Shown here: positions 1 through 64,000 of the stretch, in pieces
Numbering within the stretch: position 1 is the stretch's first letter
Layout of the letters: each line of letters opens with the position of its first letter
Virus record (IMG/VR): IMGVR_UViG_3300010885_039212
Location: 1-64,000 of that record
Length of the DNA stretch: 64,000 bases
Reading direction: 5' to 3' (one strand)
Source: a virus
The notes under the pieces: model-generated
What the model was told of the DNA's origin: nothing
The model's input: the letters and a program-made list of their open reading frames with translations, nothing else
Database searches by the model: none
Program-made: the position numbers and the translations under genes

Positions 1-2
1 CT

Positions 3-401
3 ATTACTGGTTACGCAACTGGCAATACATATAAAGTTTCTGCCGTTACTGGTACTTCACCATCAGTAACTGGTTTCACACTAACTACTGAAGCAGCTGT
101 TGCAATTGTTACTACTGCTGGTACTTTAGTTGGTTTGACATATACAACTGAAACAGTTATCGATATTTCTGGTACTGGTAACAATGCTCAGTACTTTGAA
201 ATTCAAGCAACTGCTGATCAAGCTACTGCAACGGCATCATTGGGTTCTGGTGCTGGTGGTACTACTTTGACGCATGCTGGTTGGGTACGTCGCACTGTTG
301 GTACTGGTGGTCGTGCTGGTCGTATCAATCAAGAAGTCTTGGTAGCCATGGGTTCAATGACTGGCGATCAGGCTGACGATATCCAATATCCAGACGCTTA
401 A
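3..401 (+). CDS. 5'-truncated Thr/Gly-rich protein, probably virion structural
   Basis: Frame of the 135..401 ORF is open back to the window edge; T/G/A-rich beta-type composition. Confidence 0.5.
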   Translation: MTGYATGNTYKVSAVTGTSPSVTGFTLTTEAAVAIVTTAGTLVGLTYTTETVIDISGTGNNAQYFEIQATADQATATASLGSGAGGTTLTHAGWVRRTVGTGGRAGRINQEVLVAMGSMTGDQADDIQYPDA

Positions 402-451
402 TAAATAAGTGACGAGAGGAAATTATTCCTCTCTCTTTACAATGGAATATT

Positions 452-829
452 ATGTTAGAGAAGTTGACCGAAAGTAATTTTTTACTATATGCAATGCACA
501 ACTATGACAATCCACAGTGTCATAGTCTAGATGAGTTTCAAGAAGATTTAAAAAAGTTTTTATATCTGAAAAAACTCATCTCTCGTTATAAGAAAGATAA
601 TGAGTTGAGGGAAAGATTAATCCTCAACCACATTATCGTTCTGTATAATGTTTTCGGTGATGCAACAACTAATATGTTATTCTATAAGATAGATGAACAA
701 AGTTGGGATGTTTTAGTAACATTTTTGGTGTATCTAGAACGTATGCCAGAAGAGTTACCAAATTATGCTATAAAATTATCTAACATAAAGTTAGATGAAA
801 TAATAATTGCCAGTTTAAGGAAAATATGA
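452..829 (+). CDS. conserved T4-like phage hypothetical protein
   Basis: 125 aa ORF with ERLILNHIIVLYNVFG motif; preceded by late-promoter-like AATAAATA at 400. Confidence 0.7.
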   Translation: MLEKLTESNFLLYAMHNYDNPQCHSLDEFQEDLKKFLYLKKLISRYKKDNELRERLILNHIIVLYNVFGDATTNMLFYKIDEQSWDVLVTFLVYLERMPEELPNYAIKLSNIKLDEIIIASLRKI

Positions 830-1386
830 GTCGTCTCATAGACAATCTGATCGCTTATAAAATACTAAGCAAACTGATTCAACCATTTGATAGCACACCT
901 GCATTCAAATTAGGAATTATTGATGCGCATGGCAAGAATTTAATTAAACCATCTCAGTTTCACACATCGGTTCAGCAAGATGCTTATACATATCTTGATC
1001 GTTTAGTTTTCAATATGAAAAAAATTATTAATCGTCTTCCAGGTGGTGAGAGTAGATTGAAAAGTATGGTTGCTGCATTGTTTCTTATTAAAGAATATCA
1101 TGAACATAAAGGTAGTATTCCTTTAATGGAAACAAAATTCCTTAAAATTCTTGAGAAGATGAATAAAGAAAATGTTTGTTTAGTCGAAGAAGAGATTGTA
1201 ACAGTTAGATTTTTTGAAGGTAAACTCAATGAAGATGGTGTAGTTACAACTGGACCAGCCAATGTGACTGGTTCTGCAGTTTCAACAGACAAGCCAAAGA
1301 TTATGCCAAAAGACATTAAGAAGTACCAAAAGATGAACCGCAGACCAGCACCTTTATCGGTAGGTACTACAAGTGTGGCTTCTTAG
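826..1386 (+). CDS. conserved T4-like phage hypothetical protein
   Basis: 186 aa, ATGA-coupled to the previous gene, AFKLGIID motif. Confidence 0.65.
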   Translation: MSRLIDNLIAYKILSKLIQPFDSTPAFKLGIIDAHGKNLIKPSQFHTSVQQDAYTYLDRLVFNMKKIINRLPGGESRLKSMVAALFLIKEYHEHKGSIPLMETKFLKILEKMNKENVCLVEEEIVTVRFFEGKLNEDGVVTTGPANVTGSAVSTDKPKIMPKDIKKYQKMNRRPAPLSVGTTSVAS

Positions 1387-1825
1387 TTTCATACCCGATT
1401 CGATATTACATTTAGCAGTACTGGGAATTTTATTTTCTGGTATTGCTTTTTACATTTGTAGTTTTTTTGTTAAATTTATTCCACCATTCATTCCATATGC
1501 TGGTGGAATAAGAGTATTTGGAACTGTATTATTGATAGCTGGCGTATACTTTTATGGCAGTTATGATACAGAAATGTCATGGAGAACGAAAGTAGAAGAG
1601 GTTCAGGCTAAAGTTACCAAGGCTGAAGCCGAATCTAAAGTGTATAATAATAAACTTACAGAAGAACGTAAGAAGAAACAAAAGGTTCGTGTTGAGTATT
1701 ATACAACTGTGAAAGAACGAATTAAAGAAGTAGAAAAACAAATTGATGTTAAGTGTGAATTAGATCCTGCGGTTTCGCAAATACATAACACAGCAGCATC
1801 AAACCCAAGTAAAGGAACTAAATGA
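1373..1825 (+). CDS. putative inner-membrane spanin (Rz-like)
   Basis: N-terminal TM segments, coiled coil and a C-terminal Cys; coupled to a lipoprotein gene. Confidence 0.55.
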   Translation: MWLLSFIPDSILHLAVLGILFSGIAFYICSFFVKFIPPFIPYAGGIRVFGTVLLIAGVYFYGSYDTEMSWRTKVEEVQAKVTKAEAESKVYNNKLTEERKKKQKVRVEYYTTVKERIKEVEKQIDVKCELDPAVSQIHNTAASNPSKGTK

Positions 1826-2088
1826 AAGCAATACTTTTAGTTTCTGTTTTGTTATTGACTGGATGTGCAACAACAGTTCCAGTTACAGTGAAATTTCCTG
1901 ATGTGCCAAAGGAACTTCTTTCAGCATGTCCTGATTTAAATAAGGTCGATTCGACCACCACAAAACTAAGTGATATTTTGGATGTTGTTGTAGATAATTA
2001 TAAAACGTATTATGATTGTAAAGCGAATGTGGACGATTGGATAGAATGGTATAAAACACAAAAGACAATCTTCGAAAGCGTTAAGTAA
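1822..2088 (+). CDS. putative outer-membrane spanin lipoprotein (Rz1-like)
   Basis: Lipobox LTGC, Pro-rich segment, two further Cys. Confidence 0.65.
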   Translation: MKAILLVSVLLLTGCATTVPVTVKFPDVPKELLSACPDLNKVDSTTTKLSDILDVVVDNYKTYYDCKANVDDWIEWYKTQKTIFESVK

Positions 2089-2089
2089 A

Positions 2090-2425
2090 ATGGCAACACA
2101 AAAATTGGACAACGAGAGGATCGCTAAATTGGAAGCACAAATGGAAGATCTAAAGGTAGACGTAGCCGATGTTAAGTCAGACATCAAAGAACTACATTCA
2201 AGAATCACAACGACCACTCGTGAGATTACTGATCACATCGATGCAAAGATTGATGCGCTTGCAAAAGATGACAAAGCCCAGCATGATGTTATGTCAAAGA
2301 AAATTGATGGAATTAAAGATCGTGTAGATCTATTAGAAAAATGGCGTTATATGATTGTTGGTGGTGCAATTGCACTTGGTTATCTGATGGCTCACACAGA
2401 AGTGTTTACTAAATTCTTTAAATAA
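2090..2425 (+). CDS. coiled-coil protein with C-terminal TM helix (lysis-cassette associated)
   Basis: Heptad repeats, then WRYMIVGGAIALGYL. Confidence 0.55.
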   Translation: MATQKLDNERIAKLEAQMEDLKVDVADVKSDIKELHSRITTTTREITDHIDAKIDALAKDDKAQHDVMSKKIDGIKDRVDLLEKWRYMIVGGAIALGYLMAHTEVFTKFFK

Positions 2426-2477
2426 AATTTGCTTTGCAATACATTTTAGGGTATAATAGCTCTAAAGTGGAGTTATT

Positions 2478-3500
2478 ATGTTATACATTGATGCAAAATA
2501 TGCTAGTATCGTAGGATCACGTCTACGAAACTTTAAGCAAAAGAAAGATTATCTTTGGAACTATTCCTGCCCTGTTTGTGGAGATAGTTCTAAGAACAAA
2601 CTAAAGGCACGTGGCTTTATCTACAAAGCCAAGAATGATTTATTCGTTAAGTGTCACAACTGTGGTTATGGTACTAATCTTGGTAACTTTATCAAGTATG
2701 TTGACTCTCAACTTTATGATGAATATGTTTTGGAGCGTTATAAATCTGGCGCATCAAAATACAATGATCACAAAGACATTGCTGAAACCAATGTTGTCCT
2801 TACTCAAAGCAAACTTCTTGAAGATGATATATTGGATGGTCTAAAGAGATTAGACATCCTTGACGACGATCACCCTGCAGTTCAATATTTAATCGATCGA
2901 AAGATCCCACAAGATAAATGGGATCTTTTGTATTTTGCTCCGAAGTTTAAAGCGTATACAAACAATGTTACTCCAAAATTTGCAGAGCCAATTCAGGATG
3001 ACCATCCTAGAATGATTATTCCTTTCTTCACACCTGCAGGCAAATGTTTTGCTTATCAAGGCAGATCCTACGGTAAAGAAGAACCTAAGTATTATACCAT
3101 TAAAGTCGATGAGACACAGGAGAAAATTTATGGAATCGATCGTGTTGATTATAGTAAACGCATATACGTGGTTGAGGGACCAATTGATTCCTTATTTCTC
3201 CCGAATTGCATTGCTGTGTCAGGAGCAAGTTTTGATACCCCTACTATTCGTCAGTTATTGGTTAACGCAACGATTATAATGGACAATGAACCACGTAATA
3301 AAGAAATAGTAAAACAACTTGACAAATATATTGAATTAGGGTATAATGTTTGTATGTTTCCAGATAGTGTAAAAGAAAAAGACATTAATGAAATGATTCT
3401 TGCTGGTCGTTCATCTTATGAAATCCTAGAACTGATAAATACGAATACCACTTCGGGAATTGAGGCAAAATTGAAATTTAGTAATTGGAAGAAAATATGA
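2478..3500 (+). CDS. 61: DNA primase (T4 gp61-like)
   Basis: Zn-binding CPVCGDS and CHNCG; TOPRIM motifs VVEGPIDSLF, DNEPRN, KDINEM. Confidence 0.93.
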   Translation: MLYIDAKYASIVGSRLRNFKQKKDYLWNYSCPVCGDSSKNKLKARGFIYKAKNDLFVKCHNCGYGTNLGNFIKYVDSQLYDEYVLERYKSGASKYNDHKDIAETNVVLTQSKLLEDDILDGLKRLDILDDDHPAVQYLIDRKIPQDKWDLLYFAPKFKAYTNNVTPKFAEPIQDDHPRMIIPFFTPAGKCFAYQGRSYGKEEPKYYTIKVDETQEKIYGIDRVDYSKRIYVVEGPIDSLFLPNCIAVSGASFDTPTIRQLLVNATIIMDNEPRNKEIVKQLDKYIELGYNVCMFPDSVKEKDINEMILAGRSSYEILELINTNTTSGIEAKLKFSNWKKI

Positions 3501-4180
3501 AAGTGAAGTTGATCAGTAGCAGTAAACCATCCCGAGAACTTATTAGCGAAGGTTTATATGATGCGCAGGAGTTAATTGCTTTCTGTGCACGTGTTAGTAA
3601 TCCAAGCAATCAACTCAACACAGAGACATCAGAGAAGTTAATTAAATACCTAGTCAAGAATAAACATTGGTCACCTTTAGAGATGGTTAGTGTTTGTCTT
3701 GAAATCGAAACGACTCGTGATATAGCAAGGCAAATCTTACGTCATCGTTCATTTTCATTCCAAGAATTTAGTCAGCGATATGCTGACCCAACAAAAGATC
3801 TTTCATTCGAGTATAAAGAAGCACGAAGACAAGATAATAAAAATAGACAGAACAGTACAGAATTGGATTTAAATGTTGATGATGATCGTAGACTTGCATA
3901 TCAATGGGAAAATATGCAACGAAATATTATCGAGAACGCAAAACAGACATATGAATGGGCGATCAGTATGGGTATTGCTAAAGAACAAGCAAGAGCCGTA
4001 TTACCAGAGGGACTTACAGTTTCTCGTCTGTATATGAATGGAACATTACGTAGCTGGATACATTTCATTGAATTACGAAGTGCCAATGGCACTCAAAAAG
4101 AACACCAATTGGTAGCACTTGAATGTGCAAAAATTATTGCCGAAGTATTTCCTTTGGCTGAAGAATTAGTAAAAGAATAA
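3497..4180 (+). CDS. thyX: FAD-dependent thymidylate synthase
   Basis: RHRSFSFQEFSQRY ThyX signature, HWSPLE; ATG at 3497 overlaps the primase stop. Confidence 0.95.
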   Translation: MKVKLISSSKPSRELISEGLYDAQELIAFCARVSNPSNQLNTETSEKLIKYLVKNKHWSPLEMVSVCLEIETTRDIARQILRHRSFSFQEFSQRYADPTKDLSFEYKEARRQDNKNRQNSTELDLNVDDDRRLAYQWENMQRNIIENAKQTYEWAISMGIAKEQARAVLPEGLTVSRLYMNGTLRSWIHFIELRSANGTQKEHQLVALECAKIIAEVFPLAEELVKE

Positions 4181-4191
4181 CTGGAGTAAGT

Positions 4192-6000
4192 ATGCAAGAG
4201 ATTGTGCATGGGATAAGGGTAGATTACACACGAGATAATTTGTTTGACGAACTAGGAAAGATAAGATTACGAGAAAGTTATATGCAAGATGAAGAAGTAA
4301 GCCCACAAGAAAGGTTTGCTTTTGTTTCAAAATCATTTGGCTCCAACCCAGAACATGCGCAACGACTATATGAATATTCCTCTAATCATTGGCTCTCTTA
4401 TTCTACTCCCATTCTTTCTTTTGGTCGCAGTAAGCGTGGTTTGCCTATATCATGTTTCCTTAATTATATTGAAGATACAGCAGAAGGTTTAGTTGATAAC
4501 TTATCTGAAACAAATTGGCTCTCGATGTTGGGAGGCGGTGTCGGCATTGGGTTCGGTATTCGCAGTGCTGATGATAAGTCTACTGGTGTTATGCCTCATC
4601 TTAAAATGTACGATGCTTCTTCTTTGGCTTATCGTCAAGGTAGGACTCGCAGAGGAAGTTATGCTGCTTACCTTGACATTTCTCATCCTGATCTTATTAA
4701 TTTTCTTGAGATGAGAAAGCCAACTGGCGATCAAAACATGCGTTGTTTAAATCTACACCATGGCTTGAATATTCCAGATTCCTTTATGGAAATCATCGAA
4801 AGATGTATGCTTGATCCAGAAGCAGATGACTCTTGGGATTTAGTTGATCCGCATTCAAAAGAAGTTCGTGAAACAGTTTCAGCGAAAGAATTGTGGCAAC
4901 GTGTTCTTGAGATGAGAATGATGACTGGTGAACCATACCTACACTTTATCGATGAATCAAATCGTCAAATGCCAAAGTGGTTAAAAGATCAAGGATTGCG
5001 TATTAATCAATCTAATCTTTGTTCTGAAATTATTTTACCAACTAATGAAGAAAGAACTGCTGTATGTTGTTTATCATCTTTAAATTTAGAGTACTATGAT
5101 GAGTGGAAAGACCATCCTACTTTCCTTCGTGATATTGCTGAAATGCTTGACAATGTTCTTCAGTATTTTATTGATAATGCACCTTCCGCCATTGAACGTG
5201 CAAGGTATAGTGCCAGTCGTGAGCGCAGTATTGGTATCGGTGCTTTGGGTTGGCATGCTTATCTACAACGAAATAACTTGCCATGGGAATCTTCCCAAGC
5301 AGTCGGAAGAAACAAACAAATCTTTAGGACTATCAGAGAGAAATTAAATGAAGCAAATTTACAACTGGGTACAGAGCGTGGAGAAGCACCAGATGCTGTT
5401 GGCACTGGACTTCGCTTTAGTCATCTTATGGCTATTGCTCCCAATGCTTCTTCTTCCATTCTTATGGGCAATACTAGTCCTAGCATTGAACCTTATCGTG
5501 CCAATGCGTATAGACAAGATACTCTCTCGGGTTCTCACCTGAATAAGAATCGTTGGTTAGATAAAGTTATTCAAGATTATTTGTCTAGTGATAGTGGAAC
5601 AGTATCACAAAATGATTATAACGATATTTGGTCTTCAATTATTGCCAATGATGGATCTGTTCAACACTTGACCTGGATGGATGAATGGACAAAAGATGTA
5701 TTCAAGACTTCAATGGAGATTGACCAGCGTTGGGTAATTCAGCATGCTGCAGATCGTCAAGAATATATTGACCAAGCACAATCATTGAATGTTTTCTTTA
5801 GACCAGACAGTAATATCAAATACATTCATGCTGTTCACTTTATGGCATGGAAATTAAAATTGAAAACGATGTATTACTGTCGTAGCGATAAAATCGCAAA
5901 GGCAGATAAAGTATCAAAACGTATTGAACGTGAAGTTATTAAAGAAATCGATCTTATTGCCATGGCTGCAGGTAATGAGTGTTTAGCATGCGAGGGATAA
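4192..6000 (+). CDS. nrdA: ribonucleotide reductase class Ia alpha subunit
   Basis: PISCF, NLCSEI, CCLSSLN, APNASSS, C-terminal CLACEG; no intein seen. Confidence 0.95.
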   Translation: MQEIVHGIRVDYTRDNLFDELGKIRLRESYMQDEEVSPQERFAFVSKSFGSNPEHAQRLYEYSSNHWLSYSTPILSFGRSKRGLPISCFLNYIEDTAEGLVDNLSETNWLSMLGGGVGIGFGIRSADDKSTGVMPHLKMYDASSLAYRQGRTRRGSYAAYLDISHPDLINFLEMRKPTGDQNMRCLNLHHGLNIPDSFMEIIERCMLDPEADDSWDLVDPHSKEVRETVSAKELWQRVLEMRMMTGEPYLHFIDESNRQMPKWLKDQGLRINQSNLCSEIILPTNEERTAVCCLSSLNLEYYDEWKDHPTFLRDIAEMLDNVLQYFIDNAPSAIERARYSASRERSIGIGALGWHAYLQRNNLPWESSQAVGRNKQIFRTIREKLNEANLQLGTERGEAPDAVGTGLRFSHLMAIAPNASSSILMGNTSPSIEPYRANAYRQDTLSGSHLNKNRWLDKVIQDYLSSDSGTVSQNDYNDIWSSIIANDGSVQHLTWMDEWTKDVFKTSMEIDQRWVIQHAADRQEYIDQAQSLNVFFRPDSNIKYIHAVHFMAWKLKLKTMYYCRSDKIAKADKVSKRIEREVIKEIDLIAMAAGNECLACEG

Positions 6001-6053
6001 TACCTCAAATTGGTGATATAGAATAGGATTTGTATTAAAAAACAAGGAATAGA

Positions 6054-7046
6054 ATGTTAGCAAAAACTAAAACAAGACTTACAGATCAACGTAATTATTT
6101 TAAACCATTCAACTATCCATGGGCATATGATGCATGGTTGAAACACGAACAAGCACATTGGCTTCATTCAGAAGTACCGATGGCTGAAGATGTAAAAGAC
6201 TGGAAAAAAAGGTTAACCAATGAAGAAAAACAATTTCTCACCAATATCTTTCGTTTCTTTACTCAAGGAGATATTGATGTTGCGGGTGGCTATGTTAATA
6301 ATTATCTACCTTACTTTCCGCAGCCAGAAATACGAATGATGCTAATGGGATTTGCGGCACGTGAAGCATTACACATTGCTGCATATTCTCATCTGATTGA
6401 AACTCTTGGTCTTCCAGAATCTACTTACAATCAGTTTCTTGAGTATCAGGAAATGAAAGATAAACATGATTATGTAACAGATCTATCAAGTAAGAATGGT
6501 ACTTTAGAGTCAACTGCAACCCACATTGCCGTGTTCAGTGCTTTCACTGAAGGGATGCAGTTGTTCTCTTCATTTATTATGTTACTTAACTTTCCTCGCC
6601 ATGGTCTTATGAAAGGTATGGGGCAGATTGTTACTTGGTCTATTGTTGATGAAACAATGCATGCTGAATCAATGATTCGTCTATTCAAAGAATTTATCAA
6701 AGAAAACAATGAAATTTGGAATGATGAATTGAAAGGTAAAATTTATACAATCGCTGAAAAGATGGTTGAACTTGAAGATAAATTTATTGATTTATCTTTT
6801 GCAAACGCTGATATGAGAGAGTTAACTGCAGAAGATGTTAAAAAGTATATTCGTTATATTGCTGATCGCAGATTGATCAGTCTTGGTATGAAAGGTATTT
6901 TTAAAGTTAAAAAGAATCCTCTTCCATGGGTCGAAGAAATGATTAATGCACCAGTGCATGGTAACTTCTTTGAGAATAGAGTTACCGATTATGCTAAAGG
7001 TGCATTAGGTGGTTCATGGAGTGATGTTTGGGCAAAGGCATCATAA
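6054..7046 (+). CDS. nrdB: ribonucleotide reductase class Ia beta subunit
   Basis: Diiron motifs EALH and DETMH, NFFENRVTDY tail. Confidence 0.95.
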   Translation: MLAKTKTRLTDQRNYFKPFNYPWAYDAWLKHEQAHWLHSEVPMAEDVKDWKKRLTNEEKQFLTNIFRFFTQGDIDVAGGYVNNYLPYFPQPEIRMMLMGFAAREALHIAAYSHLIETLGLPESTYNQFLEYQEMKDKHDYVTDLSSKNGTLESTATHIAVFSAFTEGMQLFSSFIMLLNFPRHGLMKGMGQIVTWSIVDETMHAESMIRLFKEFIKENNEIWNDELKGKIYTIAEKMVELEDKFIDLSFANADMRELTAEDVKKYIRYIADRRLISLGMKGIFKVKKNPLPWVEEMINAPVHGNFFENRVTDYAKGALGGSWSDVWAKAS

Positions 7047-7195
7047 TGGTTACCAAAGTATTTGAGTGCGAGCACTGTGGTTCTCATGGAAAGATCGTTA
7101 TTAAAGGCGACGATCAAAGGTATGAGGATATAGTATATTGTCCAATTTGTTCAGGTGATATATACGAAGAAGAGGACTTCGAAGAAGAGGAATAA
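7046..7195 (+). CDS. small zinc-ribbon protein with acidic tail (49 aa; not in ORF track)
   Basis: MVTKVFECEHCGSHG...YCPICSGDIYEEEDFEEEE; two CxxC; TAATG-coupled to nrdB. Confidence 0.7.
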   Translation: MVTKVFECEHCGSHGKIVIKGDDQRYEDIVYCPICSGDIYEEEDFEEEE

Positions 7196-7224
7196 ATAGT
7201 TCAGTGTCACACTGGATTATTTAA

Positions 7225-7650
7225 ATGTGGATTTTTGAAAACGAAGTTATTGAACAACTGCCTGAAGATTGTATAGGATTCGTGTATTTGATCACATCCA
7301 ATCTTACAGGCAGAAAATATATTGGTAAGAAATTGGCGAAGTTTTCAAAAACTACATATAAGACAGTTAAGTTAAAGAACGGCACAAAGAAGAAAAAAAA
7401 GATCAGAAGTAAAATAGATTCTGATTGGATGGAATATTATGGATCAAGCATTGAATTAAATAAAGATGTTGAGACCTACGGAAAAGAAAACTTTACTAGG
7501 GAAATTTTATATTTTTGCAAATCTAAAGCTGAATGTAGTTATATTGAAGCCAGAGAACAATTTTCAAGGAGAGTATTAGAATCAACTGAATACTATAATG
7601 GACAAATATCTGTTCGTGTTCATGGTTCTCATATTATAAACAAATTATGA
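7225..7650 (+). CDS. GIY-YIG family endonuclease
   Basis: GFVYLIT...YIGKK, YYGSS, YYN motifs. Confidence 0.75.
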   Translation: MWIFENEVIEQLPEDCIGFVYLITSNLTGRKYIGKKLAKFSKTTYKTVKLKNGTKKKKKIRSKIDSDWMEYYGSSIELNKDVETYGKENFTREILYFCKSKAECSYIEAREQFSRRVLESTEYYNGQISVRVHGSHIINKL

Positions 7651-8762
7651 CATATCTACTATTCGCTTGCGCACTGTCTTTATCTTCAGTTGCCGCATAC
7701 TATTCTATTATGGGTCTTGTTGCTATTTTTGCATCGGCACCCATCCCGATCTTTATCATGGGCAGTCTGCTTGAAGCATCTAAATTGGTAGTTGCTTCAT
7801 GGTTGTATCGTTCATGGAAAGAAGTACCAATGCTAATGAAATCTTATTTCACAATGGCTCTGGTAGTTTTGATGATACTCACCTCAATGGGTATTTTTGG
7901 TTATCTATCGAAAGCGCATTTAGATCAGGCAATCCCGTCTGGAGATGTTGCTGCGAAATTATCACTCATTGATGAGAAAATTAAAACCGAAAAGGAGAAC
8001 TTAAATGCCAGCCGTAAAGAACTTAATCAATTGGATGTTCAAGTCGATCAAACCATCAGTCGAACCACCGAAGCCAGTGGAGCAGAGCGAGCCATTGCCA
8101 TCCGCAGAGGTCAGCAAAGAGATCGTGCCAGAATCCTTACCGAAATCGGAACCACGCAAACCAAGATCGCCAAACTCAACGAAGAACGTGCGCCAATCGC
8201 CAGCGAAGTCCGTAAAGTCGAAGCCGAAGTCGGTCCAATAAAATATATTGCAGCATTGCTATATGGAGATAACCCAGAAACGGATGTTCTAGAAAAAGCA
8301 GTTCGCTGGGTTATCATTATGATTGTTATGGTATTTGATCCATTGGCAGTTTTAATGTTAGTTGCTGGAAACTGGCAGTTAAAACAAATCAAAGTAGAAC
8401 CAGAATACATACCTACCATAAAAGAGTTAGATACAGATGTTGTTGAAAAACCAACTGAAGAAGAAAATATTGTTACACCAATTGTTTCAGAAAATCCTAA
8501 CATTTCAATTTGGGAAAAGTTTACAGATAAACTGAAAATAAATCAATCTTTCACTAAAACTGCAGATCCAATACCAGAAGAAACAAAAAAAATCATTACA
8601 GAATTTTTTCAAAAAGAAGAAGCGAAACTAAAGCCAATTGAGTTCGATTCTGCTGGCAGAAGAATTACTCCATACAGTGAAGAAGAATTAAAAGCGATGG
8701 CGAATGCAAAAACCATCGAAATTGAAGTAGAAGACTTGCAAAGACCCCAAAACCCTAAATAG
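7647..8762 (+). CDS. multi-pass membrane protein with coiled coil
   Basis: Three N-terminal TM segments, GIFGYLSKAH, VGPIKY, FDPLAV. Confidence 0.65.
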   Translation: MTYLLFACALSLSSVAAYYSIMGLVAIFASAPIPIFIMGSLLEASKLVVASWLYRSWKEVPMLMKSYFTMALVVLMILTSMGIFGYLSKAHLDQAIPSGDVAAKLSLIDEKIKTEKENLNASRKELNQLDVQVDQTISRTTEASGAERAIAIRRGQQRDRARILTEIGTTQTKIAKLNEERAPIASEVRKVEAEVGPIKYIAALLYGDNPETDVLEKAVRWVIIMIVMVFDPLAVLMLVAGNWQLKQIKVEPEYIPTIKELDTDVVEKPTEEENIVTPIVSENPNISIWEKFTDKLKINQSFTKTADPIPEETKKIITEFFQKEEAKLKPIEFDSAGRRITPYSEEELKAMANAKTIEIEVEDLQRPQNPK

Positions 8763-8791
8763 TTTTATAGATTAACTACTATGGAACTAAA

Positions 8792-9322
8792 ATGGAAGCA
8801 CCAAAACCTCTTTCTCGTTCTGAGAAAGAAGCAAAAATCAAAGATAAGGCTGGCTGGGTAATTACAGTACTTGCTGCATTACTCGCTATCAACACACTTG
8901 TTGGTGGAAGTAATTCCAGTAAAATCCTAAACAATACCATTGCAGCGAATGATACTTGGTCGTTTTATCAAGCGAAAAGTATCAAACAAACTGCATATGA
9001 GTTAGCAGCACTTCAAACCACAAATAAAGAACTTGCCGTAAAGTGGAAGGCTAAAGCTGATTCTTATGAATCCGATCCAGTATCTGGAGAAGGTAAAAAA
9101 GAATTGATGGCTAAAGCAAAGAAACTAGAAGCAGAAAGAGCAGACGCTAAATTGCGTTCACCATGGTATACCTATGCTGGTTCTTTATATCAAATTGCCA
9201 TTGTTTTATTAACTGCAAGTATTTTAGCAGTTAACATGAGACTATTCTGGGCAAGTATCGTAGTTGGTTCTGTTGCTATTGCTTCAATGGCACAAGCACT
9301 TTGGTTGTTGTTGCCTTTGTAA
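8792..9322 (+). CDS. DUF4337-like membrane protein
   Basis: NDTWSFYQAKSIKQ and QIAIVL motifs, three TM segments. Confidence 0.7.
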   Translation: MEAPKPLSRSEKEAKIKDKAGWVITVLAALLAINTLVGGSNSSKILNNTIAANDTWSFYQAKSIKQTAYELAALQTTNKELAVKWKAKADSYESDPVSGEGKKELMAKAKKLEAERADAKLRSPWYTYAGSLYQIAIVLLTASILAVNMRLFWASIVVGSVAIASMAQALWLLLPL

Positions 9323-9337
9323 TTATGGATATTAAAA

Positions 9338-10051
9338 ATGGCGACAAAGAAACCTGTGGTAAAGACCACACCAGTGAAAAGAACGCCAGCGAAAAAACAG
9401 GTTGCGAAAAGACCTGTTAAGAAAATTACTACTCCACCTATAGAATTCAAAAAACCTGATTCTATGGTTGATAAAGCCATCGACCTAGTCAAATGGGTCG
9501 ATACACCATTTAAATTATTTGAAGTTATCATCCTTGCATGTGTATTCTTTTTTGGATACTTTGCATGGGATTCTCGTCAGGTGATTCTTACATCAATTAC
9601 AAATAACACACATAAGTCTGCATTACGTGAAGTGCCTGCGTTAGAAAAAATTGCGCAAAGTGTTATGAAAGATTTGGAAGCTGAAACTATTGTTGTTCAT
9701 AAAGCCAATCTTGTAATTAATAATAGAACTACATTAGTTGCATATGGACCAAAGGGTCGTGAGACTGCCTTTGATGGTTATAATTCTACACTATTCAATA
9801 AAGATCCTGTTCGCAATGCTGCTATGATTGCGATGATGAATGGAGAAGTTTATTGCTCTAAACAAGAAGTAACTGGAAAAACTTCTGACTGGGAACGTGC
9901 GAATGGTGTAAATTTTGCCTGTTGGGCATCTATCCCACCTGAGATCGGTGAATTCGAAGGTTATATTTCAGTGGGTTTTTCCAAAGAGCCATCTGATCTA
10001 TCAGTTGTTAAGACCAGAATGAATCTGGCATCTACGGAAATGGCGAAATGA
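9338..10051 (+). CDS. putative T4 gpT-like holin (single TM plus periplasmic GAF-like domain)
   Basis: Basic N-terminus, one TM, then a domain with motifs resembling T4 T (LVAYG, MNGEVY, GYISVGF). Confidence 0.45.
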   Translation: MATKKPVVKTTPVKRTPAKKQVAKRPVKKITTPPIEFKKPDSMVDKAIDLVKWVDTPFKLFEVIILACVFFFGYFAWDSRQVILTSITNNTHKSALREVPALEKIAQSVMKDLEAETIVVHKANLVINNRTTLVAYGPKGRETAFDGYNSTLFNKDPVRNAAMIAMMNGEVYCSKQEVTGKTSDWERANGVNFACWASIPPEIGEFEGYISVGFSKEPSDLSVVKTRMNLASTEMAK

Positions 10052-10377
10052 AATGGATAGTAATTTTATTATCATTTCTGAGTGTATCGAGTTTAAGTCA
10101 AGAGTGCGATGATTGCATAGGTAAACTTATAAAAACAGATAACAGAACTTGTTCGGTATCTAATTTTTATAATATTGCATATTCAATACATGATCCTGGT
10201 TTACGACACCAACAACTATCATTATGGTTGACAACAAATGGAGACAAGTGTGATAGTAAACAACTTGTCTTAATTTGGAATCGTCTTGCTGAATGGGCAG
10301 GTGCATCTGACTCAGCTGAATTGCGAGGAAAACTTCTTTATTATTTTTCTAGGGCTGAAGAGCGAGAAAGAAAATAA
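10048..10377 (+). CDS. secreted Cys-containing protein
   Basis: Signal peptide MKWIVILLSFLSVSSLS; ATGA-coupled to the previous gene. Confidence 0.55.
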   Translation: MKWIVILLSFLSVSSLSQECDDCIGKLIKTDNRTCSVSNFYNIAYSIHDPGLRHQQLSLWLTTNGDKCDSKQLVLIWNRLAEWAGASDSAELRGKLLYYFSRAEERERK

Positions 10378-10622
10378 TGGATATTGTAAATTGCCCAATA
10401 ACATGGGCACCAATTATCCCACCAGATTATGCACCAGTTGACGCCATTCTCGCAACAGTCCACGCTAGGAAGACGCACGCTGATTATGAAGCCACATTAA
10501 AACAAGCTAAAGAACAACAAGGATTAAACGATTTTAAGTACGAGTTATATTTAAAAAAAGCGCATGAGAATGACATACGTATGGAAATATTTCAACTCGG
10601 TAGTATTGATGTTTATGTTTAA
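10377..10622 (+). CDS. hypothetical protein
   Basis: 81 aa, coupled to the previous stop. Confidence 0.5.
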   Translation: MDIVNCPITWAPIIPPDYAPVDAILATVHARKTHADYEATLKQAKEQQGLNDFKYELYLKKAHENDIRMEIFQLGSIDVYV

Positions 10623-10625
10623 AAC

Positions 10626-11399
10626 ATGGATCCATTAACCCTTTTTGCACTTGCCAATGGTGCTGTCGCTGCAGTTAAAAAAGGATGTCAACTTTATAAA
10701 GACATCAAAGGTGCTGCTGGCGATGTAAAGGCTGTTCTAAAAGATCTTGATGAACAGTTCGCTGCTAACCATAAAGATAAGCCAGCAACAGTTACACAAC
10801 GTAATGCTTATATTGAAGAAAAAAATCGTGTAATTGACTTAAATAAAAAACAAGGTGAAACTGCTGGTATCTACCAAGAACTGGCAAATTACCTTGGAGA
10901 TTTCTTCGATGCTATGAATAAATGCATAACTGTCATCGAAGAAGAAGAGCGTAAAAATCGTGAAGAGATCTACGAAGGTGACGAAAGTCTAGGTCGTCGC
11001 GCACTGCAACTTGTTATAATGAAAAAACAACTTGATCAAATGAAAGTCGAGTTGCGAGAAATGATGGTATATCAGGCACCACCAGAACTTGGTGGTCTTT
11101 GGACTGATGTGAGTGAGATGATGGATGAAATGGGAGGTCAGCAAAAAAAACTCCTAACTGAAAAAATGCGTAGAGATGAAAGGGAAGCAGAACGCAGACG
11201 TAAAAAAATGAAAATGCTTCGAGATGAAGCCATATATGGATTTGTAACACTTTTTACTATGTTATTTTTTGGGTTTATGATTGCATGGGTAGTTGATGAC
11301 AGAATAAAGAAATATCCACAATATGGAACTGGTTGGATTCCAAAATCTGAAGACCAAAGAAAACGTGAATCTATGCCACCTGTTTATATTGGTCGTTGA
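10626..11399 (+). CDS. coiled-coil membrane-anchored hypothetical protein
   Basis: MDPLTLFALANGAVAAVKKG start, C-terminal TM. Confidence 0.65.
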   Translation: MDPLTLFALANGAVAAVKKGCQLYKDIKGAAGDVKAVLKDLDEQFAANHKDKPATVTQRNAYIEEKNRVIDLNKKQGETAGIYQELANYLGDFFDAMNKCITVIEEEERKNREEIYEGDESLGRRALQLVIMKKQLDQMKVELREMMVYQAPPELGGLWTDVSEMMDEMGGQQKKLLTEKMRRDEREAERRRKKMKMLRDEAIYGFVTLFTMLFFGFMIAWVVDDRIKKYPQYGTGWIPKSEDQRKRESMPPVYIGR

Positions 11400-11448
11400 T
11401 TGGAGGGAATAATAATGCATGTATTTGGTGATAACTTAAGAAGCCAAA

Positions 11449-11742
11449 ATGTCATTAATAAAAAAATCTTTAATTACAGCAAGCGTCGCAACGGCAGTTG
11501 TAACTGCGGTCGTGCCAGATAATTTTGATTTAAAGATCTCTGTACCGATTACAGTTGAAGCAAATTATGTTAAAAGACATGAAGAAATTGTTTTGCAAAG
11601 ATGTTCTTTAGTTGAAGAGAAATATGATAAATTGCAGATCTGTAGCTATAAATGTTCATCTACTGTTATACATAAAACTTATCGAAACAATAGTCGTAGT
11701 TGCCCACTTGAAATAACAGAGAAGGTAAAACAATCTAAATAG
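11449..11742 (+). CDS. hypothetical Cys-containing protein
   Basis: 97 aa ORF with a hydrophobic N-terminus. Confidence 0.45.
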   Translation: MSLIKKSLITASVATAVVTAVVPDNFDLKISVPITVEANYVKRHEEIVLQRCSLVEEKYDKLQICSYKCSSTVIHKTYRNNSRSCPLEITEKVKQSK

Positions 11743-11762
11743 GATACATAATAGGAGATTTT

Positions 11763-12578
11763 ATGAGAAAAATTATTGGGTTGTTTTTGATATTTTTGTC
11801 TTTAAATGGTTTTGCTTGGACTCAACGTCCACCACAAGACCCTCAAACTTGTAAGGTTCACGCACCTTATGGTTTTCCGCAAACAGCTGGTATTCAACCA
11901 ATTTGTCGTCAGGCATATCTTGTTGGTTACGACGCACCAGCTAAATTACCACGATACGTAACTTACGAATTGCTACCGCAAAATGCATTGGGCTGTGTAG
12001 CACGTACAAACGCATTTGTAATTGATCAATCAATTCAAAATGGTGCACGTCCAGATGATTACATAGGAACTGGATACGACAAAGGTCATATGAGTCCAGA
12101 TGGCGATTTATCTTGGGATGTACAAGTAGAGTTTGAATCATTCCTAATGACAAATATGTCACCGCAAGCAGGTTCATTGAATCGTGGTATCTGGAAACTA
12201 CTGGAGACCTCTGTTCGTGGATGGGTTGTTCAACGTAATCAATCATACACGATTTACGTAGGTGGTGTTTACAATGCTCAAGATAAAACGATTGGCAATG
12301 GTGTTGTAGTTCCACATGCCTTCTACAAGATTGTTATCAATAATCAAACCAATGAAGTTGCAGGTTGGATGTTCCCGCATAATCCTCCATATCCAAATCT
12401 TGGAAATGATATGACTAAGTTTAGACTTCCAATTGCACAGATTCAATCTGAAGGTGGAGTTAAATACGCATTTCCAGCTAATGCAAAAGAACTGCAACCT
12501 GGACAAGAATGGCCAGTTGACTTTGGTGCATTGACCAAAGCAAAACGTGCTAAATGTGGTGCTAACGCCACTGACTAA
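11763..12578 (+). CDS. DNA/RNA non-specific endonuclease (NucA/EndoG family) with signal peptide
   Basis: YDKGHMSP, NMSPQAGSLNRGIW, VPHAFYKI; AGGAG RBS. Confidence 0.9.
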   Translation: MRKIIGLFLIFLSLNGFAWTQRPPQDPQTCKVHAPYGFPQTAGIQPICRQAYLVGYDAPAKLPRYVTYELLPQNALGCVARTNAFVIDQSIQNGARPDDYIGTGYDKGHMSPDGDLSWDVQVEFESFLMTNMSPQAGSLNRGIWKLLETSVRGWVVQRNQSYTIYVGGVYNAQDKTIGNGVVVPHAFYKIVINNQTNEVAGWMFPHNPPYPNLGNDMTKFRLPIAQIQSEGGVKYAFPANAKELQPGQEWPVDFGALTKAKRAKCGANATD

Positions 12579-12708
12579 AAATGAAACTACACAAGTTACG
12601 TAAAAAATTATACCGAGCCATTTTTCAACATAATTTAAATGCTGAGAAAAGGGTTTGGTATAAAATTCTTAAAAAATCTGTCAAACATAAACATACAGAG
12701 GATATTAG

Positions 12709-13050
12709 ATGAAAAAGTTTTTACTAATAAGCGTATTAGTTCTTTCTGGTTGTTCGATATTATTTCCGATCCCACATGATCCAGTGATGTTTGACTCAAT
12801 TGTTTCAACTAAAATTGCAGTTGAAAATTTAAAATGTGACAACAAAGACTGGACAGACACACAACAAAAGATTCATCAACTTAAAGTATATACTCAACTG
12901 AGGAAAGATCCTCAGGCAGAATCAGTTGCTCAGTTAGAAGAAGCTATTGGTAAAGCCAAGGATACTAAAAATCCTATATTTTGTGAAAGCATTTTAAAAA
13001 TCAATAAAACCAGAGTCGATGTTATAGTTGACGCATGGAAAGGAAGATAA
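12709..13050 (+). CDS. lipoprotein
   Basis: Lipobox LSGC. Confidence 0.7.
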   Translation: MKKFLLISVLVLSGCSILFPIPHDPVMFDSIVSTKIAVENLKCDNKDWTDTQQKIHQLKVYTQLRKDPQAESVAQLEEAIGKAKDTKNPIFCESILKINKTRVDVIVDAWKGR

Positions 13051-13278
13051 ATGTTAGAACAACTACGAGAAGTGGCAGGAATGGGTGGTCCAGCAGCATC
13101 ATTGGCAAATGAGTTGTTGGTTCTCAATGAACAATATACTACTGGTAATCTTAACAAAGAAGAATATCAGTATCTAGTTCAACAAATCGGTGAAGTACGT
13201 GCGTCACAAGAATTAGCCAGTGATGAGCAGGCATGTAGATTCATTGTTAATGCTGCACAAATGATTTTTATGGTCTGA
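13051..13278 (+). CDS. hypothetical protein
   Basis: 75 aa, abuts neighbours. Confidence 0.55.
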   Translation: MLEQLREVAGMGGPAASLANELLVLNEQYTTGNLNKEEYQYLVQQIGEVRASQELASDEQACRFIVNAAQMIFMV

Positions 13279-13949
13279 TGAAAAATCTTGCATTGTATGT
13301 GCGCCATCCAGAATGTTCTACGGATTGCGCATACGCAATGGTGCATGCTTTATCTTCAGATTATCAAATAAGAATATTTGAAGAAAAGGAATTAGACGAT
13401 GATTCTTTTTTCGACCACATTGATGTTATTGCTTTTCCTGGTGGAATTGGTGATAGCGACACATATCCTAATTTCTTCACTAGAAGGCGAGCGAATAGAA
13501 TCGCCAGATTCATATCAGATGGTGGTTGCTATCTTGGTATATGCATGGGTGCTTATTGGGCTGGAAGTAGGTACTTTGACATTCTGGATAATGTAGAACC
13601 TACTCAATATATCAAAAGACCTAACGCAGATGTTAAAAGAAGCTACGGAACAGTGGCTTCAGTCACATGGAAAGACCAAAATGAAAAAATGTATTTCTAT
13701 GATGGGTGTTCTCTGATTGGTGATGAAAGCAAATTTAAAACTGTTGCGAGATATGCCAATGGAGACCCAATGGCAATCATACAAGGAAGAATTGGTCTCA
13801 TAGGTTGTCATCCAGAAGCACCTTTGTATTGGTATGAAAAGCCATGGCAATACATAAATAAACACTGGAATGGTGGAAGCCACCACCAACTACTACTGAA
13901 TTTTGTGAACGAACTTACATCCCTCGAGCCAGAGGAAAAAACCCTTTAA
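13278..13949 (+). CDS. class I glutamine amidotransferase-like protein (BPL N-terminal-like)
   Basis: FPGG, YLGICMGAY nucleophile elbow, GCHPE. Confidence 0.8.
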   Translation: MKNLALYVRHPECSTDCAYAMVHALSSDYQIRIFEEKELDDDSFFDHIDVIAFPGGIGDSDTYPNFFTRRRANRIARFISDGGCYLGICMGAYWAGSRYFDILDNVEPTQYIKRPNADVKRSYGTVASVTWKDQNEKMYFYDGCSLIGDESKFKTVARYANGDPMAIIQGRIGLIGCHPEAPLYWYEKPWQYINKHWNGGSHHQLLLNFVNELTSLEPEEKTL

Positions 13950-13967
13950 AATCAATGACTTAGCAAT

Positions 13968-14030
13968 CCCTTACAATTCGTAGGGTTTTTACAACGTCCG
14001 CTTTACTTTAATTGCGAACTGTAGTATAAT
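13968..14030 (+). promoter_or_regulatory. early sigma70 promoter with upstream 19-bp palindrome
   Basis: CCCTTAC-N5-GTAGGGT (13968-13986); TTTACT(14002)-17-TATAAT(14025). Confidence 0.85.
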
Positions 14031-14036
14031 TCTATT

Positions 14037-14318
14037 ATGATGAATAAAAAGGAGTTAGTTATGAAACAGTTGAATGCCTACATTGCAAAAGCCAACCAGT
14101 GGAACGCCATCTTCAAAGGTGAGCAGTACGAGATCCAAACTTCACAGGGTCGCCAGCGTTTGGCAGACCGACTTGACTCTGACCTGAGTCCAGAAAACTT
14201 GACCTGTGATGGTGAACTTCCACGAAATGTCGTGCAAGCAAAGTACAAAGAATTGACTACTGTTGCTCGCCAACTCAAACAGTTGGATCCTTCAGTAAAA
14301 TTTTATGAGTTTGAGTGA
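14037..14318 (+). CDS. early hypothetical protein (true start probably at MKQLNA after AAGGAG)
   Basis: LSPENLTCDGEL motif typical of phage early proteins. Confidence 0.7.
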   Translation: MMNKKELVMKQLNAYIAKANQWNAIFKGEQYEIQTSQGRQRLADRLDSDLSPENLTCDGELPRNVVQAKYKELTTVARQLKQLDPSVKFYEFE

Positions 14319-14515
14319 GGTCTATATGAAGTACACTGATATCAGCGTTATGAAAGATGGTGTGAAAGTTACTGTATGTGAATATCGTAAACCTCGCAAA
14401 ACTCAAAAAACATGGTCCAGCGAAGTTGGTCATGCATTTAATTACGTGGGACTTCCTGGTCGTGGAAAAGCCAAAGGTAATTCTACAAAAACAAATCGTT
14501 TCTGAGGAGAAAATT

Positions 14516-14758
14516 ATGAGCAGAATGTCTGATATTGATATTGAAATTGTTGAACTACTTGAAGAAGGTTTAAAGCCAACTTCAATCGCTGGTCTCTTAC
14601 GCATCCCATTGGAAATGGTTTACGATGCGGTTAGTGCGTACGATGAATCATTGGATGAAAATGGTTATGATGAGTCTATGGATGGTGACCATGATAGCGC
14701 AATGACATCCGCTGGGTTTGGTACCGATGAAGATTATGGTTATTATGGAGATGAATAA
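14516..14758 (+). CDS. small HTH-like acidic protein
   Basis: GAGGAG RBS; MSRMSDIDIEIVELLEEGLKPTSIAGLLRIPLEMV. Confidence 0.6.
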   Translation: MSRMSDIDIEIVELLEEGLKPTSIAGLLRIPLEMVYDAVSAYDESLDENGYDESMDGDHDSAMTSAGFGTDEDYGYYGDE

Positions 14759-14993
14759 AATGGAAACTGAATTTTATACTGAGTGTGTTTATGACGAACG
14801 ACATGGTGGACCATATGATCGTGGTTCAGCTGATTCTTACTATGATCGCGATTTTGATCCTCACTACTATATCGCTGGTAGTTATCGTGGTAATCGTATT
14901 GAATTGAAGGATATGACCGTAGAAGAGATCGTAGCCTATACTGCAGGTTATCGTGACAATGAAGCAAGTGGCAACAAAAAAGATTGGAGTTAA
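14751..14993 (+). CDS. early hypothetical protein
   Basis: HGGPYDRGSADSYY motif. Confidence 0.6.
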   Translation: MNKMETEFYTECVYDERHGGPYDRGSADSYYDRDFDPHYYIAGSYRGNRIELKDMTVEEIVAYTAGYRDNEASGNKKDWS

Positions 14994-14994
14994 T

Positions 14995-15219
14995 ATGATT
15001 GATGATGCAGTATTTGTTCTTTCTGTTGTGGAAGAAATGGGTAGTTGCGAGAGAGAAATCCTCGGAGTATTCAGAGAATATGATGACGCAGTGAAATATA
15101 AAAACATTTATATTCGTGAGGCACTTGCAATAGACGATGATGATGTTCCCGATGAAGAACTTGAAGATGAAGCAAGTTATTGTTATGAATTTACAATTGG
15201 AAGGTATGTGATAGAATGA
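14995..15219 (+). CDS. acidic hypothetical protein
   Basis: GGAG RBS, coupled to the next gene. Confidence 0.5.
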   Translation: MIDDAVFVLSVVEEMGSCEREILGVFREYDDAVKYKNIYIREALAIDDDDVPDEELEDEASYCYEFTIGRYVIE

Positions 15220-15518
15220 ATAAGTTTGCAAAAATGAAAGAAATTAATGAAGTGAATCGAGAGATTCTTTTGATTACTCAAGAAGAATGTGCTGAAGTTA
15301 CACAAGCGATAAGTAAGGTGTTTCGGTTTGGCATGGATGACAGTCATAAAGGTGAAACTAATCGTGAGCATCTTGAAGAAGAGATCGGTGATCTTATGTG
15401 TATGATTGATCTTCTTATTGACCATGGAATTGTTTCTGAGTCAGCAGTAATGACTGCAAAGAATGAGAAGTTGAATAAACTAATGACTTGGTCTGGAATT
15501 TTTAAGGAGACTGTATGA
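15216..15518 (+). CDS. MazG-like NTP pyrophosphohydrolase
   Basis: EECAE...LEEEIGDL motif. Confidence 0.7.
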   Translation: MNKFAKMKEINEVNREILLITQEECAEVTQAISKVFRFGMDDSHKGETNREHLEEEIGDLMCMIDLLIDHGIVSESAVMTAKNEKLNKLMTWSGIFKETV

Positions 15519-15736
15519 GCGATATCACTATCCATGGAGTAAGTAAGCGTCAGAAACGTATGCTAAACATTATGTGGAACATCAAGTCTGAAGAAGACTA
15601 CTTTGAGTGGTACAACTCTTTGGATGAAGAATTGCAAAAAGAAGCAGAGTTGATGCAACGTATGATCATAATGGCAGAGTTGGATAAAGAAGAATTGGAT
15701 TTAACAGAAGCAAGGAAATTGTTGTCAAAATTTTAA
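15515..15736 (+). CDS. hypothetical protein
   Basis: AAGGAG RBS, 73 aa. Confidence 0.6.
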   Translation: MSDITIHGVSKRQKRMLNIMWNIKSEEDYFEWYNSLDEELQKEAELMQRMIIMAELDKEELDLTEARKLLSKF

Positions 15737-15753
15737 TTGACAGAAAAGAGGAA

Positions 15754-15897
15754 ATGATGTATAATAAACCTTTGAAACCTAAAAATCTTGTAGCAAAAGA
15801 TTTAAGGACTCCTAAGTACCGCATGCGTGTCGTGGAGTCAAAGATTCAGTACATTCGTCAACCTAAACACAAGAAAGGCAACTATGACCAGCTTTAA
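15754..15897 (+). CDS. ArfA-like basic peptide (47 aa; not in ORF track)
   Basis: GAGG RBS; MMYNKPLKPKNLVAKDLRTPKYRMRVVESKIQYIRQPKHKKGNYDQL resembles the ArfA core. Confidence 0.5.
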   Translation: MMYNKPLKPKNLVAKDLRTPKYRMRVVESKIQYIRQPKHKKGNYDQL

Positions 15898-16138
15898 TCG
15901 TGAGTATGAATATTTTAAAAGTGGTTTGCTAAAGACCATTACTGTTAAAGAACATCCAGATTTTGACACTGTTGAAATTAGATTCAAACAAAAATTGACT
16001 GAAGATGATGGTAGAAATATTATCAACAGTGATAATGTATGGTTCTTTACCAAAGAAGAATTCGAAAGTTTCTTTACACCTATTATTAATGATTTGAAAG
16101 CGAAATTTGAAAATGACAACTCTAACCAAACTGAATGA
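15884..16138 (+). CDS. hypothetical protein
   Basis: MTSFNREY start after AAAGG. Confidence 0.5.
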   Translation: MTSFNREYEYFKSGLLKTITVKEHPDFDTVEIRFKQKLTEDDGRNIINSDNVWFFTKEEFESFFTPIINDLKAKFENDNSNQTE

Positions 16139-16394
16139 AGATGAAGTACTCAACTCCCTGCGCACTAACCTCGAAGGCGTCCGAGTTCTATTCACCAAAA
16201 AAGATGGAACAGAACGAGAAATGCTCTGCACTCTTGTCTCAGCAAATATCCCAACAGAAAGCCAACCAAAAGAGTCAACGCAAAGTTCCAGCGTTGTTGG
16301 ATCCGCAGTTCGTGTATTCGATCTTGACATAAAAGAATGGCGATCTTTCCGCTGGGACTCAGTAAAATCTGTAAATGGAGTGTTGTATGATTAA
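16113..16394 (+). CDS. DUF2693/WYL_2-like SH3-fold protein
   Basis: FTKKDGTEREMLCTL...VFDLDIKEWRSFRW. Confidence 0.7.
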   Translation: MTTLTKLNEDEVLNSLRTNLEGVRVLFTKKDGTEREMLCTLVSANIPTESQPKESTQSSSVVGSAVRVFDLDIKEWRSFRWDSVKSVNGVLYD

Positions 16395-16617
16395 AATATT
16401 TGATGAACTAAAGATGAGTGGTGGTATGGGAACAGGAATTGCAATAATGTTCTTTGTAGCATTAATTTTAGCACTAGTGGCACTTGGTCCGCTGACTATT
16501 ATTTGGGCACTGAATACCTTATTTCCCGTGTTAGCGATTCCCTACACACTTGAAACATGGTTGGCTGTTGTTTTGATGCATGGTTTCTGCCATACTGTTC
16601 TAACCTTCAAAAAATAA
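16387..16617 (+). CDS. membrane protein
   Basis: IWALNTLFPVLAIPY, three hydrophobic segments. Confidence 0.6.
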   Translation: MIKIFDELKMSGGMGTGIAIMFFVALILALVALGPLTIIWALNTLFPVLAIPYTLETWLAVVLMHGFCHTVLTFKK

Positions 16618-16670
16618 CCCTACAATGTGCAGGGTTATCGCTTTACTTTTATTCAGTTTTAAGGTATAAT
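16617..16670 (+). promoter_or_regulatory. early sigma70 promoter with upstream palindrome
   Basis: ACCCTAC-N5-GCAGGGT; TTTACT(16642)-17-TATAAT(16665). Confidence 0.85.
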
Positions 16671-16695
16671 AAATTATATTATGGAGGTTTAACCT

Positions 16696-17832
16696 ATGGC
16701 TATGAATACTGCAAAACGTAAACAAGCGATTGCTCGTGCTCAGCAAAGTGCACTTGGATCAGAGTTTGTTTTATCTGAAGCAAACTACACACGTGATTTG
16801 ATCCTTGCATTAAATTACTACAACATGAATCATGACGACAAAGAAAAGAAAAAATGGTTCATCAGTCACATAGCGCAAGTTGACAAAAAATTGGCAGTTG
16901 CGTTATTGCGAGTCGATGAGTACCACTTTCGTCATGCTGGAATTCTTGCACGATTGATGGATGGTGGTTCAGTCCTCAATGAGAAAGAAGCCAACTATTT
17001 TTCTGAGCGTATAGAGTTTCTCAAATCCCAAACACAAAAGCGTCAAAAATCTGAGGATAAGCAAGCCGAGAAAGATGCTGACGCAGAAACTGCTAAACTC
17101 GCAACTAATGTTATATCGATTCAGCAACGCATGGAAGATAAAGCCCATGAGTATGCTGGAGAAATTGAAGGTGCTATTGATGACTTTGTTCTTGCTGGTT
17201 GTAAGAGTGATTTCTCTACCAAGAATTACTTACTTGCTAATCAAGTGGCTGGACCCATTGCTAAACGCATTGGAGAACTATTTGTGGGTACTGCCAAAGA
17301 ACTTCGTGAAGCGATTGATGGAGATGATGCGCAACTGGTAGAAGGTTACTCACACTTCAACAAACGTGAACTAAAACGATTTGCTGAGTTTGTTGAGACT
17401 ATCATTGCAGACTGTCAGCAAATGGTTCAAACTGCCAAGGCTAATCGTGCTCCACGCAAACGTAAAGAAGTATCACCTACTAAGTTGGTATCTAAGATGA
17501 AGTTTATGCGTGAGTTTGCAGAGTTGAGTTTAAAGTCTATCAAGCCAGATACCATTATCGGTTCAAGTGAATTGTGGTTCTATAACACAAAGTATCGTAA
17601 AGTTGGTGTATACAAAGCCATCGGTGATACTTTATCAGTAAAGGGAACATCTATCATTGGTTTTGATGTAAAAGAATCAAAGGTATTTACGCTACGTAAG
17701 CCAGAAGAATTCTTTAAAGGTCTTGCGATGGGCAAACGTGCATTAAATAATGCAATGAAGACTTTGACGACTAAACCATCAGCTCCAAATGGACGTATTA
17801 ATGAAGAAATTATTTTGATTGGAGCATTTTAA
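16696..17832 (+). CDS. conserved T4-like phage hypothetical protein
   Basis: 378 aa, GGAGG RBS, TLRKPEE and NGRINEE motifs. Confidence 0.75.
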   Translation: MAMNTAKRKQAIARAQQSALGSEFVLSEANYTRDLILALNYYNMNHDDKEKKKWFISHIAQVDKKLAVALLRVDEYHFRHAGILARLMDGGSVLNEKEANYFSERIEFLKSQTQKRQKSEDKQAEKDADAETAKLATNVISIQQRMEDKAHEYAGEIEGAIDDFVLAGCKSDFSTKNYLLANQVAGPIAKRIGELFVGTAKELREAIDGDDAQLVEGYSHFNKRELKRFAEFVETIIADCQQMVQTAKANRAPRKRKEVSPTKLVSKMKFMREFAELSLKSIKPDTIIGSSELWFYNTKYRKVGVYKAIGDTLSVKGTSIIGFDVKESKVFTLRKPEEFFKGLAMGKRALNNAMKTLTTKPSAPNGRINEEIILIGAF

Positions 17833-18041
17833 TGAACAGAGGAATAACAATACCTTTCGAAGTTGCCGATGAGATTGTGCTGGCTACTTTAAAACAACAA
17901 CTCCAGTATCTAGAGAAAGAAGTTAAAGATCATGTAGAGACAGGTAGTTGGATGCATCCTGAAGACTATCATAACTCTATGACTAAGTTAATTCCTTCTT
18001 TAAAAATAGTGATTGATTACTTTGGTGGAAATTTAGAATGA
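17832..18041 (+). CDS. hypothetical protein
   Basis: 69 aa, coupled on both sides. Confidence 0.55.
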   Translation: MNRGITIPFEVADEIVLATLKQQLQYLEKEVKDHVETGSWMHPEDYHNSMTKLIPSLKIVIDYFGGNLE

Positions 18042-18931
18042 TTTTAATTGATTATAGTCAGGTGGCTTTGTCCGCCATCTTGACTTTCCAACGTGAACTA
18101 AAGGGTACTGAGTCAGAAGTTAAAAATCTGATTCGGCACGTAACTTTGTCTACACTCAAATCATATAAAAAGAAATATGGTAAAGAGTATGGTGATATTG
18201 TTATTTGTTGCGATGGACGTAAGTACTGGCGTAGAGAATACTACCAGCACTACAAAGCAGGTCGTAAGAAAGCACGTGAAGCATCTGATCTTGATTGGGG
18301 TTTGATCTTTGATACACTGTCAGAAATGCGTGAAGACATTGCCAAGAATTTTCCATATAAAGTGTTACACATTGAACGATGTGAAGCAGATGACATCATT
18401 GCTGCATTGAGTAAGTATGCACAAGAAAATGAATTGATAATGGAAGGTCTGGAAGAAACTTCACAGAAGATTTTGATTGTTTCATCTGATAATGACTTCA
18501 AGCAATTACAGTTGTATCCAAAAGTAAAGCAATGGTCTCCGATGCAAAAGAAATATGTTAATGCAACTCAACGAGAAATTATTGAGTATAAGATTGAACA
18601 TATTGTTAAAGGTGATGCTGGCGATGGTATACCAAACATTCTGAGTAAGGATGATGTATTTGTTTCTGGAGAAAGACAGAAACCTATGTCAGCGAAACGA
18701 CTGAAAGAGTTTATTGATAATGGATTCATTGCATGCAAAACTGATGATGAACGTCGTAACTGGCAACGTAACATAACGCTGGTTGACTTTGATCATATTC
18801 CAGATGATGTTCGTCAAGAGATTGTTACAACGTATATAAATACTAAACCAACAGGGGACAAAATGGCAATTATGAATTATTTGATTGCCAACAAATGTCG
18901 TTTATTACTTGACGAACTAGAGGATTTTTGA
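18038..18931 (+). CDS. rnh: RNase H / 5'-3' exonuclease (T4 rnh)
   Basis: ILID, YKAGR, EADDII, SSDNDFKQL, GDAGDGIPN. Confidence 0.92.
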   Translation: MILIDYSQVALSAILTFQRELKGTESEVKNLIRHVTLSTLKSYKKKYGKEYGDIVICCDGRKYWRREYYQHYKAGRKKAREASDLDWGLIFDTLSEMREDIAKNFPYKVLHIERCEADDIIAALSKYAQENELIMEGLEETSQKILIVSSDNDFKQLQLYPKVKQWSPMQKKYVNATQREIIEYKIEHIVKGDAGDGIPNILSKDDVFVSGERQKPMSAKRLKEFIDNGFIACKTDDERRNWQRNITLVDFDHIPDDVRQEIVTTYINTKPTGDKMAIMNYLIANKCRLLLDELEDF

Positions 18932-19380
18932 TGAGAAAATATATTACACAGATGTTAGATGATATCAATGGTGATCCAAAGATGATTGAACAATACAAAA
19001 GTGATGGTGCTTTGCGTTTGATTTTTGAACATGCGTTTGATCCAGAGAAGAAAATGATTCTTCCTGAAGGAGAACCACCATTTAAACCATCAGCTGAACC
19101 ATTGGGAATGACGCCAACTAATTTGTTTAGCGAGTTGCGTCGTCTCTATGTTTTCTGTCGTGCAGATTTAAAACCTTTGAAAAGAGAAAGTCTGTTTATA
19201 TCATTGCTAGAAGGTGTTCATCCAACTGAAGCAAAGATGTTGATTGCAGTAAAAGATCAAGAGTTGCATAAACTCTATCCAAAGATCACGCATAAACTTG
19301 TATACGAGTCTGGCTTTGTTGCAAATGCACCTGTAAAGAAGGTTGCAACAAAAAAATCCGTGGCTGGAGCGACGCAGTAA
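18931..19380 (+). CDS. conserved T4-like hypothetical protein
   Basis: LPEGEPPF, KRESLFISLLEGVHPTEA. Confidence 0.7.
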   Translation: MRKYITQMLDDINGDPKMIEQYKSDGALRLIFEHAFDPEKKMILPEGEPPFKPSAEPLGMTPTNLFSELRRLYVFCRADLKPLKRESLFISLLEGVHPTEAKMLIAVKDQELHKLYPKITHKLVYESGFVANAPVKKVATKKSVAGATQ

Positions 19381-19427
19381 TGAAACTGAGGGTCGCCCAG
19401 CCTTGGTGGCAGAGGGTAATAAATCGC

Positions 19428-19456
19428 TTTACTTTAATTCATAAATAGTGTATAAT
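19428..19456 (+). promoter_or_regulatory. early sigma70 promoter
   Basis: TTTACT-17-TATAAT. Confidence 0.8.
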
Positions 19457-19485
19457 TAGTTATGGAAACGAAAAAGGAAAGTACC

Positions 19486-19842
19486 ATGAAGAAACTTATT
19501 GCAAGTCTAATCGTTGCTGGTTCAGTTATTGCGGTTCCAGCACAGGCTCAACATTATCAACATCACCATGGCTATCGCTGGGGTGGTGGTAGTTGGGTTG
19601 CCCCAGCAATTATCGGTGGTGTTATTGGGTATGAATTGAATCGTCCAAGATACGATCCATATTATTATCCACCACAGCAAGTTATTATTCAGCAACCACC
19701 TGTGATTTATCAGCAACCACAAGTGATTTATGGAGCACCAACTCAGGCTCCAGTAATGTCAATGCCTGGACAGGTATGTGAATTAAAGAGTGAGATGATT
19801 AATGGTCAGGTAGTAACAGGAAACTTCTGCTACCAAAAATAA
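19486..19842 (+). CDS. secreted Pro/Gln/Tyr-rich protein
   Basis: Signal peptide MKKLIASLIVAGSVIAVPAQA, WVAPAIIGGVIGY. Confidence 0.7.
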   Translation: MKKLIASLIVAGSVIAVPAQAQHYQHHHGYRWGGGSWVAPAIIGGVIGYELNRPRYDPYYYPPQQVIIQQPPVIYQQPQVIYGAPTQAPVMSMPGQVCELKSEMINGQVVTGNFCYQK

Positions 19843-19869
19843 ATTGTTTTTTTATAATGGAGTTATATT

Positions 19870-20562
19870 ATGCCAAATTGGTGCGACAATAGTGTCCGAC
19901 TAACACATTCGGATAAATCAAAAATCGATGCATTGGAAGCTGTTCTTCAATCTGAAGATAAGCAAGTCTTTCAACATCTGCGTCCTAGTTCCACTGGTGA
20001 ATGGGAATATGATTGGTCAGTAACCAACTGGGGAACCAAATGGGAGATGTCTGTAATCGATTGGGATCGTTCAGAAGATAACACGATTTGGATTTCATTT
20101 GAAACTGCATGGGCACCACCACTTGCACTTTATGAATTTCTTCATAGCGAGGAATGGGAAATTGAAGGTTTCTACCATGAGCCAGGAATGACATTCTGTG
20201 GTTGTTATAAAGATGGTTATGATGATTACTATGAATATGATATTAGCGATCTTGAATCGTTGGAATCAATTCCAAGTGATATTGAAGAATTCGCTGGTTT
20301 GATCGACTATCATCATGATCACATAGCCGATCAAGAAGCAGAAGCAGAATGGGAAGCAGAAGAAGCCAAGAAAACTGAATGGTATCCTGCTGATGTAAAC
20401 CCTTATCATATGGGTCGTTATGAAGCCAAAGATCCTAAGATTCCTAATTGGCCATTTCCTGAGTATGCAAATTGGGATGGAAAGAAATGGATAAATGATG
20501 AAGGTAAGAAAATCAAAGTTGCATCATGGCGTGGCTTAAAAGAAGAGCCACTAATTGATTGA
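19870..20562 (+). CDS. DUF1281/YubB ferredoxin-like domain protein
   Basis: MPNWCDN, NWGTKW, FETAWAPP, EPGM. Confidence 0.8.
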   Translation: MPNWCDNSVRLTHSDKSKIDALEAVLQSEDKQVFQHLRPSSTGEWEYDWSVTNWGTKWEMSVIDWDRSEDNTIWISFETAWAPPLALYEFLHSEEWEIEGFYHEPGMTFCGCYKDGYDDYYEYDISDLESLESIPSDIEEFAGLIDYHHDHIADQEAEAEWEAEEAKKTEWYPADVNPYHMGRYEAKDPKIPNWPFPEYANWDGKKWINDEGKKIKVASWRGLKEEPLID

Positions 20563-20569
20563 GAATGTT

Positions 20570-20698
20570 ATGAGCAATTTAATTATTGGATTTGTAATGG
20601 GGTTGGTCGTTGCTACTGTAGGATTTAGCAATCTTGCTAGTTTTGCAGATAAACAGGTCAACAATGCGAAAGTGATTATTAAGGAGAATGTGAAATGA
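20570..20698 (+). CDS. small membrane protein (42 aa; not in ORF track)
   Basis: MSNLIIGFVMGLVVATVGFS..., ATGA-coupled to the next gene. Confidence 0.55.
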   Translation: MSNLIIGFVMGLVVATVGFSNLASFADKQVNNAKVIIKENVK

Positions 20699-21372
20699 AA
20701 CGAAGTATATTGGCAGTTGCTGTTCTTGGATTATTTGTTACTGGATGTTCTTCCTTTGGAAGTAAGTCTCCAGAACCAGTGGTCAAAGTCGAGAATAAAC
20801 TCGAACAGAAACCAGACGTAAAGAAAGCAGAAGCAGAATTCTTGGAAACTGCTGGCACAGTCCAGATACAGTTTTCAGATGAAGGTGAGTGGCTTGTTCT
20901 AAAGACATCTGGCACAGCACCTATCAACTTCAACCATGCTCAAGGAAGAGAAGAAGCATTCCTTCTAGCCACTATGCGTGCTAAACGTAACCTAATAGAA
21001 TTTCTCAACAACGATGTTAAGTCTGGTAAAGTTGCAGAGAATTTAACCAAGTCTGCACTACAAGATTTAGTTACATCTAAAAACAGTGAGAGTGTGAAGA
21101 AAAACAAAGATACAAAATCTGATAGTATTTTTGGAAGTGACTCTGATGTTGATGGTGGACAATTCAGCGAAGAAGAACGTAAACGTGCAAGTAAGATATC
21201 TCAATCTGTAGTTGAAAAACTTACAGATAACTCTCAAGGTATTTTGAAAGGTGCGTTTGTTTCTAGACGTGATGTTGATCGTGAATCAAATATGGTTGCA
21301 GTTCAACTTATGGTTTCAAAGAAAAGTATCAATGCAGCATCTACAATTCGAGTAATGATGAACGGGATTTAA
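20695..21372 (+). CDS. lipoprotein (LPP20-like)
   Basis: Lipobox VTGC, AAGGAG RBS. Confidence 0.7.
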   Translation: MKRSILAVAVLGLFVTGCSSFGSKSPEPVVKVENKLEQKPDVKKAEAEFLETAGTVQIQFSDEGEWLVLKTSGTAPINFNHAQGREEAFLLATMRAKRNLIEFLNNDVKSGKVAENLTKSALQDLVTSKNSESVKKNKDTKSDSIFGSDSDVDGGQFSEEERKRASKISQSVVEKLTDNSQGILKGAFVSRRDVDRESNMVAVQLMVSKKSINAASTIRVMMNGI

Positions 21373-21373
21373 T

Positions 21374-21490
21374 ATGAAACTCTTTATTATGATATGTGTG
21401 ATCTCCATGGTTTCTGCCTGCAGTACTGTTGCTGGTATCGGTAAAGATATTCAGTCAACTGCTGAGTGGACAAAAGAGAAGATGAATTGA
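21374..21490 (+). CDS. entericidin EcnA/B-family lipoprotein (38 aa; not in ORF track)
   Basis: MKLFIMICVISMVSACSTVAGIGKDIQSTAEWTKEKMN; lipobox plus CxTxxGxGKDI. Confidence 0.75.
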   Translation: MKLFIMICVISMVSACSTVAGIGKDIQSTAEWTKEKMN

Positions 21491-22482
21491 TGAAGAAAAC
21501 CATTCTTGCGATGATGTTAATTGCATCATTTGCGCATGCTGAACAGGTTACTGTTACTGGTTATGGTCAAAGTTACGAGAGAGCACTTGAGAATGCAAAA
21601 GTTCAAGCATTGGAAAAGATAGCTGGAACTTTTATTATTGGAGAGAACCAAGCCAGAAATGGCAGAGTAACTGAAGAAATCGCTCAGTACAATGGTGGTG
21701 TTATCAAACACTATGATGTAATTTCGCATGGAACAAATGGTAAAGAACATCAGGTCATCATAACTGCAGATGTTATCGAGAAAAAAGATAACAGAGTTAT
21801 TCGAAACAATACTGACTTCAGTGCGGACTTTAATGAGTTTGAAGAACGAGCCAAAGTTGTAAATCGTCTTGACAATGTGAATGTGGCAATTGGTGCAACA
21901 GTCATAAATCCCAGATACACTGTTGGTAGATATTCAACTAATGCAACTGGGACAGTGATATTGGCATATCAACCAAAGTGGATATCTGATCTGAAAGAAT
22001 TTTCAAAGGTAGTGAACCAAGAAGGTAAAGTATCAAACAATGCATATAACAGTGGGCATGGCAGTGTTGTAGGTGCATTACTTCGAGTCAATCCCTTTAG
22101 TGCAGTTGCAGTTCAATATGCTGGTCAACAGCAGCCGATGCAATCAAGTAAAGAGATGATGGTTTGTTTTGATGGTTCAAATGATTGTCATACAATTGGT
22201 GTTAATTTCCAACATATACCAAGAGTTCCCAATCTGCTGGTAGTTGGTAGTGGTAGTGGTAGAGATTATATCTTATATCGTAGAGAACTGGATATGAAGA
22301 TGTATGAATTGCTTAGTGCTGGTGATAGTAGAAGTGAAACCATTTTTACTAACTTCAAAACTACATATCAACAACCAACATTGTTAGTACATAGTCAACG
22401 AAGGTATTCTGTAGATTTTAATTTTGAGATAAACAATTCAATTGCAACACAACTAGAAAACATAAAGGTATATTTACAATGA
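21490..22482 (+). CDS. exported protein
   Basis: Signal peptide ending FAHA; VTGYGQSYERALENAKVQALE. Confidence 0.65.
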   Translation: MKKTILAMMLIASFAHAEQVTVTGYGQSYERALENAKVQALEKIAGTFIIGENQARNGRVTEEIAQYNGGVIKHYDVISHGTNGKEHQVIITADVIEKKDNRVIRNNTDFSADFNEFEERAKVVNRLDNVNVAIGATVINPRYTVGRYSTNATGTVILAYQPKWISDLKEFSKVVNQEGKVSNNAYNSGHGSVVGALLRVNPFSAVAVQYAGQQQPMQSSKEMMVCFDGSNDCHTIGVNFQHIPRVPNLLVVGSGSGRDYILYRRELDMKMYELLSAGDSRSETIFTNFKTTYQQPTLLVHSQRRYSVDFNFEINNSIATQLENIKVYLQ

Positions 22483-23252
22483 ATTGGTTAAATCAAATGT
22501 TCTTTTTTAAACGAAAACAAATTGTAGTTGATTGTTTTATTAAAGATTTAATTGTATATAATAATTTCAAAATACAAAGAGCCAGTAAATTTATTCCAAA
22601 AGAGTGGAAAGATCTACCCCCACATTTTTCACATAAAATGAATCCTGATCCAAATTCAAAAATGGTTCAGGAAATAGCAACACTAAAAAAATGTAATGCT
22701 TTTAGAGACTTATTTGCAAATGGATTCATAATTCCTTTATGGGCAGATTGTCAACTGGAAGCGCATAACGATCGGTTTGTTTTTGGTGGACATAATATGT
22801 TCGAAGCAAACTCTACAGCATCAGGACACCATAGAAGCCAAATTGGAGATTTTTATCTAAATTACAATCACATTAAAATAGAGTCACCATGGTTTCTACG
22901 AGAGAAAACTGGAGTAAAGTTTTCATGGAATGGTTGTTTATGGAATAATACTCACAATTTAGAGCATGTGCAATTTTTACCTGGAGTTTTAGATTTTAAA
23001 TACCAAAATGCTACTCACATAAATCTCTTTATAAAAAGAGGTGTAGTAATTAAGTATTTTGCAAATGATCCTATGGTTCATTTGATTCCATTGTCAGACA
23101 GTAAAATTAAACTAAAACATCATTTGTTAAGTGAAGACGAATATGTGAAAATGCACGATGCAATGGATAAGAGCATTCGTTATCATAATCCAAGAGATTT
23201 ACGGGATGGAATTTTTCCAGAGAAAAAATGTCCTTTTGGATTTGGTAAATGA
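22479..23252 (+). CDS. conserved phage hypothetical protein
   Basis: TLKKC...GFIIPLW...KIESPW...LPGV motif order. Confidence 0.6.
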   Translation: MNWLNQMFFFKRKQIVVDCFIKDLIVYNNFKIQRASKFIPKEWKDLPPHFSHKMNPDPNSKMVQEIATLKKCNAFRDLFANGFIIPLWADCQLEAHNDRFVFGGHNMFEANSTASGHHRSQIGDFYLNYNHIKIESPWFLREKTGVKFSWNGCLWNNTHNLEHVQFLPGVLDFKYQNATHINLFIKRGVVIKYFANDPMVHLIPLSDSKIKLKHHLLSEDEYVKMHDAMDKSIRYHNPRDLRDGIFPEKKCPFGFGK

Positions 23253-23698
23253 AACAAAAGTGGATTGATGCATTTATGGATACAGCTGAACGATTTGCTC
23301 AACTGTCCAGTGCAATTCGTTTGAAGGTAGGTGCGGTAGTTGTTAAAGACAATCGCATCATCTCAATCGGTTACAATGGCATGCCAGCTGGTTGGACAAA
23401 CGAATGTGAGTATCATGTAAGTGAATATTGTGATGCCACAAAATCTTGGTATCCTACTAGTGAAACAAAAACGAAAGACGAGGTTATTCATGCTGAAGCA
23501 AATGCTATACTTAAACTTGCACGTGATGGTGAATCAGGTAATGGTGCCAGTTTATTCTGTACTCATGCTCCATGTATTGATTGCGCTAAATTGATCTATG
23601 GTGCTGGTATTTCAAGTTTTTACTATCGTAACGCATATCGCAATACTGATGGTATTGATTTTTTAAACAAGTGTAGTATAAATGTTCTCGAAAGATAA
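23249..23698 (+). CDS. cd: dCMP deaminase
   Basis: VGAVVV, GYNG, HAEANA, PCIDC. Confidence 0.92.
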   Translation: MKQKWIDAFMDTAERFAQLSSAIRLKVGAVVVKDNRIISIGYNGMPAGWTNECEYHVSEYCDATKSWYPTSETKTKDEVIHAEANAILKLARDGESGNGASLFCTHAPCIDCAKLIYGAGISSFYYRNAYRNTDGIDFLNKCSINVLER

Positions 23699-24218
23699 AA
23701 TTATTTCCTATCAATTGGTAGGTGAAGAGTTTAATAATGTTCAAAAAGAATTAGAGCAATTTTACAACCTTGATATACCATATGCCAATCCATTTGATAC
23801 AAAAGATCCAGAGTCAAGAATACCGTATCCAAGATTAGATGTAAGTTATGCTACCTTTAATTACAGTGTTATTAGAATGCATAACTTAACTAAATTGGGT
23901 GATGCAATAATAATGCATTCTCCGAATAAAAATTGTATGATTGGTGAGAACTGGGCAACTGATATGAAGATAGGTAGTATTTCTGATGCTCACACTCATA
24001 TTAATTATTCAGAAGATACATTTTTCTGTGGAGTTTATTACTACGATGTAGATCAATCAGATGTTAATATACAATTTTTAATTGACGATATATGGGTTGA
24101 TTTTGATATGAGACCTGGAAAGTTAATGTATTGGCCAACTAATTATTTTCATCGTATACCAATGAAAACTTCTAATGTAACAAGAAGATCGTTTTCTTTT
24201 AATTTATATAAAAGATAA
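23682..24218 (+). CDS. putative 2OG-Fe(II) oxygenase
   Basis: HTH, GVYY, FH, RRSFSFN. Confidence 0.6.
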   Translation: MFSKDKIISYQLVGEEFNNVQKELEQFYNLDIPYANPFDTKDPESRIPYPRLDVSYATFNYSVIRMHNLTKLGDAIIMHSPNKNCMIGENWATDMKIGSISDAHTHINYSEDTFFCGVYYYDVDQSDVNIQFLIDDIWVDFDMRPGKLMYWPTNYFHRIPMKTSNVTRRSFSFNLYKR

Positions 24219-24238
24219 ATTATGCTAAATAAGAGATA

Positions 24239-24300
24239 ACCCTACTGCAAAGAGGGTTATTATTTTTTTACTTTACTTTAATTCAAAAAGAGCGTATAAT
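24239..24300 (+). promoter_or_regulatory. sigma70 promoter of the tRNA array with upstream palindrome
   Basis: ACCCTAC-N5-AGAGGGT; TTTACT(24272)-17-TATAAT(24295). Confidence 0.85.
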
Positions 24301-24307
24301 TTCAATT

Positions 24308-24421
24308 ATGAAATCAGTAATCTGTCTGTCGTTAGCAAAACATCTTCCACTAAACTGTGGCTGGTCATTTGCACGCCCACAGTATGAGATTACAGCCGAT
24401 AGTGGGGGTTTTGGAAAGTAA
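24308..24421 (+). CDS. putative leaderless attenuator leader peptide containing all 20 amino acids
   Basis: MKSVICLSLAKHLPLNCGWSFARPQYEITADSGGFGK*; ATG follows the -10 after 7 nt; last codons overlap the antiterminator arm. Confidence 0.7.
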   Translation: MKSVICLSLAKHLPLNCGWSFARPQYEITADSGGFGK

Positions 24422-24452
24422 ATTAAATTTACGTTTATTTCCCAAAGCCCTC
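24404..24452 (+). promoter_or_regulatory. antiterminator hairpin
   Basis: 24404-24422 pairs with 24434-24452 at 18/19 positions (incl. G-U) and shares AAAGCCCTC with the terminator. Confidence 0.7.
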
Positions 24453-24480
24453 TGAGATGAAAGTCCAGAGGGTTTTTTGT
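24444..24480 (+). terminator. intrinsic terminator (attenuator) upstream of the tRNA array
   Basis: AAAGCCCTCTG...CAGAGGGTTTTTT. Confidence 0.85.
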
Positions 24481-24501
24481 TTGTTATCGTACAAACAAAA
24501 T

Positions 24502-24513
24502 TGTTCTTTAAAA
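24502..24513 (+). promoter_or_regulatory. boxA-like Nus antitermination site
   Basis: TGTTCTTTAAAA vs rrn boxA TGCTCTTTAACA, just before the first tRNA. Confidence 0.55.
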
Positions 24514-24530
24514 ATTTGCGTACCAAATGT

Positions 24531-24604
24531 TGGGGTATGGTGAAGTGGTATCACAACGGATTTTGATTCCGTCGTTCTTGGTTCGATTCCAAGTACCCCT
24601 GCCA
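24531..24604 (+). tRNA. tRNA-Gln(TTG)
   Basis: Cloverleaf, loop TT-TTG-AT, CCA. Confidence 0.9.
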
Positions 24605-24608
24605 AATT

Positions 24609-24684
24609 GCGTCGGTAGCTCAGCTGGTAGAGCAGTAGACTTTTAATCTATTGGTCGTGGGTTCGAATCCCGCCCGACGCACCA
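24609..24684 (+). tRNA. tRNA-Lys(TTT)
   Basis: Loop CT-TTT-AA, CCA. Confidence 0.95.
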
Positions 24685-24733
24685 TATTAAAATATATTAG
24701 AGATAAGCAGGAACTTATAGTATGTTTTAATAT

Positions 24734-24809
24734 GGTGACTGTAGATCAATGGTAGATCCCTGGATTGTGATTCCAGTCGTTGGGAGTTCGAGTCTCCTCA
24801 GTCACCCCA
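24734..24809 (+). tRNA. tRNA-His(GTG)
   Basis: G-1, loop TT-GTG-AT, C73, CCA. Confidence 0.93.
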
Positions 24810-24814
24810 AGTAT

Positions 24815-24890
24815 GCCAAGATAGCTCAGTTGGTAGAGCACCTGTTTGAAGCACAGGGTGTGGGCAGTTCGATTCTGTCTCTTGGTACCA
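24815..24890 (+). tRNA. tRNA-Phe(GAA)
   Basis: Loop TT-GAA-GC, CCA. Confidence 0.9.
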
Positions 24891-24891
24891 T

Positions 24892-24965
24892 TCCCTTGTA
24901 GCTCAATGGTAGAGCAAAGTGCTGATAACGCTGAGACACAAGTTCGATTCTTGTCGAGGGAACCA
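24892..24965 (+). tRNA. tRNA-Ile(GAT)
   Basis: Loop CT-GAT-AA, CCA. Confidence 0.88.
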
Positions 24966-24970
24966 GTTAT

Positions 24971-25045
24971 GCCTTGTTAGCTCAGTGGTAGAGCGTCTCG
25001 TTTACACCGAGAGGGTCGGCAGTTCGAAACTGTCACAAGGTACCA
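24971..25045 (+). tRNA. tRNA-Val(TAC)
   Basis: Loop TT-TAC-AC, CCA. Confidence 0.93.
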
Positions 25046-25047
25046 AT

Positions 25048-25122
25048 ACCCGATTAGTGAAATGAATATCACACCTTGCTACGAACGAGGAGTTGGGAGT
25101 TTGATTCTCTCATTGGGTGCCA
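25048..25122 (+). tRNA. tRNA-Arg(ACG)
   Basis: Loop CT-ACG-AA, variant T-loop TTTGATT, CCA. Confidence 0.85.
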
Positions 25123-25127
25123 ATAAT

Positions 25128-25217
25128 GGAAGTATGGTCGAGTCTGGTTTATGGCACCTGTCTTGAAAACAGGCAACTCGAAAGGGTTCGTGGGTTCAAA
25201 TCCTACTACTTCCGCCA
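25128..25217 (+). tRNA. tRNA-Ser(TGA)
   Basis: Long variable arm, loop CT-TGA-AA, G73 CCA. Confidence 0.93.
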
Positions 25218-25233
25218 ATTTAAGGAGATGTAT

Positions 25234-25812
25234 ATGCCAAGTGTATTTTTAGTAAGCGATACTCACTTTGGTCATGCTGGTGTATGCAGATTCACTACGC
25301 AGACTGGAGAGAAGTTAAGACCATGGGATAATGCCGATGAAATGGATGAAGCCATGGTTGAAATGTGGAATGAAACAGTGAAGCCAACTGACAAGGTTTA
25401 CCATTTAGGTGACGTTGTCATTAACCGCAAAGCCATGGGAATCATGCGCAGGTTAAATGGTGACAAAGTTTTAATTCGTGGTAACCATGATATCTTTAGA
25501 GATGATGAGTATCGTGAACACTTTCGTGAGTTACGTGCTTATCATGTGATGAATGGTATGATCTTAAGTCATATTCCTATTCATCCTGAATCTTTAGGTA
25601 GATTTGGTGTTAACATCCATGGTCATTTACACTCAGGTAGAGTGATGATGAATGATCCATTTGGACATCGTGAACCAATGATCGATCCTAGATATCATTG
25701 TGTTTGTGTTGAACAAACTGATTTTCGTCCTATCTTATTTGAACGTGTAATTGAACGCATCAAAGAAGAAGGTGGCGAAGTTGGATTTCGTAATGGTAAT
25801 GGACCAACTTAG
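25234..25812 (+). CDS. calcineurin-like metallophosphoesterase
   Basis: SDTHFGH, HLGD, GNHD, SH, HGHLH; AAGGAG RBS (ORF-track start lies inside tRNAs). Confidence 0.88.
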   Translation: MPSVFLVSDTHFGHAGVCRFTTQTGEKLRPWDNADEMDEAMVEMWNETVKPTDKVYHLGDVVINRKAMGIMRRLNGDKVLIRGNHDIFRDDEYREHFRELRAYHVMNGMILSHIPIHPESLGRFGVNIHGHLHSGRVMMNDPFGHREPMIDPRYHCVCVEQTDFRPILFERVIERIKEEGGEVGFRNGNGPT

Positions 25813-25900
25813 GAAGACGGGCAGGACGGTAATGCAGCAGATTGCTAATCTGTAGATTGTATAATATGATCATAGGGTTCGACTCCCTAGTCTTCCGCCA
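25812..25900 (+). tRNA. tRNA-Ser(GCT)
   Basis: Loop TT-GCT-AA, long variable arm, G73 CCA. Confidence 0.9.
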
Positions 25901-25965
25901 ATTTAAGGAGAAAAATATGTCAGTAGAAGAGTATTGGAAATGGATAAGAGATAATGCACAGTAAC

Positions 25966-26049
25966 ACGAGAATGGTGGAATGGTATACACAGGAGACTTA
26001 AAATCTCCCGACGCAAGTCATGAGGGTTCGAGTCCCTCTTCTCGTACCA
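25966..26049 (+). tRNA. tRNA-Leu(TAA)
   Basis: Loop CT-TAA-AA, variable arm, CCA. Confidence 0.93.
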
Positions 26050-26052
26050 ATT

Positions 26053-26129
26053 GTCTCGGTAGCTCAGTAGGATAGAGCAACAACCTTCTAAGTTGTGGGT
26101 CAGGAGTTCGAATCTCTTCCGAGACGCCA
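26053..26129 (+). tRNA. tRNA-Arg(TCT)
   Basis: Loop CT-TCT-AA, CCA. Confidence 0.95.
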
Positions 26130-26133
26130 GTTT

Positions 26134-26208
26134 GGGCTGATAGCTTAATGGTAAAGCAGTGAACTCATAATTCATTGAGTGTAGGTTCAATTCCTACTCA
26201 GCCCACCA
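26134..26208 (+). tRNA. tRNA with CAT anticodon (probably Ile2/lysidine, possibly Met)
   Basis: Loop CT-CAT-AA; initiator and another CAT tRNA are present elsewhere. Confidence 0.85.
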
Positions 26209-26213
26209 TATAT

Positions 26214-26288
26214 GCACGTGTGACTGAATGGTAAGGTAGCGGTTTGCAAGTCCGATGTTCGTAGGTTCGATTCCTACCACGTGTTCCA
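26214..26288 (+). tRNA. tRNA-Cys(GCA)
   Basis: Loop TT-GCA-AG, U73, weak anticodon stem, CCA. Confidence 0.8.
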
Positions 26289-26290
26289 GA

Positions 26291-26437
26291 TTATTTTTTG
26301 TTGTAAAGATCGAAAAGAGTTTTAACTTTTTCTTCAAGAACAGCAATTCTATTATCTGCTTTTGCAAGAATAATTACTAAAGTGATGAAACCAACAAAAA
26401 CTGGCCACAACTTCATGATGTTATCGATTAGATCCAT
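26291..26437 (-). CDS. small single-TM protein (48 aa; not in ORF track)
   Basis: MDLIDNIMKLWPVFVGFITLVIILAKADNRIAVLEEKVKTLFDLYNKK; GGAGG RBS and ATAAATA upstream on the minus strand. Confidence 0.7.
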   Translation of the reverse strand: MDLIDNIMKLWPVFVGFITLVIILAKADNRIAVLEEKVKTLFDLYNKK

Positions 26438-26467
26438 GCTACCTCCATTTTTGCTTATTTATCAATA

Positions 26468-26628
26468 ACCATGTTGCAAGAATGGTTATTAAATTAGTGC
26501 TTTACAAATAATAAAAAGTGTAGTATAATAAATCTATGATGAGAAGAAAAGAGAGTGGTTTGAAAGACCCTCTGAAATGAAAGGTTATTAAATTATCTCT
26601 TTACTTTTAATCATAAATGCGGTATAAT
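26468..26628 (+). promoter_or_regulatory. two tandem sigma70 promoters internal to the tRNA array
   Basis: TTTACA(26501)-17-TATAAT(26524) and TTTACT(26600)-17-TATAAT(26623), each with a degenerate ACC-N13-GGT box 14 nt upstream. Confidence 0.8.
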
Positions 26629-26735
26629 TCTATTCTGGAATCAAAAAAGGAAAACAAAATGGAATGTTTGAAATGTAAAAAATGGCACTTTAAAATGAAT
26701 CCTTGTAATCCTGGAAAACAAAGGTAAGGATAGTT

Positions 26736-26810
26736 GCTCGGCTCGTCTATCGGTTAGGACACTGCCCTTTCACGGCAGGAAGACCAGTTCGATTCTGGTG
26801 CCGAGTACCA
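26736..26810 (+). tRNA. tRNA-Glu(TTC)
   Basis: Loop CT-TTC-AC, CCA. Confidence 0.93.
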
Positions 26811-27032
26811 AATTTAATTGCATTGGGTTACCAATACCAGTAGGTGATCTAGTTTGTCTACAACTGACGGAGTTGTAACTGCTAGATTACACGAAACCTC
26901 GAGATAATATCAGAAGGACGCTGGAGCAAGTTGGTCTGTAATGTGGTTGACAAACAAATCCGTGGACGACACGGTAGGGCAGGTTCAAAACTGTTATTTT
27001 TGTCAAACATCCCAGTGTGATTAAATTTGGTA
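26806..27032 (+). ncRNA. unknown multi-stem structured RNA
   Basis: 22-bp closing stem with G-U pairs and several internal helices. Confidence 0.6.
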
Positions 27033-27180
27033 TTAGTTTAGTGCTATCAAGGTATCGTGATCTGATCAATCACTATTCGGGTCCAACTGGCGAGGGACGG
27101 ATCCTAATATAACTGCTTAGTCGCTATGGGATGTTAGCTACAGACCCCTAAATCGAGCAGATAGCACTAAACTAATACCA
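27028..27180 (+). ncRNA. unknown structured RNA ending in ACCA
   Basis: Perfect 21-bp inverted repeat 27028-27048/27160-27180. Confidence 0.6.
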
Positions 27181-27181
27181 T

Positions 27182-27267
27182 GGAGAATGAGAAGCATTGG
27201 TGACTTCAGCAGACTGTAAATCTGTCGCCTTATGGCATATGGGGTTCGAATCCCTGATTCTCCACCA
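27182..27267 (+). tRNA. tRNA-Tyr(GTA)
   Basis: Loop CT-GTA-AA, variable arm, CCA. Confidence 0.9.
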
Positions 27268-27274
27268 AGTATTT

Positions 27275-27349
27275 GGTCTCGAAGTGTTCATGGACGCACA
27301 CAACACTGTCACTGTTGAAGAAGGGGATCGTTACCCCTCGAGACCGCCA
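27275..27349 (+). tRNA. tRNA-Asp(GTC)
   Basis: Loop CT-GTC-AC, atypical T-loop ATCGTTA, G73 CCA. Confidence 0.85.
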
Positions 27350-27356
27350 TGTTTAT

Positions 27357-27484
27357 GTCCTGGTAATCCACGCCAAGTTCGCAACTTGGGTTCTACGATG
27401 AGTTCGCAACTCATGGCAGTAGAGAGGTAAAAACCCTGTTTATAGGGTCTCCAGTGAGTAGGTGAAACTCCTATAAGGACGCCA
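27357..27484 (+). ncRNA. tRNA-like RNA with twin anticodon-like arms
   Basis: GTCCT/AGGAC-G-CCA acceptor, T-arm GTAGG-TGAAACT-CCTAT, two 5-bp stems with the identical loop TTCGCAA. Confidence 0.65.
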
Positions 27485-27680
27485 TTTTTGTTGGAATGAA
27501 TTCAAAGTCTTGTGACTTTTTTAGTAGTTCGTCAGGAACGAATTTGACAGATACATATTTATCAGGAATGAAATGTTTTGATGTAGTATAAGTCGATTGT
27601 GTGTATTTAATGTTGTCTATTTTATACAACATTAAATATGAATCTTCAGGTGGGATATGTGACATAAGTATATTTATTAT

Positions 27681-27755
27681 TCCAGAGTAGCACAGCGGTA
27701 GTGCAGTTGACTGTTAATCAATTGGTCGTAGGTTCGATCCCTGCCTCTGGAGCCA
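27681..27755 (+). tRNA. tRNA-Asn(GTT)
   Basis: Loop CT-GTT-AA, CCA. Confidence 0.95.
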
Positions 27756-27760
27756 GTTAT

Positions 27761-27835
27761 CGCAGAGTGGAGAAGTAGTATCTCATCAGGTTCATACCCT
27801 GAAGATCGGTGGTGCGATTCCACCCTCTGCAACCA
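27761..27835 (+). tRNA. initiator tRNA-fMet(CAT)
   Basis: C1:A72 mismatch, loop TT-CAT-AC, CCA. Confidence 0.88.
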
Positions 27836-27840
27836 AACAT

Positions 27841-27923
27841 GCCCCGATGGTGGAATGGTAGACACGCTGGTCTTAGAAGCCAGTGCCTAGTGCGTGAGAG
27901 TTCGAGTCTCTCTTGGGGCACCA
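27841..27923 (+). tRNA. tRNA-Leu(TAG)
   Basis: Loop CT-TAG-AA, variable arm, CCA. Confidence 0.93.
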
Positions 27924-27930
27924 GAATTTC

Positions 27931-28005
27931 GGTGATGTAGCACAGTGGTAGTGCAACTGCTTCATACGCAGTTGGTCGGTGGTTCAAATCCACCCATCAC
28001 CACCA
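27931..28005 (+). tRNA. tRNA-Met(CAT), probably elongator
   Basis: Loop TT-CAT-AC, G1-C72, CCA. Confidence 0.88.
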
Positions 28006-28036
28006 GTCATAAGTAGATAACATTGGAGATTTTTAT

Positions 28037-28255
28037 ATGGATATGGATCAAGCAGCAGTCTTTTTGGCAGGAAGTATTTTAATGTCAGTGGGTGTGCTTG
28101 TTATTGTTGGTGCGGTAGTTGCTATCAATAACATCATACACAGATATTGGAAAAATCTTGGATGGAATTTACTTCCATTTGATTATAGACCAGCAGTGTT
28201 TCTTGATCCAAGTGAGATGAAGAAAGAAGAACCAGTGTTAGAGAAGAAGAAATAA
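28037..28255 (+). CDS. small membrane protein
   Basis: GGAG RBS, one TM. Confidence 0.6.
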   Translation: MDMDQAAVFLAGSILMSVGVLVIVGAVVAINNIIHRYWKNLGWNLLPFDYRPAVFLDPSEMKKEEPVLEKKK

Positions 28256-28257
28256 TA

Positions 28258-28334
<77 letters not shown>

Positions 28335-28347
28335 ATTTAGGTAATGC

Positions 28348-28821
28348 ATGTATACAATAGAACAACATAAAATCGATGATGAAATAATTTCTTCACTAGA
28401 AAGTATTTTAGATTGTTGCGTTGAGTTCAATGAGAAATTGATTCCACTGAACAGTACCTACACCAAAAATGGAATACAAACAGAGAATCTTTGTGGTTAT
28501 AAAAATGTTGATGAAGTAATAACAAAAATCTTAATCAACATAAACCATACAGAGTTGACTTGTAAACATCTGCATATGATATCTTATAACGAAGGTGGTA
28601 TGCAAGAGGTTCACGATCACGCAAAGACTGAAACACATTCTTTCGTGTTGTATCTATCGACTTGTGAAGATGGTGGTGAAACTGTCTTTATAGATGAAAC
28701 TGGTAATGAAGTTTCAGTTCCTCCAAAGAGGGGTAGTTTATTGTTATTTGATTCAAGAATACTGCACTACAGTAAACCCACAAAAAGTAAAAAGAAGGTA
28801 GTTGTTGCAGCATTAATTTAA
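28348..28821 (+). CDS. 2OG-Fe(II) oxygenase
   Basis: HDH, SFVLYL, DGGETVF, PKRGSLLLFDSRILH. Confidence 0.75.
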   Translation: MYTIEQHKIDDEIISSLESILDCCVEFNEKLIPLNSTYTKNGIQTENLCGYKNVDEVITKILININHTELTCKHLHMISYNEGGMQEVHDHAKTETHSFVLYLSTCEDGGETVFIDETGNEVSVPPKRGSLLLFDSRILHYSKPTKSKKKVVVAALI

Positions 28822-28825
28822 ATAT

Positions 28826-28900
28826 GGGTTGTTAGTTTAGTTGGGAAAACACTTGCCTTGCACGCAGGAGTGGGGAGTTCGAATCTCCCACGATCCACCA
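28826..28900 (+). tRNA. tRNA-Ala(TGC)
   Basis: G3-U70, loop CT-TGC-AC, CCA. Confidence 0.93.
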
Positions 28901-28904
28901 ATTT

Positions 28905-28978
28905 GCCCTTTTAGTATAATGGTATTACACCTGTTTTGTAATCAGGTTACGGCAGTTCGATTCTGTCATGGGGCACCA
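28905..28978 (+). tRNA. tRNA-Thr(TGT)
   Basis: Loop TT-TGT-AA, CCA. Confidence 0.9.
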
Positions 28979-28982
28979 ATAT

Positions 28983-29056
28983 ATCTCTCTAGTGTAATGG
29001 CAGCACGTCGGTCTCCAAAACCGCCAGTCGGGGTTCGATTCCCTGGAGGGATGCCA
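28983..29056 (+). tRNA. tRNA-Trp(CCA)
   Basis: Loop CT-CCA-AA, G73 CCA. Confidence 0.9.
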
Positions 29057-29060
29057 TATT

Positions 29061-29134
29061 GCGGGATTAGTTTAATGGTCAAACGAAACCTTGCCAAGGT
29101 TTAGTCACCAGTTCGATTCTGGTATCCCGCTCCA
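29061..29134 (+). tRNA. tRNA-Gly(GCC)
   Basis: Loop TT-GCC-AA, U73 CCA. Confidence 0.93.
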
Positions 29135-29145
29135 ATAAAGTTCAT

Positions 29146-29835
29146 ATGAAACACATAATCACACTTTTATCGTTCGTAGCATTAAACAGTTTTTCTAAAC
29201 CAGTTGTAACTGAATCTTATGTTCTTTATGATGCAGATTCTCATACAACAATAACTGGTAAAGACATGAACGAAGTTAAACCAGTGGCTAGTTTAACTAA
29301 ATTAATGACTGCAATGATCGCAATTGACAGAGGAATTGGTGATAGAGAATCATTTGAGAAACTGCTTATTCGTTCTGATAATGGTGTGGCAGAAAGTCTC
29401 GCAAAGAAATATCCAGGTGGTAAACTAGCATTCATTAAAGCAATGAATACTAAAGCAGAATCACTTGGATTACATTACACTTCATATCATGATCCAAGTG
29501 GTCTCAGTGTTTTCAATCGTAGTACAGCAAAAGAATATGTCTCCGTAGTATTGGAAGCAAACAAGTATCCAATGATTCGAGAGATATCATCGATGCCACT
29601 CAAAAAAATAAAGAATAAAAAACGATCATACGTAATCTACAATACTAATAGTGCTCTACTAAAGGAGTATGAAAATATTGTGATAAGTAAAACAGGGTTT
29701 ACCAGTCATGCTGGTAGATGTCTTGCTTTGTATGTGGAAGAGAAACCTAAGAAGCACATTATTGTGATACTCGGTGAACCAACTCCGCAGAAGAGAGCAG
29801 AAATAGCGAGAGAGTTAATCAATATGACGAAGTAA
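29146..29835 (+). CDS. D-Ala-D-Ala carboxy/endopeptidase (peptidase S11)
   Basis: ASLTKLMT (SxxK), SDN, KTG; signal peptide. Confidence 0.88.
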   Translation: MKHIITLLSFVALNSFSKPVVTESYVLYDADSHTTITGKDMNEVKPVASLTKLMTAMIAIDRGIGDRESFEKLLIRSDNGVAESLAKKYPGGKLAFIKAMNTKAESLGLHYTSYHDPSGLSVFNRSTAKEYVSVVLEANKYPMIREISSMPLKKIKNKKRSYVIYNTNSALLKEYENIVISKTGFTSHAGRCLALYVEEKPKKHIIVILGEPTPQKRAEIARELINMTK

Positions 29836-29845
29836 GGAGATAATC

Positions 29846-30328
29846 ATGCGTCCTATCGACATCAATGAAGTAAAAACATTCATTGAAGCACAAAGTCCAG
29901 AAACAAAAATTTACATTGGGGCTGATTCCGAAAGATTTAATATAGGTAATGATTGGTACGCAGATTATACTTTGGCAATCGTTGTTCACATTAATGGTAA
30001 CAGTGGTTGTAAAATTTTTGGTGAAGTTCAGAGAGAACGTGATTATGATAGAAAGCAGAACAGACCACGTATGCGGTTAATGACTGAAGTCTACAAGATT
30101 GCAGATCTATATTTGAAACTACAAGATGTTCTTGAAGATCGAGATGTAGAAGTTCACCTAGATATTAATCCAAACGAGATGCATGGATCATCTTGTGTGA
30201 TTAATGAAGCAACAGGATATATAAGAGGTATGTGTAATGTGGTGCCATTGGTTAAACCAAATGCATTTGCGGCATCATACTGTGCAGATCGAATGAAAGA
30301 TATTTTGTCAAATAGAATGGTAGCATAA
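29846..30328 (+). CDS. RNase H-like protein (DUF458/YkuK family)
   Basis: IYIGADS, EVHLDIN, AASYCAD. Confidence 0.75.
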   Translation: MRPIDINEVKTFIEAQSPETKIYIGADSERFNIGNDWYADYTLAIVVHINGNSGCKIFGEVQRERDYDRKQNRPRMRLMTEVYKIADLYLKLQDVLEDRDVEVHLDINPNEMHGSSCVINEATGYIRGMCNVVPLVKPNAFAASYCADRMKDILSNRMVA

Positions 30329-30329
30329 T

Positions 30330-30403
30330 GCGGGATTCGTAAAATGGTATTACCTTAGCCTTCCAAGCTAAAGTCGGGAGTTCGATTCTCCCATCCCGCT
30401 CCA
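30330..30403 (+). tRNA. tRNA-Gly(TCC)
   Basis: Loop CT-TCC-AA, U73 CCA. Confidence 0.93.
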
Positions 30404-30417
30404 ATCAAAGGATTATT

Positions 30418-30636
30418 ATGAACGAAGAAGTTACAATAGATGAACCAAAACCAATGTCATTCTCTGAGAAATGGCATGCTGAGAAACTTCTGAAGCGATC
30501 TAAAAAGAAAGCCAAGAAAGCACTGATCGACAAAGGGTATGATCCAACATCAGCCACATCCATGGTAAAGAAAGCACTTAAGAAAATTGTCAATGACAAT
30601 AAACCAGTGAAGAGAGCAGCAGGACGTGGCGGATAA
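30418..30636 (+). CDS. basic hypothetical protein
   Basis: 72 aa ending RAAGRGG. Confidence 0.55.
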   Translation: MNEEVTIDEPKPMSFSEKWHAEKLLKRSKKKAKKALIDKGYDPTSATSMVKKALKKIVNDNKPVKRAAGRGG

Positions 30637-30646
30637 AACCTAATGT

Positions 30647-30934
30647 ATGGAGATGATGATGGACGAATTAACAAAAGCCAAGCACAGCAAGAGAATGCAT
30701 CAAAAAGAAGTCGTGTCAAAGCGAAAAGCAAAGATAGCGAAAGCCCACGGGATACCAGTGGAAAACGCACACGAACTACTAGATCACAGCCCAGTAAGTT
30801 GCTCAAGTCCACTGTGCGTAATGTGTCGAAATCCAAGAAAGACATTCAAGGAATTGACGATTCAGGAACAAAGAAAGTTTCAAAACCCAGACGAAACAAG
30901 AGATCGTCGCAGTAATGGATTAGTAACAGAATGA
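30647..30934 (+). CDS. basic protein with CxxxxCxxC motif
   Basis: CSSPLCVMCRNPRK; start probably at a downstream Met after GGAG. Confidence 0.55.
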   Translation: MEMMMDELTKAKHSKRMHQKEVVSKRKAKIAKAHGIPVENAHELLDHSPVSCSSPLCVMCRNPRKTFKELTIQEQRKFQNPDETRDRRSNGLVTE

Positions 30935-31191
30935 TGCCATTTTTTGTAAGCGTAGACAAAGCCAGAGAACGATCTGATATATGCAGATCTTGCGATAAGT
31001 TCAAAGTAGGATTTTGTACAGAGTGTAATTGTCTTTTAAAATTTAAAGTTGTATTTGCAAATGTCGATTGTCCACTAAACAAATGGACAACTGAAGATCC
31101 AACTGATATTTGTATTCACAATGTAACTGAAGATCTATCCAGTATCGAGGAAAGCACTACATCATGGGATAATTGGAAAGCAATCGAATGA
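30931..31191 (+). CDS. Cys-rich small protein
   Basis: ICRSC...CTECNC...CPLNKW. Confidence 0.6.
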   Translation: MMPFFVSVDKARERSDICRSCDKFKVGFCTECNCLLKFKVVFANVDCPLNKWTTEDPTDICIHNVTEDLSSIEESTTSWDNWKAIE

Positions 31192-31532
31192 ATATAAGTA
31201 CAGAAAGAATCAAGTCTTACTATGACACGATGAGAACACATCAGATTGAAAAGCGCAAGCAACAACTGAACCTGGAACAACGACGTGTAGAATACGATTT
31301 AAAAATGGCAGAGCAACGACGTATCGCAATCAATCGAGAGTTGAATTTTATTGGACAAAACATAGATACATACGCATGAAAACATTATCACAACAAGAAG
31401 CTGAAGTAGTAATACAAATGGGTGAGAAAATCTCAGCCTTAGAAATCGAAGTAGAACGATTGAAAGCCATTATCGCAGAGCTGGAAGAACTACTACAAAG
31501 TAAATAGAAACCAAAAGTATTCATTTTAAATG

Positions 31533-31594
31533 ACCCTACATTTTGTAGGGTTTTTCACATTGGGCTTTACAATAATTCATTAATCCTGTATAAT
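31533..31594 (+). promoter_or_regulatory. early sigma70 promoter with perfect upstream palindrome
   Basis: ACCCTAC-N5-GTAGGGT; TTTACA(31566)-17-TATAAT(31589). Confidence 0.85.
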
Positions 31595-31624
31595 TCTATT
31601 ATGGAATCAAAAAAGGAGTTAAAA

Positions 31625-31816
31625 ATGTTGAAATACGAAACAATGATTGTCAAGTTGGCAAAAATGAAAGCTGGCATTTACTTGAGTGGTGCCTATGGTT
31701 CAGTCGGTACTGAGGTCAAAATGGTTGCCATGATTTACCGTAAAAAAGAATCAACTGTTTCCAAAGATATCGCAACAGTTTATCCAAAGATTTTCCGTAA
31801 AATGGCTGGTTGTTAA
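31625..31816 (+). CDS. early hypothetical protein
   Basis: AAGGAG RBS. Confidence 0.6.
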   Translation: MLKYETMIVKLAKMKAGIYLSGAYGSVGTEVKMVAMIYRKKESTVSKDIATVYPKIFRKMAGC

Positions 31817-31887
31817 AAAACAACGAAGCACTTTACTTTTAATCAATCTTGCAGTATAATTATACTATCGATTTGAAAGGATTAAAA

Positions 31888-32073
31888 ATGCGATTTACTA
31901 CTATTGGTTTTCTGTACTTTATCACTGGTCTATTGGCTTTGTTTGGTGTAGTTGGTGGCTTTGAGACCAGCGATAATCTTACAGTGTTGGAAGTAATTCA
32001 ATTATTTGTAGTTGCACTAGTTGGTATTGCTTCAATGATGGTCGGTGTTTCATATCTAAAGGATGCTGAATAA
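31888..32073 (+). CDS. small membrane protein
   Basis: Two TM segments; own promoter TTTACT-17-TATAAT at 31832-31860. Confidence 0.6.
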   Translation: MRFTTIGFLYFITGLLALFGVVGGFETSDNLTVLEVIQLFVVALVGIASMMVGVSYLKDAE

Positions 32074-32345
32074 TGCGTACAAAAACAATCATCGATGGCT
32101 TTAAAAACAGCCAAAAATTCCGTATCATCTTTAAAGGTGATGGCTCAGAAAATGACGTGGGTTTTTACATGACCATACAGCAAATGACAACTCAGTTTGC
32201 CACTGTAAATGCAAGAGCCATTTGCTGGGATGCGCTATTGCAACTGAATTATCTACGCTATACAGCAAAGCGTAAAGGTGACGCAATACCCAGTGGTTTG
32301 GGAACAACCATTCGTAATAAGCAAGTACAGTTAGATTTAATTTAA
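32073..32345 (+). CDS. hypothetical protein
   Basis: MRTKTIIDGFKNSQKFR. Confidence 0.6.
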   Translation: MRTKTIIDGFKNSQKFRIIFKGDGSENDVGFYMTIQQMTTQFATVNARAICWDALLQLNYLRYTAKRKGDAIPSGLGTTIRNKQVQLDLI

Positions 32346-32353
32346 GGGTTACT

Positions 32354-32962
32354 ATGCATAAGCACTTTGTTATGGCATGTGGGATTTTGTTGGCTCAAAC
32401 AAGTTATTCGATGTGGACTGAGGATAGACATGGTAACACCATTATCCCACCCAAGAAAGAAACACTTAATAAAATCGATTTACAAATTATCAAAGTGGTG
32501 GATAAAAAGCCAAACAAAGGTATTGCAAAGATATCCAACACCAGTTTAAAAGATACAGGTAATCGTATCGTTGGTCAAAGTGATGAAGACGTAAAGTGCC
32601 TTGCATATTCCATCTATCGTGAAGCAGGAAACCTATTATCCCATGATCAATACGCTGTAGGACAAGTTCATATCAACAGACTTAGAGAAGGATCATGGGG
32701 AAATACTCTTTGTAAAGTGGTGTTTGCAAAAGCACAATTTAGTTGGACGTTAGAAAAGAAATTGGTAAAATGGTCAACTTCACAAAGAGATAAATTCTAT
32801 ACAATGGCAAAGTTATTAATCAATGGTGTACGAGTCAAATCATTGGATAATGATCATGTGCTTTGGTACCATGCAAACTACGTCAATCCCAAATGGGCAA
32901 ACAAGAACAAAATCGTGGCCATGGCTGGTCCACATATATTTTACAGAGATATACCACACTAG
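32354..32962 (+). CDS. cell wall hydrolase (SleB/Hydrolase_2)
   Basis: CLAYSIYREA, QFSW, YHANYVNPKW, HIFY. Confidence 0.85.
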   Translation: MHKHFVMACGILLAQTSYSMWTEDRHGNTIIPPKKETLNKIDLQIIKVVDKKPNKGIAKISNTSLKDTGNRIVGQSDEDVKCLAYSIYREAGNLLSHDQYAVGQVHINRLREGSWGNTLCKVVFAKAQFSWTLEKKLVKWSTSQRDKFYTMAKLLINGVRVKSLDNDHVLWYHANYVNPKWANKNKIVAMAGPHIFYRDIPH

Positions 32963-32970
32963 GAGTTAAT

Positions 32971-33273
32971 ATGAGTAAACTAATTGAACTATCAGAAATC
33001 GCCAGAAAATCCGTGCCACAAGGTGTATTGGTGGAAGATTGGATCGAATTATACAATGCAAAATTTGCAGATCTAATCCTACAAGAATGTTATCAAATCT
33101 GTGAACAAGGATCTGCAACTCAAACTACATCAGTAGGTATCATACCTAGACTGAAACAACACTTTCAAAATGATGCAGAATATGAACTAACAACTCATGA
33201 GAAACAAGCAGAGTTTGATAAGGATAGAAACTATTTTTATGATCGTTTTTTCGCTGGACCAGACAATGACTGA
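32971..33273 (+). CDS. hypothetical protein
   Basis: AGGAG RBS; KFADLILQEC. Confidence 0.55.
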   Translation: MSKLIELSEIARKSVPQGVLVEDWIELYNAKFADLILQECYQICEQGSATQTTSVGIIPRLKQHFQNDAEYELTTHEKQAEFDKDRNYFYDRFFAGPDND

Positions 33274-33553
33274 ATTTATTACTCATGACTTTGCAATAGG
33301 TGGAAAAATGGTCTTGGGAACGGCAGAAATGTCAACAGAATTTCATATGATGCTGGAAGATGGAGATCAAACAGCCATTATGCAAGTCAAAGAAAAACTA
33401 ACAAGAGATATGGTATCATATATGCTAGAGAACAAACTGGTTGAATTTACACACTATGATGATCCAGTATCATTAAGTCGGAAGTTAGCAGTTAGAGCAT
33501 ATCTTGCTCCATCAGATCAGGTAAAGATACTAAGATTATCGAATAAAATATGA
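33266..33553 (+). CDS. hypothetical protein
   Basis: MTEFITHD start overlapping the previous gene. Confidence 0.5.
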   Translation: MTEFITHDFAIGGKMVLGTAEMSTEFHMMLEDGDQTAIMQVKEKLTRDMVSYMLENKLVEFTHYDDPVSLSRKLAVRAYLAPSDQVKILRLSNKI

Positions 33554-33726
33554 ATAACAAAGATTATGATGTAGTACTAGATACGCTACAGAAACAAAGG
33601 GATATTCTATGGAAAATGATGATGAATATTATGGATGATATTCGTTTAAAACAAATATATGATATTCGTTTAAAACAAATATATGAATTAGATAAAGCAA
33701 TGGAATTGTGGAAAGAAAGAAAATGA
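33550..33726 (+). CDS. hypothetical protein with internal 8-aa duplication
   Basis: DIRLKQIY twice; ATGA-coupled on both sides. Confidence 0.5.
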   Translation: MNNKDYDVVLDTLQKQRDILWKMMMNIMDDIRLKQIYDIRLKQIYELDKAMELWKERK

Positions 33727-33905
33727 ACGAACGAATTAAAGAACTAATGAAACAAGCAGATTATCCTGCGCCTGAGATTGCTTTACGTGCTCAAAAACTC
33801 GTTGAGTTGATTGTGAGGGAATGTGCTGATATTGCTACAATGAATCAATTTCAATATGATGCTGTTGGTAATTATGTACTAAAACATTTCGGAGTTGAAG
33901 AATGA
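33723..33905 (+). CDS. hypothetical protein
   Basis: MNERIKEL...ELIVRECA...KHFGVEE. Confidence 0.55.
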   Translation: MNERIKELMKQADYPAPEIALRAQKLVELIVRECADIATMNQFQYDAVGNYVLKHFGVEE

Positions 33906-33968
33906 GCCAAGAATATGGTAGTGATCGCTCTATGGTTAAAAACAAAGATTGAGTGTGTCTAGCCACGT

Positions 33969-34307
33969 ATGGGTTCATATCGCCAAAAAACTTGTCCAAC
34001 ATGTGGTGTTACGCATAACAAACGTGGTCCATATTGCTCTAGATCATGTGGAAATTCACGCACATTCACTCATAAAGCACGAAAAAATCTGTCTGAAAAG
34101 ATAACCACACGTTGGTCTACTACTGGAACCAATGAAGACAGAGAAAGAGTTGCCCTTGTTGGTAAATTACAGCTGAAAAAAATGCATAACAAGGATGATG
34201 AGGACTTGCAGCAGATGACTTTGGACGATTTTATGGTGGAACCAGTAGTGGTAAAGTTGCCAAACAACCAATTTGTGCAAGATGGCGACCTTTGGACCGA
34301 AGATTGA
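33969..34307 (+). CDS. Zn-finger-containing hypothetical protein
   Basis: CPTC...YCSRSCGN. Confidence 0.6.
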   Translation: MGSYRQKTCPTCGVTHNKRGPYCSRSCGNSRTFTHKARKNLSEKITTRWSTTGTNEDRERVALVGKLQLKKMHNKDDEDLQQMTLDDFMVEPVVVKLPNNQFVQDGDLWTED

Positions 34308-34440
34308 AAATAAATTTGACATAATTTCGGGTCTGTGGTAAAATAACAGTGTCGGGTTTGATGAAAGAGATAGAAAACCAAAGGTTTACATTCTGGATCG
34401 TGATTTTGAGACGTTTTCATCCCTAGAAGAGAGAGAAAAG

Positions 34441-34502
34441 ACCCTACCATCTGTAAGGTCATGAAGAAAGTGCTTTACAATAAATCAGTCTTCAGGCATA
34501 AT
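34441..34502 (+). promoter_or_regulatory. early sigma70 promoter with upstream palindrome
   Basis: ACCCTAC-N5-GTAAGGT; TTTACA(34474)-17-CATAAT(34497). Confidence 0.8.
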
Positions 34503-34532
34503 TCTATTATGGAATTAAGAAAAGGACTGAAA

Positions 34533-35468
34533 ATGCTGAATACTCTCAAAATCTCTGTTAAGACTGACAAATCTGGTAAATCTGTGATCTTTTTGGGTGA
34601 CAAAAAGGTTACTACTGCTAAAACTGGTCGTGGTCTTGAAGAAGTCATTGAGTTTCATTATCGCAAAATCACTGGTGTAAAAGCACCTTACAACATGATC
34701 ATGGGTGAAACCAAATTGCAAGAACCAAAAAGTGAAAAATTCGACATCAACACTCGATTTGGCTTTGTTGAGAAATTGGTAAACATGGTTGCTACTGGTG
34801 TTCAGCCATCAGCTGTGATCACTGGTGAAGGTGGTCTTGGTAAGACTTACACTGTGACCAAGACTCTTGAGTCAGCTGGTTACAAAGACATTAGCGACCT
34901 TGCTGAATTCCAAGTTGGTACTGTGTTGAATGCTCGCAAGTGCTTTACCATGGTCAAAGGTTACAGTACTCCCAAAGGTTTATATCGCACCTTGTTTGAA
35001 AACAACAAATCAATTATTGTGTTTGATGACTGTGACTCAGTGTTGAAAGACCCAGTTGCGTTGAACCTTCTCAAAAGTGCTCTTGACTCATACGGTAAGC
35101 GTATCATCTCTTGGAATGCAGACATGAAGGATGAGGATCTACCCAGATCTTTTAACTTTGAAGGTCGTGTGATCTTTATCTCTAACATGGAAGAAGGTCG
35201 TATCGACCAAGCCATTCGTTCACGTTCAATGATGATTGACTTGAGCATGACTACCGACCAGAAAATTGACCGCATGGAGCACATCGCGATGTGCAAAGAC
35301 TTTTTGCCTGAGTATGATGCCCAGTGCAAGAAAGATGCTCTAGCACTGATTCGTGAGATCGCCAGCGAGTGCAAAGAAATCACGTTGCGTACTCTGATCT
35401 CTGTAACAAAGGTTCGTGCCAGCAACAAAGACTGGAAAGATTTGGCTACTTATATGTTGACTGCTTAA
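34533..35468 (+). CDS. AAA+ ATPase
   Basis: Walker A GEGGLGKT, Walker B IIVFDD, FISN, AIRSR. Confidence 0.85.
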   Translation: MLNTLKISVKTDKSGKSVIFLGDKKVTTAKTGRGLEEVIEFHYRKITGVKAPYNMIMGETKLQEPKSEKFDINTRFGFVEKLVNMVATGVQPSAVITGEGGLGKTYTVTKTLESAGYKDISDLAEFQVGTVLNARKCFTMVKGYSTPKGLYRTLFENNKSIIVFDDCDSVLKDPVALNLLKSALDSYGKRIISWNADMKDEDLPRSFNFEGRVIFISNMEEGRIDQAIRSRSMMIDLSMTTDQKIDRMEHIAMCKDFLPEYDAQCKKDALALIREIASECKEITLRTLISVTKVRASNKDWKDLATYMLTA

Positions 35469-35478
35469 GGAGAGCATT

Positions 35479-35688
35479 ATGAAGATGATGATTATAGTAA
35501 ATGGTATTAGCTTCTATACTACTAGTACTGCTATTAAACGAGGTGTAGGCAACAATAGTAACATCAATGTAGCAATACAGCAAGTGTTCGCAGACCTACA
35601 CAATGCAATTGGTATTAGCACTAGCATTCGACTGTACGACCATAAGATGCAACAACACAAATACGATATACAATTAAGGAGAATGTAA
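35479..35688 (+). CDS. hypothetical protein
   Basis: AAGGAG RBS. Confidence 0.55.
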   Translation: MKMMIIVNGISFYTTSTAIKRGVGNNSNINVAIQQVFADLHNAIGISTSIRLYDHKMQQHKYDIQLRRM

Positions 35689-35853
35689 TGAAGACGATTC
35701 GTGTGTATAAAATTGTTCACCATTGGATAGATGTTGAAATTGAAGACTTTCTACCAGATGAACATGCAATGGATCTGGCAATGGACCAAGATGAGTGCAA
35801 TTGGGATTCTGAGATTCAAGATGAAGGTTGTTTAACATTGGATGGAGATGAAG

Positions 35854-36045
35854 ATGAGTAAAATGGCTGACTTACACTTAGAGATTACTGACTATCTGGA
35901 CAACACCAAATTTATGATAGACGAGATTGCAAATGCAATTGGTTGTCCCATAGAGTTGGTAGAAGCGTTGGTGGAGCAACGCTGGACTGATATGGTTGAA
36001 GATGCGGTAGAGCCACTGTCGCCTTTTGCAACTTGTAACTCATAA
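35854..36045 (+). CDS. small HTH-like protein
   Basis: MSKMADLHLEITDYL...EIANAIGCPIELVE. Confidence 0.55.
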   Translation: MSKMADLHLEITDYLDNTKFMIDEIANAIGCPIELVEALVEQRWTDMVEDAVEPLSPFATCNS

Positions 36046-36245
36046 TTATACTTGACTTGCAATATAAAGTAAAGTAGAATTGGCTTATGAAAGCCATTTC
36101 GGCACTAGGGACTCCTACGCCATGCCCTAGACTATGACTTTAAAGCATCATCATTCTTTAAAAGGATTCGGAAAATCGCCAAGAGTTTCATTTTCACACT
36201 GGCCAAAAAATTCCGCCAAAAATTTTTTATCACTAAAGGTTCGAT

Positions 36246-36461
36246 ATGATTGATTTGAATAAGTACACTTCTCCTGATGTCGAGGAATCATTCTATAAGA
36301 ATATTCCCATAGAGCATCTACAGACAGTTCAAAAACACTTTGCCTCACGTGCTTCAGGACTACGCTATGTATTTCGTGGACCACGTTATGATGGTACTCG
36401 AGGATTTACCAAGAAATGCGATGCAACTGGCTTTTCCATCTATAAGAAATGTTGGTATTAA
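36246..36461 (+). CDS. hypothetical protein
   Basis: 71 aa, RYVFRGPR. Confidence 0.55.
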   Translation: MIDLNKYTSPDVEESFYKNIPIEHLQTVQKHFASRASGLRYVFRGPRYDGTRGFTKKCDATGFSIYKKCWY

Positions 36462-36794
36462 TATGGCAAATGTAAAGCAAGGTAATCTTACAAGTCCTCC
36501 CCAATGGTGGAAACACCTCAAGGATTGGAAACGTGTGTTTTGGAAATCAGAACGTCAAGAACAAAAGAAAGTGATCAAAAATGAACATTAATTCAATTAT
36601 GGTACAAAACGAATTTGGTATTTGGGTACATGATATCTTTGCCGAGTGGTTATCAGTCCATACCCTTGGAGAGATTATTGATTTGAACCCGATTCATAAC
36701 GCTGTATCAGTTGATATCTTTGCAGTTGCATTAATGGGTATTGCTAATAATGATTGGGGCGGTGCAGGTGGTATATTGGCATTTGGGTATTAAA

Positions 36795-36998
36795 ATGAAT
36801 GACCGAATTATACAACTTTACGATCAAGCTATTGTGATAGAACAAGGTAAAGATTATGTCTGTGGTGAATTGGATCCAGAAAAGTTTGCCCAATTGATTA
36901 TACAAGATTGTACGAATATAATTGCAAATCAAGGTAAATTCTTGGGTTATGTTGCTCTTGAAGAAAAAGTTAAAAAACATTTTGGTATTGAAAAATGA
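36795..36998 (+). CDS. hypothetical protein
   Basis: MNDRIIQL...EKFAQLIIQDC...KHFGIEK. Confidence 0.5.
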   Translation: MNDRIIQLYDQAIVIEQGKDYVCGELDPEKFAQLIIQDCTNIIANQGKFLGYVALEEKVKKHFGIEK

Positions 36999-37848
36999 AC
37001 TGGATCCTTTATATAATTTTAGGCACCACCATGCCCACTCTACATCAGGTAAATCGCTATGCCAACGAAACTGGTTGTCGTGCAGCAATTACTGAATTGA
37101 CCAGTCAAGGAGTAAGAGCGGTATGCTTATTTAAACAAGATTCAAAATGAATGTCAGCATCGATTCCCCTAAATAGTAACCAAATCTGGAAGTTATATGC
37201 GTGATACAATTATTAATGCAGTTCGAGAGATGATGGAAAGACACTGGGATGTTTATGAAATTGCCAGTAAACTAAAGATTGATATTGCAGTGGTGCAAGC
37301 AATTGTAGATATGTTATCATAGGAGTGATATGTTAAATGACAAATTAGGTGTAAGTGATACAATCTCAATACAGATTGTAAAAGGAACACCAAAACAAGA
37401 AGGAGAACGAATGAGTTATTCTCGCTGGGGTGTTTCCACATGGTACGCATTCTACAATGTAAATGGATGCCTTTCTCTTTGGAGTGATATGGATCATATC
37501 ATCGACTGGGAATTTGAAGATCTAAAATATATTACGATTCAGAAATTACTGGAAGTTTATGGTTGCACTGAGGAAGACGCCAAAGAAGCAATGACTTACA
37601 TTGCGCAATATTTGCAAGATTATAAAGAGGATAATAAAGATGGACAAGAATCTGTTTAATTATAGTATTCGTATTACTCCACAAGGTACGTATGTTTGGA
37701 ATCAAAACCCAAAGAAAGAAAAAGTTTCAGATTGGGTCGAAGACACGATTGACGCATATTTGCAATCTACCAATGACTATGCTGTTGCAAATGCGCTACT
37801 ACAAAAATATCGCTTGACAAATAATAAGAATTAAGGTATAATTATACT

Positions 37849-38064
37849 ATGATACCTGATAATGAACTTGTTGAATTAGCCAATAAAGTAGATAGACTTA
37901 TGTCTAACTTAATGGTAGAATATAAAATCTCGCCTTTAATCCTTGGAAGTGTTATTCTTGCAAGACTTATGGTGCTCACTGAGATGACAAAAGAAAATAA
38001 AGACTTTCGCACAATAATGCAGTCTGCCCTTGATAAACCCTTTACTGATAGAACACTACAATGA
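37849..38064 (+). CDS. hypothetical protein
   Basis: Immediately downstream of consensus TTGACA-17-TATAAT (37814-37842); possibly leaderless. Confidence 0.55.
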   Translation: MIPDNELVELANKVDRLMSNLMVEYKISPLILGSVILARLMVLTEMTKENKDFRTIMQSALDKPFTDRTLQ

Positions 38065-38927
38065 AAATCGCTATTTGCTCCGATGTCCATTTGGAATTTG
38101 GGCAACTCAGATTAAGAAATACTGAAAATGCTGAAGTCCTTATTCTATCTGGTGATATTTGCACTGCTTGTGATTTATTATCCAACGACGATCGGTCTTT
38201 TATTGGGACTGCTAAGTCTAATCGTTATCATGAGTTTTTCAGCAACTGTAGTAGTGAGTTTCATCATGTTGTTTATGTTGCTGGGAATCATGAACATTAT
38301 CATGGAGATTATGCTGAAACTTTGAAAATCCTCAAAGAACAATTAGCATACCTTGGTAATGTTCATATTCTAGACAATGAATCTTGGGATTTTGAAGACT
38401 ATTGTTTTATCGGTGGAACACTTTGGACTAATATGAATGATGAAGATGAAATGACCATGCAACATGTTCAACATCGTATGAATGATTTTCGTATTTGTGA
38501 AAACAGTAACAACATGGTTAACTATCGATCAATTGATAAACATGGCGAAACTATATTTCGCAAGCGTCCAGGAACACTGAGTCCTGCTGATGTTGTTGAA
38601 GAACACAAAGCCATGATGAAGTTCATTGAGGATACTTACACAAATACTCCTCCATGGATAACAACGATTGTTGTTGGTCACCATGCTCCAAGTAAACTGT
38701 CTGAGCATCCTCGCTACAAACAAGATGTTTTAATGAATGGTGCGTACAACTCTAATCTGGATCAGTTTATTCTTGATCGTCCAGGAATTAAATTGTGGAC
38801 TCATGGTCATACTCATGAAGACTTTGATTATATGATTGGTTCCACTCGTGTAATTTGTAATCCTCGTGGTTATATCGATTATGAAGATCGTGCTGATCGA
38901 TTTGAACTAAAGGTAGTTGAAGTATGA
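38061..38927 (+). CDS. calcineurin-like metallophosphoesterase
   Basis: SDVHLE, GD, GNHEHY, HHAP, HGHTH, NPRGY. Confidence 0.9.
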   Translation: MKIAICSDVHLEFGQLRLRNTENAEVLILSGDICTACDLLSNDDRSFIGTAKSNRYHEFFSNCSSEFHHVVYVAGNHEHYHGDYAETLKILKEQLAYLGNVHILDNESWDFEDYCFIGGTLWTNMNDEDEMTMQHVQHRMNDFRICENSNNMVNYRSIDKHGETIFRKRPGTLSPADVVEEHKAMMKFIEDTYTNTPPWITTIVVGHHAPSKLSEHPRYKQDVLMNGAYNSNLDQFILDRPGIKLWTHGHTHEDFDYMIGSTRVICNPRGYIDYEDRADRFELKVVEV

Positions 38928-39259
38928 GTGACTATCATCCTGATAAATGGTTAGTTGTTAAAATTACTGGAAAAGATTATCCACCTGTCCATAAAGTTTT
39001 TGCCAACTGGTATGGTGGATATCTTGGATCAGACTCATGGAAACTAAACAGTGGTATTACTAAGGCTACTCTTATTGGTGGCCATTACGAGTTTGATGGT
39101 AGTTCTGGTTCTGTTTACTTTTGTAATGTTAACAGTTATGGAAGTAATGGATATGGATCAGGAGTTCTCGCTGATATGATTGAGAAGGCTGCTAAAAATG
39201 GTATTACCATTGAAGTGTTAGATGAAACTACAAATTTTCTGGAGATAAATTATGAATAG
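38924..39259 (+). CDS. conserved phage hypothetical protein
   Basis: WYGGYLGSDSWKLNSGI. Confidence 0.7.
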   Translation: MSDYHPDKWLVVKITGKDYPPVHKVFANWYGGYLGSDSWKLNSGITKATLIGGHYEFDGSSGSVYFCNVNSYGSNGYGSGVLADMIEKAAKNGITIEVLDETTNFLEINYE

Positions 39260-39428
39260 GTATACAATTACTGTTGAAGAAGATCCAGAAACTGGAGATC
39301 TAGTTCTTCCATTTACTGACGAAATTCTTTCTGCAGTTGGATGGAAAGCTGGAGACACACTTAACTGGACAGTGAATAAAGATGGTTCTTGGACTTTAGA
39401 GAAGAAGCAAGATGAACCAACAGAATGA
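39252..39428 (+). CDS. AbrB/MazE-like small protein (58 aa; not in ORF track)
   Basis: GDLVLPFTDEILSAVGWKAGDTLNW; GGAG RBS. Confidence 0.65.
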   Translation: MNRYTITVEEDPETGDLVLPFTDEILSAVGWKAGDTLNWTVNKDGSWTLEKKQDEPTE

Positions 39429-39542
39429 GCAAGACAATGCACTTGAACATTATATAAAAAAGTGTATGCAGTTAGAAGAAGAAAATCGTGAGTTGAAGAA
39501 TCAAATTAAACAATTACTTTGGATATTAGAGGAGAAAGATTA

Positions 39543-39863
39543 ATGAGCAAATTTACATTTATGTGCGAAGAAGAACCGATGCCATTTGCAGCAAATGTTC
39601 TTACTAAAAGAGTTTTTGAATTCAATGCGGTATCACTAAATGATATTCTGCAAGAATTTGAATATTTCTTAAGAGGTGCAGGATTCTGCATTAATGGAAC
39701 AGTTGATATTGTTCCAGAAGAAACTTATGAAGAAATGAATGAAGACAATGATGAGGTTCAAACATTTTCAGTTCCACAAGAACTAGATGAATGGACTCGT
39801 GTTATTCGTGAAGACAACATGGGACATTCACATCACTACTTTGATACAGAAAGAAACAAATGA
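39543..39863 (+). CDS. hypothetical protein
   Basis: GAGGAG RBS, FLRGAGF. Confidence 0.6.
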   Translation: MSKFTFMCEEEPMPFAANVLTKRVFEFNAVSLNDILQEFEYFLRGAGFCINGTVDIVPEETYEEMNEDNDEVQTFSVPQELDEWTRVIREDNMGHSHHYFDTERNK

Positions 39864-40234
39864 CAAAAGTATTTACAGACGTAGCAGTCTTTATGACAGC
39901 ATGTGGGCAAGAATGTCCAACTACACCATCAAAACCATCAGATCTTTCAGCTTTGTATGTAAAGTTAATTCAAGAAGAATATTTTGAATTTATGAAAGCC
40001 ACTAAAAATAATAATGACACTGAAGAACTCGATGCGTGTTTTGATATAATGTGGGTCATTGTTGGTTATATGCGATCACGTGGTTGGGATTGTGAAATGG
40101 CATGGGACGAAGGTGCTAAATCAAACCTAAGTAAAATTGATCCTACCACTGGAAATGTAATTACACGTGAAGATGGAAAGATTCTTAAACCAGAGGGTTG
40201 GCAACCACCCAATTTTAGGCAATTTGTAAAATGA
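39860..40234 (+). CDS. NTP pyrophosphohydrolase (MazG/PRA-PH-like)
   Basis: LIQEEYFE, ELDA, SNLSK, REDGKILKP. Confidence 0.8.
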   Translation: MTKVFTDVAVFMTACGQECPTTPSKPSDLSALYVKLIQEEYFEFMKATKNNNDTEELDACFDIMWVIVGYMRSRGWDCEMAWDEGAKSNLSKIDPTTGNVITREDGKILKPEGWQPPNFRQFVK

Positions 40235-40737
40235 TTCTTGATTTATATTTGGATATGGATGGCGTGTTGTGTAATTTTGACAAAGCATATCGCAAAATTA
40301 CAGATATACGTGTAAAAGACCATAAACAATTTCGTGACGCAGTTATGAATTATAAAATTTTTGAAGATTTGGAATTTATGCCAGATGCTCAAGAACTTCT
40401 TAATCATGTTACTAAGATAGATGGTGTTAATATTCAAATTTTAACATCTATGGGAACATATGATAAACCACAGGCAAATGAAGCAATGCGTCAAAAACAA
40501 AAGTGGTTAGATAAACACAATATTCCATATCCTGCAAATTTCGTTCATTCCAAAGAAGAGAAGTCGATGTATGCTTCGTCAATTTCTATTTTGATTGATG
40601 ATTCAGTTGGATGTATTAAACCATTTGAGTATGAAGGTGGATATGGTATACTACACACATCTGCAAAAGAATCTATAAAACACTTGGAATATGTTATGAC
40701 TCAAATTAGAGCAATGCATGCTGTGAGGTTCGTGTGA
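40231..40737 (+). CDS. 5'(3')-deoxyribonucleotidase, HAD superfamily
   Basis: LDMDGVLCNF, ILIDD. Confidence 0.8.
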   Translation: MILDLYLDMDGVLCNFDKAYRKITDIRVKDHKQFRDAVMNYKIFEDLEFMPDAQELLNHVTKIDGVNIQILTSMGTYDKPQANEAMRQKQKWLDKHNIPYPANFVHSKEEKSMYASSISILIDDSVGCIKPFEYEGGYGILHTSAKESIKHLEYVMTQIRAMHAVRFV

Positions 40738-41021
40738 ACGAACTATTAAAACCGACATTTGACTGGATTCATGATGACTATAGTAGTAATCGTTTTCGTT
40801 TTATTCTTGAGTTGTTGGCTTGGATTATTAGTATCGGTTGCTCTCTTACTATGGCAATTACAGTCCCCAGTCCTCCACTGCTTGCTCTCTATCCTGTTTG
40901 GATTACTGGGTGCGTTATCTATAGTTGGTGCGCTTATAGTAGGAAATCGTTTGGCATGTTGGCTAACTATGTACTGCTGACAACTATTGATACTGTTGGA
41001 CTTATAAGGATGCTTATGTAA
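40734..41021 (+). CDS. membrane protein
   Basis: Three TM segments. Confidence 0.6.
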   Translation: MNELLKPTFDWIHDDYSSNRFRFILELLAWIISIGCSLTMAITVPSPPLLALYPVWITGCVIYSWCAYSRKSFGMLANYVLLTTIDTVGLIRMLM

Positions 41022-41174
41022 TGTGGCGACTATGGGCTAAAGCACTTGGCGAAAAAACTGGTAGTAGCGATTGTGAATCCGATCAGATCGCTATTATCCG
41101 CACTATTATTGTTTTATCTTATATTATTACAAATTTTTTTATTATTGCTGGCGTAATCCGCCATTGGTGAACTT

Positions 41175-42197
41175 ATGAATATTTCTAAAATTGGTTTTGC
41201 TTGTAAATGGATTGATAATGCTAATCAAGTTGATGGCATCAGTCCAAAAGACGATGCTCGTAAATACAGCACAGGTACTACTACTATTGCTTGGCTTGCT
41301 CGTCAAAGCGTAGAAGATGCTGAACAAAAAATTTATGACATTGTTAAACAAAATCTTCAAAATACACTTAACCTTGTAATTAAAATATCGACCTTACCAG
41401 TTGGTTTACGCATGGTTCGTCTCAGTAGTGAAATCTTACCAGTGTATACTCACAAGGACTGGTCTTATTTTTACAAACGTGCAGATGTTATTAAATTAAT
41501 GGAATACTGTTTTAACAAAATTGGTGAAGTTGCCAGAACTTCTGGTGTTCGCCTTTCTTTTCATCCAGGACAGTTTACTGTTCTTGCTTCAGAAAATCCA
41601 GGTATTGTTAATAACTCTATCAATGAATTTGAATACCATACCGACATGGCACGAATGATGGGTTATGGTAAAACATTTCAAGACTTTAAAATCAACGTGC
41701 ATATCTCAGGTAAACTTGGACCAGAAGGTATTCGTGCTGCGTATAAAAGATTATCACTAGAAGCACGTAATTGTATCACTATTGAAAATGAAGAAAACGC
41801 ATGGGGTCTTGATGATTCGCTAGAACTTGCTGATCTGTTACCAATTGTTCTTGACATACATCATCACTGGTGTCGTGAAGGTATATGGTTAGATCCAAAT
41901 AGCGATCAAGTCAAACGTGTTATTGATTCTTGGCGTGGAGTTCGTCCAACAATGCACTACTCGCAATCACGTGAAGATTATCTTATTGATCATCCAACTA
42001 ATATCCAACCAGATATGAATTTATTAAAAGACGCAGGATATAAAAAATCTAAACTGCGTGCACATTCAGACTTTTATTGGAATACTGCATCAAATGATTG
42101 GGTTCTTGGGTATTTACCAACTCACGATATTATGTGCGAAAGTAAAGCAAAAAATCTTGCTAGTTTTGCTCTTTATGAGAAATCTCTTGCTGTATGA
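41175..42197 (+). CDS. uvsE: UV damage endonuclease
   Basis: IGFAC, RLSS, RLSFHPGQF, IENEE, LDIHHH, AHSD. Confidence 0.92.
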   Translation: MNISKIGFACKWIDNANQVDGISPKDDARKYSTGTTTIAWLARQSVEDAEQKIYDIVKQNLQNTLNLVIKISTLPVGLRMVRLSSEILPVYTHKDWSYFYKRADVIKLMEYCFNKIGEVARTSGVRLSFHPGQFTVLASENPGIVNNSINEFEYHTDMARMMGYGKTFQDFKINVHISGKLGPEGIRAAYKRLSLEARNCITIENEENAWGLDDSLELADLLPIVLDIHHHWCREGIWLDPNSDQVKRVIDSWRGVRPTMHYSQSREDYLIDHPTNIQPDMNLLKDAGYKKSKLRAHSDFYWNTASNDWVLGYLPTHDIMCESKAKNLASFALYEKSLAV

Positions 42198-42742
42198 AAA
42201 TAGTTTCATACTATACTGCATTGTATCAATTTGAAGCATCAAACCTTAGAGAATCTCTTAAGAAATTTCCAGATATACATTATGATATTGACGAACGATC
42301 AGAAAGTGGTAGTTGGGAACTAAACACACACTATAAAGCAGTTTATATTAAAGAGAAATTAATCGAACCAGTTATTTGGACTGATGCCGATTCAGTTTTA
42401 AAACAGTATCCCACGTTAATTGAAACGATAGATTGTGATTTTGCTGCTCATTGGTTTAAAGATAAAGAACTTATATCAGCAACAATGTATTGGAATAATA
42501 CACCTAAAGCCCATGAGTTATTGGATAAGTGGATAGAATTAAATAAACTAAATTCAAAACTATGGGATCAGGTAAATTTACAAAATGCTTTAACTGAAAT
42601 TGAAGATATTAAAGTAATTAAGTTACCGCCAGAGTATAATTTTATATTTGATTTAAGTCGAGAATATTATGGTAATTTGAACCCTGTATTTGAGCACTAT
42701 CAAGCAAGTCGAAAATATAAAAATCGACTAAATAGAACGTAA
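42194..42742 (+). CDS. putative nucleotide-diphospho-sugar transferase (GT-A)
   Basis: WTDADS, DQ, LPPEY, HYQASR. Confidence 0.65.
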   Translation: MKIVSYYTALYQFEASNLRESLKKFPDIHYDIDERSESGSWELNTHYKAVYIKEKLIEPVIWTDADSVLKQYPTLIETIDCDFAAHWFKDKELISATMYWNNTPKAHELLDKWIELNKLNSKLWDQVNLQNALTEIEDIKVIKLPPEYNFIFDLSREYYGNLNPVFEHYQASRKYKNRLNRT

Positions 42743-42751
42743 GGAGTTATT

Positions 42752-43000
42752 ATGCCAACGTATGTATTTCGAGACAAAGAAACTGGTGAGCAATTTGAAC
42801 AGATTATGAAGATGTCTGAACTTGACTTGTTCAGAGAACAAAATCCCCACCTAGAAACAATAATTCAAGCAGTAGCGTTTGGGGATAGTCACAAGTTAAG
42901 TGGTAGTCGTAAGTTTGATTCAGGATTCAAGGAGGTTCTACAAAGAGTACACGAAAAAACACCAGGAAGCCAACTCAATAAGTCGTCATCACAATTATAA
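42752..43000 (+). CDS. FmdB-like small protein
   Basis: MPTYVF...GFKEVL. Confidence 0.6.
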   Translation: MPTYVFRDKETGEQFEQIMKMSELDLFREQNPHLETIIQAVAFGDSHKLSGSRKFDSGFKEVLQRVHEKTPGSQLNKSSSQL

Positions 43001-43009
43001 GGAAACTCA

Positions 43010-43777
43010 ATGGCTCGTACTTTCGCAGCAAAAAAAGTAGTAGAAATTCATAATGAAGAACGTGAGACAAAGCCAGTTACAAATAATCAATTAAGATTAC
43101 GTTTAGATAATCTAAAAACTTTCCAACCATTAACAGAAAATCAAAAACTATTTTATGATGCGTATAAGCGTGGTGACTATTTTGTAGCACTACATGGTGT
43201 GGCAGGAACAGGAAAAACATTTATTGCTTTATATAAAGCAATAGAAGAAGTATTAGATAAATCAAATCCCTTTAATAAAATTATTGTAGTTCGTTCTGCA
43301 GTTCAATCTAGAGAAATGGGTCATCTTCCAGGTGATGCTGGTGAGAAGATGGAAATCTATGAACAACCATATCGTCAGATCTGCCATCAATTATTTGAAC
43401 GTAAAGATGCATGGGATCGTTTAGAAGAACAGGGTTATATTCAATTTATCTCTACGTCATTTATTCGTGGTATGTCTTTTGATAATGCAATTATTATCGT
43501 AGATGAAATGCAAAACTTGACTTATGAAGAGATTGACACAGTTATGACTCGTGTTGGTCATATGTCTAAAATTATTTGGTGTGGGGACTATCGTCAGACT
43601 GATCTAAATAAACGAAAGAACGACGTTACTGGTATTTTAAAATTCTTTGATATCGCCCAACATATGAAGGCATTTACTCGCATTGAATTTACTGTAGATG
43701 ACATTGTTCGTTCATCATTAGTTAAAGATTATATCTTGGCTAAATTAAAGTACGAAGATTACGAGGATAAAAAATGA
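43010..43777 (+). CDS. phoH: PhoH-like ATPase
   Basis: GVAGTGKT, GHLPG, RG, DEMQN, GDYRQ, IVRS. Confidence 0.93.
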   Translation: MARTFAAKKVVEIHNEERETKPVTNNQLRLRLDNLKTFQPLTENQKLFYDAYKRGDYFVALHGVAGTGKTFIALYKAIEEVLDKSNPFNKIIVVRSAVQSREMGHLPGDAGEKMEIYEQPYRQICHQLFERKDAWDRLEEQGYIQFISTSFIRGMSFDNAIIIVDEMQNLTYEEIDTVMTRVGHMSKIIWCGDYRQTDLNKRKNDVTGILKFFDIAQHMKAFTRIEFTVDDIVRSSLVKDYILAKLKYEDYEDKK

Positions 43778-44394
43778 TAACATCAGAACAGTTCCATCAC
43801 TTATTTCCACACAACCCAGATCCTGAACTCTGGGCACATGCCATGGCAGAAGTATTTCCAACTTATGATATTAACACACCAAGAAGGATTGCTGCATTCC
43901 TTGCGCAATGCGGACATGAGTCTGGTGGTTGGGTAGTATTTGAAGAAAATTTAAATTACTCTGCTCAAGGATTGAATGGTATTTTTAAGAAATACTTTCC
44001 AACGATTGAATCTGCACAACCATATGCACGTCAACCAGAAAGAATTGCCAATAAGATTTATGCAAATCGTATGGGTAATGGATCAGAAGAATCTGGAGAT
44101 GGTTTTAAATATCGTGGACGTGGACCAATTCAGTTAACTGGTAAATCTAACTATACTTCATTTGCAAAAGAAATGTTTGATGACTGGCAGAATGTAGTTG
44201 ATAATCCTGATTGGGTTACTGAAGATAAAGACTTTGCTTTAATGTCAGCAATTTGGTTTTGGAATAAAAATAAACTAAATGCTCTTGCTGATGTTGAAGA
44301 TATAAAGTTAATGACTAAAAAGATTAATGGTGGTTATATCGGTCTTGATGATCGTATTAAACACTATAACGAAGCAATACAATTACTTGCATAA
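43774..44394 (+). CDS. GH19 endolysin
   Basis: FLAQCGHESG, YRGRGPIQLTG, INGG. Confidence 0.9.
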   Translation: MITSEQFHHLFPHNPDPELWAHAMAEVFPTYDINTPRRIAAFLAQCGHESGGWVVFEENLNYSAQGLNGIFKKYFPTIESAQPYARQPERIANKIYANRMGNGSEESGDGFKYRGRGPIQLTGKSNYTSFAKEMFDDWQNVVDNPDWVTEDKDFALMSAIWFWNKNKLNALADVEDIKLMTKKINGGYIGLDDRIKHYNEAIQLLA

Positions 44395-44407
44395 TTAGGA
44401 GAATAAA

Positions 44408-44524
44408 ATGTTAGACATTCTATTTTGGGTAGCATTTGGCGCATTTGTTGGTTGGAATTTTCCACAGCCTTTCTGGGCTAAAATTATACAAGAAAAAATT
44501 CAAACAATGATCGCTAAAAAATAA
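44408..44524 (+). CDS. small membrane protein (38 aa; not in ORF track)
   Basis: AGGAG RBS; MLDILFWVAFGAFVGWNFPQP. Confidence 0.6.
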   Translation: MLDILFWVAFGAFVGWNFPQPFWAKIIQEKIQTMIAKK

Positions 44525-44898
44525 TGGCTTACTCCGATAAGGTAATCGATCACTACGAGAACCCAAGAAATGTTGGTTCTTTAGATAAAGACGATCCATC
44601 AGTTGGCACTGGTATGGTTGGTGCACCTGCTTGCGGTGACGTAATGAAACTACAAATAAAGGTAGATGAAAATGGTATTATTAGAGATGCTCGTTTCAAG
44701 ACATATGGATGCGGTTCAGCAATCGCCAGTTCGTCGTTGGTTACAGAATGGGTTAAAGGGATGCATATTGATGCTGCTGCTAATCTACGCAACTCTCAGA
44801 TTGCCGAAGAACTAGCATTACCTCCAGTTAAGATTCACTGCTCCATACTTGCAGAAGATGCGATTAAAGCAGCAGTAGAAGACTATAGAAAAAAATAA
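44524..44898 (+). CDS. iscU: Fe-S cluster scaffold IscU
   Basis: HYENPRNVG, APACGDVM, GCGSAIASSS, LPPVKIHC. Confidence 0.96.
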   Translation: MAYSDKVIDHYENPRNVGSLDKDDPSVGTGMVGAPACGDVMKLQIKVDENGIIRDARFKTYGCGSAIASSSLVTEWVKGMHIDAAANLRNSQIAEELALPPVKIHCSILAEDAIKAAVEDYRKK

Positions 44899-45025
44899 TT
44901 AGATAAAAAATGAAAAAACTTATACATTTTTTAAGACTATCTTATAGGATGTGTTGTATAGCTCGACTTGCAGCATCTTATACGAATTTGGGTCAAGTTA
45001 ACAAAGCCAGAGCCTTGTACGTAAA

Positions 45026-45355
45026 ATGATAACGCTTACCGAAAAAGCCTGTGAAAAAATAAAAACTCAAATTAAAAATCGTGGTACTGGCGATGGGATT
45101 AGGCTTGGTGTAAAGACCACAGGATGCAGTGGCTTAGCATATACAATGGAGTATGTCGATAAATATGAATTTGAAGAAGGTGTAACTAATTACGCTCAAA
45201 AAGATTTTGCAGTTCTTGTAGATACAAAGAGTGATCCTTATCTAAATGGATTAACCATGGATTGGGTTCGTAATGGACTCAATGAAGGATTTGATTTTCA
45301 AAACCCAAACGAACGAGACCGCTGTGGTTGCGGAGAAAGTTTCAGAGTAAAATAA
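45026..45355 (+). CDS. iscA: A-type Fe-S carrier IscA
   Basis: GCSGLAY, CGCGESF. Confidence 0.92.
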   Translation: MITLTEKACEKIKTQIKNRGTGDGIRLGVKTTGCSGLAYTMEYVDKYEFEEGVTNYAQKDFAVLVDTKSDPYLNGLTMDWVRNGLNEGFDFQNPNERDRCGCGESFRVK

Positions 45356-45368
45356 AAAGGAGATTCTA

Positions 45369-45746
45369 ATGGAATTAGAACAAATGAAGGAGCAGATGAG
45401 TGCCAACGCCAGCAAAGGCGCACTGATCGAAAAAGTAACATTTGCAGTATTGCCAATCATGTTTGCCTGTGTGGTGTATTTGATGAATGCGCTGTCTCAT
45501 GTTAATCATCAGTTGACCATTCTTGAAAGCAAGATGCAGTTGGTGGTGACATCAGACAACAAACAAGCACCAAACATGGGTGCTGAACTGGCTCGTGAAA
45601 AACTGCGCCAAGACTTTATGCAACAGAATACAGAAGCACTATCAAGAAGCGGTGCCAACAAAGCTGTGTTGGACACATTAGTATGGCGTGTGCAAGAGTT
45701 GGAAAAGTACAAAGAGAAACAATCTAACAATGGTGGGAAGAAGTAA
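45369..45746 (+). CDS. membrane-anchored coiled-coil protein
   Basis: One TM, AAGGAG RBS. Confidence 0.6.
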   Translation: MELEQMKEQMSANASKGALIEKVTFAVLPIMFACVVYLMNALSHVNHQLTILESKMQLVVTSDNKQAPNMGAELAREKLRQDFMQQNTEALSRSGANKAVLDTLVWRVQELEKYKEKQSNNGGKK

Positions 45747-45749
45747 TAA

Positions 45750-46073
45750 ATGATAACAATAACAGAATCAGCAAAGATAAAAATTCTAGATCTTTTCGCA
45801 GAAGAAGGTAATCCTGACTTATGTTTAAGAACATTCGTACAAGGTGGTGGATGTAGCGGAATGAGTTATGGATTTACATTTGATGAGATAATGAACGAAG
45901 ACGATTTTGAAGTACCTCTTGAAAAAACTAAAATACTAATAGATTCCATGAGTATGCAATATCTAACAGGAGCAACTGTGGATTATAAAGAAGATATACA
46001 AGGCTCACAATTTGTTATAACTAATCCAAATGCACAATCAACCTGTGGTTGTGGAAGTAGTTTCTCAGTATAA
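45750..46073 (+). CDS. erpA: A-type Fe-S carrier ErpA-like
   Basis: [25 protein letters not shown]. Confidence 0.88.
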
Positions 46074-46074
46074 T

Positions 46075-46728
46075 ATGAAGACATTTATACACCATGAATT
46101 CGATAAACTCCAACGTGAAACCTCTCCCGATGGTAAAAGAGTTTACAAAACTCCGTCGGGTCGAGCCTACCCTAGCGTCACAACAGTTACAGGACTCCAC
46201 TCAGCAAAATCAATCGCACAGTGGAGAGCAAGAGTCGGAGAAGCAGAAGCCAACAGAATATCAGGTCGCGCAAGTGCACGTGGCACAAGAATCCACAGTC
46301 TCTGCGAATCATTCCTCCGCAATGAAAGATGTGAGCCTGATATCTTCGATCGAGAATTATTTCAGGGAATTTCACCCCACCTTGAAGAAATAGATAATAT
46401 ACATGCGCTTGAAGATCCTCTGTACTCAGATCATCTTGAAGTTGCGGGAACTGTTGATTGTATTGCTGAGTTTAGAGGTAAGTTATCTGTAATAGATTTT
46501 AAAACTTCAAGTAAAGTAAAAACTCGTGATGATATTCACAATTACTTTATGCAAACATCAGCATATGCAGTTGCCTTTGAAGAACGAACTGGGATTCCTG
46601 TTGGTAGACTTGTAGTTATTATGGGAGTTGATAATGAGGATCCATTGATATTTGTCGAGAAGAGAGATACTTGGATTGATGGTTTCTGCAAATTGAGAGA
46701 AGAATATAAAAATAAATTTGCTTTATAA
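46075..46728 (+). CDS. PD-(D/E)XK exonuclease
   Basis: YPSVTT, RGTRIH, AGTVD, IDFKTS, Q..AY. Confidence 0.85.
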   Translation: MKTFIHHEFDKLQRETSPDGKRVYKTPSGRAYPSVTTVTGLHSAKSIAQWRARVGEAEANRISGRASARGTRIHSLCESFLRNERCEPDIFDRELFQGISPHLEEIDNIHALEDPLYSDHLEVAGTVDCIAEFRGKLSVIDFKTSSKVKTRDDIHNYFMQTSAYAVAFEERTGIPVGRLVVIMGVDNEDPLIFVEKRDTWIDGFCKLREEYKNKFAL

Positions 46729-46752
46729 CTAAATATAAGGTATAATGAAGGT

Positions 46753-47035
46753 ATTGCTGTATGAAGTGATGTAAAACGTGTTCTGGACGGGAGTTCGATT
46801 CTCCCCACCTCCACCAAAACGGCACTACACCCCTCTTAACAATGGGCAACCTTGTAGTGCGTTTTTGATGGGGGTGACTAGGTTTCGACAGGGCAATTAG
46901 TAACTGCGTGGACAGCACATCAGAGTAGATGTTAAAACTAAACAAAGTAAACGCAAACGACTCACAGTTCGCATTGGCAGCCTAAACGCTGACTAGGGTT
47001 TCGGTAGGTTTCCTCGTAACAGAATAACCTACCAT
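46753..47035 (+). ncRNA. ssrA: circularly permuted (two-piece) tmRNA
   Basis: T-arm+CACCTCCACCA (to 46816) precedes GGGGGTG 5' end (46870); G3-U70; tag ANDSQFALAA* 46953-46985; TATAAT at 46741. Confidence 0.92.
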
Positions 47036-47058
47036 TTTTTAAATAAAGGAATATAATC

Positions 47059-47562
47059 TTGTTGGGTATTATATTAGGTAATGGACCAAGTAAACAGTTT
47101 TACGATAGAAGCGGAGACTGTGTAATTGGTTGTAATATCCCAAGCAAGGAATTTAGTGTTGACGCAACTGTAATATGTGATGTGGAGATTGTTTATCTTT
47201 TAGCGACATCTCCAGAATTAGTTCAATGTCCAGTTATTGTCAGCACTAAAGCATGGGAAAAAATGAAAGAGTTACGTATCGATCATTATTTTGATATTCG
47301 ATACGTGTTTCAACCTAAAGACTGGTATAATACTGCACATTATGCTGCAGAGTTTTTGCTCGAGCATGGAGACTTCAATACAATACATATATGGGGATGC
47401 GATTCTATATTCAGTGATACTACAGAATCTTCTACTGATAAGTTTGTAAAAAAAGAAAACACTAAAGACCAAAAATTTATTAAAAATTGGCGTAGAGTGT
47501 GGGATGAGATTTTTAACCGATACCCAAATATCGACTTTAACACGATGAGGATAGAAAAATGA
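47059..47562 (+). CDS. hypothetical protein with GNGPS motif
   Basis: ILGNGPS, IGCN, IWGCD. Confidence 0.55.
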   Translation: MLGIILGNGPSKQFYDRSGDCVIGCNIPSKEFSVDATVICDVEIVYLLATSPELVQCPVIVSTKAWEKMKELRIDHYFDIRYVFQPKDWYNTAHYAAEFLLEHGDFNTIHIWGCDSIFSDTTESSTDKFVKKENTKDQKFIKNWRRVWDEIFNRYPNIDFNTMRIEK

Positions 47563-47738
47563 AATCATTAATAATTTTTGCTATGAGTTTAGTTCTTTTA
47601 ACGTCTAATGCAATCGCAGCAGATAAGAAAGATACCAAGAAAGAAAAATGCGTTCCTTCTAAAGAAGTTGTTTGTAAGGATTCACTAAAAGGTAAAGAGC
47701 GTCCTACACCAAAGAAGAAAACAGAAGAAGCTAAATAA
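47559..47738 (+). CDS. small secreted Lys-rich protein (59 aa; not in ORF track)
   Basis: Signal peptide ending AIA. Confidence 0.55.
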   Translation: MKSLIIFAMSLVLLTSNAIAADKKDTKKEKCVPSKEVVCKDSLKGKERPTPKKKTEEAK

Positions 47739-47799
47739 TAGAGGGTTGGTGAACCCTACAAAATCACTATTTTACACAACACACAAAAAGGAGTAAATT

Positions 47800-48075
47800 A
47801 TGTCAAACTTGACACCATTCGAGATTCGCCTAGAATTATTAAAAATGGCGAAAGACATGCTTAACGATGATTATTACGGTAAGCGTGAACAAATTAGCAA
47901 CGACTGGTCTACAAAAGTCGAATCTGCTAAAATCAATGGAGGCACGATCCCAGATCATCCTGGATTCCCTGCTATCCCATCCGAACTCGATATCATTGCA
48001 AAGGCGCAAGTCTTAAATGGTTTCGTTTCAAACGTCCCCTCTACAATAGAAAAGACTAGCAAAAAGTCCACCTAA
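47800..48075 (+). CDS. conserved phage hypothetical protein
   Basis: PFEIRLELLKMAKD; AAGGAG RBS. Confidence 0.7.
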   Translation: MSNLTPFEIRLELLKMAKDMLNDDYYGKREQISNDWSTKVESAKINGGTIPDHPGFPAIPSELDIIAKAQVLNGFVSNVPSTIEKTSKKST

Positions 48076-48129
48076 CGGGATCGGAAGGTGTGTGTGCGAA
48101 CACACACCTTCTTTAACTAAAGGAGAAAC

Positions 48130-48642
48130 ATGCGAGTATATTTAAATACTTTTTTGATTATCATTGCGATGGTATGTATTACTATCTTCGTCACAACGAA
48201 ACCACAAGAAACAAAATTGTTTAATGTCAAATACAAAGAATTAACAGCTGAAGCAAGAAAACAAGTAGATTGCTTGGCAGACAACATTTATTATGAAGCA
48301 GGTTATGAACCAGATGATGGTAAACTTGCAGTTGCCCTTGTAACAATTAATAGAACGCAAGATCCAAGATTCCCAAAAGATATTTGCTCTGTAGTAAAAC
48401 AAAAGGTAAACTTACTGTGTCAGTTCTCTTGGTTTTGTGAAGGTATAAAAACCAAGAAACATGATGTTTATGCGAAATCAAAAGAGATCGCAATATTCAC
48501 TTATGTTAATTATGAGATGCTTGACGATATAACAAATGGAGCGTTATATTTCCATGCGGATTATATTAACCCAAATTGGAAACTGAAGAAGACCAAAGTT
48601 ATTGGTCGACATATATTTTATAAAGAAGGAAGAAACATCTAA
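48130..48642 (+). CDS. cell wall hydrolase (SleB/Hydrolase_2)
   Basis: CLADNIYYEA, CQFSW, FHADY, IGRHIFY. Confidence 0.9.
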   Translation: MRVYLNTFLIIIAMVCITIFVTTKPQETKLFNVKYKELTAEARKQVDCLADNIYYEAGYEPDDGKLAVALVTINRTQDPRFPKDICSVVKQKVNLLCQFSWFCEGIKTKKHDVYAKSKEIAIFTYVNYEMLDDITNGALYFHADYINPNWKLKKTKVIGRHIFYKEGRNI

Positions 48643-49202
48643 TGATGCAAAAATTAAACCTCCAATTGAATGAGACATCAGACTCTCGTCATTCGTTCTT
48701 TCTATTGATGGAGGAAATTACTCTTGCTGCATGCAAGCAAGCAGTTGAATGGGTGTTTGAAGCAAACTTTGCTGAAGAACGTCCAGATATGTTGAATATG
48801 ATTATCACTACTCCTGGTGGTGATTTGAATGCAGCATTTGCTTTAGTTGATACCATGCGTGGTTCTGCAATTCCGATTCGAACAATTGGTCTTGGTCAGA
48901 TTGCTTCAGCTGGATTGATGATTTTTATTGCTGGTGCCACAGGGCAACGTATTCTTACACCGAATACTTCTATCTTGTCACATCAGTATTCTTGGGGTGC
49001 GTTTGGAAAAGAACATGAATTGTTTGCTCAAATTAAAGAGTTTGACTTGACCACTAAACGCATGATTGCTCATTACAAAAAGTGCACTGGCTTGAAGGAA
49101 GACCAAATTAGAGAGTATCTACTTCCACCTCAAGATATTTGGCTAAGTGCAGCAGAATCTAAAAAGTTAGGACTATGCGATGACGTTAAAGACCTTAGGT
49201 AA
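48642..49202 (+). CDS. clpP: ClpP-like protease
   Basis: TPGG, GQIASAG (Ser), SHQ (His), QDIWLSAAE (Asp). Confidence 0.85.
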   Translation: MMQKLNLQLNETSDSRHSFFLLMEEITLAACKQAVEWVFEANFAEERPDMLNMIITTPGGDLNAAFALVDTMRGSAIPIRTIGLGQIASAGLMIFIAGATGQRILTPNTSILSHQYSWGAFGKEHELFAQIKEFDLTTKRMIAHYKKCTGLKEDQIREYLLPPQDIWLSAAESKKLGLCDDVKDLR

Positions 49203-49364
49203 TTATGTACGTTACTCTGGTATATGGGTTAGTTTTGCACTAAATCCATTTCACTGGAGATTTTCGTTCGAGTTTATGCAACCAGATGAGATAAATCCTG
49301 CAATGCGTGGATTTTTTGTTTCGATTGCACCTGTTTCAATTCGACTCGTTATAGATGATGGATC

Positions 49365-49604
49365 ATGGTGAGGAAAATATATATGGATAAACCTTTAGAC
49401 AAAAACCTTCTTGCAATTTTAATTAGTTGCGTATTAATACTAGTTACTGGATTTGGATGTTTAACTTATTACAAATTAAACGAATTGCAATCTATGAAAT
49501 CCAATATTGAATCTGCAATTGTCAAAGGTGTAGACCCTCTCTCAGTTCGTTGTTCTTACGACTCCAGTAGTACTGTATGTTCTATCTACGCCAGCAGAAA
49601 ATAA
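49365..49604 (+). CDS. small membrane protein
   Basis: One TM, GVDPLSVRC. Confidence 0.55.
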   Translation: MVRKIYMDKPLDKNLLAILISCVLILVTGFGCLTYYKLNELQSMKSNIESAIVKGVDPLSVRCSYDSSSTVCSIYASRK

Positions 49605-49657
49605 CCTTACTTCCAGTAAGGTTTTCGCTTTACTTTTATTCAAAAATGAGGTATAAT
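49604..49657 (+). promoter_or_regulatory. early sigma70 promoter with perfect upstream palindrome
   Basis: ACCTTAC-N5-GTAAGGT; TTTACT(49629)-17-TATAAT(49652). Confidence 0.85.
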
Positions 49658-49667
49658 TATATTATCG

Positions 49668-50027
49668 ATGAAAGGATTTATGATGCAAATGATACATACT
49701 TCGTTCAAGAAAGTAAAGAAGCATAAGCCAAATGCAAAACAGCGTGAGTTAGATAGTTCGTGGCAAGACTTACTAAAGAAGTATCCTGCAAAGAGTTTTT
49801 CTGATAACAAGAAAGACCTCAGTAGCGTATACTCACTTGGAAAAAGTGCTCGTGGTGACACGCCTAGGATTCCGAGTTTACCATTTACTGGAGCACCTTG
49901 TACGAAAGCACCAGATAAAGTTTATACAGGAACTATGATGAAGGGTATTGGTACGATGCATAAATCAAATGCAGTTCCAATTTTTAGTGATGAAGAAGCG
50001 ATTGCTATAGCAAACATGCGGAGATAA
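49668..50027 (+). CDS. conserved T4-like hypothetical protein
   Basis: YTG...GIGTMHKSNAVP. Confidence 0.7.
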   Translation: MKGFMMQMIHTSFKKVKKHKPNAKQRELDSSWQDLLKKYPAKSFSDNKKDLSSVYSLGKSARGDTPRIPSLPFTGAPCTKAPDKVYTGTMMKGIGTMHKSNAVPIFSDEEAIAIANMRR

Positions 50028-50030
50028 ATA

Positions 50031-50297
50031 ATGAATCAATATTATGGTAAAATGTCAGAGTGCGCAACTTATAGAGATATTAATGGTATTAATGAAATAT
50101 ATCAAAACCTTGTAATGGATCGTATGCGTATGGATAAATTTTTCAGTATGTATCTTGATAAAGTTGGTGATAAGATGGATCCTGAATTTACGGACACACC
50201 AGTCTGGAAACTTTACAGAAAGAAATTAAAAGAATATGGCGAAGTTGAGCAAGCCATTAAAGTTGCTCAATATTATCTAAAGAAAAGTTATGTTTAA
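50031..50297 (+). CDS. hypothetical protein
   Basis: 88 aa ORF. Confidence 0.55.
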   Translation: MNQYYGKMSECATYRDINGINEIYQNLVMDRMRMDKFFSMYLDKVGDKMDPEFTDTPVWKLYRKKLKEYGEVEQAIKVAQYYLKKSYV

Positions 50298-50505
50298 AAA
50301 TTCAAACGAATTCTCTTTACACATCGAGCAGTTAGTCCAAGAAAAGCGTCTAAATTATATGGATGCAGTTCTTGATTATTGTCAAGAAAACTCTCTTGAA
50401 CCTTCTGATATTTCAAAACTAATTAATAAATCTCTTAAGGATAAACTTGAGATGAACTTTCGTGAATTAAATTACTTACCTAAGCAGGCACAGCTGGATG
50501 TTTAA
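50290..50505 (+). CDS. 33: late transcription coactivator (gp33)
   Basis: FSLHIE...YMDAVLDYC...LKDKLE; position before 59 and 32. Confidence 0.85.
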   Translation: MFKNSNEFSLHIEQLVQEKRLNYMDAVLDYCQENSLEPSDISKLINKSLKDKLEMNFRELNYLPKQAQLDV

Positions 50506-51119
50506 TGGACGGATTTAAGGCATATAAATATTATATTGCAATTAAATTACACTTCACAAAAGATTCCTTTGATGTATTTAAGAATCGTGGTTCTGTAAAG
50601 GGAACTCGTGAAGCATTTAATGCAAGAAACGATCGTTATATTTTTGAGAAGTTAGCACGTAAATATCCAGTGGACAAAGATTTGATTCAATTTTATGTTG
50701 CTAACTTTGCATATGGTAATGATGGAATGATTTATTCAATTGAGGAAGCAGAATCATATTTGTTAGAATGGAACAAACGTAAGCAGTCTATTACAAAAAT
50801 CTTTGCAGATGATCTTAACAAGATTTTGATGGATGCTTACAAACGCAAGATTAAAGAAACATCAATAATAAATTTTACTTTAAATCAATATCCGAGTATA
50901 CTTAACCTATACCTTGGAAAACAAATTGGGATTGAAACTCTTAGGATTTTAGATGACGTAGCGAACTTAATCGAACCATGGAAACAAAACACTTCGATGA
51001 CTTTACTTTGGGAAAATGAAATCCGTAAAGTTGAAAAGTCAAAAGGTTTTGTTAAATACGATAAAGAAAAGATAATGTCATCTTATTTGGAATTCAAGGA
51101 AGAAGTTAAAGAGTTATAA
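50505..51119 (+). CDS. 59: helicase loader (gp59)
   Basis: YKYYIAIKLHFT, RNDRYIFEKL; synteny. Confidence 0.85.
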   Translation: MDGFKAYKYYIAIKLHFTKDSFDVFKNRGSVKGTREAFNARNDRYIFEKLARKYPVDKDLIQFYVANFAYGNDGMIYSIEEAESYLLEWNKRKQSITKIFADDLNKILMDAYKRKIKETSIINFTLNQYPSILNLYLGKQIGIETLRILDDVANLIEPWKQNTSMTLLWENEIRKVEKSKGFVKYDKEKIMSSYLEFKEEVKEL

Positions 51120-51120
51120 T

Positions 51121-51339
51121 ATGGGCAAGACTTACCATAAAAATCAAAATAAATTTGATGAAGAAATTTCCAGCCAGCGTTCTGGGAAACACAGTAAACA
51201 TTCCAATGGAAAGAAAACTGGGGGTATGAAAACGCTAAATAGTTATGTTGAAGAAGATTATGACGATGACTCATTTGACGATGAGTTTGAACTTAATGAT
51301 GAAATCACTATTCAACATATACAAAACGATACACCGTAA
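51121..51339 (+). CDS. hypothetical protein (basic then acidic)
   Basis: 72 aa ORF. Confidence 0.55.
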   Translation: MGKTYHKNQNKFDEEISSQRSGKHSKHSNGKKTGGMKTLNSYVEEDYDDDSFDDEFELNDEITIQHIQNDTP

Positions 51340-51365
51340 ATACAACTTATATAAGGAAAATACAA

Positions 51366-52280
51366 ATGGATATTCAAACACTTCGCAAAATGCGTTCTTC
51401 TGACTTCGGCAAAATCGCTGGAGAGTTCGAGAAAATCGCTAATCCCCAAACCAATACCAAGTCTTATGTCGATGATCGCTTCTGGAAACTTGAAGGCGAC
51501 AAGGCAGGAAATGGAACAGCCACACTTCGTTTTCTACCACGTGTAGAAGGTGATGAGTTACCATGGGTTCGTATCTTTTCTCATGGCTTCCAAGGACCAA
51601 CTGGTAAGTGGTATATTGAAAACTCACTCACTACTCTTGGTGAGAATGATCCTGTTGGTGAACTTAATTCACGTTTGTGGAACTCTGGTTCTGAAGCCAA
51701 CAAGAAAATTGCACAGGCGCAAAAGCGTCGCTTATCTTTTATTGCCAATGTTTTAATCGTTTCTGATCCAAAGCATCCTGAAAATGAAGGACAAGTTAAA
51801 CTGTTTAAGTTTGGTAAGAAAATCTTTGATAAGATCATGGATAAGGCTCGCCCAACTTATGATGATGAAAATCCAGTGAATGTGTTTGATCTTTGGGAAG
51901 GTGCTAACTTCAAATTACGCATGCGTAAGAAAGATGGTTACACTAACTATGATGAATCTTCTTTTCAAGATCCAACTCCAGTCACTGAAGATGAAGAAAA
52001 AATGTTGGGTTTTGTAAATGCTCAGCATAAATTGTCTGAATTCACTGATCGTAAGAATTTCAAATCTTATGATGAGTTGAAGAAAAAACTTGAAGAAGTT
52101 CTTTCTGGCGATTCATTCTCTGCTAAATCTGCTGCGGAGATTGCTGAAGAAGAAGATCGTCCTGTTGCTGCAGCACCACAGATTAAATCTGTACCTGCTC
52201 CAAAAGCAAAGGAAGTTTCTTTAGATGAAGATGATGAAGACGTTATGTCTTATTTTAAGAAAATTGCTCAAGAGAATTGA
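51366..52280 (+). CDS. 32: single-stranded DNA-binding protein (gp32)
   Basis: DDRFWK, HGFQGPTGKWYIENS, FGKKIFDK, acidic tail. Confidence 0.95.
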   Translation: MDIQTLRKMRSSDFGKIAGEFEKIANPQTNTKSYVDDRFWKLEGDKAGNGTATLRFLPRVEGDELPWVRIFSHGFQGPTGKWYIENSLTTLGENDPVGELNSRLWNSGSEANKKIAQAQKRRLSFIANVLIVSDPKHPENEGQVKLFKFGKKIFDKIMDKARPTYDDENPVNVFDLWEGANFKLRMRKKDGYTNYDESSFQDPTPVTEDEEKMLGFVNAQHKLSEFTDRKNFKSYDELKKKLEEVLSGDSFSAKSAAEIAEEEDRPVAAAPQIKSVPAPKAKEVSLDEDDEDVMSYFKKIAQEN

Positions 52281-52297
52281 TTGAGTAATACTTAAAG

Positions 52298-52325
52298 GAA
52301 AGCCACCTTTGCGGTGGCTTTTTTC
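52298..52325. terminator. bidirectional intrinsic terminator between convergent blocks
   Basis: AAAGCCACC-loop-GGTGGCTTTTTT. Confidence 0.85.
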
Positions 52326-52328
52326 ATT

Positions 52329-54761
52329 TTAGTATGCTGCGTATCGAGTACCAATATACTTGTTAAGTGTTGAATCTTCATTCTTAAATGGAGATCTCAT
52401 TATAGTAGATTGATTAGTGTTGTTGTTAACTGTAGTTGGTGCGTTCAGAATAGCGTTGGTGTTACCACCTTTATTTGCCATATCTTCTTTTGCACCAACA
52501 ACTTCAGTTGACTTACCAGCAATAATATTACCAGATGATGGTGTTGGAGTTATAGCATTTGCTTTAGAGTTATCAACAGTAGCACCACCAGCTAATTGTT
52601 TATTATACTGCTGCATTATTTCTGCAGGATACTTATTTCCCATAGACAAGGACATAGCCATAACTGCCATCTGTTTACCAGATAATGGTTGTCCAGGAAC
52701 TACTTTTTCACCAGCAATTTGAGTATATTCTTCTTTTGAACCAGTAGATTTTATTGGTGATGTAGATGCAGGAGATGCTCCACTATCAACTCTTCTTGGA
52801 TCTTTCGCAGCAAACTCAGCTGAACCTTGTCCTGCGCCAGCAGTACTATTTCCAGCAGCAATAGGTTTCGTTTCAGCTTTTCCAAACGGATAGAATGGAC
52901 CAACAGAAACTTTCTGATTAACTACTGGTATCGTAAATCCAATTTCTGGTATACTAATACTTTGTAGCATACCAATAATACTGGCACCCATACCTTTAAA
53001 GAAATCGGTTACTGGTTTAAATACTTCTCCAATTTTACTAAATGCACCAGTTACAAGAGTACCTAATTCTTTTAGACTATTGATTGGATGCATTATCAAG
53101 TCTTGAATTTTCTGTGGGATAAACATTATCATATCCACAAAATCATCAAAAATCTTTTCAAATGAGAATGAATCTAAAAACTTTTCTATGTTTTTAAATC
53201 CAAGCGCACCAGCTACCCAAGAGACAGCACCTTTAATCATATCAGCTACGCCAAAGATTAAAGAATCAAACAACCCTTTAATTGCGCCACCGATTGCACC
53301 AACTAAACCACCTTCTTCAAATCCTTTGAACGCACCTTTAACGGTATCCCAAACTGTCATAATAATAGTAAGTGGTAGAAATAGTTTCTCAGCAATAACT
53401 GCAACTTTACCAATATATTTACCAAATTTAGAAACATATTCAGATATCCCAGTAAACATTTTGCTTAGGAATTCTGAACCACCGATTAATCCCTTTAAAG
53501 TATCATAGGCTACAACAAATGGTTTTGTTAATTTAGCAATACCATCTTTAAAACCTTCAATAACTTTTCCGATTCTTGACTCTTCTCCAAACGAGAACAG
53601 ACTTTTAATTTTGGTTCCTATCTCTTCAAAGAATTTACCGATCGATGCAAACTTTTCACCTATAAATTTTCTAAGTGATTCTGGAACTAATGTTTCAAAA
53701 AATAATTTAATTGTTTTGACCCATGCTCTAGCAAAACCAATCAGACCACCGATCAATCCACCAATAACTAGTCCTAGTCCACCTAAACCACCTTCTTCTT
53801 CTGGTTTCTGTGGACTTTTAAATTTGTCTTTACCACCAGTATTTTCTGCAATACGTTTTAGAAGTTCAGTTTGTTCTTCTTCTCTTCTAATTGCTTCAAG
53901 TTCAAGTTCATCAGTTTTTATAGCTGGGTTTGCAGCTTTAATAACGGATAGTGGCGTATTTCCTATAGGAACTATTTTTTTATTTACATTAATATTTTCA
54001 TTAACATTAGTAGCATTAACTCGATTTAAATTCGTACTAGATTCATTAGTAGCATTAACTTGTTTTTTATTAGATTCATTAGTAGTATTTAAATGTTGCT
54101 GAACTCTATAATCTATTTTAGATAATTTGTTTACTTCTGAATTTCTATTTTCAAGAAGAGTTTTACCATGAATCGTTTTAGAAAGTTGTTCTTCAGAGAT
54201 TCCTAGTTTAGTGTATTTACCAATTTCTTTTTCATTATGAGTGATATTCTTTTCATGCTCTTTAATCTGAGTTAATTTATTTCTGGCTTCTTGCTCAGAA
54301 GTACCAGACAGTTTCATATCACCTTTAATAAAGGTTTTATCGGCTTCTCTACGTTTAAGAGCATTATCAAAAACTCCACCGCCACCTTTTTTAACAACGC
54401 CCATTGTATCAAGAACATTACGTAGCGAACCAAATTTAGCATCGAACTTTGCTCTAATAGATTCACCAACAGTTCCAGGTGCTTTATCCTGAACCATTTT
54501 AGCGATATTTTTTGAGGATTCTTTTGTTAGCTCAATTAAATCTTTAATGTTAGTGCTAACTTCTTTGGTTGCCTTTAACTGGTCGTTATCTACAACTTTT
54601 TGTTCTTTAACTTCTTTAAATGAATCTTCATCAAGTTTTCTTGATAATTCTGTCAATGTTTTAATTGCAGATAATTGAGTTAAAGATTGTTGTTGTATTT
54701 CCAGAAGTTTTTTAAACTCGCTGGAACTTACATTAACGACATAGTTTGTATTTTTTGCCAT
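52329..54761 (-). CDS. tape-measure/baseplate hub-like protein (gp29-like)
   Basis: 810 aa helical amphipathic repeats; downstream of gp26/gp51. Confidence 0.6.
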   Translation of the reverse strand: MAKNTNYVVNVSSSEFKKLLEIQQQSLTQLSAIKTLTELSRKLDEDSFKEVKEQKVVDNDQLKATKEVSTNIKDLIELTKESSKNIAKMVQDKAPGTVGESIRAKFDAKFGSLRNVLDTMGVVKKGGGGVFDNALKRREADKTFIKGDMKLSGTSEQEARNKLTQIKEHEKNITHNEKEIGKYTKLGISEEQLSKTIHGKTLLENRNSEVNKLSKIDYRVQQHLNTTNESNKKQVNATNESSTNLNRVNATNVNENINVNKKIVPIGNTPLSVIKAANPAIKTDELELEAIRREEEQTELLKRIAENTGGKDKFKSPQKPEEEGGLGGLGLVIGGLIGGLIGFARAWVKTIKLFFETLVPESLRKFIGEKFASIGKFFEEIGTKIKSLFSFGEESRIGKVIEGFKDGIAKLTKPFVVAYDTLKGLIGGSEFLSKMFTGISEYVSKFGKYIGKVAVIAEKLFLPLTIIMTVWDTVKGAFKGFEEGGLVGAIGGAIKGLFDSLIFGVADMIKGAVSWVAGALGFKNIEKFLDSFSFEKIFDDFVDMIMFIPQKIQDLIMHPINSLKELGTLVTGAFSKIGEVFKPVTDFFKGMGASIIGMLQSISIPEIGFTIPVVNQKVSVGPFYPFGKAETKPIAAGNSTAGAGQGSAEFAAKDPRRVDSGASPASTSPIKSTGSKEEYTQIAGEKVVPGQPLSGKQMAVMAMSLSMGNKYPAEIMQQYNKQLAGGATVDNSKANAITPTPSSGNIIAGKSTEVVGAKEDMANKGGNTNAILNAPTTVNNNTNQSTIMRSPFKNEDSTLNKYIGTRYAAY

Positions 54762-54762
54762 T

Positions 54763-54948
54763 TTAATTTTTCTTAGATTCTAATCGTTGTTTTTCTTCTT
54801 CTAGATACTGAACCAACATACTAATATAAATTTCTCTCTCAAATGGGATCATATTATTCAATTCATCCAATGAGTATTTGTGATATTGCATTAATGCAAA
54901 ATTCATTTTATAGTGATTGAATAAAGAATCATGTGAGAGATTCATCAA
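54763..54948 (-). CDS. 51: baseplate hub assembly protein (gp51-like)
   Basis: NFALMQYHKYSL...MIPFEREIY. Confidence 0.75.
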   Translation of the reverse strand: MMNLSHDSLFNHYKMNFALMQYHKYSLDELNNMIPFEREIYISMLVQYLEEEKQRLESKKN

Positions 54949-55658
54949 AAAAAACTGTCAAGTCCCTCCAAAACTTTATTATGATCACGAGAGCACATAG
55001 GGCACTTATATTGTACCTTCTGACTTAAACGTGGCATAGTTTCAAAAAAGTTTTGAATTTTTGCGAACTGTTGAGATGTTAAATTCTCAAGGAATTCCAT
55101 AATGTCTTTTTTACTGGTTTCTTTTGCATGGAACAATTCAGTATCATTGTAAATTGTTTCGATTGATGCTGAAATGACATTAAACACTGAATCTACATTA
55201 CTCATATCCAGCGTTTCTAATTCTTTAATAACATTGATAGAAGGATATTTCATTATTACACCCACATTCTCAAATAATTGAATGTTCTTAGTGTGTCCTT
55301 CTGGGAAATCTACGTTGATTTTGGTTAGATCAAATGTTATTTTAACTCTTGCTTTTTCGTCTTCACAAACATCGCAAGGGAATAGTAACTCAACATTTTC
55401 TCCAACTGACTTGGCTCTAATTTGCGTGAATAGATATTCTAGATCAAATGTTGCAAGACTATCTGGATCAACTTTATCCATCGTGCAAGACTTAATAATA
55501 TCTTTTAATGTGTCGACCATTACGACCTGATCCTCGCTATGCTGAGCAATCAAAAGAGCTTTTTCTTCTTTGACCAAGAATGGTCTAAATTTAATTGATT
55601 CCTTGGATGAAGGAATCGTTACTGAGTATACTGGTGCGGTGTTAATTGGTAAAGCCAT
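54945..55658 (-). CDS. 26: baseplate hub subunit (gp26)
   Basis: FRPFLVKEEK, IRAKSVGE, CPMC, GLDSFF. Confidence 0.88.
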   Translation of the reverse strand: MALPINTAPVYSVTIPSSKESIKFRPFLVKEEKALLIAQHSEDQVVMVDTLKDIIKSCTMDKVDPDSLATFDLEYLFTQIRAKSVGENVELLFPCDVCEDEKARVKITFDLTKINVDFPEGHTKNIQLFENVGVIMKYPSINVIKELETLDMSNVDSVFNVISASIETIYNDTELFHAKETSKKDIMEFLENLTSQQFAKIQNFFETMPRLSQKVQYKCPMCSRDHNKVLEGLDSFF

Positions 55659-55662
55659 AATT

Positions 55663-56079
55663 TTATTCTCCTAATTTCAGTTTCTTAATCATCTTGTTCA
55701 ATTCAGATGTGCTACCTACAAAGATAGCATTATTTGTAACTTTCTGGGTATTTTCTTTTGGTCCATCAAGTTTTGCTTTTTGCTGATGTATATCCATTAG
55801 TTGTTGGTTTACATCAGCGAGTTGCTTCATTAGATTACCCACGACCTCATAGGCACGTGGGTGTTCAGATTGTTTTGCCACTTCTAAGGCAGAATATAAA
55901 GCATTCTGCCCAGTGACCAATAATTCACGAAGATTGTCTCTGGCTGTGTCATAGTCAGAGGTAATTTTCTCCTCAGGAGTTTTTAGTATTTCTCCTGTGG
56001 AGTTATCAATCACTTCACGTGTAGTAGTCTCTAACTTTACAGTGTCAAAGACTTCTGATAATCTATCATCAATTTTCAT
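55663..56079 (-). CDS. 16: terminase small subunit (gp16)
   Basis: DYDTARDNL, EHPRAYEV, NNAIFVGST. Confidence 0.88.
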   Translation of the reverse strand: MKIDDRLSEVFDTVKLETTTREVIDNSTGEILKTPEEKITSDYDTARDNLRELLVTGQNALYSALEVAKQSEHPRAYEVVGNLMKQLADVNQQLMDIHQQKAKLDGPKENTQKVTNNAIFVGSTSELNKMIKKLKLGE

Positions 56080-56080
56080 A

Positions 56081-56632
56081 TTAATCGTTTCTTGTATTTC
56101 TAGTTGGAGGATCAGACGAATCTAATCCAGAACCAAAACCTGATACACTTGGAGTCGGTTTATTTATTGTCGTTGTTGCAGGTACGCTTCCAAAGCCACC
56201 TCCGCCAAAGCCACTTGATGGAGCTGACGCTGATCCAAAACTAGGTGCTGGTGTTGATATTGGTGTATTAAAACCGCTGGTGGATGCCTGTCCGCTTGAT
56301 GGCGGAGGCGTATATGTTGTTCCGAAATTTGATGGTGCAGATATTCCGCCATTGTTAGCTCCTGCTAATTTTTCTTGAGTACGACCCATTGCAGCGATAC
56401 CAAGAACAGCACCCATGGCGACATGGAATAATCCAGCACCTTGAAGTGTTAATGGTTGCCATTGACTTGTTACTTGCCCATGACTAACTGATTGTAAAAG
56501 GCTCCATAAAATTGGAAATACAACAAAATCAAATGCACAGACTCCCATATATAACCAGCCCATCATTGGACGCCATTTGCTGTTCATCCAATCTTCTTTT
56601 TTCTTTTCGCTTGCGTTTATTTCTTCTGCCAT
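56081..56632 (-). CDS. holin-like membrane protein with Ser/Gly/Pro-rich tail
   Basis: WRPMMGW, MGAVLG, GRTQEK. Confidence 0.6.
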   Translation of the reverse strand: MAEEINASEKKKEDWMNSKWRPMMGWLYMGVCAFDFVVFPILWSLLQSVSHGQVTSQWQPLTLQGAGLFHVAMGAVLGIAAMGRTQEKLAGANNGGISAPSNFGTTYTPPPSSGQASTSGFNTPISTPAPSFGSASAPSSGFGGGGFGSVPATTTINKPTPSVSGFGSGLDSSDPPTRNTRND

Positions 56633-56656
56633 GATACTTCCTTTATAATTATTGTT

Positions 56657-57382
56657 TTACCAGAATCCGCCAAACCCAGAGTTATCACCCATTGGATTTC
56701 CATAACCATAATTTGTTACTGCACCAAAAAACGAACTTGCAACAGATGTACCAAATGCTACAGCTGTTGTTACATTCTGGACCTCAGGTAAGAATTGATC
56801 TTGTGTAATTGTATATGTTGAATTTGTAGATTGTGGAAGTCTAACTGATGTGTCGGAAGTCCAATACTTATACATTAAACTAACTGTCATTTTCATAACA
56901 TCTTTTTGGTCATATCCAACTTGAACAGAACTAATTGATTTTGGATATGCTTCATATAGTGTAACAGTGTGAATCTCTTCATCTTGCATATTCTCAATAT
57001 TTATTTTCACTTGGTCGCTAATGTAATAATTGTAATATTGGAAATTTCTGGTTTTGCCGATTTGAATATTTTTAATCCATTCATCGAAAAGACCTTTTAT
57101 AATCATGTCTCCATCTACATAAAAACTAAATTGAACTGGGTCATAATTAAACTCATAAGGCATTTCTCGAACTTCACCAAAGGTTCTTATTTGAGTTGTA
57201 TTAACATTCAATCCAGGAATCTGAGCAGATTCACAAAATAGATGCATCTTTCTAAAATCATTGTCATTATAATTGCTAGTGTTTCGCATTACCAATGGGA
57301 ATGGTATTTCAATTGTATAACGATTAGATCTGGCTAATCCATTACTGTTTTGAACTTCTGCAACGAAATCTGTTATTTTCAT
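56657..57382 (-). CDS. baseplate-tail tube initiator (gp54-like)
   Basis: GLARSNRY, CESAQIPG, LYEAYP. Confidence 0.65.
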   Translation of the reverse strand: MKITDFVAEVQNSNGLARSNRYTIEIPFPLVMRNTSNYNDNDFRKMHLFCESAQIPGLNVNTTQIRTFGEVREMPYEFNYDPVQFSFYVDGDMIIKGLFDEWIKNIQIGKTRNFQYYNYYISDQVKINIENMQDEEIHTVTLYEAYPKSISSVQVGYDQKDVMKMTVSLMYKYWTSDTSVRLPQSTNSTYTITQDQFLPEVQNVTTAVAFGTSVASSFFGAVTNYGYGNPMGDNSGFGGFW

Positions 57383-57984
57383 AGGTTAGCCTGTGATTCT
57401 TTCCATACTTTTTCTTTTGGTGCTTTTACAAATCTTTCAACAGGAAGCATCATTGCTGTTGCCCAATCATTAACATCGACTTTCTTAAAAGCTGTTTTTA
57501 CATGAGGTAATAGATAATGTTTTATACAAGGTTCTGCCATTTTATATTTGGAGACTCCTGCGATCAATGACCATGAATATTTGATTCTGGTGGTTCCATC
57601 CATTTTATCGTTATTTTTGAAAACTAATAAACGATCTAAAAGGCGAATACGTAGTGGATATGGAAGATAATGCATATTCAATCCCATAAAACCACCACCA
57701 GGAACTGTGGCATACGGAAACACTAAAGGAAACGTATCATAGTATGGAAGAGTTGCTTTTAATTTTGGATCGTATACAAACATATACAAATTCCCAGGAA
57801 TAATACGTGCTCTTAAATCTTGCGTATTTTCACGCATTAATTGCTGTGGCGTTATCCTTTGCTTCGAAAGAAGCAGTACTTGTTGAGTATACCATGACTT
57901 TGATCTTTTCAGAGAAGATTTGAGGTCGTATTTATTACGCTCAAATACGTCATGCATGCTCGGAGTTTTAGGTGTTGTAGCCAT
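57379..57984 (-). CDS. 2: DNA end protector protein (gp2)
   Basis: YDPKLKATLPYYDTFPL, GLNMHYL, CIKHYL. Confidence 0.88.
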   Translation of the reverse strand: MATTPKTPSMHDVFERNKYDLKSSLKRSKSWYTQQVLLLSKQRITPQQLMRENTQDLRARIIPGNLYMFVYDPKLKATLPYYDTFPLVFPYATVPGGGFMGLNMHYLPYPLRIRLLDRLLVFKNNDKMDGTTRIKYSWSLIAGVSKYKMAEPCIKHYLLPHVKTAFKKVDVNDWATAMMLPVERFVKAPKEKVWKESQANL

Positions 57985-57998
57985 ATTAGTTATTTAGG

Positions 57999-58436
57999 TC
58001 ATTTAATCCCAAGCTCATGCTCTGTAATAATCTTAAATTCCCAACCTCTGTCTTTTGCATACTCAGTCGCAGCTTTCCATTTTGCCTGATTTTTGATAAA
58101 AACTAGGGATTCGTTTAGGTATCTTTGGGTTCTTTTTCCAGGATAAACTGGAGGAATTGTTTGAGCCGATGGTTTAACTTCAACTAAATATGTTCGAAGC
58201 AATCCATCTTTGTTTCTTATCTGAATCTGAAAATCTACAAAGTAACGATGGATTTTATTATCAGTTGGACATCTGTATGGAATTACTGTCTCCTCGGATA
58301 ACCACTTAACAACAGCTGGATTTTTATCGCACCAAGAAGCAAACCTAGTTTCCCAAGAACTTCGCATAATTATGCATGTGGGATCGCCAGAGTATTTTTC
58401 TGGGAACATCGGAACGAAACGTCTTTTATGGAACAT
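57999..58436 (-). CDS. 4: head completion nuclease (gp4)
   Basis: RSSWE, HRYFVDF, EVKP, NQAKWKAA. Confidence 0.9.
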   Translation of the reverse strand: MFHKRRFVPMFPEKYSGDPTCIIMRSSWETRFASWCDKNPAVVKWLSEETVIPYRCPTDNKIHRYFVDFQIQIRNKDGLLRTYLVEVKPSAQTIPPVYPGKRTQRYLNESLVFIKNQAKWKAATEYAKDRGWEFKIITEHELGIK

Positions 58437-58516
58437 AAATAGTAATAGGAATAAATAACCTCATTTATATTTAGCATGTAACCTAAATAATCGATAGCCA
58501 ACTATTAGAGAGCAAA

Positions 58517-59626
58517 ATGGCACTAGACACCAATACATCGCCAGGTAATCGTGGTATGCCCAAAGATACCTTTAATCAAAACACATATAATGTAACTCAC
58601 ACACAATATCCGATTGACTTGTTCAGGAATGATACTGAATATGGCGGTAATTATGTTATATTTTACATTAACATAGCGCAGGATTCTAAACTTATTAAAG
58701 GTAATACCGTAACAACTATTAATGGTAATATATCAAAAAGAGTTCAAAGCGATTTAGTTGGATTAAATTTAAGTAATAAACAACTTATTGAAGCAACTGG
58801 AACTGCAGGTGCTTTTACTGGTGCAGTTGCAGGTGGCATATTTAGTGGTAATGCTATTCGAGGTGCTCTTAAAGGTGCTCTTTTTGGTGGCGTTGCAGGA
58901 ACCGCAGCAACTGGCGTTGCTACAGATGATGAAAGACAACTAGGAACACAAGCAGGAAGACAGAATAAACGTCTTGACCATGCCATCGCTTTACATATAC
59001 CAAACCAACTTAATATCAATTATAGTATGGAATGGCAAACAGATGAAACTTTTGCGTTTCAAGCAGCAGCAGTATCAAATCGTGAAATTGCTAAAGCCAT
59101 TGCATCTGGAACTCACAAAGATATAGATAATGATTCCCGTGTCAAAGAAACTCTTGGAACTATTGCTCAAAGCATTGCATTATCTAAAACTCCAGGAATG
59201 GCTGGTGCTCTTTCTGCAGCAACTGGACTTGCTGCAAACCCAAAGAAAGAACAAATATTTAAAAGCGTAAATTTCCGTGAGTTTACATTTGATTATACAT
59301 TCTCACCAAGAAGTCCTGAAGAAGCACAAGCAGTTAGAAACATAATCTATATGTTCAAACTCCATATGCATCCTGAATATAAAGATGCAAATAATTTTAT
59401 CTTTTTGTATCCATCTGAGTTTGACATTTATTACTACCAAGGTGGTAAAGAAAATCTTAATATACACAGACATCCTTCTTGTGTGCTGAAAAATATGTCA
59501 ATCAATTATACACCAAATGGTGCATTTAACACTTTTGATGATGGTATGCCTACACAAATTAATGTTCAACTACAGTTCGTTGAATTGGCTATCTTGACAA
59601 AAGAAACTATACAGAGTAATTTCTAA
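58517..59626 (+). CDS. 48: baseplate tail-tube cap (gp48)
   Basis: NPKKEQIFKSVNFREFTF, YPSEF, NYTPNG. Confidence 0.8.
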   Translation: MALDTNTSPGNRGMPKDTFNQNTYNVTHTQYPIDLFRNDTEYGGNYVIFYINIAQDSKLIKGNTVTTINGNISKRVQSDLVGLNLSNKQLIEATGTAGAFTGAVAGGIFSGNAIRGALKGALFGGVAGTAATGVATDDERQLGTQAGRQNKRLDHAIALHIPNQLNINYSMEWQTDETFAFQAAAVSNREIAKAIASGTHKDIDNDSRVKETLGTIAQSIALSKTPGMAGALSAATGLAANPKKEQIFKSVNFREFTFDYTFSPRSPEEAQAVRNIIYMFKLHMHPEYKDANNFIFLYPSEFDIYYYQGGKENLNIHRHPSCVLKNMSINYTPNGAFNTFDDGMPTQINVQLQFVELAILTKETIQSNF

Positions 59627-60129
59627 TGGCTTATTTTAATAACTTTCCGCAAATGTTGTACAACTTCCCGATTGGAGGAAGTGATAAAGTAGTTGTCGTT
59701 CGAGACATAACTGCAAATGTAAGAGTTATAAAATCTGTATTGGAAAATATTACTTTATACGATGAATACGATATCGTTGATGGAGAATCTCCAGAAATAG
59801 TTTCAAATAAAGTTTATGAAACTTCTGACTATCATTGGGTTCTAATGATAGTAAACCAGCGTTTTGATTATTTGGCAGATTGGCCAATGACTTACGATAG
59901 ATTGGTTCAATACTGTATTGACAAATATGGAAATACAACTTCTATACATCATTATGAAGATTCGAAATTTAACGTAGTAAATTCTGATTATCCTTCAGCA
60001 ATATCAATAGATAATATAACATATGAAAACCGTATTAATGAATCTAAACGAAGAATAAAAATAATTTCAAAATCTCTTATTCAACAAATAACTAATGAAC
60101 TTAGAACAGTAATGACTCCAAATGGCTAA
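59626..60129 (+). CDS. 53: baseplate wedge subunit (gp53)
   Basis: YFNNFP, GESPEIVS, YHWVLMIVN, NESKRRIK. Confidence 0.85.
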   Translation: MAYFNNFPQMLYNFPIGGSDKVVVVRDITANVRVIKSVLENITLYDEYDIVDGESPEIVSNKVYETSDYHWVLMIVNQRFDYLADWPMTYDRLVQYCIDKYGNTTSIHHYEDSKFNVVNSDYPSAISIDNITYENRINESKRRIKIISKSLIQQITNELRTVMTPNG

Positions 60130-61444
60130 TACATCTTCAAATGATTTAAGATTTGCTGGTGATGTTAACGTCGGCGAAATTACCATAAAATCTTTGGTGA
60201 ATAACTCTGCATTCAACGTAAAGAATCAGTTGTTAACTATTCAACTTTATGAGGATATGTTTTCACCATTTATTACTGGATCTTTAATTTTTAGAGAGTC
60301 TTCAGATTTTGCAAGTAACTTTCCTTTTGTTGGTGAGGAAGTTGTGGACATTAGTATATTTACACCTTCCTTTGATATAAAATATCCTGATAATGGAGTT
60401 ATTAAAGGAAGGTTCTACATTTATAAAATGTCAGATCGTCAGGAAATAGCAGAACGTAATACTGTTTATCAGTTGCATTTTATTTCAGTCGAAGCCATTA
60501 ATGATTTAAATGTAAAAATCTCCAAAGGATTTAACGGTAAAATTTCAGATATTGCAAATGAATTGTTAACTGGCGAAAACGCATTATATACAAAGAAAAA
60601 AGTTTTTATCGAAGAGACAAGTAATAAAACAAAATATGTTTCTAATTTTTGGTCTCCAATCCGCAATATAAATTACATTGTGGATCATGCGTTAAATGAA
60701 AATGAATCGCCCACATATGTTTTTTATGAAAATAGAAATGGGTTCAATTTTATTTCTCTAGACACTTTAAATAGTCAACGACCATTTCAAACATTTCAAC
60801 AATATGATGTGCATCAAATTATAACACCAGATGGTGGTTCCACAAGAGATATAAATTTAGATTTTAGAAAAATAACTGAATTGACTATTCCAGTAAGTTA
60901 TGATTATATGGATAAAGCAACTTCTGGAGTTTATGGTTCTACACTATTGTATAGTGACCTTGGAACTAAAGAATATTTTAATCAAAAGTTTTCATTGTTT
61001 GATAAATGGGGTGATGATACCAAGGAAACACGACTTAATAAATTTCCTGTAGCATCTAATAAACTATTTTCAACATTTAGAGCATCAATGTTTAATGATA
61101 CTATTGAAGTTGGATTGTTTACAGATTATGAAGATGTTTCAAACATAAAGAATAGACAAAAACGTATTTCCAGATTAAAACAAGCAGAAGCCAATAAAAT
61201 TCAAATTGTTGTTTATGGAAGAACAGATTATACAGTTGGTCTTGTTGTTAAAGTTGTAAAATTTAAATCAGCACCAATTGAAAAGAACGACACTGAGAGT
61301 TCTCCCGAAAAGATTTTAGATGGACTTATAAGTGGTAATTATTTGATATCTGCAATCAACCATGTTATAGATGTAGAAAAACACGAGTGCCATATGACCC
61401 TAATTAAAGATTCACTAATTGTTGATTTAAATAACGTATCATGA
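60122..61444 (+). CDS. baseplate hub protein (gp27-like)
   Basis: YEDMFSPFITG, FYEN, SGNYLISAINH; between gp53 and gp5. Confidence 0.65.
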   Translation: MANTSSNDLRFAGDVNVGEITIKSLVNNSAFNVKNQLLTIQLYEDMFSPFITGSLIFRESSDFASNFPFVGEEVVDISIFTPSFDIKYPDNGVIKGRFYIYKMSDRQEIAERNTVYQLHFISVEAINDLNVKISKGFNGKISDIANELLTGENALYTKKKVFIEETSNKTKYVSNFWSPIRNINYIVDHALNENESPTYVFYENRNGFNFISLDTLNSQRPFQTFQQYDVHQIITPDGGSTRDINLDFRKITELTIPVSYDYMDKATSGVYGSTLLYSDLGTKEYFNQKFSLFDKWGDDTKETRLNKFPVASNKLFSTFRASMFNDTIEVGLFTDYEDVSNIKNRQKRISRLKQAEANKIQIVVYGRTDYTVGLVVKVVKFKSAPIEKNDTESSPEKILDGLISGNYLISAINHVIDVEKHECHMTLIKDSLIVDLNNVS

Positions 61445-64000
61445 ACAAATTTTATACAGGTTGCGTAGAAGATAGAAATGACCCACTAAAACTCGGTCGT
61501 TGTCAAGTACGTATTGTTGGTCTTCATACAGAAGATAAAACAATACTACCAACTGCTGATTTACCATGGGCATTCCCAGTAACTCCTATTACATCTGCTG
61601 GTGTTTCTGGAATTGGTACTACACCAATTGGTCCAGTTGAGGGTTCTTGGGTTCTTATTATGTTTATGGATCCAGACCAACAGATGCCTATTATGATGGG
61701 TACTCTTGGTGGTATTTCTCAAATCGCAAATGCAAAAGATGATTCTAAAACAATTCAAGTTGATAGTGTAAGTCCTGATGGAACTATTAACCAGAGTTCA
61801 GGCGATCCTGAAGCAACTACTACAAAAACACCAACTAATTTACAAGATGGTAATATTTCAAAACCAGACGAGATTGTTGGTCCACTTGCAAAACTAATTG
61901 CTGGTGGTGAATCTGGTTCTGCAGGATATGATGCATTCAATAGAGGTAGTGGAGCACCAAAGGGAACTGGTTCTGTTGGTGGTCAAAAATTATCTTTGAC
62001 AGATATGACTATCAAAGATATTATGGACAAACAATCTCTTCCGCCAGGAGATCCTAATAGATTATTTGCAGTTGGTAAATATCAATGTATTCCTTCGACT
62101 TTAAAAGATGCATGTCAGAAACTTAACATTGATGTAAACCAAAGATTCTCTTCATATACACAAGATCTTATATGTCAAGAATATTTGGTAGCACGTAAAC
62201 GACCAAGATTACTTGCTTACTATCGCAATCCAAATAAAAATAATGAAACACTTTTAAAAGAAGCTGGTAAAGCACTTGCTGCTGAATTTGCTTCTATTGA
62301 AGATCCATTCAATCTTAAATTTCCTTATGGTGGTGAAACTGGAACTTATTACAAAAATGGTAATAGAGTTAAAACATCATGGGATACTATTAAAGAGAAC
62401 CTAGTTTCTGAATGGGAGTTTAGAAATAATCCTCAGGCTCCACCAGTAACAACAGCAATTGCAAGTGGTGATAAATTTGCTGCTAAAGGTACAGACTATA
62501 CTGGTGTTCAGAAGTTATTACCAAAAGACGATTCTAAAAAATCTAAACCAACTGAATCTGCTGGTGATAGTCTGGTTGGCGATATAGTTGGAGCTATTGC
62601 TGGTGATATTATTCCAGAAGGTTTAGGTGATGGTTTATTTGATGGTGGTTTTGGAGAATTGCTGGGTGGTATAACAGATCTTGGTGGTTTAACTGATTTG
62701 GCTGATCTTGGTTTAGATTTCGCTGGTCTTGCTGATCTTGGGCTTGGAAATTTAGCTGATTTAGGATTAGGAGATCTTGGAGATCTTGGAGATCTTGGTG
62801 GTTTACTTGGAGATATGGGACTTTCTGGACTTGGTAATCTTGGTCCAGACCTAGTAAGTAATATAACTGAACTGCAAGGACAGATAACTGATTTAACTAA
62901 GTCAATCGGTTTAGATTCACCACTAGATGGAATTCTTGGTAAAACTGCCAATGGTGGGTTTAACTTAAATGGAATGCTTACTGATGCTGGATTTAATGTT
63001 CAGGGAATTGATGTAAATGGTTTAGTTGCTAAAACAACTGGTATTAATGTAAATAATTTAAATGTCAATAGTTTGGTTTCTCAGGCTACTGGTGTTAATT
63101 TGAACAATTTTGCTGGTGGTTTAAATGTTAACAATTTAATTGGTCAATATACTAATGGTGATAGTTTAAATATTAACAACATAATTGGACAGGCTACCCA
63201 AGGATTAAATGTTAACAATTTGATTGGACAGGCTGTTAATGCAAGTGGAGTTAATAGTTTACTTGGACAGGTTACTGGAAATGGTTTAAACCTTAATAGT
63301 ATTCTTGGTCAATCTACTGGGTTAAATCCAAATAATTTATTGGGACAATTTGGTTCTTCATTAAATCAAATTACATCAAGTCTTGGTATTGGTAATCTTT
63401 CAGGATCAGTAACTGGATTAGTTGCAAGTCTTGGATTAACATCTTTCACGCCAAATGCTTTGATGGCTGAGTTAACTAAAATTGCTGGATCAACTCCTGG
63501 ACAAGCAAAAGCAATAGTTTCTAATTTACAAAATGAACCAACGATTCAATTACCAGAAGTTATTGGAGAACAGAAAGCCGATGGTACCATTAGTACTGGT
63601 AGTAATGTAGATCCAAATCGTGGTTTCCAAGATCCTAATGGCAGATACCCAAAATATAAAAACGAACAAGATACAAACAGACTTGCTTCTGGAAACAATC
63701 TTGGAAGAACTATTGTTCTTGAAAAAGAAGCTGCACTAAAAACTGCAGTACCAATTGCCAATGGTGGTACATGGGATCAAGCACCAGTTCCTTATAATGC
63801 TGTTTATCCATATAACAAAGTGACTCAAACTGAATCAGGACATGTGACTGAGTTTGATGATACGCCTGGATCTGAACGTATACATTTCTACCATAAAGCA
63901 GGAACATTTACTGAGACCGATGCCAATGGAACACAGGTAAATCGAATAGTCGGTGATGGTTTTGAAATTATTGAACGTAATGGTTTTGTGTATGTGCAAG
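61441..64000 (+). CDS. 5: baseplate hub subunit/tail spike with lysozyme-like domain (gp5), 3'-truncated; absent from ORF track
   Basis: MNKFYTGCVEDRNDPLKLGRCQVRIVGLH OB domain; GES...AVGKYQ muramidase-like insert; YPYNKV..ESGH..EFDDTPGSERI; no stop seen to window end. Confidence 0.9.
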   Translation, partial: MNKFYTGCVEDRNDPLKLGRCQVRIVGLHTEDKTILPTADLPWAFPVTPITSAGVSGIGTTPIGPVEGSWVLIMFMDPDQQMPIMMGTLGGISQIANAKDDSKTIQVDSVSPDGTINQSSGDPEATTTKTPTNLQDGNISKPDEIVGPLAKLIAGGESGSAGYDAFNRGSGAPKGTGSVGGQKLSLTDMTIKDIMDKQSLPPGDPNRLFAVGKYQCIPSTLKDACQKLNIDVNQRFSSYTQDLICQEYLVARKRPRLLAYYRNPNKNNETLLKEAGKALAAEFASIEDPFNLKFPYGGETGTYYKNGNRVKTSWDTIKENLVSEWEFRNNPQAPPVTTAIASGDKFAAKGTDYTGVQKLLPKDDSKKSKPTESAGDSLVGDIVGAIAGDIIPEGLGDGLFDGGFGELLGGITDLGGLTDLADLGLDFAGLADLGLGNLADLGLGDLGDLGDLGGLLGDMGLSGLGNLGPDLVSNITELQGQITDLTKSIGLDSPLDGILGKTANGGFNLNGMLTDAGFNVQGIDVNGLVAKTTGINVNNLNVNSLVSQATGVNLNNFAGGLNVNNLIGQYTNGDSLNINNIIGQATQGLNVNNLIGQAVNASGVNSLLGQVTGNGLNLNSILGQSTGLNPNNLLGQFGSSLNQITSSLGIGNLSGSVTGLVASLGLTSFTPNALMAELTKIAGSTPGQAKAIVSNLQNEPTIQLPEVIGEQKADGTISTGSNVDPNRGFQDPNGRYPKYKNEQDTNRLASGNNLGRTIVLEKEAALKTAVPIANGGTWDQAPVPYNAVYPYNKVTQTESGHVTEFDDTPGSERIHFYHKAGTFTETDANGTQVNRIVGDGFEIIERNGFVYVQ

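Follow-up and report, generated by a model that had tools for sequence, protein, structure and literature searches.

A conserved leader reading frame with near-complete amino-acid coverage before a phage tRNA array, a candidate ribosome-mediated attenuator

A large phage tRNA array is preceded by a short reading frame whose peptide contains all 20 amino acids and whose last codons pair with the beginning of an intrinsic terminator. We consider, with moderate confidence and from sequence comparison, that this leader is a trp/his-type ribosome-mediated attenuator that probes nearly the full set of amino acids and serves as a gate to the array. The same reading had been put forward in an initial annotation of the window (the whole 64,000-nt stretch analysed, positions 1 to 64,000 of IMG/VR record IMGVR_UViG_3300010885_039212), and its comparative predictions held among related phages, where the trp-like geometry is real and conserved across the family. 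What counts against the strict form of the reading is that the order of the peptide is conserved more than a pure sampler needs, and that both the amino-acid coverage and the control of the array are only partial.

Anatomy of the leader unit and the tRNA array

All features described here lie on the plus strand. The unit follows the intrinsic terminator of the upstream operon (24237–24269, a TAACCCT/AGGGTTA stem with a T run, read from the sequence), which recurs as the same hairpin at the corresponding place in a relative (L001) and shields the leader from transcription coming from upstream. A sigma-70-type promoter is found at 24272–24300 (TTTACT-17-TATAAT, matching at 10/12 positions, with the −10 box at 24295–24300), as described in the initial annotation, and the leader ATG begins 7 nt past the −10 box. 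The leader ORF at 24308–24421 is leaderless and has 37 codons and a stop, its assignment being supported by family conservation and a coding signature. Translation reproduced the composition reported earlier, with 20/20 amino acids reached by codon 31 and 31 of the 37 sense codons distinct, among them 4 Leu, 4 Gly and 3 Ser codons. Such coverage is rare, as random peptides of this phage's composition and real sliding windows of its proteins, which agree with each other, give a probability of ~2 × 10−4 for 20 amino acids within 31 residues and of ~1–2 × 10−3 within 37 residues. Codon choice in the window leader also leans toward the phage's own tRNAs, with 11/13 codons A/G-ending in the six boxes served only by phage U34 tRNAs, vs. 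48% in phage genes (Fisher P = 0.01); this bias is real in the counts and is taken as a hint only, since the sequences are homologous. For the peptide as a protein, scans of 21 family members gave no match in Pfam and no significant match in PHROGs (a single match at E = 0.29), and AlphaFold on the family alignment gave a pLDDT of 58 without secondary structure, which is weak evidence only.

The full-length fold predicts a small hairpin inside the ORF (CCAC...GTGG, codons 14–18, 24347–24360). Further downstream, the 5' arm (24404–24422) of an alternative, putatively antiterminating helix, assigned by pairing and covariation, comprises codons 33–37 together with the stop, and the last 9 nt of the 3' arm (24434–24452) double as the A-tract plus the opening 5 nt of the terminator stem. 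The two arms pair at 18/19 positions, 3 of them as G-U, a pairing read from the sequence and recovered by duplex prediction, and the helix overlaps the terminator. The intrinsic terminator itself, placed just before the first tRNA in the initial annotation, is present at 24444–24478 with an A-tract, a CCCTCTG/CAGAGGG stem (24448–24454/24466–24472) and T6 at 24473–24478, and folds at −18.4 kcal/mol; with its 11-nt loop it escaped a simple terminator scan. When a complement to the 5' arm was sought by folding across the ORF, none was found and hence no anti-antiterminator region, and with nothing to pair with this arm, untranslated transcripts should read through by default. A search of 23500–31000 against Rfam at E ≤ 1 returned only tRNAs and sub-threshold chance matches, with no T-box.

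The array behind the terminator (24531–30403, identified with ARAGORN and Rfam) is complete, as the initial annotation had it. It holds 26 genes, 25 of which are called by ARAGORN and one, at 26214–26288, by Rfam; this last gene reads as Cys-GCA, which brings the coverage to all 20 amino acids, and the first gene is tRNA-Gln(UUG). Two further elements occupy the gap before tRNA-Gln. A hairpin at 24476–24499, whose stem overlaps the T-tract, carries a conserved (C)ATCGT loop around which the stems covary (GGG/CCC, GGC/GCC, CCCTAC/GTAGGG, TTTGT/ACAAA), and it may be boxB-like. A boxA-like block, TGTTCTTTAAAAA, follows at 24502–24514, 29 nt before tRNA-Gln; it is present in most relatives and reads TGCTCTTTAAAAA in two of them (L072 and L073). 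The block agrees with the E. coli rrn BoxA, deduced to be UGCUCUUUAACA, at 10/12 positions (11/12 in two relatives). Within the window the boxA-like 13-mer with ≤2 mismatches occurs 12 times vs. 9.6 expected, showing no excess over chance.

The claim that the leader controls the array stands in part. The distance from the T-tract to tRNA-Gln is only 49–52 nt in the window and 11 relatives, a gap in which no promoter fits, and at these 12 loci the array is therefore reachable by read-through only. However, in 17/32 relatives a second, strong sigma-70-like promoter (9–12/12) follows the terminator ahead of tRNA-Gln, which means that in those phages the main control cannot lie with the leader, and in the window itself the two internal promoters noted earlier, at 26501 and 26600, are both present.

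Conservation of the leader among freshwater phages

About 70 loci of the leader unit were recovered from uncultivated freshwater phages, using an exact 18-mer scan (29 loci), a peptide-pattern scan (41) and an N-terminal-motif scan (40), with overlapping sets. At every locus with enough downstream DNA a tRNA array begins 50–540 nt after the terminator, its first gene being tRNA-Gln(UUG) in all lineages except one; two loci (L048 and L049) keep the leader with only a sparse tRNA set behind it. The promoter (TTTACT or TTGACT, 17 nt, TATAAT) is kept before most members. Among cultured phages, INPHARED held no close relative of the region, only tRNA matches, and tblastn of INPHARED with the leader peptide gave no match even at E ≤ 1. 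Scans of IMG/VR with the upstream oxygenase protein and with an exact 29-mer found nothing. The DNA was found in sequencing runs of freshwater and lake metagenomes. Four runs labelled as RNA, one of them probably DNA, yielded nothing beyond fragments resembling tRNAs and some contigs from relatives at low depth, and were uninformative on transcription of the leader.

It was predicted at the outset that the stem would covary even as the peptide diverged, and this is the pattern observed, including a compensated indel. Cells of the alternative helix are paired in 93.9% of cases vs. at most 69.6% in shifted registers, and in 41/41 variants the helix, 15–20 bp long, includes the stop codon and extends exactly 5 nt into the terminator stem. 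Changes on one side are answered on the other: a stop codon changed from TAA to TAG is compensated by U to C in the partner arm, a 1-nt deletion turning TTTT into TTT in the 5' arm comes with AAAA to AAA in the 3' arm (and with a change of the peptide end from GGFGK to GGLASK), and one member (L095) swaps U-A for A-U and G-C for A-U. Cognate arms bind better than non-cognate ones (P < 5 × 10−5), and for 7 divergent arms the top-ranking partner among 41 is their own. In the 5' arm, GGG GGT TTT shows no synonymous change in 33/33 distinct ORFs, and the sole mismatched helix position varies among A, C and T. The C-terminus of the peptide meanwhile varies to GGLASK, EGWDG, RGLRK or GGSVK with the RNA helix left intact. 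Taken as a comparative argument, these observations indicate that the alternative helix is under selection. The family terminator is similarly kept, with 98% of cells paired and 17 cells changed on both sides, and the predicted energies of the two structures are comparable (−19 to −26 kcal/mol for the helix and −16 to −21 kcal/mol for the terminator). The hairpin at codons 14–18, a candidate RNA-polymerase pause hairpin, is retained in 36 variants, where substitutions on its two sides compensate each other (for example CCGTT/AACGG, CCATT/AATGG and CTACCAT/ATGGTAG).

The reading frame is also conserved in the leaders of relatives, as had been anticipated. It spans 37–45 codons with all length changes in frame, and its conserved K, H, L, P, L and G columns vary synonymously (CCA in 20 and CCG in 13, six Leu codons, and GGC/GGA/GGT). 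In two members (L009 and L023) an AAGGAA located 8 nt before the ATG replaces the leaderless promoter, giving Shine-Dalgarno variants of the unit. These features argue that the ORF is under coding selection and translated. Readings of the unit as a degenerate tRNA or as an untranslated, structured non-coding RNA were considered and dropped, as the coding signature and the Shine-Dalgarno variants oppose it; an arfA/brfA-like non-stop design was dropped as well, given that the stop codon precedes the terminator.

Coverage of the amino acids is kept in the homologous leaders, with 19–20 types in 40/40 distinct peptides (29 with 20 types and 11 with 19), while the probability of 20 types in random 40-mers is only ~0.002–0.005. 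In the first set of 31 distinct peptides every member has exactly one His and one Tyr, which occupy 4 and 6 different alignment columns, respectively, and Gln is present in 31/31 despite occupying 9 columns; in general the single His, Tyr, Gln, Glu and Cys residues shift position and are rarely lost. When columns were shuffled for 16 representatives, 7 missing types stood against 28.1 ± 2.9 expected, and retention of His, Tyr, Gln, Glu and Cys was significant at P ≤ 0.025 each, although such tests overstate independence because the sequences are related. The leader thus appears, across the family, to maintain near-complete coverage of 19–20 types. The term “pan-amino-acid” used in the initial annotation nevertheless goes too far. 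Val is absent from 9/31 peptides, with no significant retention when columns are shuffled, Asp is invariably found 2 codons ahead of the helix and would therefore be masked by the ribosome when in the A site, and the positions of Glu and Tyr are borderline in many members. Depending on the assumed ribosome edge, only 17–19 types are competent for sensing.

Proposed switch and rival explanations

Under the attenuator reading, transcription would start at or beside the ATG and give a leaderless mRNA on which a ribosome decodes a test ORF of 37–45 codons, where nearly all amino acids are represented by a single codon or a few. Its final five codons and the stop would double as the 5' arm of the 15–20 bp helix, whose 3' arm takes in the A-tract as well as the initial 5 nt of the terminator stem. 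A ribosome keeping pace to the stop codon would melt this helix, so that the terminator forms and RNA polymerase halts ~50 nt before tRNA-Gln. With the ribosome absent or stalled upstream, the helix would form first and block the terminator, and the polymerase would pass the boxA-like element into the tRNA genes. Stalling may be caused by a missing charged tRNA, for example through starvation, decay of host tRNAs or tRNA-cleaving defences. That ribosome and polymerase are coupled, which way the switch turns and how it answers a lack of tRNA are what we infer. Attenuation sensitivity is linked to the number of regulatory codons. The leader has no tandem regulatory codons, most amino acids occurring once or twice, and it should for this reason have low sensitivity to mild limitation. 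A published model of attenuation sensitivity has regulatory-codon design decide how sensitive a leader is (PMC1183508).

Several other explanations have to be weighed against the attenuator reading. It is conceivable, if unlikely, that the unit is an independent small gene under a promoter and terminator of its own, encoding either a micro-protein or a ~170-nt small RNA of dual function, and that its product targets tRNAs or the anti-tRNA defences of the host; an equally unlikely corollary is that the helix at the stop codon serves transcript stability, processing or translational control, not attenuation. The strong promoter and efficient-looking terminator fit a small gene, as do the second promoter that starts the array in 17/32 relatives, the persistence of the unit at the two sparse arrays, and the 50 leader-peptide homologues called as genes in the protein database. 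The order KHLPLxSGW, R, AIEYD is moreover conserved beyond what pure sampling requires, and its KHLPLxSGW...R part is kept with synonymous variation. However, the peptide has no Pfam or PHROG family and no predicted fold, and its C-terminus is free to change while the helix stays. A small gene also leaves unexplained why the helix ends exactly 5 nt into the terminator stem, why single residues relocate instead of disappearing, and how the array is transcribed at the 12 promoter-less loci. A further rival is an attenuator that reports only whether any ribosome follows the polymerase, in other words general translation capacity or translation shut-off, with the amino-acid diversity being incidental. 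Geometry and covariation are identical to the evidence for the sampling attenuator, and single codons are weak sensors, with Asp and often Glu and Tyr in the masked zone and Val often missing. We nonetheless regard this version as improbable, since it does not account for the retention of five moving residues in the shuffle test, nor for 19–20 types, rare in random 37–45-mers, in every one of the 40 peptides.

The leader could also act as a regulatory arrest peptide like TnaC, SpeFL or SecM, in which L-P, G-W and R stall the ribosome on a ligand or factor and so set the choice between terminator and antiterminator. The architecture does resemble such leader-ORF switches, and L13, P14, W19 and R23 show little or no variation as residues even though their codons vary synonymously. 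The distance from Trp to the stop, however, ranges from 18 to 26 residues through insertions of 0–8 residues, the C-terminal residues, which would occupy the peptidyl-transferase centre, lack conservation at the protein level, and the L-P-L/S-G conservation is partly explained by the covarying RNA hairpin, which together make this a very improbable reading. A chance ORF beside an ordinary terminator is scarcely credible. It is true that a 64-kb window contains hundreds of short ORFs, that the all-20 property was noticed post hoc and that its probability is ~1–2 × 10−3 per 37-mer, but the ORF, its frame, the stop position and both helices are conserved in ~70 loci, while the flanking protein is only 53% identical in the single relative compared.

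Relation to known systems and meaning for phage tRNA genes

The closest designs are trpL, hisL, leuL and pheL, the leader-peptide transcription attenuators of amino-acid operons. Like them, the phage leader is a short ORF before the genes presumed to be regulated, with a 5' arm that a ribosome at the stop codon would cover and a 3' arm shared with the terminator, and its small hairpin could be a pause site. In contrast to them, it lacks tandem runs of one codon and presents nearly every amino acid once or twice, lies on a leaderless mRNA whose fold showed no region 1 pairing with region 2, and precedes tRNAs instead of biosynthetic enzymes, in a phage. Sensing of more than one amino acid by one leader is known from multivalent attenuators, namely ilvGMEDA (Ile/Val/Leu) and thr (Thr/Ile), but these respond to two or three amino acids through many repeated codons, whereas the phage leader would respond to up to 19–20 through mostly single ones. 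T-box riboswitches also report tRNA charging through a terminator/antiterminator decision, binding one uncharged tRNA directly with no need for translation; the phage leader differs in having no T-box match in Rfam.

A functional parallel is offered by the cryptic long tRNA operon of Anabaena PCC 7120, which is reportedly kept off by the repressor TrcR (PMC8421152, PMC10272220). That operon, as described there, resembles the phage array in being a full extra tRNA set that is silent until translational stress, and differs in being cellular and using a protein repressor where the phage would use a leader ORF and a terminator switch. The boxA-like block recalls boxA/Nus-factor antitermination of rrn operons (PMC3177189, PMC2800207), with the difference that it lies downstream of the attenuator as a separate element. 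A full-text search of the literature found no account of tRNA genes preceded by a leader-peptide attenuator.

It is still debated what large tRNA sets do for phages and how their use is timed; the ideas put forward are codon compensation, a substitute supply for host tRNAs that decay, and evasion of defences that cleave tRNAs (PMC10264068, PMC11555353). We tentatively suggest, as a possibility short of even odds, a self-tuning supply circuit in which any decoding failure would open a complete replacement tRNA set and decoding, once restored by the phage tRNAs, would close the switch again; this would be the first attenuator of tRNA genes and the first to sense nearly all amino acids. As the element is only ~240 nt long, it is directly testable in reporter constructs or cell-free systems, and it could serve as a general sensor of decoding failure. 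If the attenuator reading is true, classical attenuation would extend from single to nearly all amino acids and from enzyme to tRNA genes, and the expression of phage tRNAs would be a regulated response to translational stress.

The leader unit and its family

The window covers the first 64 kb of a 95.7-kb phage contig (G+C 36%), and the elements that the initial annotation had described as a ribosome-stalling attenuator are all present in it. Past the intrinsic terminator of the upstream operon (24237-24269) lies the promoter TTTACT-17-TATAAT (24272-24300, 10/12 match), followed by a 37-codon ORF (24308-24421, plus strand) whose ATG stands 7 nt past the -10 box, so that a leaderless mRNA is expected. 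The ORF draws on 31 different sense codons and has specified 20/20 amino acids by codon 31; random peptides of the phage's composition and real sliding windows of its proteins both give a probability of about 2e-4 for such coverage in 31 residues (1-2e-3 in 37 residues). Codons 33-37 and the stop (24404-24422) pair at 18 of 19 positions with 24434-24452, as had been claimed, and the last 9 nt of this 3' arm are common to the intrinsic terminator (stem 24448-24454/24466-24472, then T6).

No cultured phage resembling the region was found. A relative reached via the upstream 2OG-Fe(II) oxygenase (53% identical) has a leader unit with equal promoter spacing, ORF length, stop codon and terminator, its ORF differing from that of the window by 7 synonymous and 10 non-synonymous codons. 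Three overlapping scans recovered 29 loci in viral contigs by the exact 18-mer at the ORF end, 41 in viral contigs by a degenerate pattern from the C-terminal peptide, and 40 in metagenome contigs by the N-terminal motif KHLPL[NLS][SC]GW only, while a profile search of a protein database added 50 further unnamed leader peptides. These phages, whose leader-bearing loci carry the handles L001-L114, come from freshwater and lake metagenomes. The peptides are 37-45 residues long, with the consensus MKSLNISRxxNKHLPLNSGWTCSRPQF, 0-8 variable residues, and AIEYDSGGFGK.

Competing RNA helices

The substitution patterns indicate that both the terminator and the alternative helix are under selection. 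In the family alignment 98% of terminator cells are paired, with 17 cells changed on both sides, and 93.9% of alternative-helix cells are paired, compared with at most 69.6% in shifted registers. The GGG GGT TTT of the coding arm has zero synonymous-site changes across 33 distinct ORFs; the helix's single mismatch, at the third position of the following Gly codon, varies among A, C and T. Divergent arms, which came from the loci picked by the N-terminal motif alone, show changes that keep pairing: the stop TAA becomes TAG as a U of the partner arm becomes C, GGG becomes GAG (a G-U pair turning into A-U), and one locus (L095) has swaps of U-A to A-U and G-C to A-U. At two others (L094 and L108) one T is gone from TTTT and one A from AAAA, keeping the helix as the peptide end goes from GGFGK to GGLASK. 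Arms paired with their cognate partner give greater stability than non-cognate combinations (permutation P<5e-5), and for 7 divergent 5' arms the own 3' arm ranks first among 41 partners.

Every one of the 41 distinct arm pairs gives a helix of 15-20 bp that takes in the stop codon and reaches exactly 5 nt into the terminator stem. Helix and terminator have comparable predicted energies (-19 to -26 and -16 to -21 kcal/mol, respectively) and the full-length minimum-energy fold combines the terminator with a truncated helix, so the outcome should depend on which structure forms first during transcription. The 5' arm of the helix has no pairing partner within the ORF, so untranslated transcripts should read through. 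An additional hairpin of 5-7 bp over the Leu-Pro-Leu...Ser-Gly codons, kept with compensatory changes, could serve as a pause hairpin.

Coding selection and amino-acid coverage

The aligned ORFs also point to coding selection: synonymous sites change freely in the conserved Lys, His, Leu, Pro, Leu and Gly columns, no length difference breaks the frame, and two loci without the leaderless promoter (L009 and L023) instead have AAGGAA, 8 nt ahead of the ATG. The overall pN/pS is 0.67, positions being either strongly conserved or freely variable. The peptide matches no Pfam or PHROG family, and AlphaFold on the family alignment gave a pLDDT of 58 and no secondary structure. Codon choice is distinctive, with Gln/Glu written CAG/GAG in approximately 90% of cases in the leader ORFs (window 24308-24421, L001-L114), whereas the phage's own genes use CAA/GAA in 74-79%; A/G-ending codons make up 77% of four-codon boxes in leaders vs. 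48%. This preference may reflect RNA structure, decoding speed, or a match to the phage U34 tRNAs.

What persists as the peptide changes is its composition. Among 40 distinct peptides, 29 hold 20 amino-acid types and 11 hold 19. In the first 31 distinct peptides His, Tyr and Asp each occur exactly once and Phe exactly twice in every one, Glu once in 30 and Cys once in 27, and Gln is absent from none. Several of these residues nevertheless move, occupying 6 (Tyr), 4 (His), 9 (Gln), 4 (Glu) and 5 (Cys) alignment columns; members without the Tyr of AIEYD have gained one a few residues upstream, and the window and one relative (L001) have Phe and Tyr exchanged between two positions. Within-column shuffling of 16 representatives below 80% identity, related sequences for which the test overstates independence, left 28.1 +/- 2.9 types missing against 7 observed, with His, Tyr, Gln, Glu and Cys individually significant and Val not. 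Single residues that relocate time and again are the expected outcome of a constraint on composition. If no type may be lost and most are present in single copy, the majority of non-synonymous changes would be harmful, and this may also account for much of the conserved residue order.

The tRNA array and readings of the leader

A tRNA array follows the leader at every locus with enough downstream DNA, its first gene being tRNA-Gln(UUG) everywhere but in one lineage (L048/L049). The array in the window was said to be complete, and it is: 25 genes are called by ARAGORN and one more, missed by it, by Rfam (26214-26288, 52 bits), whose anticodon loop, read as GCA (Cys), supplies the last of the 20 specificities. 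A phosphoesterase gene (PHROG 547, E 6e-51) lies inside the array at 25117-25812; its listed GTG start overlaps tRNA-Ser, and the real start is probably a downstream ATG. Within 26501-26600 an internal promoter (TTTACA-17-TATAAT, 11/12) has an ATG 6 nt past its -10 box and a 14-codon ORF, followed by AAAGACCCTCTGAAATGAAAG, a near-copy (19/21) of the leader terminator 5' arm and loop (24444-24464) with neither 3' arm nor T-tract; the arrangement resembles a leader module that was duplicated and then decayed, and that now acts as an unregulated internal promoter. Behind the 26600 promoter, a short Cys-rich ORF, MECLKCKKWHFKMNPCNPGKQR (26660-26728), carries a Shine-Dalgarno-like AAGGAAA and ends 8 nt before tRNA-Glu. 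The phage also encodes a tmRNA (46724-47076, tag ANDSQFALAA), which adds a further translation-rescue function to the genome. In two relatives, the gene directly after tRNA-Gln (L061:3317-3390, L062:3316-3389) is called a tRNA with anticodon UUA (ochre suppressor) or AUA; we speculate that a UAA suppressor would carry the ribosome past the leader TAA into the terminator region, altering the switch.

Control of the array by the leader is more plausible for some members than for others. In the window, where tRNA-Gln starts 52 nt past the T-tract, and in 11 relatives, this gap of 49-52 nt has no promoter better than chance, and the array is reachable by read-through only. In 17 relatives the gap (72-540 nt) contains a TTGACx-17-TAnnAT promoter (9-12/12 match), so that there the leader can at most supplement transcription that the array already has; two more (L023 and L050) have a weak promoter (8/12) in gaps of 132 and 189 nt. 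Both main arrangements keep a hairpin with covarying stems and the loop (C)ATCGT directly 3' of the T-tract, and a block TGTTCTTTAAAAA about 29 nt before tRNA-Gln (together 24476-24514 and conserved across the family); where there is a second promoter, the hairpin is upstream of it and the block downstream. The block, a putative boxA, resembles E. coli rrn BoxA UGCUCUUUAACA; it reads TGCTCTTTAAAAA in 2 relatives and is missing from one (L003), in which Arg-UCU comes first, 52 nt from the T-tract.

The promoters in 17 gaps are the main point in favor of the leader being an independent micro-protein or small-RNA gene, which we consider unlikely, since a constraint on peptide fold or binding would not lead one to expect single residues that relocate. 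A general translation-coupling sensor seems somewhat less likely still. An arrest peptide is improbable and a poor fit, as both spacing and C-terminus vary, and chance can be given almost no weight. The unit is not a T-box.

With trp/his-type attenuators the unit shares four defining features, namely a leader that is translated, a terminator, a helix mutually exclusive with it, and a stop within the 5' arm; unlike them it has no clustered regulatory codons and no evident region 1, and it precedes tRNA genes rather than biosynthetic ones. The literature searched gave no description of an attenuator before tRNA genes, and the nearest published functional analogue is an Anabaena tRNA operon that is induced by stress and governed by the repressor TrcR (PMC8421152, PMC10272220).

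We lean towards a ribosome-mediated attenuator that samples nearly all amino acids and gates the phage tRNA array. The pan-amino-acid form originally proposed is upheld in that 19-20 types are kept in 40/40 peptides and that ORF length (37-45 codons) and helix covariation are conserved despite peptide change, and it is tempered in that Val is absent from 9 of 31 peptides, Asp always lies two codons ahead of the helix, and a stall would leave the helix free for a mean of 17.2 types (ribosome edge +12 nt from the A-site codon) or 18.6 (+8 nt). Single codons would sense mild limitation weakly; severe tRNA loss should still trigger the response.

Follow-up and report, generated by a model that had tools for sequence, protein, structure and literature searches.

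The window that we have analysed comprises positions 1–64,000 of an IMG/VR virus contig of 95.7 kb (IMGVR_UViG_3300010885_039212), which was judged to be about 60% complete. A baseplate-type tail protein of this contig has distant relatives in T4-type cyanophages, in the Methylophilales phage Melnitz and in pelagimyophages; it therefore comes from an uncultured T4-type myophage of fresh water. Most of the sequencing runs which contain the stretch are labelled as freshwater or lake-water metagenomes. The window is rich in small RNA genes: ARAGORN detects 25 tRNAs, Rfam alone detects a tRNA-Cys, and there is a two-piece tmRNA (46704–47076). On the + strand, 7 nt downstream of a tRNA-Asp whose CCA ends at position 27349, we find the RNA gene of 128 nt (27357–27484) which is the subject of this work. 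It is the last gene ahead of an AT-rich spacer of 196 nt (27485–27680). A promoter scan found none between tRNA-Asp and this gene, and the RNA would be transcribed on the + strand together with the tRNA array. Its features are the following:

27350–27356, + strand: leader or spacer UGUUUAU, between the CCA of tRNA-Asp and G+1
27357–27363, + strand: 5' strand of the acceptor stem, GUCCUGG, which pairs with 27474–27480
27364–27372, + strand: UAAUCCACG, replacement of the D arm, identified by alignment and by comparison with the window's 25 tRNAs
27373–27389, + strand: arm 1, CCAAG-UUCGCAA-CUUGG, with the anticodon-arm format U32 U33 C34 G35 C36 A37 A38
27390–27397, + strand: linker GUUCUACG, second copy of the (Y)CYACG lead-in
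27398–27414, + strand: arm 2, AUGAG-UUCGCAA-CUCAU, the second arm of anticodon format
27415–27457, + strand: GGCAGU, a variable third hairpin and AGUGA; helices 4 and 5, found here, covary and vary in length
27458–27474, + strand: T arm, GUAGG-UGAAACU-CCUAU, with a 5-bp stem and a 7-nt loop
27474–27484, + strand: 3' strand of the acceptor stem, UAAGGAC, discriminator G27481 and encoded CCA (27482–27484), from sequence reading and covariation

An earlier note on this DNA had described a CCA-ended, tRNA-like RNA with two identical anticodon-like arms, and a direct reading finds all of its sequence features at the positions it gave. The core of the acceptor helix is formed by GUCCU (27357–27361) and AGGAC (27476–27480). 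Extended to seven positions, the stem has five Watson-Crick pairs, one G-A mismatch (position 6:67) and one G-U pair. No D stem-loop follows the acceptor: its site is taken by a short lead-in in which CCACG is invariant. Lead-in and arm together make up a unit of about 25 nt which is repeated in tandem, with ACG directly before every arm, and a C-G pair with a bulged G is predicted beneath each arm. The pairing ACCCUG/UAGGGU, given in the earlier note, turns out to be part of a longer third hairpin (27421–27452) with an outer stem GAGA/UCUC and an inner stem CCCUG/UAGGG, flanked by two copies of CAGU. The T arm abuts the acceptor; their stack has 10–12 positions with an internal purine-purine mismatch and is not a clean helix of 12 bp. 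The fold of these elements is an acceptor stem stacked on a T arm, with no D arm, and with a junction that carries two anticodon-arm modules and a third hairpin.

The comparison of the two arms with the tRNAs of the same phage is very direct. Both hairpins match exactly the format of its 25 anticodon arms: the stem has 5 bp, and the loop of 7 nt has a pyrimidine at position 32, U33, a triplet, A37 and A38. The triplet in the loop, CGC, is an anticodon of alanine. The CACG which precedes the arms resembles the 3' strand of a D stem plus G26, as it is found in the tRNA-Trp, tRNA-Leu(UAG) and tRNA-Gly(GCC) of the phage. Most simply, the arm module would be a tRNA anticodon arm which has retained its 5' lead-in after the loss of the D arm.

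As a known RNA it is not recognized by any of the models that we have used. ARAGORN makes no call at 27357–27484, and the Rfam tRNA model (RF00005) has no match there at E ≤ 10. At the gathering score and at this same threshold, 4227 Rfam models, which include Y-RNA-like and riboswitch families, were compared, and no match overlaps these positions; the comparison with Rfam that the earlier note had proposed thus found no known family. The tmRNA models match 46704–47076 only and nothing at 27357–27484. The phage RNA is like the tRNA-like domain of tmRNA in having an acceptor/T-arm mimic and a CCA and in lacking a normal anticodon arm; it differs from tmRNA by the absence of a tag reading frame, of the G3-U70 pair and of pseudoknots. 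An 8-mer, AGUUCGCA, is common to the RNA and to the tag frame of the phage tmRNA; we have set it aside as probably due to chance.

The fold energy of this gene, taken as a single sequence, is unremarkable (z = -1.69, not significant alone), and for this reason the evidence for a real RNA gene comes from homologues and covariation. In the window the bare 7-mer TTCGCAA is present at chance frequency, 9 times against an expectation of 8.95. GTTCGCAAC is present only twice in the 95.7-kb contig, both copies lying inside the 128-nt RNA.

Homologues were obtained by pattern scans of IMG/VR and of the JGI metagenomes, read out by script. There are 20 distinct family sequences, the window included, and they are found in phage tRNA arrays or in short non-coding units, in uncultured freshwater phage contigs and metagenomes. 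All copies found so far are from uncultured lake phages. The family pattern is an acceptor stem, a CYACG lead-in, a 5-bp stem with the UUCGCAA loop in one or two copies, GGCAGUGA, a T arm with the loop UGNRANU and a final NCCA; the sequence in the window fits it. The leader, of the form (G/U)UUUAU with U at position -1, is retained in nearly all members. A metagenome scan for the doubled 11-mer gave 89 stretches, among which the family members are only those with a spacing of 35–36 nt; most of the 89 consist of AGTTCGCAACT-like units repeated in short tandem arrays, and are unrelated. One member, L330, turned up in a mis-specified pattern scan which missed known members.

The family has two forms. 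The long form, of 120–134 nt, has two arms and the third hairpin; it is found in the window and in L184, L123, L112, L084, L163, L083, L087, L119, L181, L101, L097 and L330. The short form, of 67–68 nt, has a single arm and no third hairpin (L183, L180, L182, L185, L186, L191 and L192). In this form the order of the elements is acceptor, GGGAAUCCACG, arm, GGCAGUGA, T arm, acceptor and NCCA: GGCAGUGA is read directly after the arm, in place of the segment of the third hairpin. Compared with it, the long form has an extra tandem module (CYACG, arm and G) and a hairpin inserted between the two copies of CAGU. The same relation is seen in a lake contig which aligns with the window and omits positions 27391–27451. 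The bivalent character which the earlier note attributed to the RNA is therefore true of the member in the window, but not of the family as a whole: seven distinct relatives have one arm, and in L181 the second loop has a different sequence. Read in this way the short form is organized as a tRNA with a short loop at the site of the D arm. This is also the case for the tRNA-Ser(AGY) of animal mitochondria, one of the D-armless mitochondrial tRNAs.

The window scores 130.6 bits with the long-form covariance model R1, which was built with the window sequence included, and 52.6 bits (E = 6e-11) with R2, the model of the short form, for which the window sequence was not used. For the study of covariation we used an alignment of 19 sequences with five helices and the first acceptor pair, 24 pairs in all; the acceptor, which was misaligned by MAFFT, was parsed by script instead. 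Standard pairing is found in 99.4% of the cells. Changes on both sides occur at 12 of the 24 pairs, and none of 500 column shuffles reaches the observed values; when the partners are slid by 1–3 columns as a control, only 0–3 pairs with changes on both sides are left. In the acceptor we find GUCCU/AGGAC, GUCCC/GGGAC, GCUCU/AGAGC, GCUCA/UGAGC and GCCC/GGGC. The stem of arm 1 appears as CCGAG/CUCGG, CCGAG/CUUGG, CAAAG/CUUUG, CUCAG/CUGAG and CUACGG/CCGUGG, that of arm 2 as GUGAG/CUCAU, AUGAA/UUCAU and GUGAA/UUCAC. The T arm has compensatory changes at three of its five pairs, with the stems GCAGG/CCUGU, GCAAG/CUUGC and GAAGG/CCUUC.

The stems of the two arms in the window differ outside the AG/CU next to the loop, which the earlier note had taken as kept. 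The relatives alter both of these pairs. The loop-closing pair of arm 2 has a compensatory change in lake contigs of three runs, which combine 27402 G>A with 27410 C>U; the same change from G-C to A-U is found in L184. In L330 the neighbouring pair of arm 1 changes from A-U to G-C. Since these changes reach the pairs closest to the loop, every stem position varies somewhere in the family. Homologues and covariation together show that the gene is real, and they place this RNA in a conserved, tRNA-derived family of phage RNAs which has not been described before. In this respect the original reading of a CCA-ended, structured RNA gene, derived from a tRNA and different from a canonical one, is borne out by the covariation and by the negative results of ARAGORN and Rfam.

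The covariation also gives the strand. On the opposite strand, the G-U pairs found in about 25 cells of the alignment would become A-C mismatches; the RNA is therefore read from the strand of the tRNAs. The same cells bear on the possibility that the conserved element acts in double-stranded DNA, as a pair of inverted repeats bound by a protein. It is true that AGTTCGCAACT is a near-palindrome with two copies 25 bp apart, but G-U pairs which maintain a stem in RNA are also mismatches in DNA, the repeats are embedded in a frame of acceptor, T arm and CCA which covaries as RNA, and the other tandem AGTTCGCAACT matches in metagenomes are unrelated short tandem repeats. We consider the chance of such a DNA element to be next to negligible.

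The first scans had required the UUCGCAA loop; for this reason three further scans were run in which the loop was left free, and in them UUCGCAA appears in 26 of 27 cases overall. The flanks of the short form with any 16–20 nt between them gave 63 stretches. Nine are family contigs and all nine have UUCGCAA; the other 54 are unrelated sequence. In the long form, UUCGCAA was found in eight of nine contigs when arm 2 was left free and in nine of nine when arm 1 was. The second arm of L181 is CUUAG-GUAGCAC-CUAAG, with the loop GUAGCAC instead of UUCGCAA. From these scans the UUCGCAA loop appears as the most constrained element of the family, and the presence of twin identical loops as a feature which is not universal. 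In the test of loop conservation and covariation suggested by the earlier note, the loop is thus the element most conserved, and all stem positions covary across the family.

An anticodon-arm format together with a T arm, an acceptor stem and a CCA raises the question of decoding. The short form could be a working tRNA-Ala(CGC) without D arm, and the long form its variant; D-armless tRNAs do function in animal mitochondria. The likeness with a canonical tRNA extends to the acceptor, the discriminator, the 3' CCA and the 5-bp/7-nt T arm which abuts the acceptor and has U54 and A58. However, the form in the window has two anticodon arms and a third hairpin, features which together with the purine-purine mismatch of the acceptor and the lack of an alanine identity pair separate it from canonical and D-armless tRNAs alike. 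At 3:70 the window has C-G instead of the identity pair G3-U70, and the relatives have C-G, U-A or a reversed U-G; their discriminator is also variable (G, A or U). The T loop has the consensus U-G-N-R-A-N-U, while canonical tRNAs have UUCRANY: U54 and A58 are retained, and the UUC which docks the D loop in normal tRNAs is missing. The phage already encodes a tRNA-Ala(UGC), detected by ARAGORN. The codon GCG is the rarest of its alanine codons (7%), and its share, 6–12% across carrier and non-carrier genomes alike, is neither enriched nor depleted when compared with other NCG codons or with non-carrier phages. Finally, neither form is called by the tRNA finders; for the short form in L183 the Rfam tRNA model has no match, and the only Rfam matches are at chance level (E about 0.6). 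A decoding role is extremely unlikely.

The same arms could be directed to the ribosome in another way. Two CGC arms 8 nt apart might sit in the A and P sites on two adjacent GCG codons, or the RNA might be an uncharged ligand of the A site which acts where GCG is read; either would slow down host translation and spare a phage poor in GCG. The true anticodon-arm format and the rarity of GCG in the phage agree with this proposal. Against it, GCG is equally rare in related phages which do not have the RNA, the form with one arm is common, and a bulky junction would need to fit in the ribosome; the proposal as a whole is pure conjecture, and we find it very improbable.

The genomic context of the family is variable. 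The RNA is usually found after tRNA-Asp or ahead of a Glu-Tyr-Asp group. In L085, L185, L186 and L330 there are tRNA genes closely downstream, while in L182 and L183 the RNA stands without any tRNA. The short form of L183 lies in a non-coding unit of about 480 nt between two perfect sigma-70-type promoters, from which it follows that the short form can be an independent gene. The genes which adjoin these two stand-alone copies are small ORFs in which we found no informative domain. These positions are relevant to a purely cis-acting role, in which the RNA would be an end structure of the tRNA transcript which protects it from 3' exonucleases or guides its processing and has no function in trans. 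The place of the window copy, as the last gene before the AT-rich spacer, agrees with such a role, and the rnaD and rnaC genes of T4 likewise close a tRNA operon. The copies with tRNAs downstream and the copies without tRNAs do not agree with it, and protection needs neither an invariant 7-nt loop nor a duplicated arm, so that we consider this role quite unlikely.

The R1 and R2 models gave no further homologue in 80 tRNA-cluster loci of the nearest relatives. The short-form model has no match in seven complete or near-complete related genomes, where two positive controls were matched. By blastn, 50,697 GenBank phage records were compared with three queries, the region (901 nt), the RNA (128 nt) and the short form (68 nt). 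The RNA itself was left unmatched, and it is thus absent from the cultured phages of GenBank: the matches of the 901-nt region are confined to the neighbouring tRNA-Tyr and tRNA-Asp segments. Among 185,579 genomes of bacteria and archaea, one per species, the arm with its lead-in was matched once only, in a Sphingomonas contig, within what appears to be coding sequence; we take this match as due to chance. The RNA is an accessory gene with a patchy distribution, a pattern which fits a function of the conflict type.

Absence from many relatives might also be expected of a decaying tRNA pseudogene, or of a neutral remnant of a duplication in the array, and these arrays do have other degenerate elements derived from tRNAs. 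But a core of about 50 nt is invariant in the 20 distinct sequences, the stems change only in a compensatory way, and the encoded CCA and the U54 and A58 of the T loop are retained. These features point to purifying selection on the RNA, and they make a decaying or neutral element very unlikely.

Stable RNAs which are not tRNAs have been recognized in phage tRNA operons since the 1970s, through species 1 and 2 of T4. These are now called rnaC (species 1, 139 nt) and rnaD (species 2, 119 nt), and they resemble the RNA described here as non-tRNA RNAs in the tRNA operon of a T4-type phage. In the T4 genome (NC_000866) they are annotated adjoining tRNA-Arg, at the close of the operon. When the T4 sequence is read, rnaC has paired ends, a T arm CCGGG-UUCGAAU-CCCGG and extra hairpins which replace the D and anticodon arms; it differs by its canonical UUCGAAU T loop and by an annotated end without CCA. 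Repeated arms of the anticodon type are found in neither rnaC nor rnaD. With filters off, the R1 model gave no match to the whole of either RNA in the tRNA region of T4: its best match there has 6 bits and is a 19-nt fragment of the T arm of rnaC. By its position and its fold the phage RNA would be of the same kind as rnaC and rnaD, and it belongs to a different family. The roles of the T4 RNAs were given as unknown in a 2010 review (PMC3014915), in agreement with the background statement of the earlier note, and their function is still reported as unknown (PMC12685909).

A partner of the RNA could be a protein of the phage itself. Each arm with its bulged-G lead-in would then be one site, comparable to the operator hairpins of coat proteins, and the RNA would serve as platform or titrator of an RNA-binding protein encoded by the phage, for instance a translational repressor or an RNA-processing enzyme. 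The conserved module indeed exceeds the loop, since it includes CYACG, the stem and then G, it is repeated in tandem, and the pair with a bulged G is predicted under each arm. We searched for such a protein by comparing two complete carrier genomes (G009 and G010, of 150 kb and 354 kb) and the window contig with six non-carriers, using ORFs of at least 50 residues and tblastn. No ORF of the window contig is common to both other carriers and absent from the six non-carriers, in a sample of three carriers of which one is about 60% complete. The few ORFs specific to G009 and G010 have no RNA-binding or RNA-related domain. Besides, with GTTCGCAAC nowhere else in the 95.7-kb contig, no operator copy in an mRNA is seen. 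A dedicated phage protein is unlikely on these grounds. The co-occurrence results lean, weakly given only three carriers, to a partner which is universal or encoded by the host.

The partner could also be another RNA. The 7-nt loops, invariant and exposed on a stable scaffold, have the appearance of seeds, which would form kissing pairs with UUGCGAA in RNAs of the host or of the phage. However, the + strand of the 95.7-kb contig has only four copies of UUGCGAA, approximately the number expected by chance, and none of them is in the tRNAs or the tmRNA. More generally, sequences complementary to the loop and to the conserved single strands are found in the contig at chance level only. A 7-nt loop with U33 and A37 is exactly the format of an anticodon loop, for which a mimic of tRNA is a simpler reading. 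Regulation by base pairing is thus improbable.

The explanation that we prefer is a stable RNA derived from a tRNA, matured by RNase P, which does not decode and which presents mimics of anticodon arms, perhaps as a decoy. Its maturation would be like that of a tRNA. A stack of acceptor and T arm with NCCA is the substrate recognized by bacterial RNase P and by the exonucleases which trim 3' ends. The RNA shares with the tRNAs of the array the features which are relevant here, an encoded CCA, which ends all 25 ARAGORN tRNAs of the window, and U at position -1, present in most of them. Cleavage by RNase P would take place after U27356, directly 5' of G27357, and trimming on the 3' side would stop at the encoded CCA (27484). 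The efficiency of RNase P on this RNA is uncertain, because the stack of 10–12 positions has an internal mismatch.

Once mature, the tRNA-like half would be a scaffold for processing and stability, with no role in decoding, and the invariant loops would be the working part, presented as a ligand. The RNA may be a decoy or sponge for a factor which recognizes anticodon loops; candidates are an anticodon nuclease of the host and other enzymes which bind these loops, and a second arm would double its binding capacity. Two known systems offer an analogy, for function only. In engineered tRNA scaffolds an RNA module is placed at the position of the anticodon arm and is processed and stabilized by the tRNA machinery; the phage RNA also has a module at that place in a tRNA frame. 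Phage pseudo-ToxI RNAs, which mimic antitoxins, are decoys whose potency can increase with the number of repeats. The change from one arm to two is comparable with such a gain, while repeats of the antitoxin type are absent from the phage RNA.

The different parts of this explanation are not equally firm. Its structural part, together with the biogenesis, is highly probable. The step to a decoy or sponge, taken alone, is a minority possibility which deserves attention. A more definite version, in which the tRNA machinery of the host makes an uncharged scaffold decoy whose alanine-type arms soak up a host factor, for example an anticodon nuclease used in defence, is rather unlikely. Taken as a whole, the explanation is the best that we have found, and it is slightly more apt to fail in some part than to hold throughout. 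Neither the twin loops nor the CCA are absolute in the family, which counts against it: L181 has a different second loop, and the CCA, retained in 18 of the 20 distinct sequences, is CCU in L181 and CCC in L192.

Whatever the arms bind, this family is a second, unrelated example of a non-tRNA RNA in phage tRNA operons, with a design which is easier to read than that of the T4 RNAs. The trimmed tRNA frame, the single invariant 7-nt loop and the versions with one and two arms point to the element which should be mutated or used as bait. Phage tRNAs are reported to replace host tRNAs which have been cleaved; if the arms are decoys for factors directed to anticodon loops, phages would have beside them a counter-measure made of RNA only. 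In that case the change from one to two arms and the patchy distribution would record an arms race, and for RNAs like rnaC and rnaD of T4, the stable non-tRNA products of phage tRNA operons, the scaffold decoy would provide a first function that can be tested. If the arms bind something else, the family would still be a natural precedent for the tRNA-scaffold trick of RNA engineering.

Three of the tRNA genes, the protein genes interleaved with the tRNA array and the tmRNA are found in the window as follows:

25219–25812, 28348–28821, 29146–29835 and 29846–30328, + strand: protein genes interleaved with the tRNA array
26214–26285, + strand: tRNA-Cys, anticodon GCA (Rfam tRNA model, 52.3 bits)
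27182–27267, + strand: tRNA-Tyr (in Rfam the tRNA-Sec model only, 33.9 bits, sub-threshold)
27275–27349, + strand: tRNA-Asp (ARAGORN call)
46704–47076, + strand: tmRNA, circularly permuted and in two pieces, with the tag ANDSQFALAA

The tRNA-Cys has no encoded CCA and, unlike the Rfam tRNA model, ARAGORN does not call it. Relaxing the cut-off to E <= 10 still gives no Rfam tRNA match for the tRNA-Asp, whose T arm is AGGGG-AUCGUUA-CCCCU, with A54 and U58 in place of U54/A58. This tRNA appears to be kept, since many lake contigs cover it. The interleaved protein genes code for a calcineurin-like phosphoesterase, a 2OG-Fe(II) oxygenase, a D-Ala-D-Ala carboxypeptidase-like peptidase and an RNase H-like PF04308 protein.

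A gap of about 370 nt (26811–27181, + strand) separates tRNA-Glu from tRNA-Tyr. The gap is free of convincing ORFs and of Rfam matches; it contains a 16 nt inverted repeat (27030–27045 with 27165–27180) and may hold further structured RNAs.

Two short sequences shared with the RNA are found elsewhere. The tag frame of the tmRNA holds the 8-mer AGUUCGCA, which is also present in the arms; this is probably due to chance. Unrelated metagenome contigs among L090–L169 (for example L091, L149 and L152) have short tandem repeats built on AGTTCGCAACT-like units, with periods of 11–15 nt; the 11-mer is all that they have in common with the RNA.

Outside the window, one-arm and other tRNA-derived elements are found in related loci:

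L183, 11086–11628: one-arm form without tRNAs, in a non-coding stretch of about 480 nt
L009, 3699–3770; L013, 7816–7875; L023, 5036–5140: a different tRNA-derived element, in related phages which lack the RNA

The one-arm form in L183 lies between two perfect TTGACA-17-TATAAT promoters, and its flanks are GC-rich and structured in appearance. Directly after the RNA a 3' flank is conserved in L182, L183 and L188: UUUAAGGCAUUCA(UGCGAAA or GCUUAAG)GCUGAUGUAAGG. Many relatives have this flank and the window lacks it; it could represent a hairpin or an additional small element. Lake contigs also show loose ends at 27486–27487, just 3' of the RNA.

The different element is placed 3' of tRNA-Asp in L009 and L013, and 3' of tRNA-Phe in L023. 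It has a closing stem of 7–8 bp (UAGGAUC...GAUCCUG) around a 5-bp/7-nt hairpin, whose anticodon loop is Lys-like (CUUUUAA) or Thr-like (CUUGUAA). In L023 the same closing-stem frame encloses a fuller tRNA-like core, formed by a D arm, an arm with a CUUAUAA loop and a T arm.
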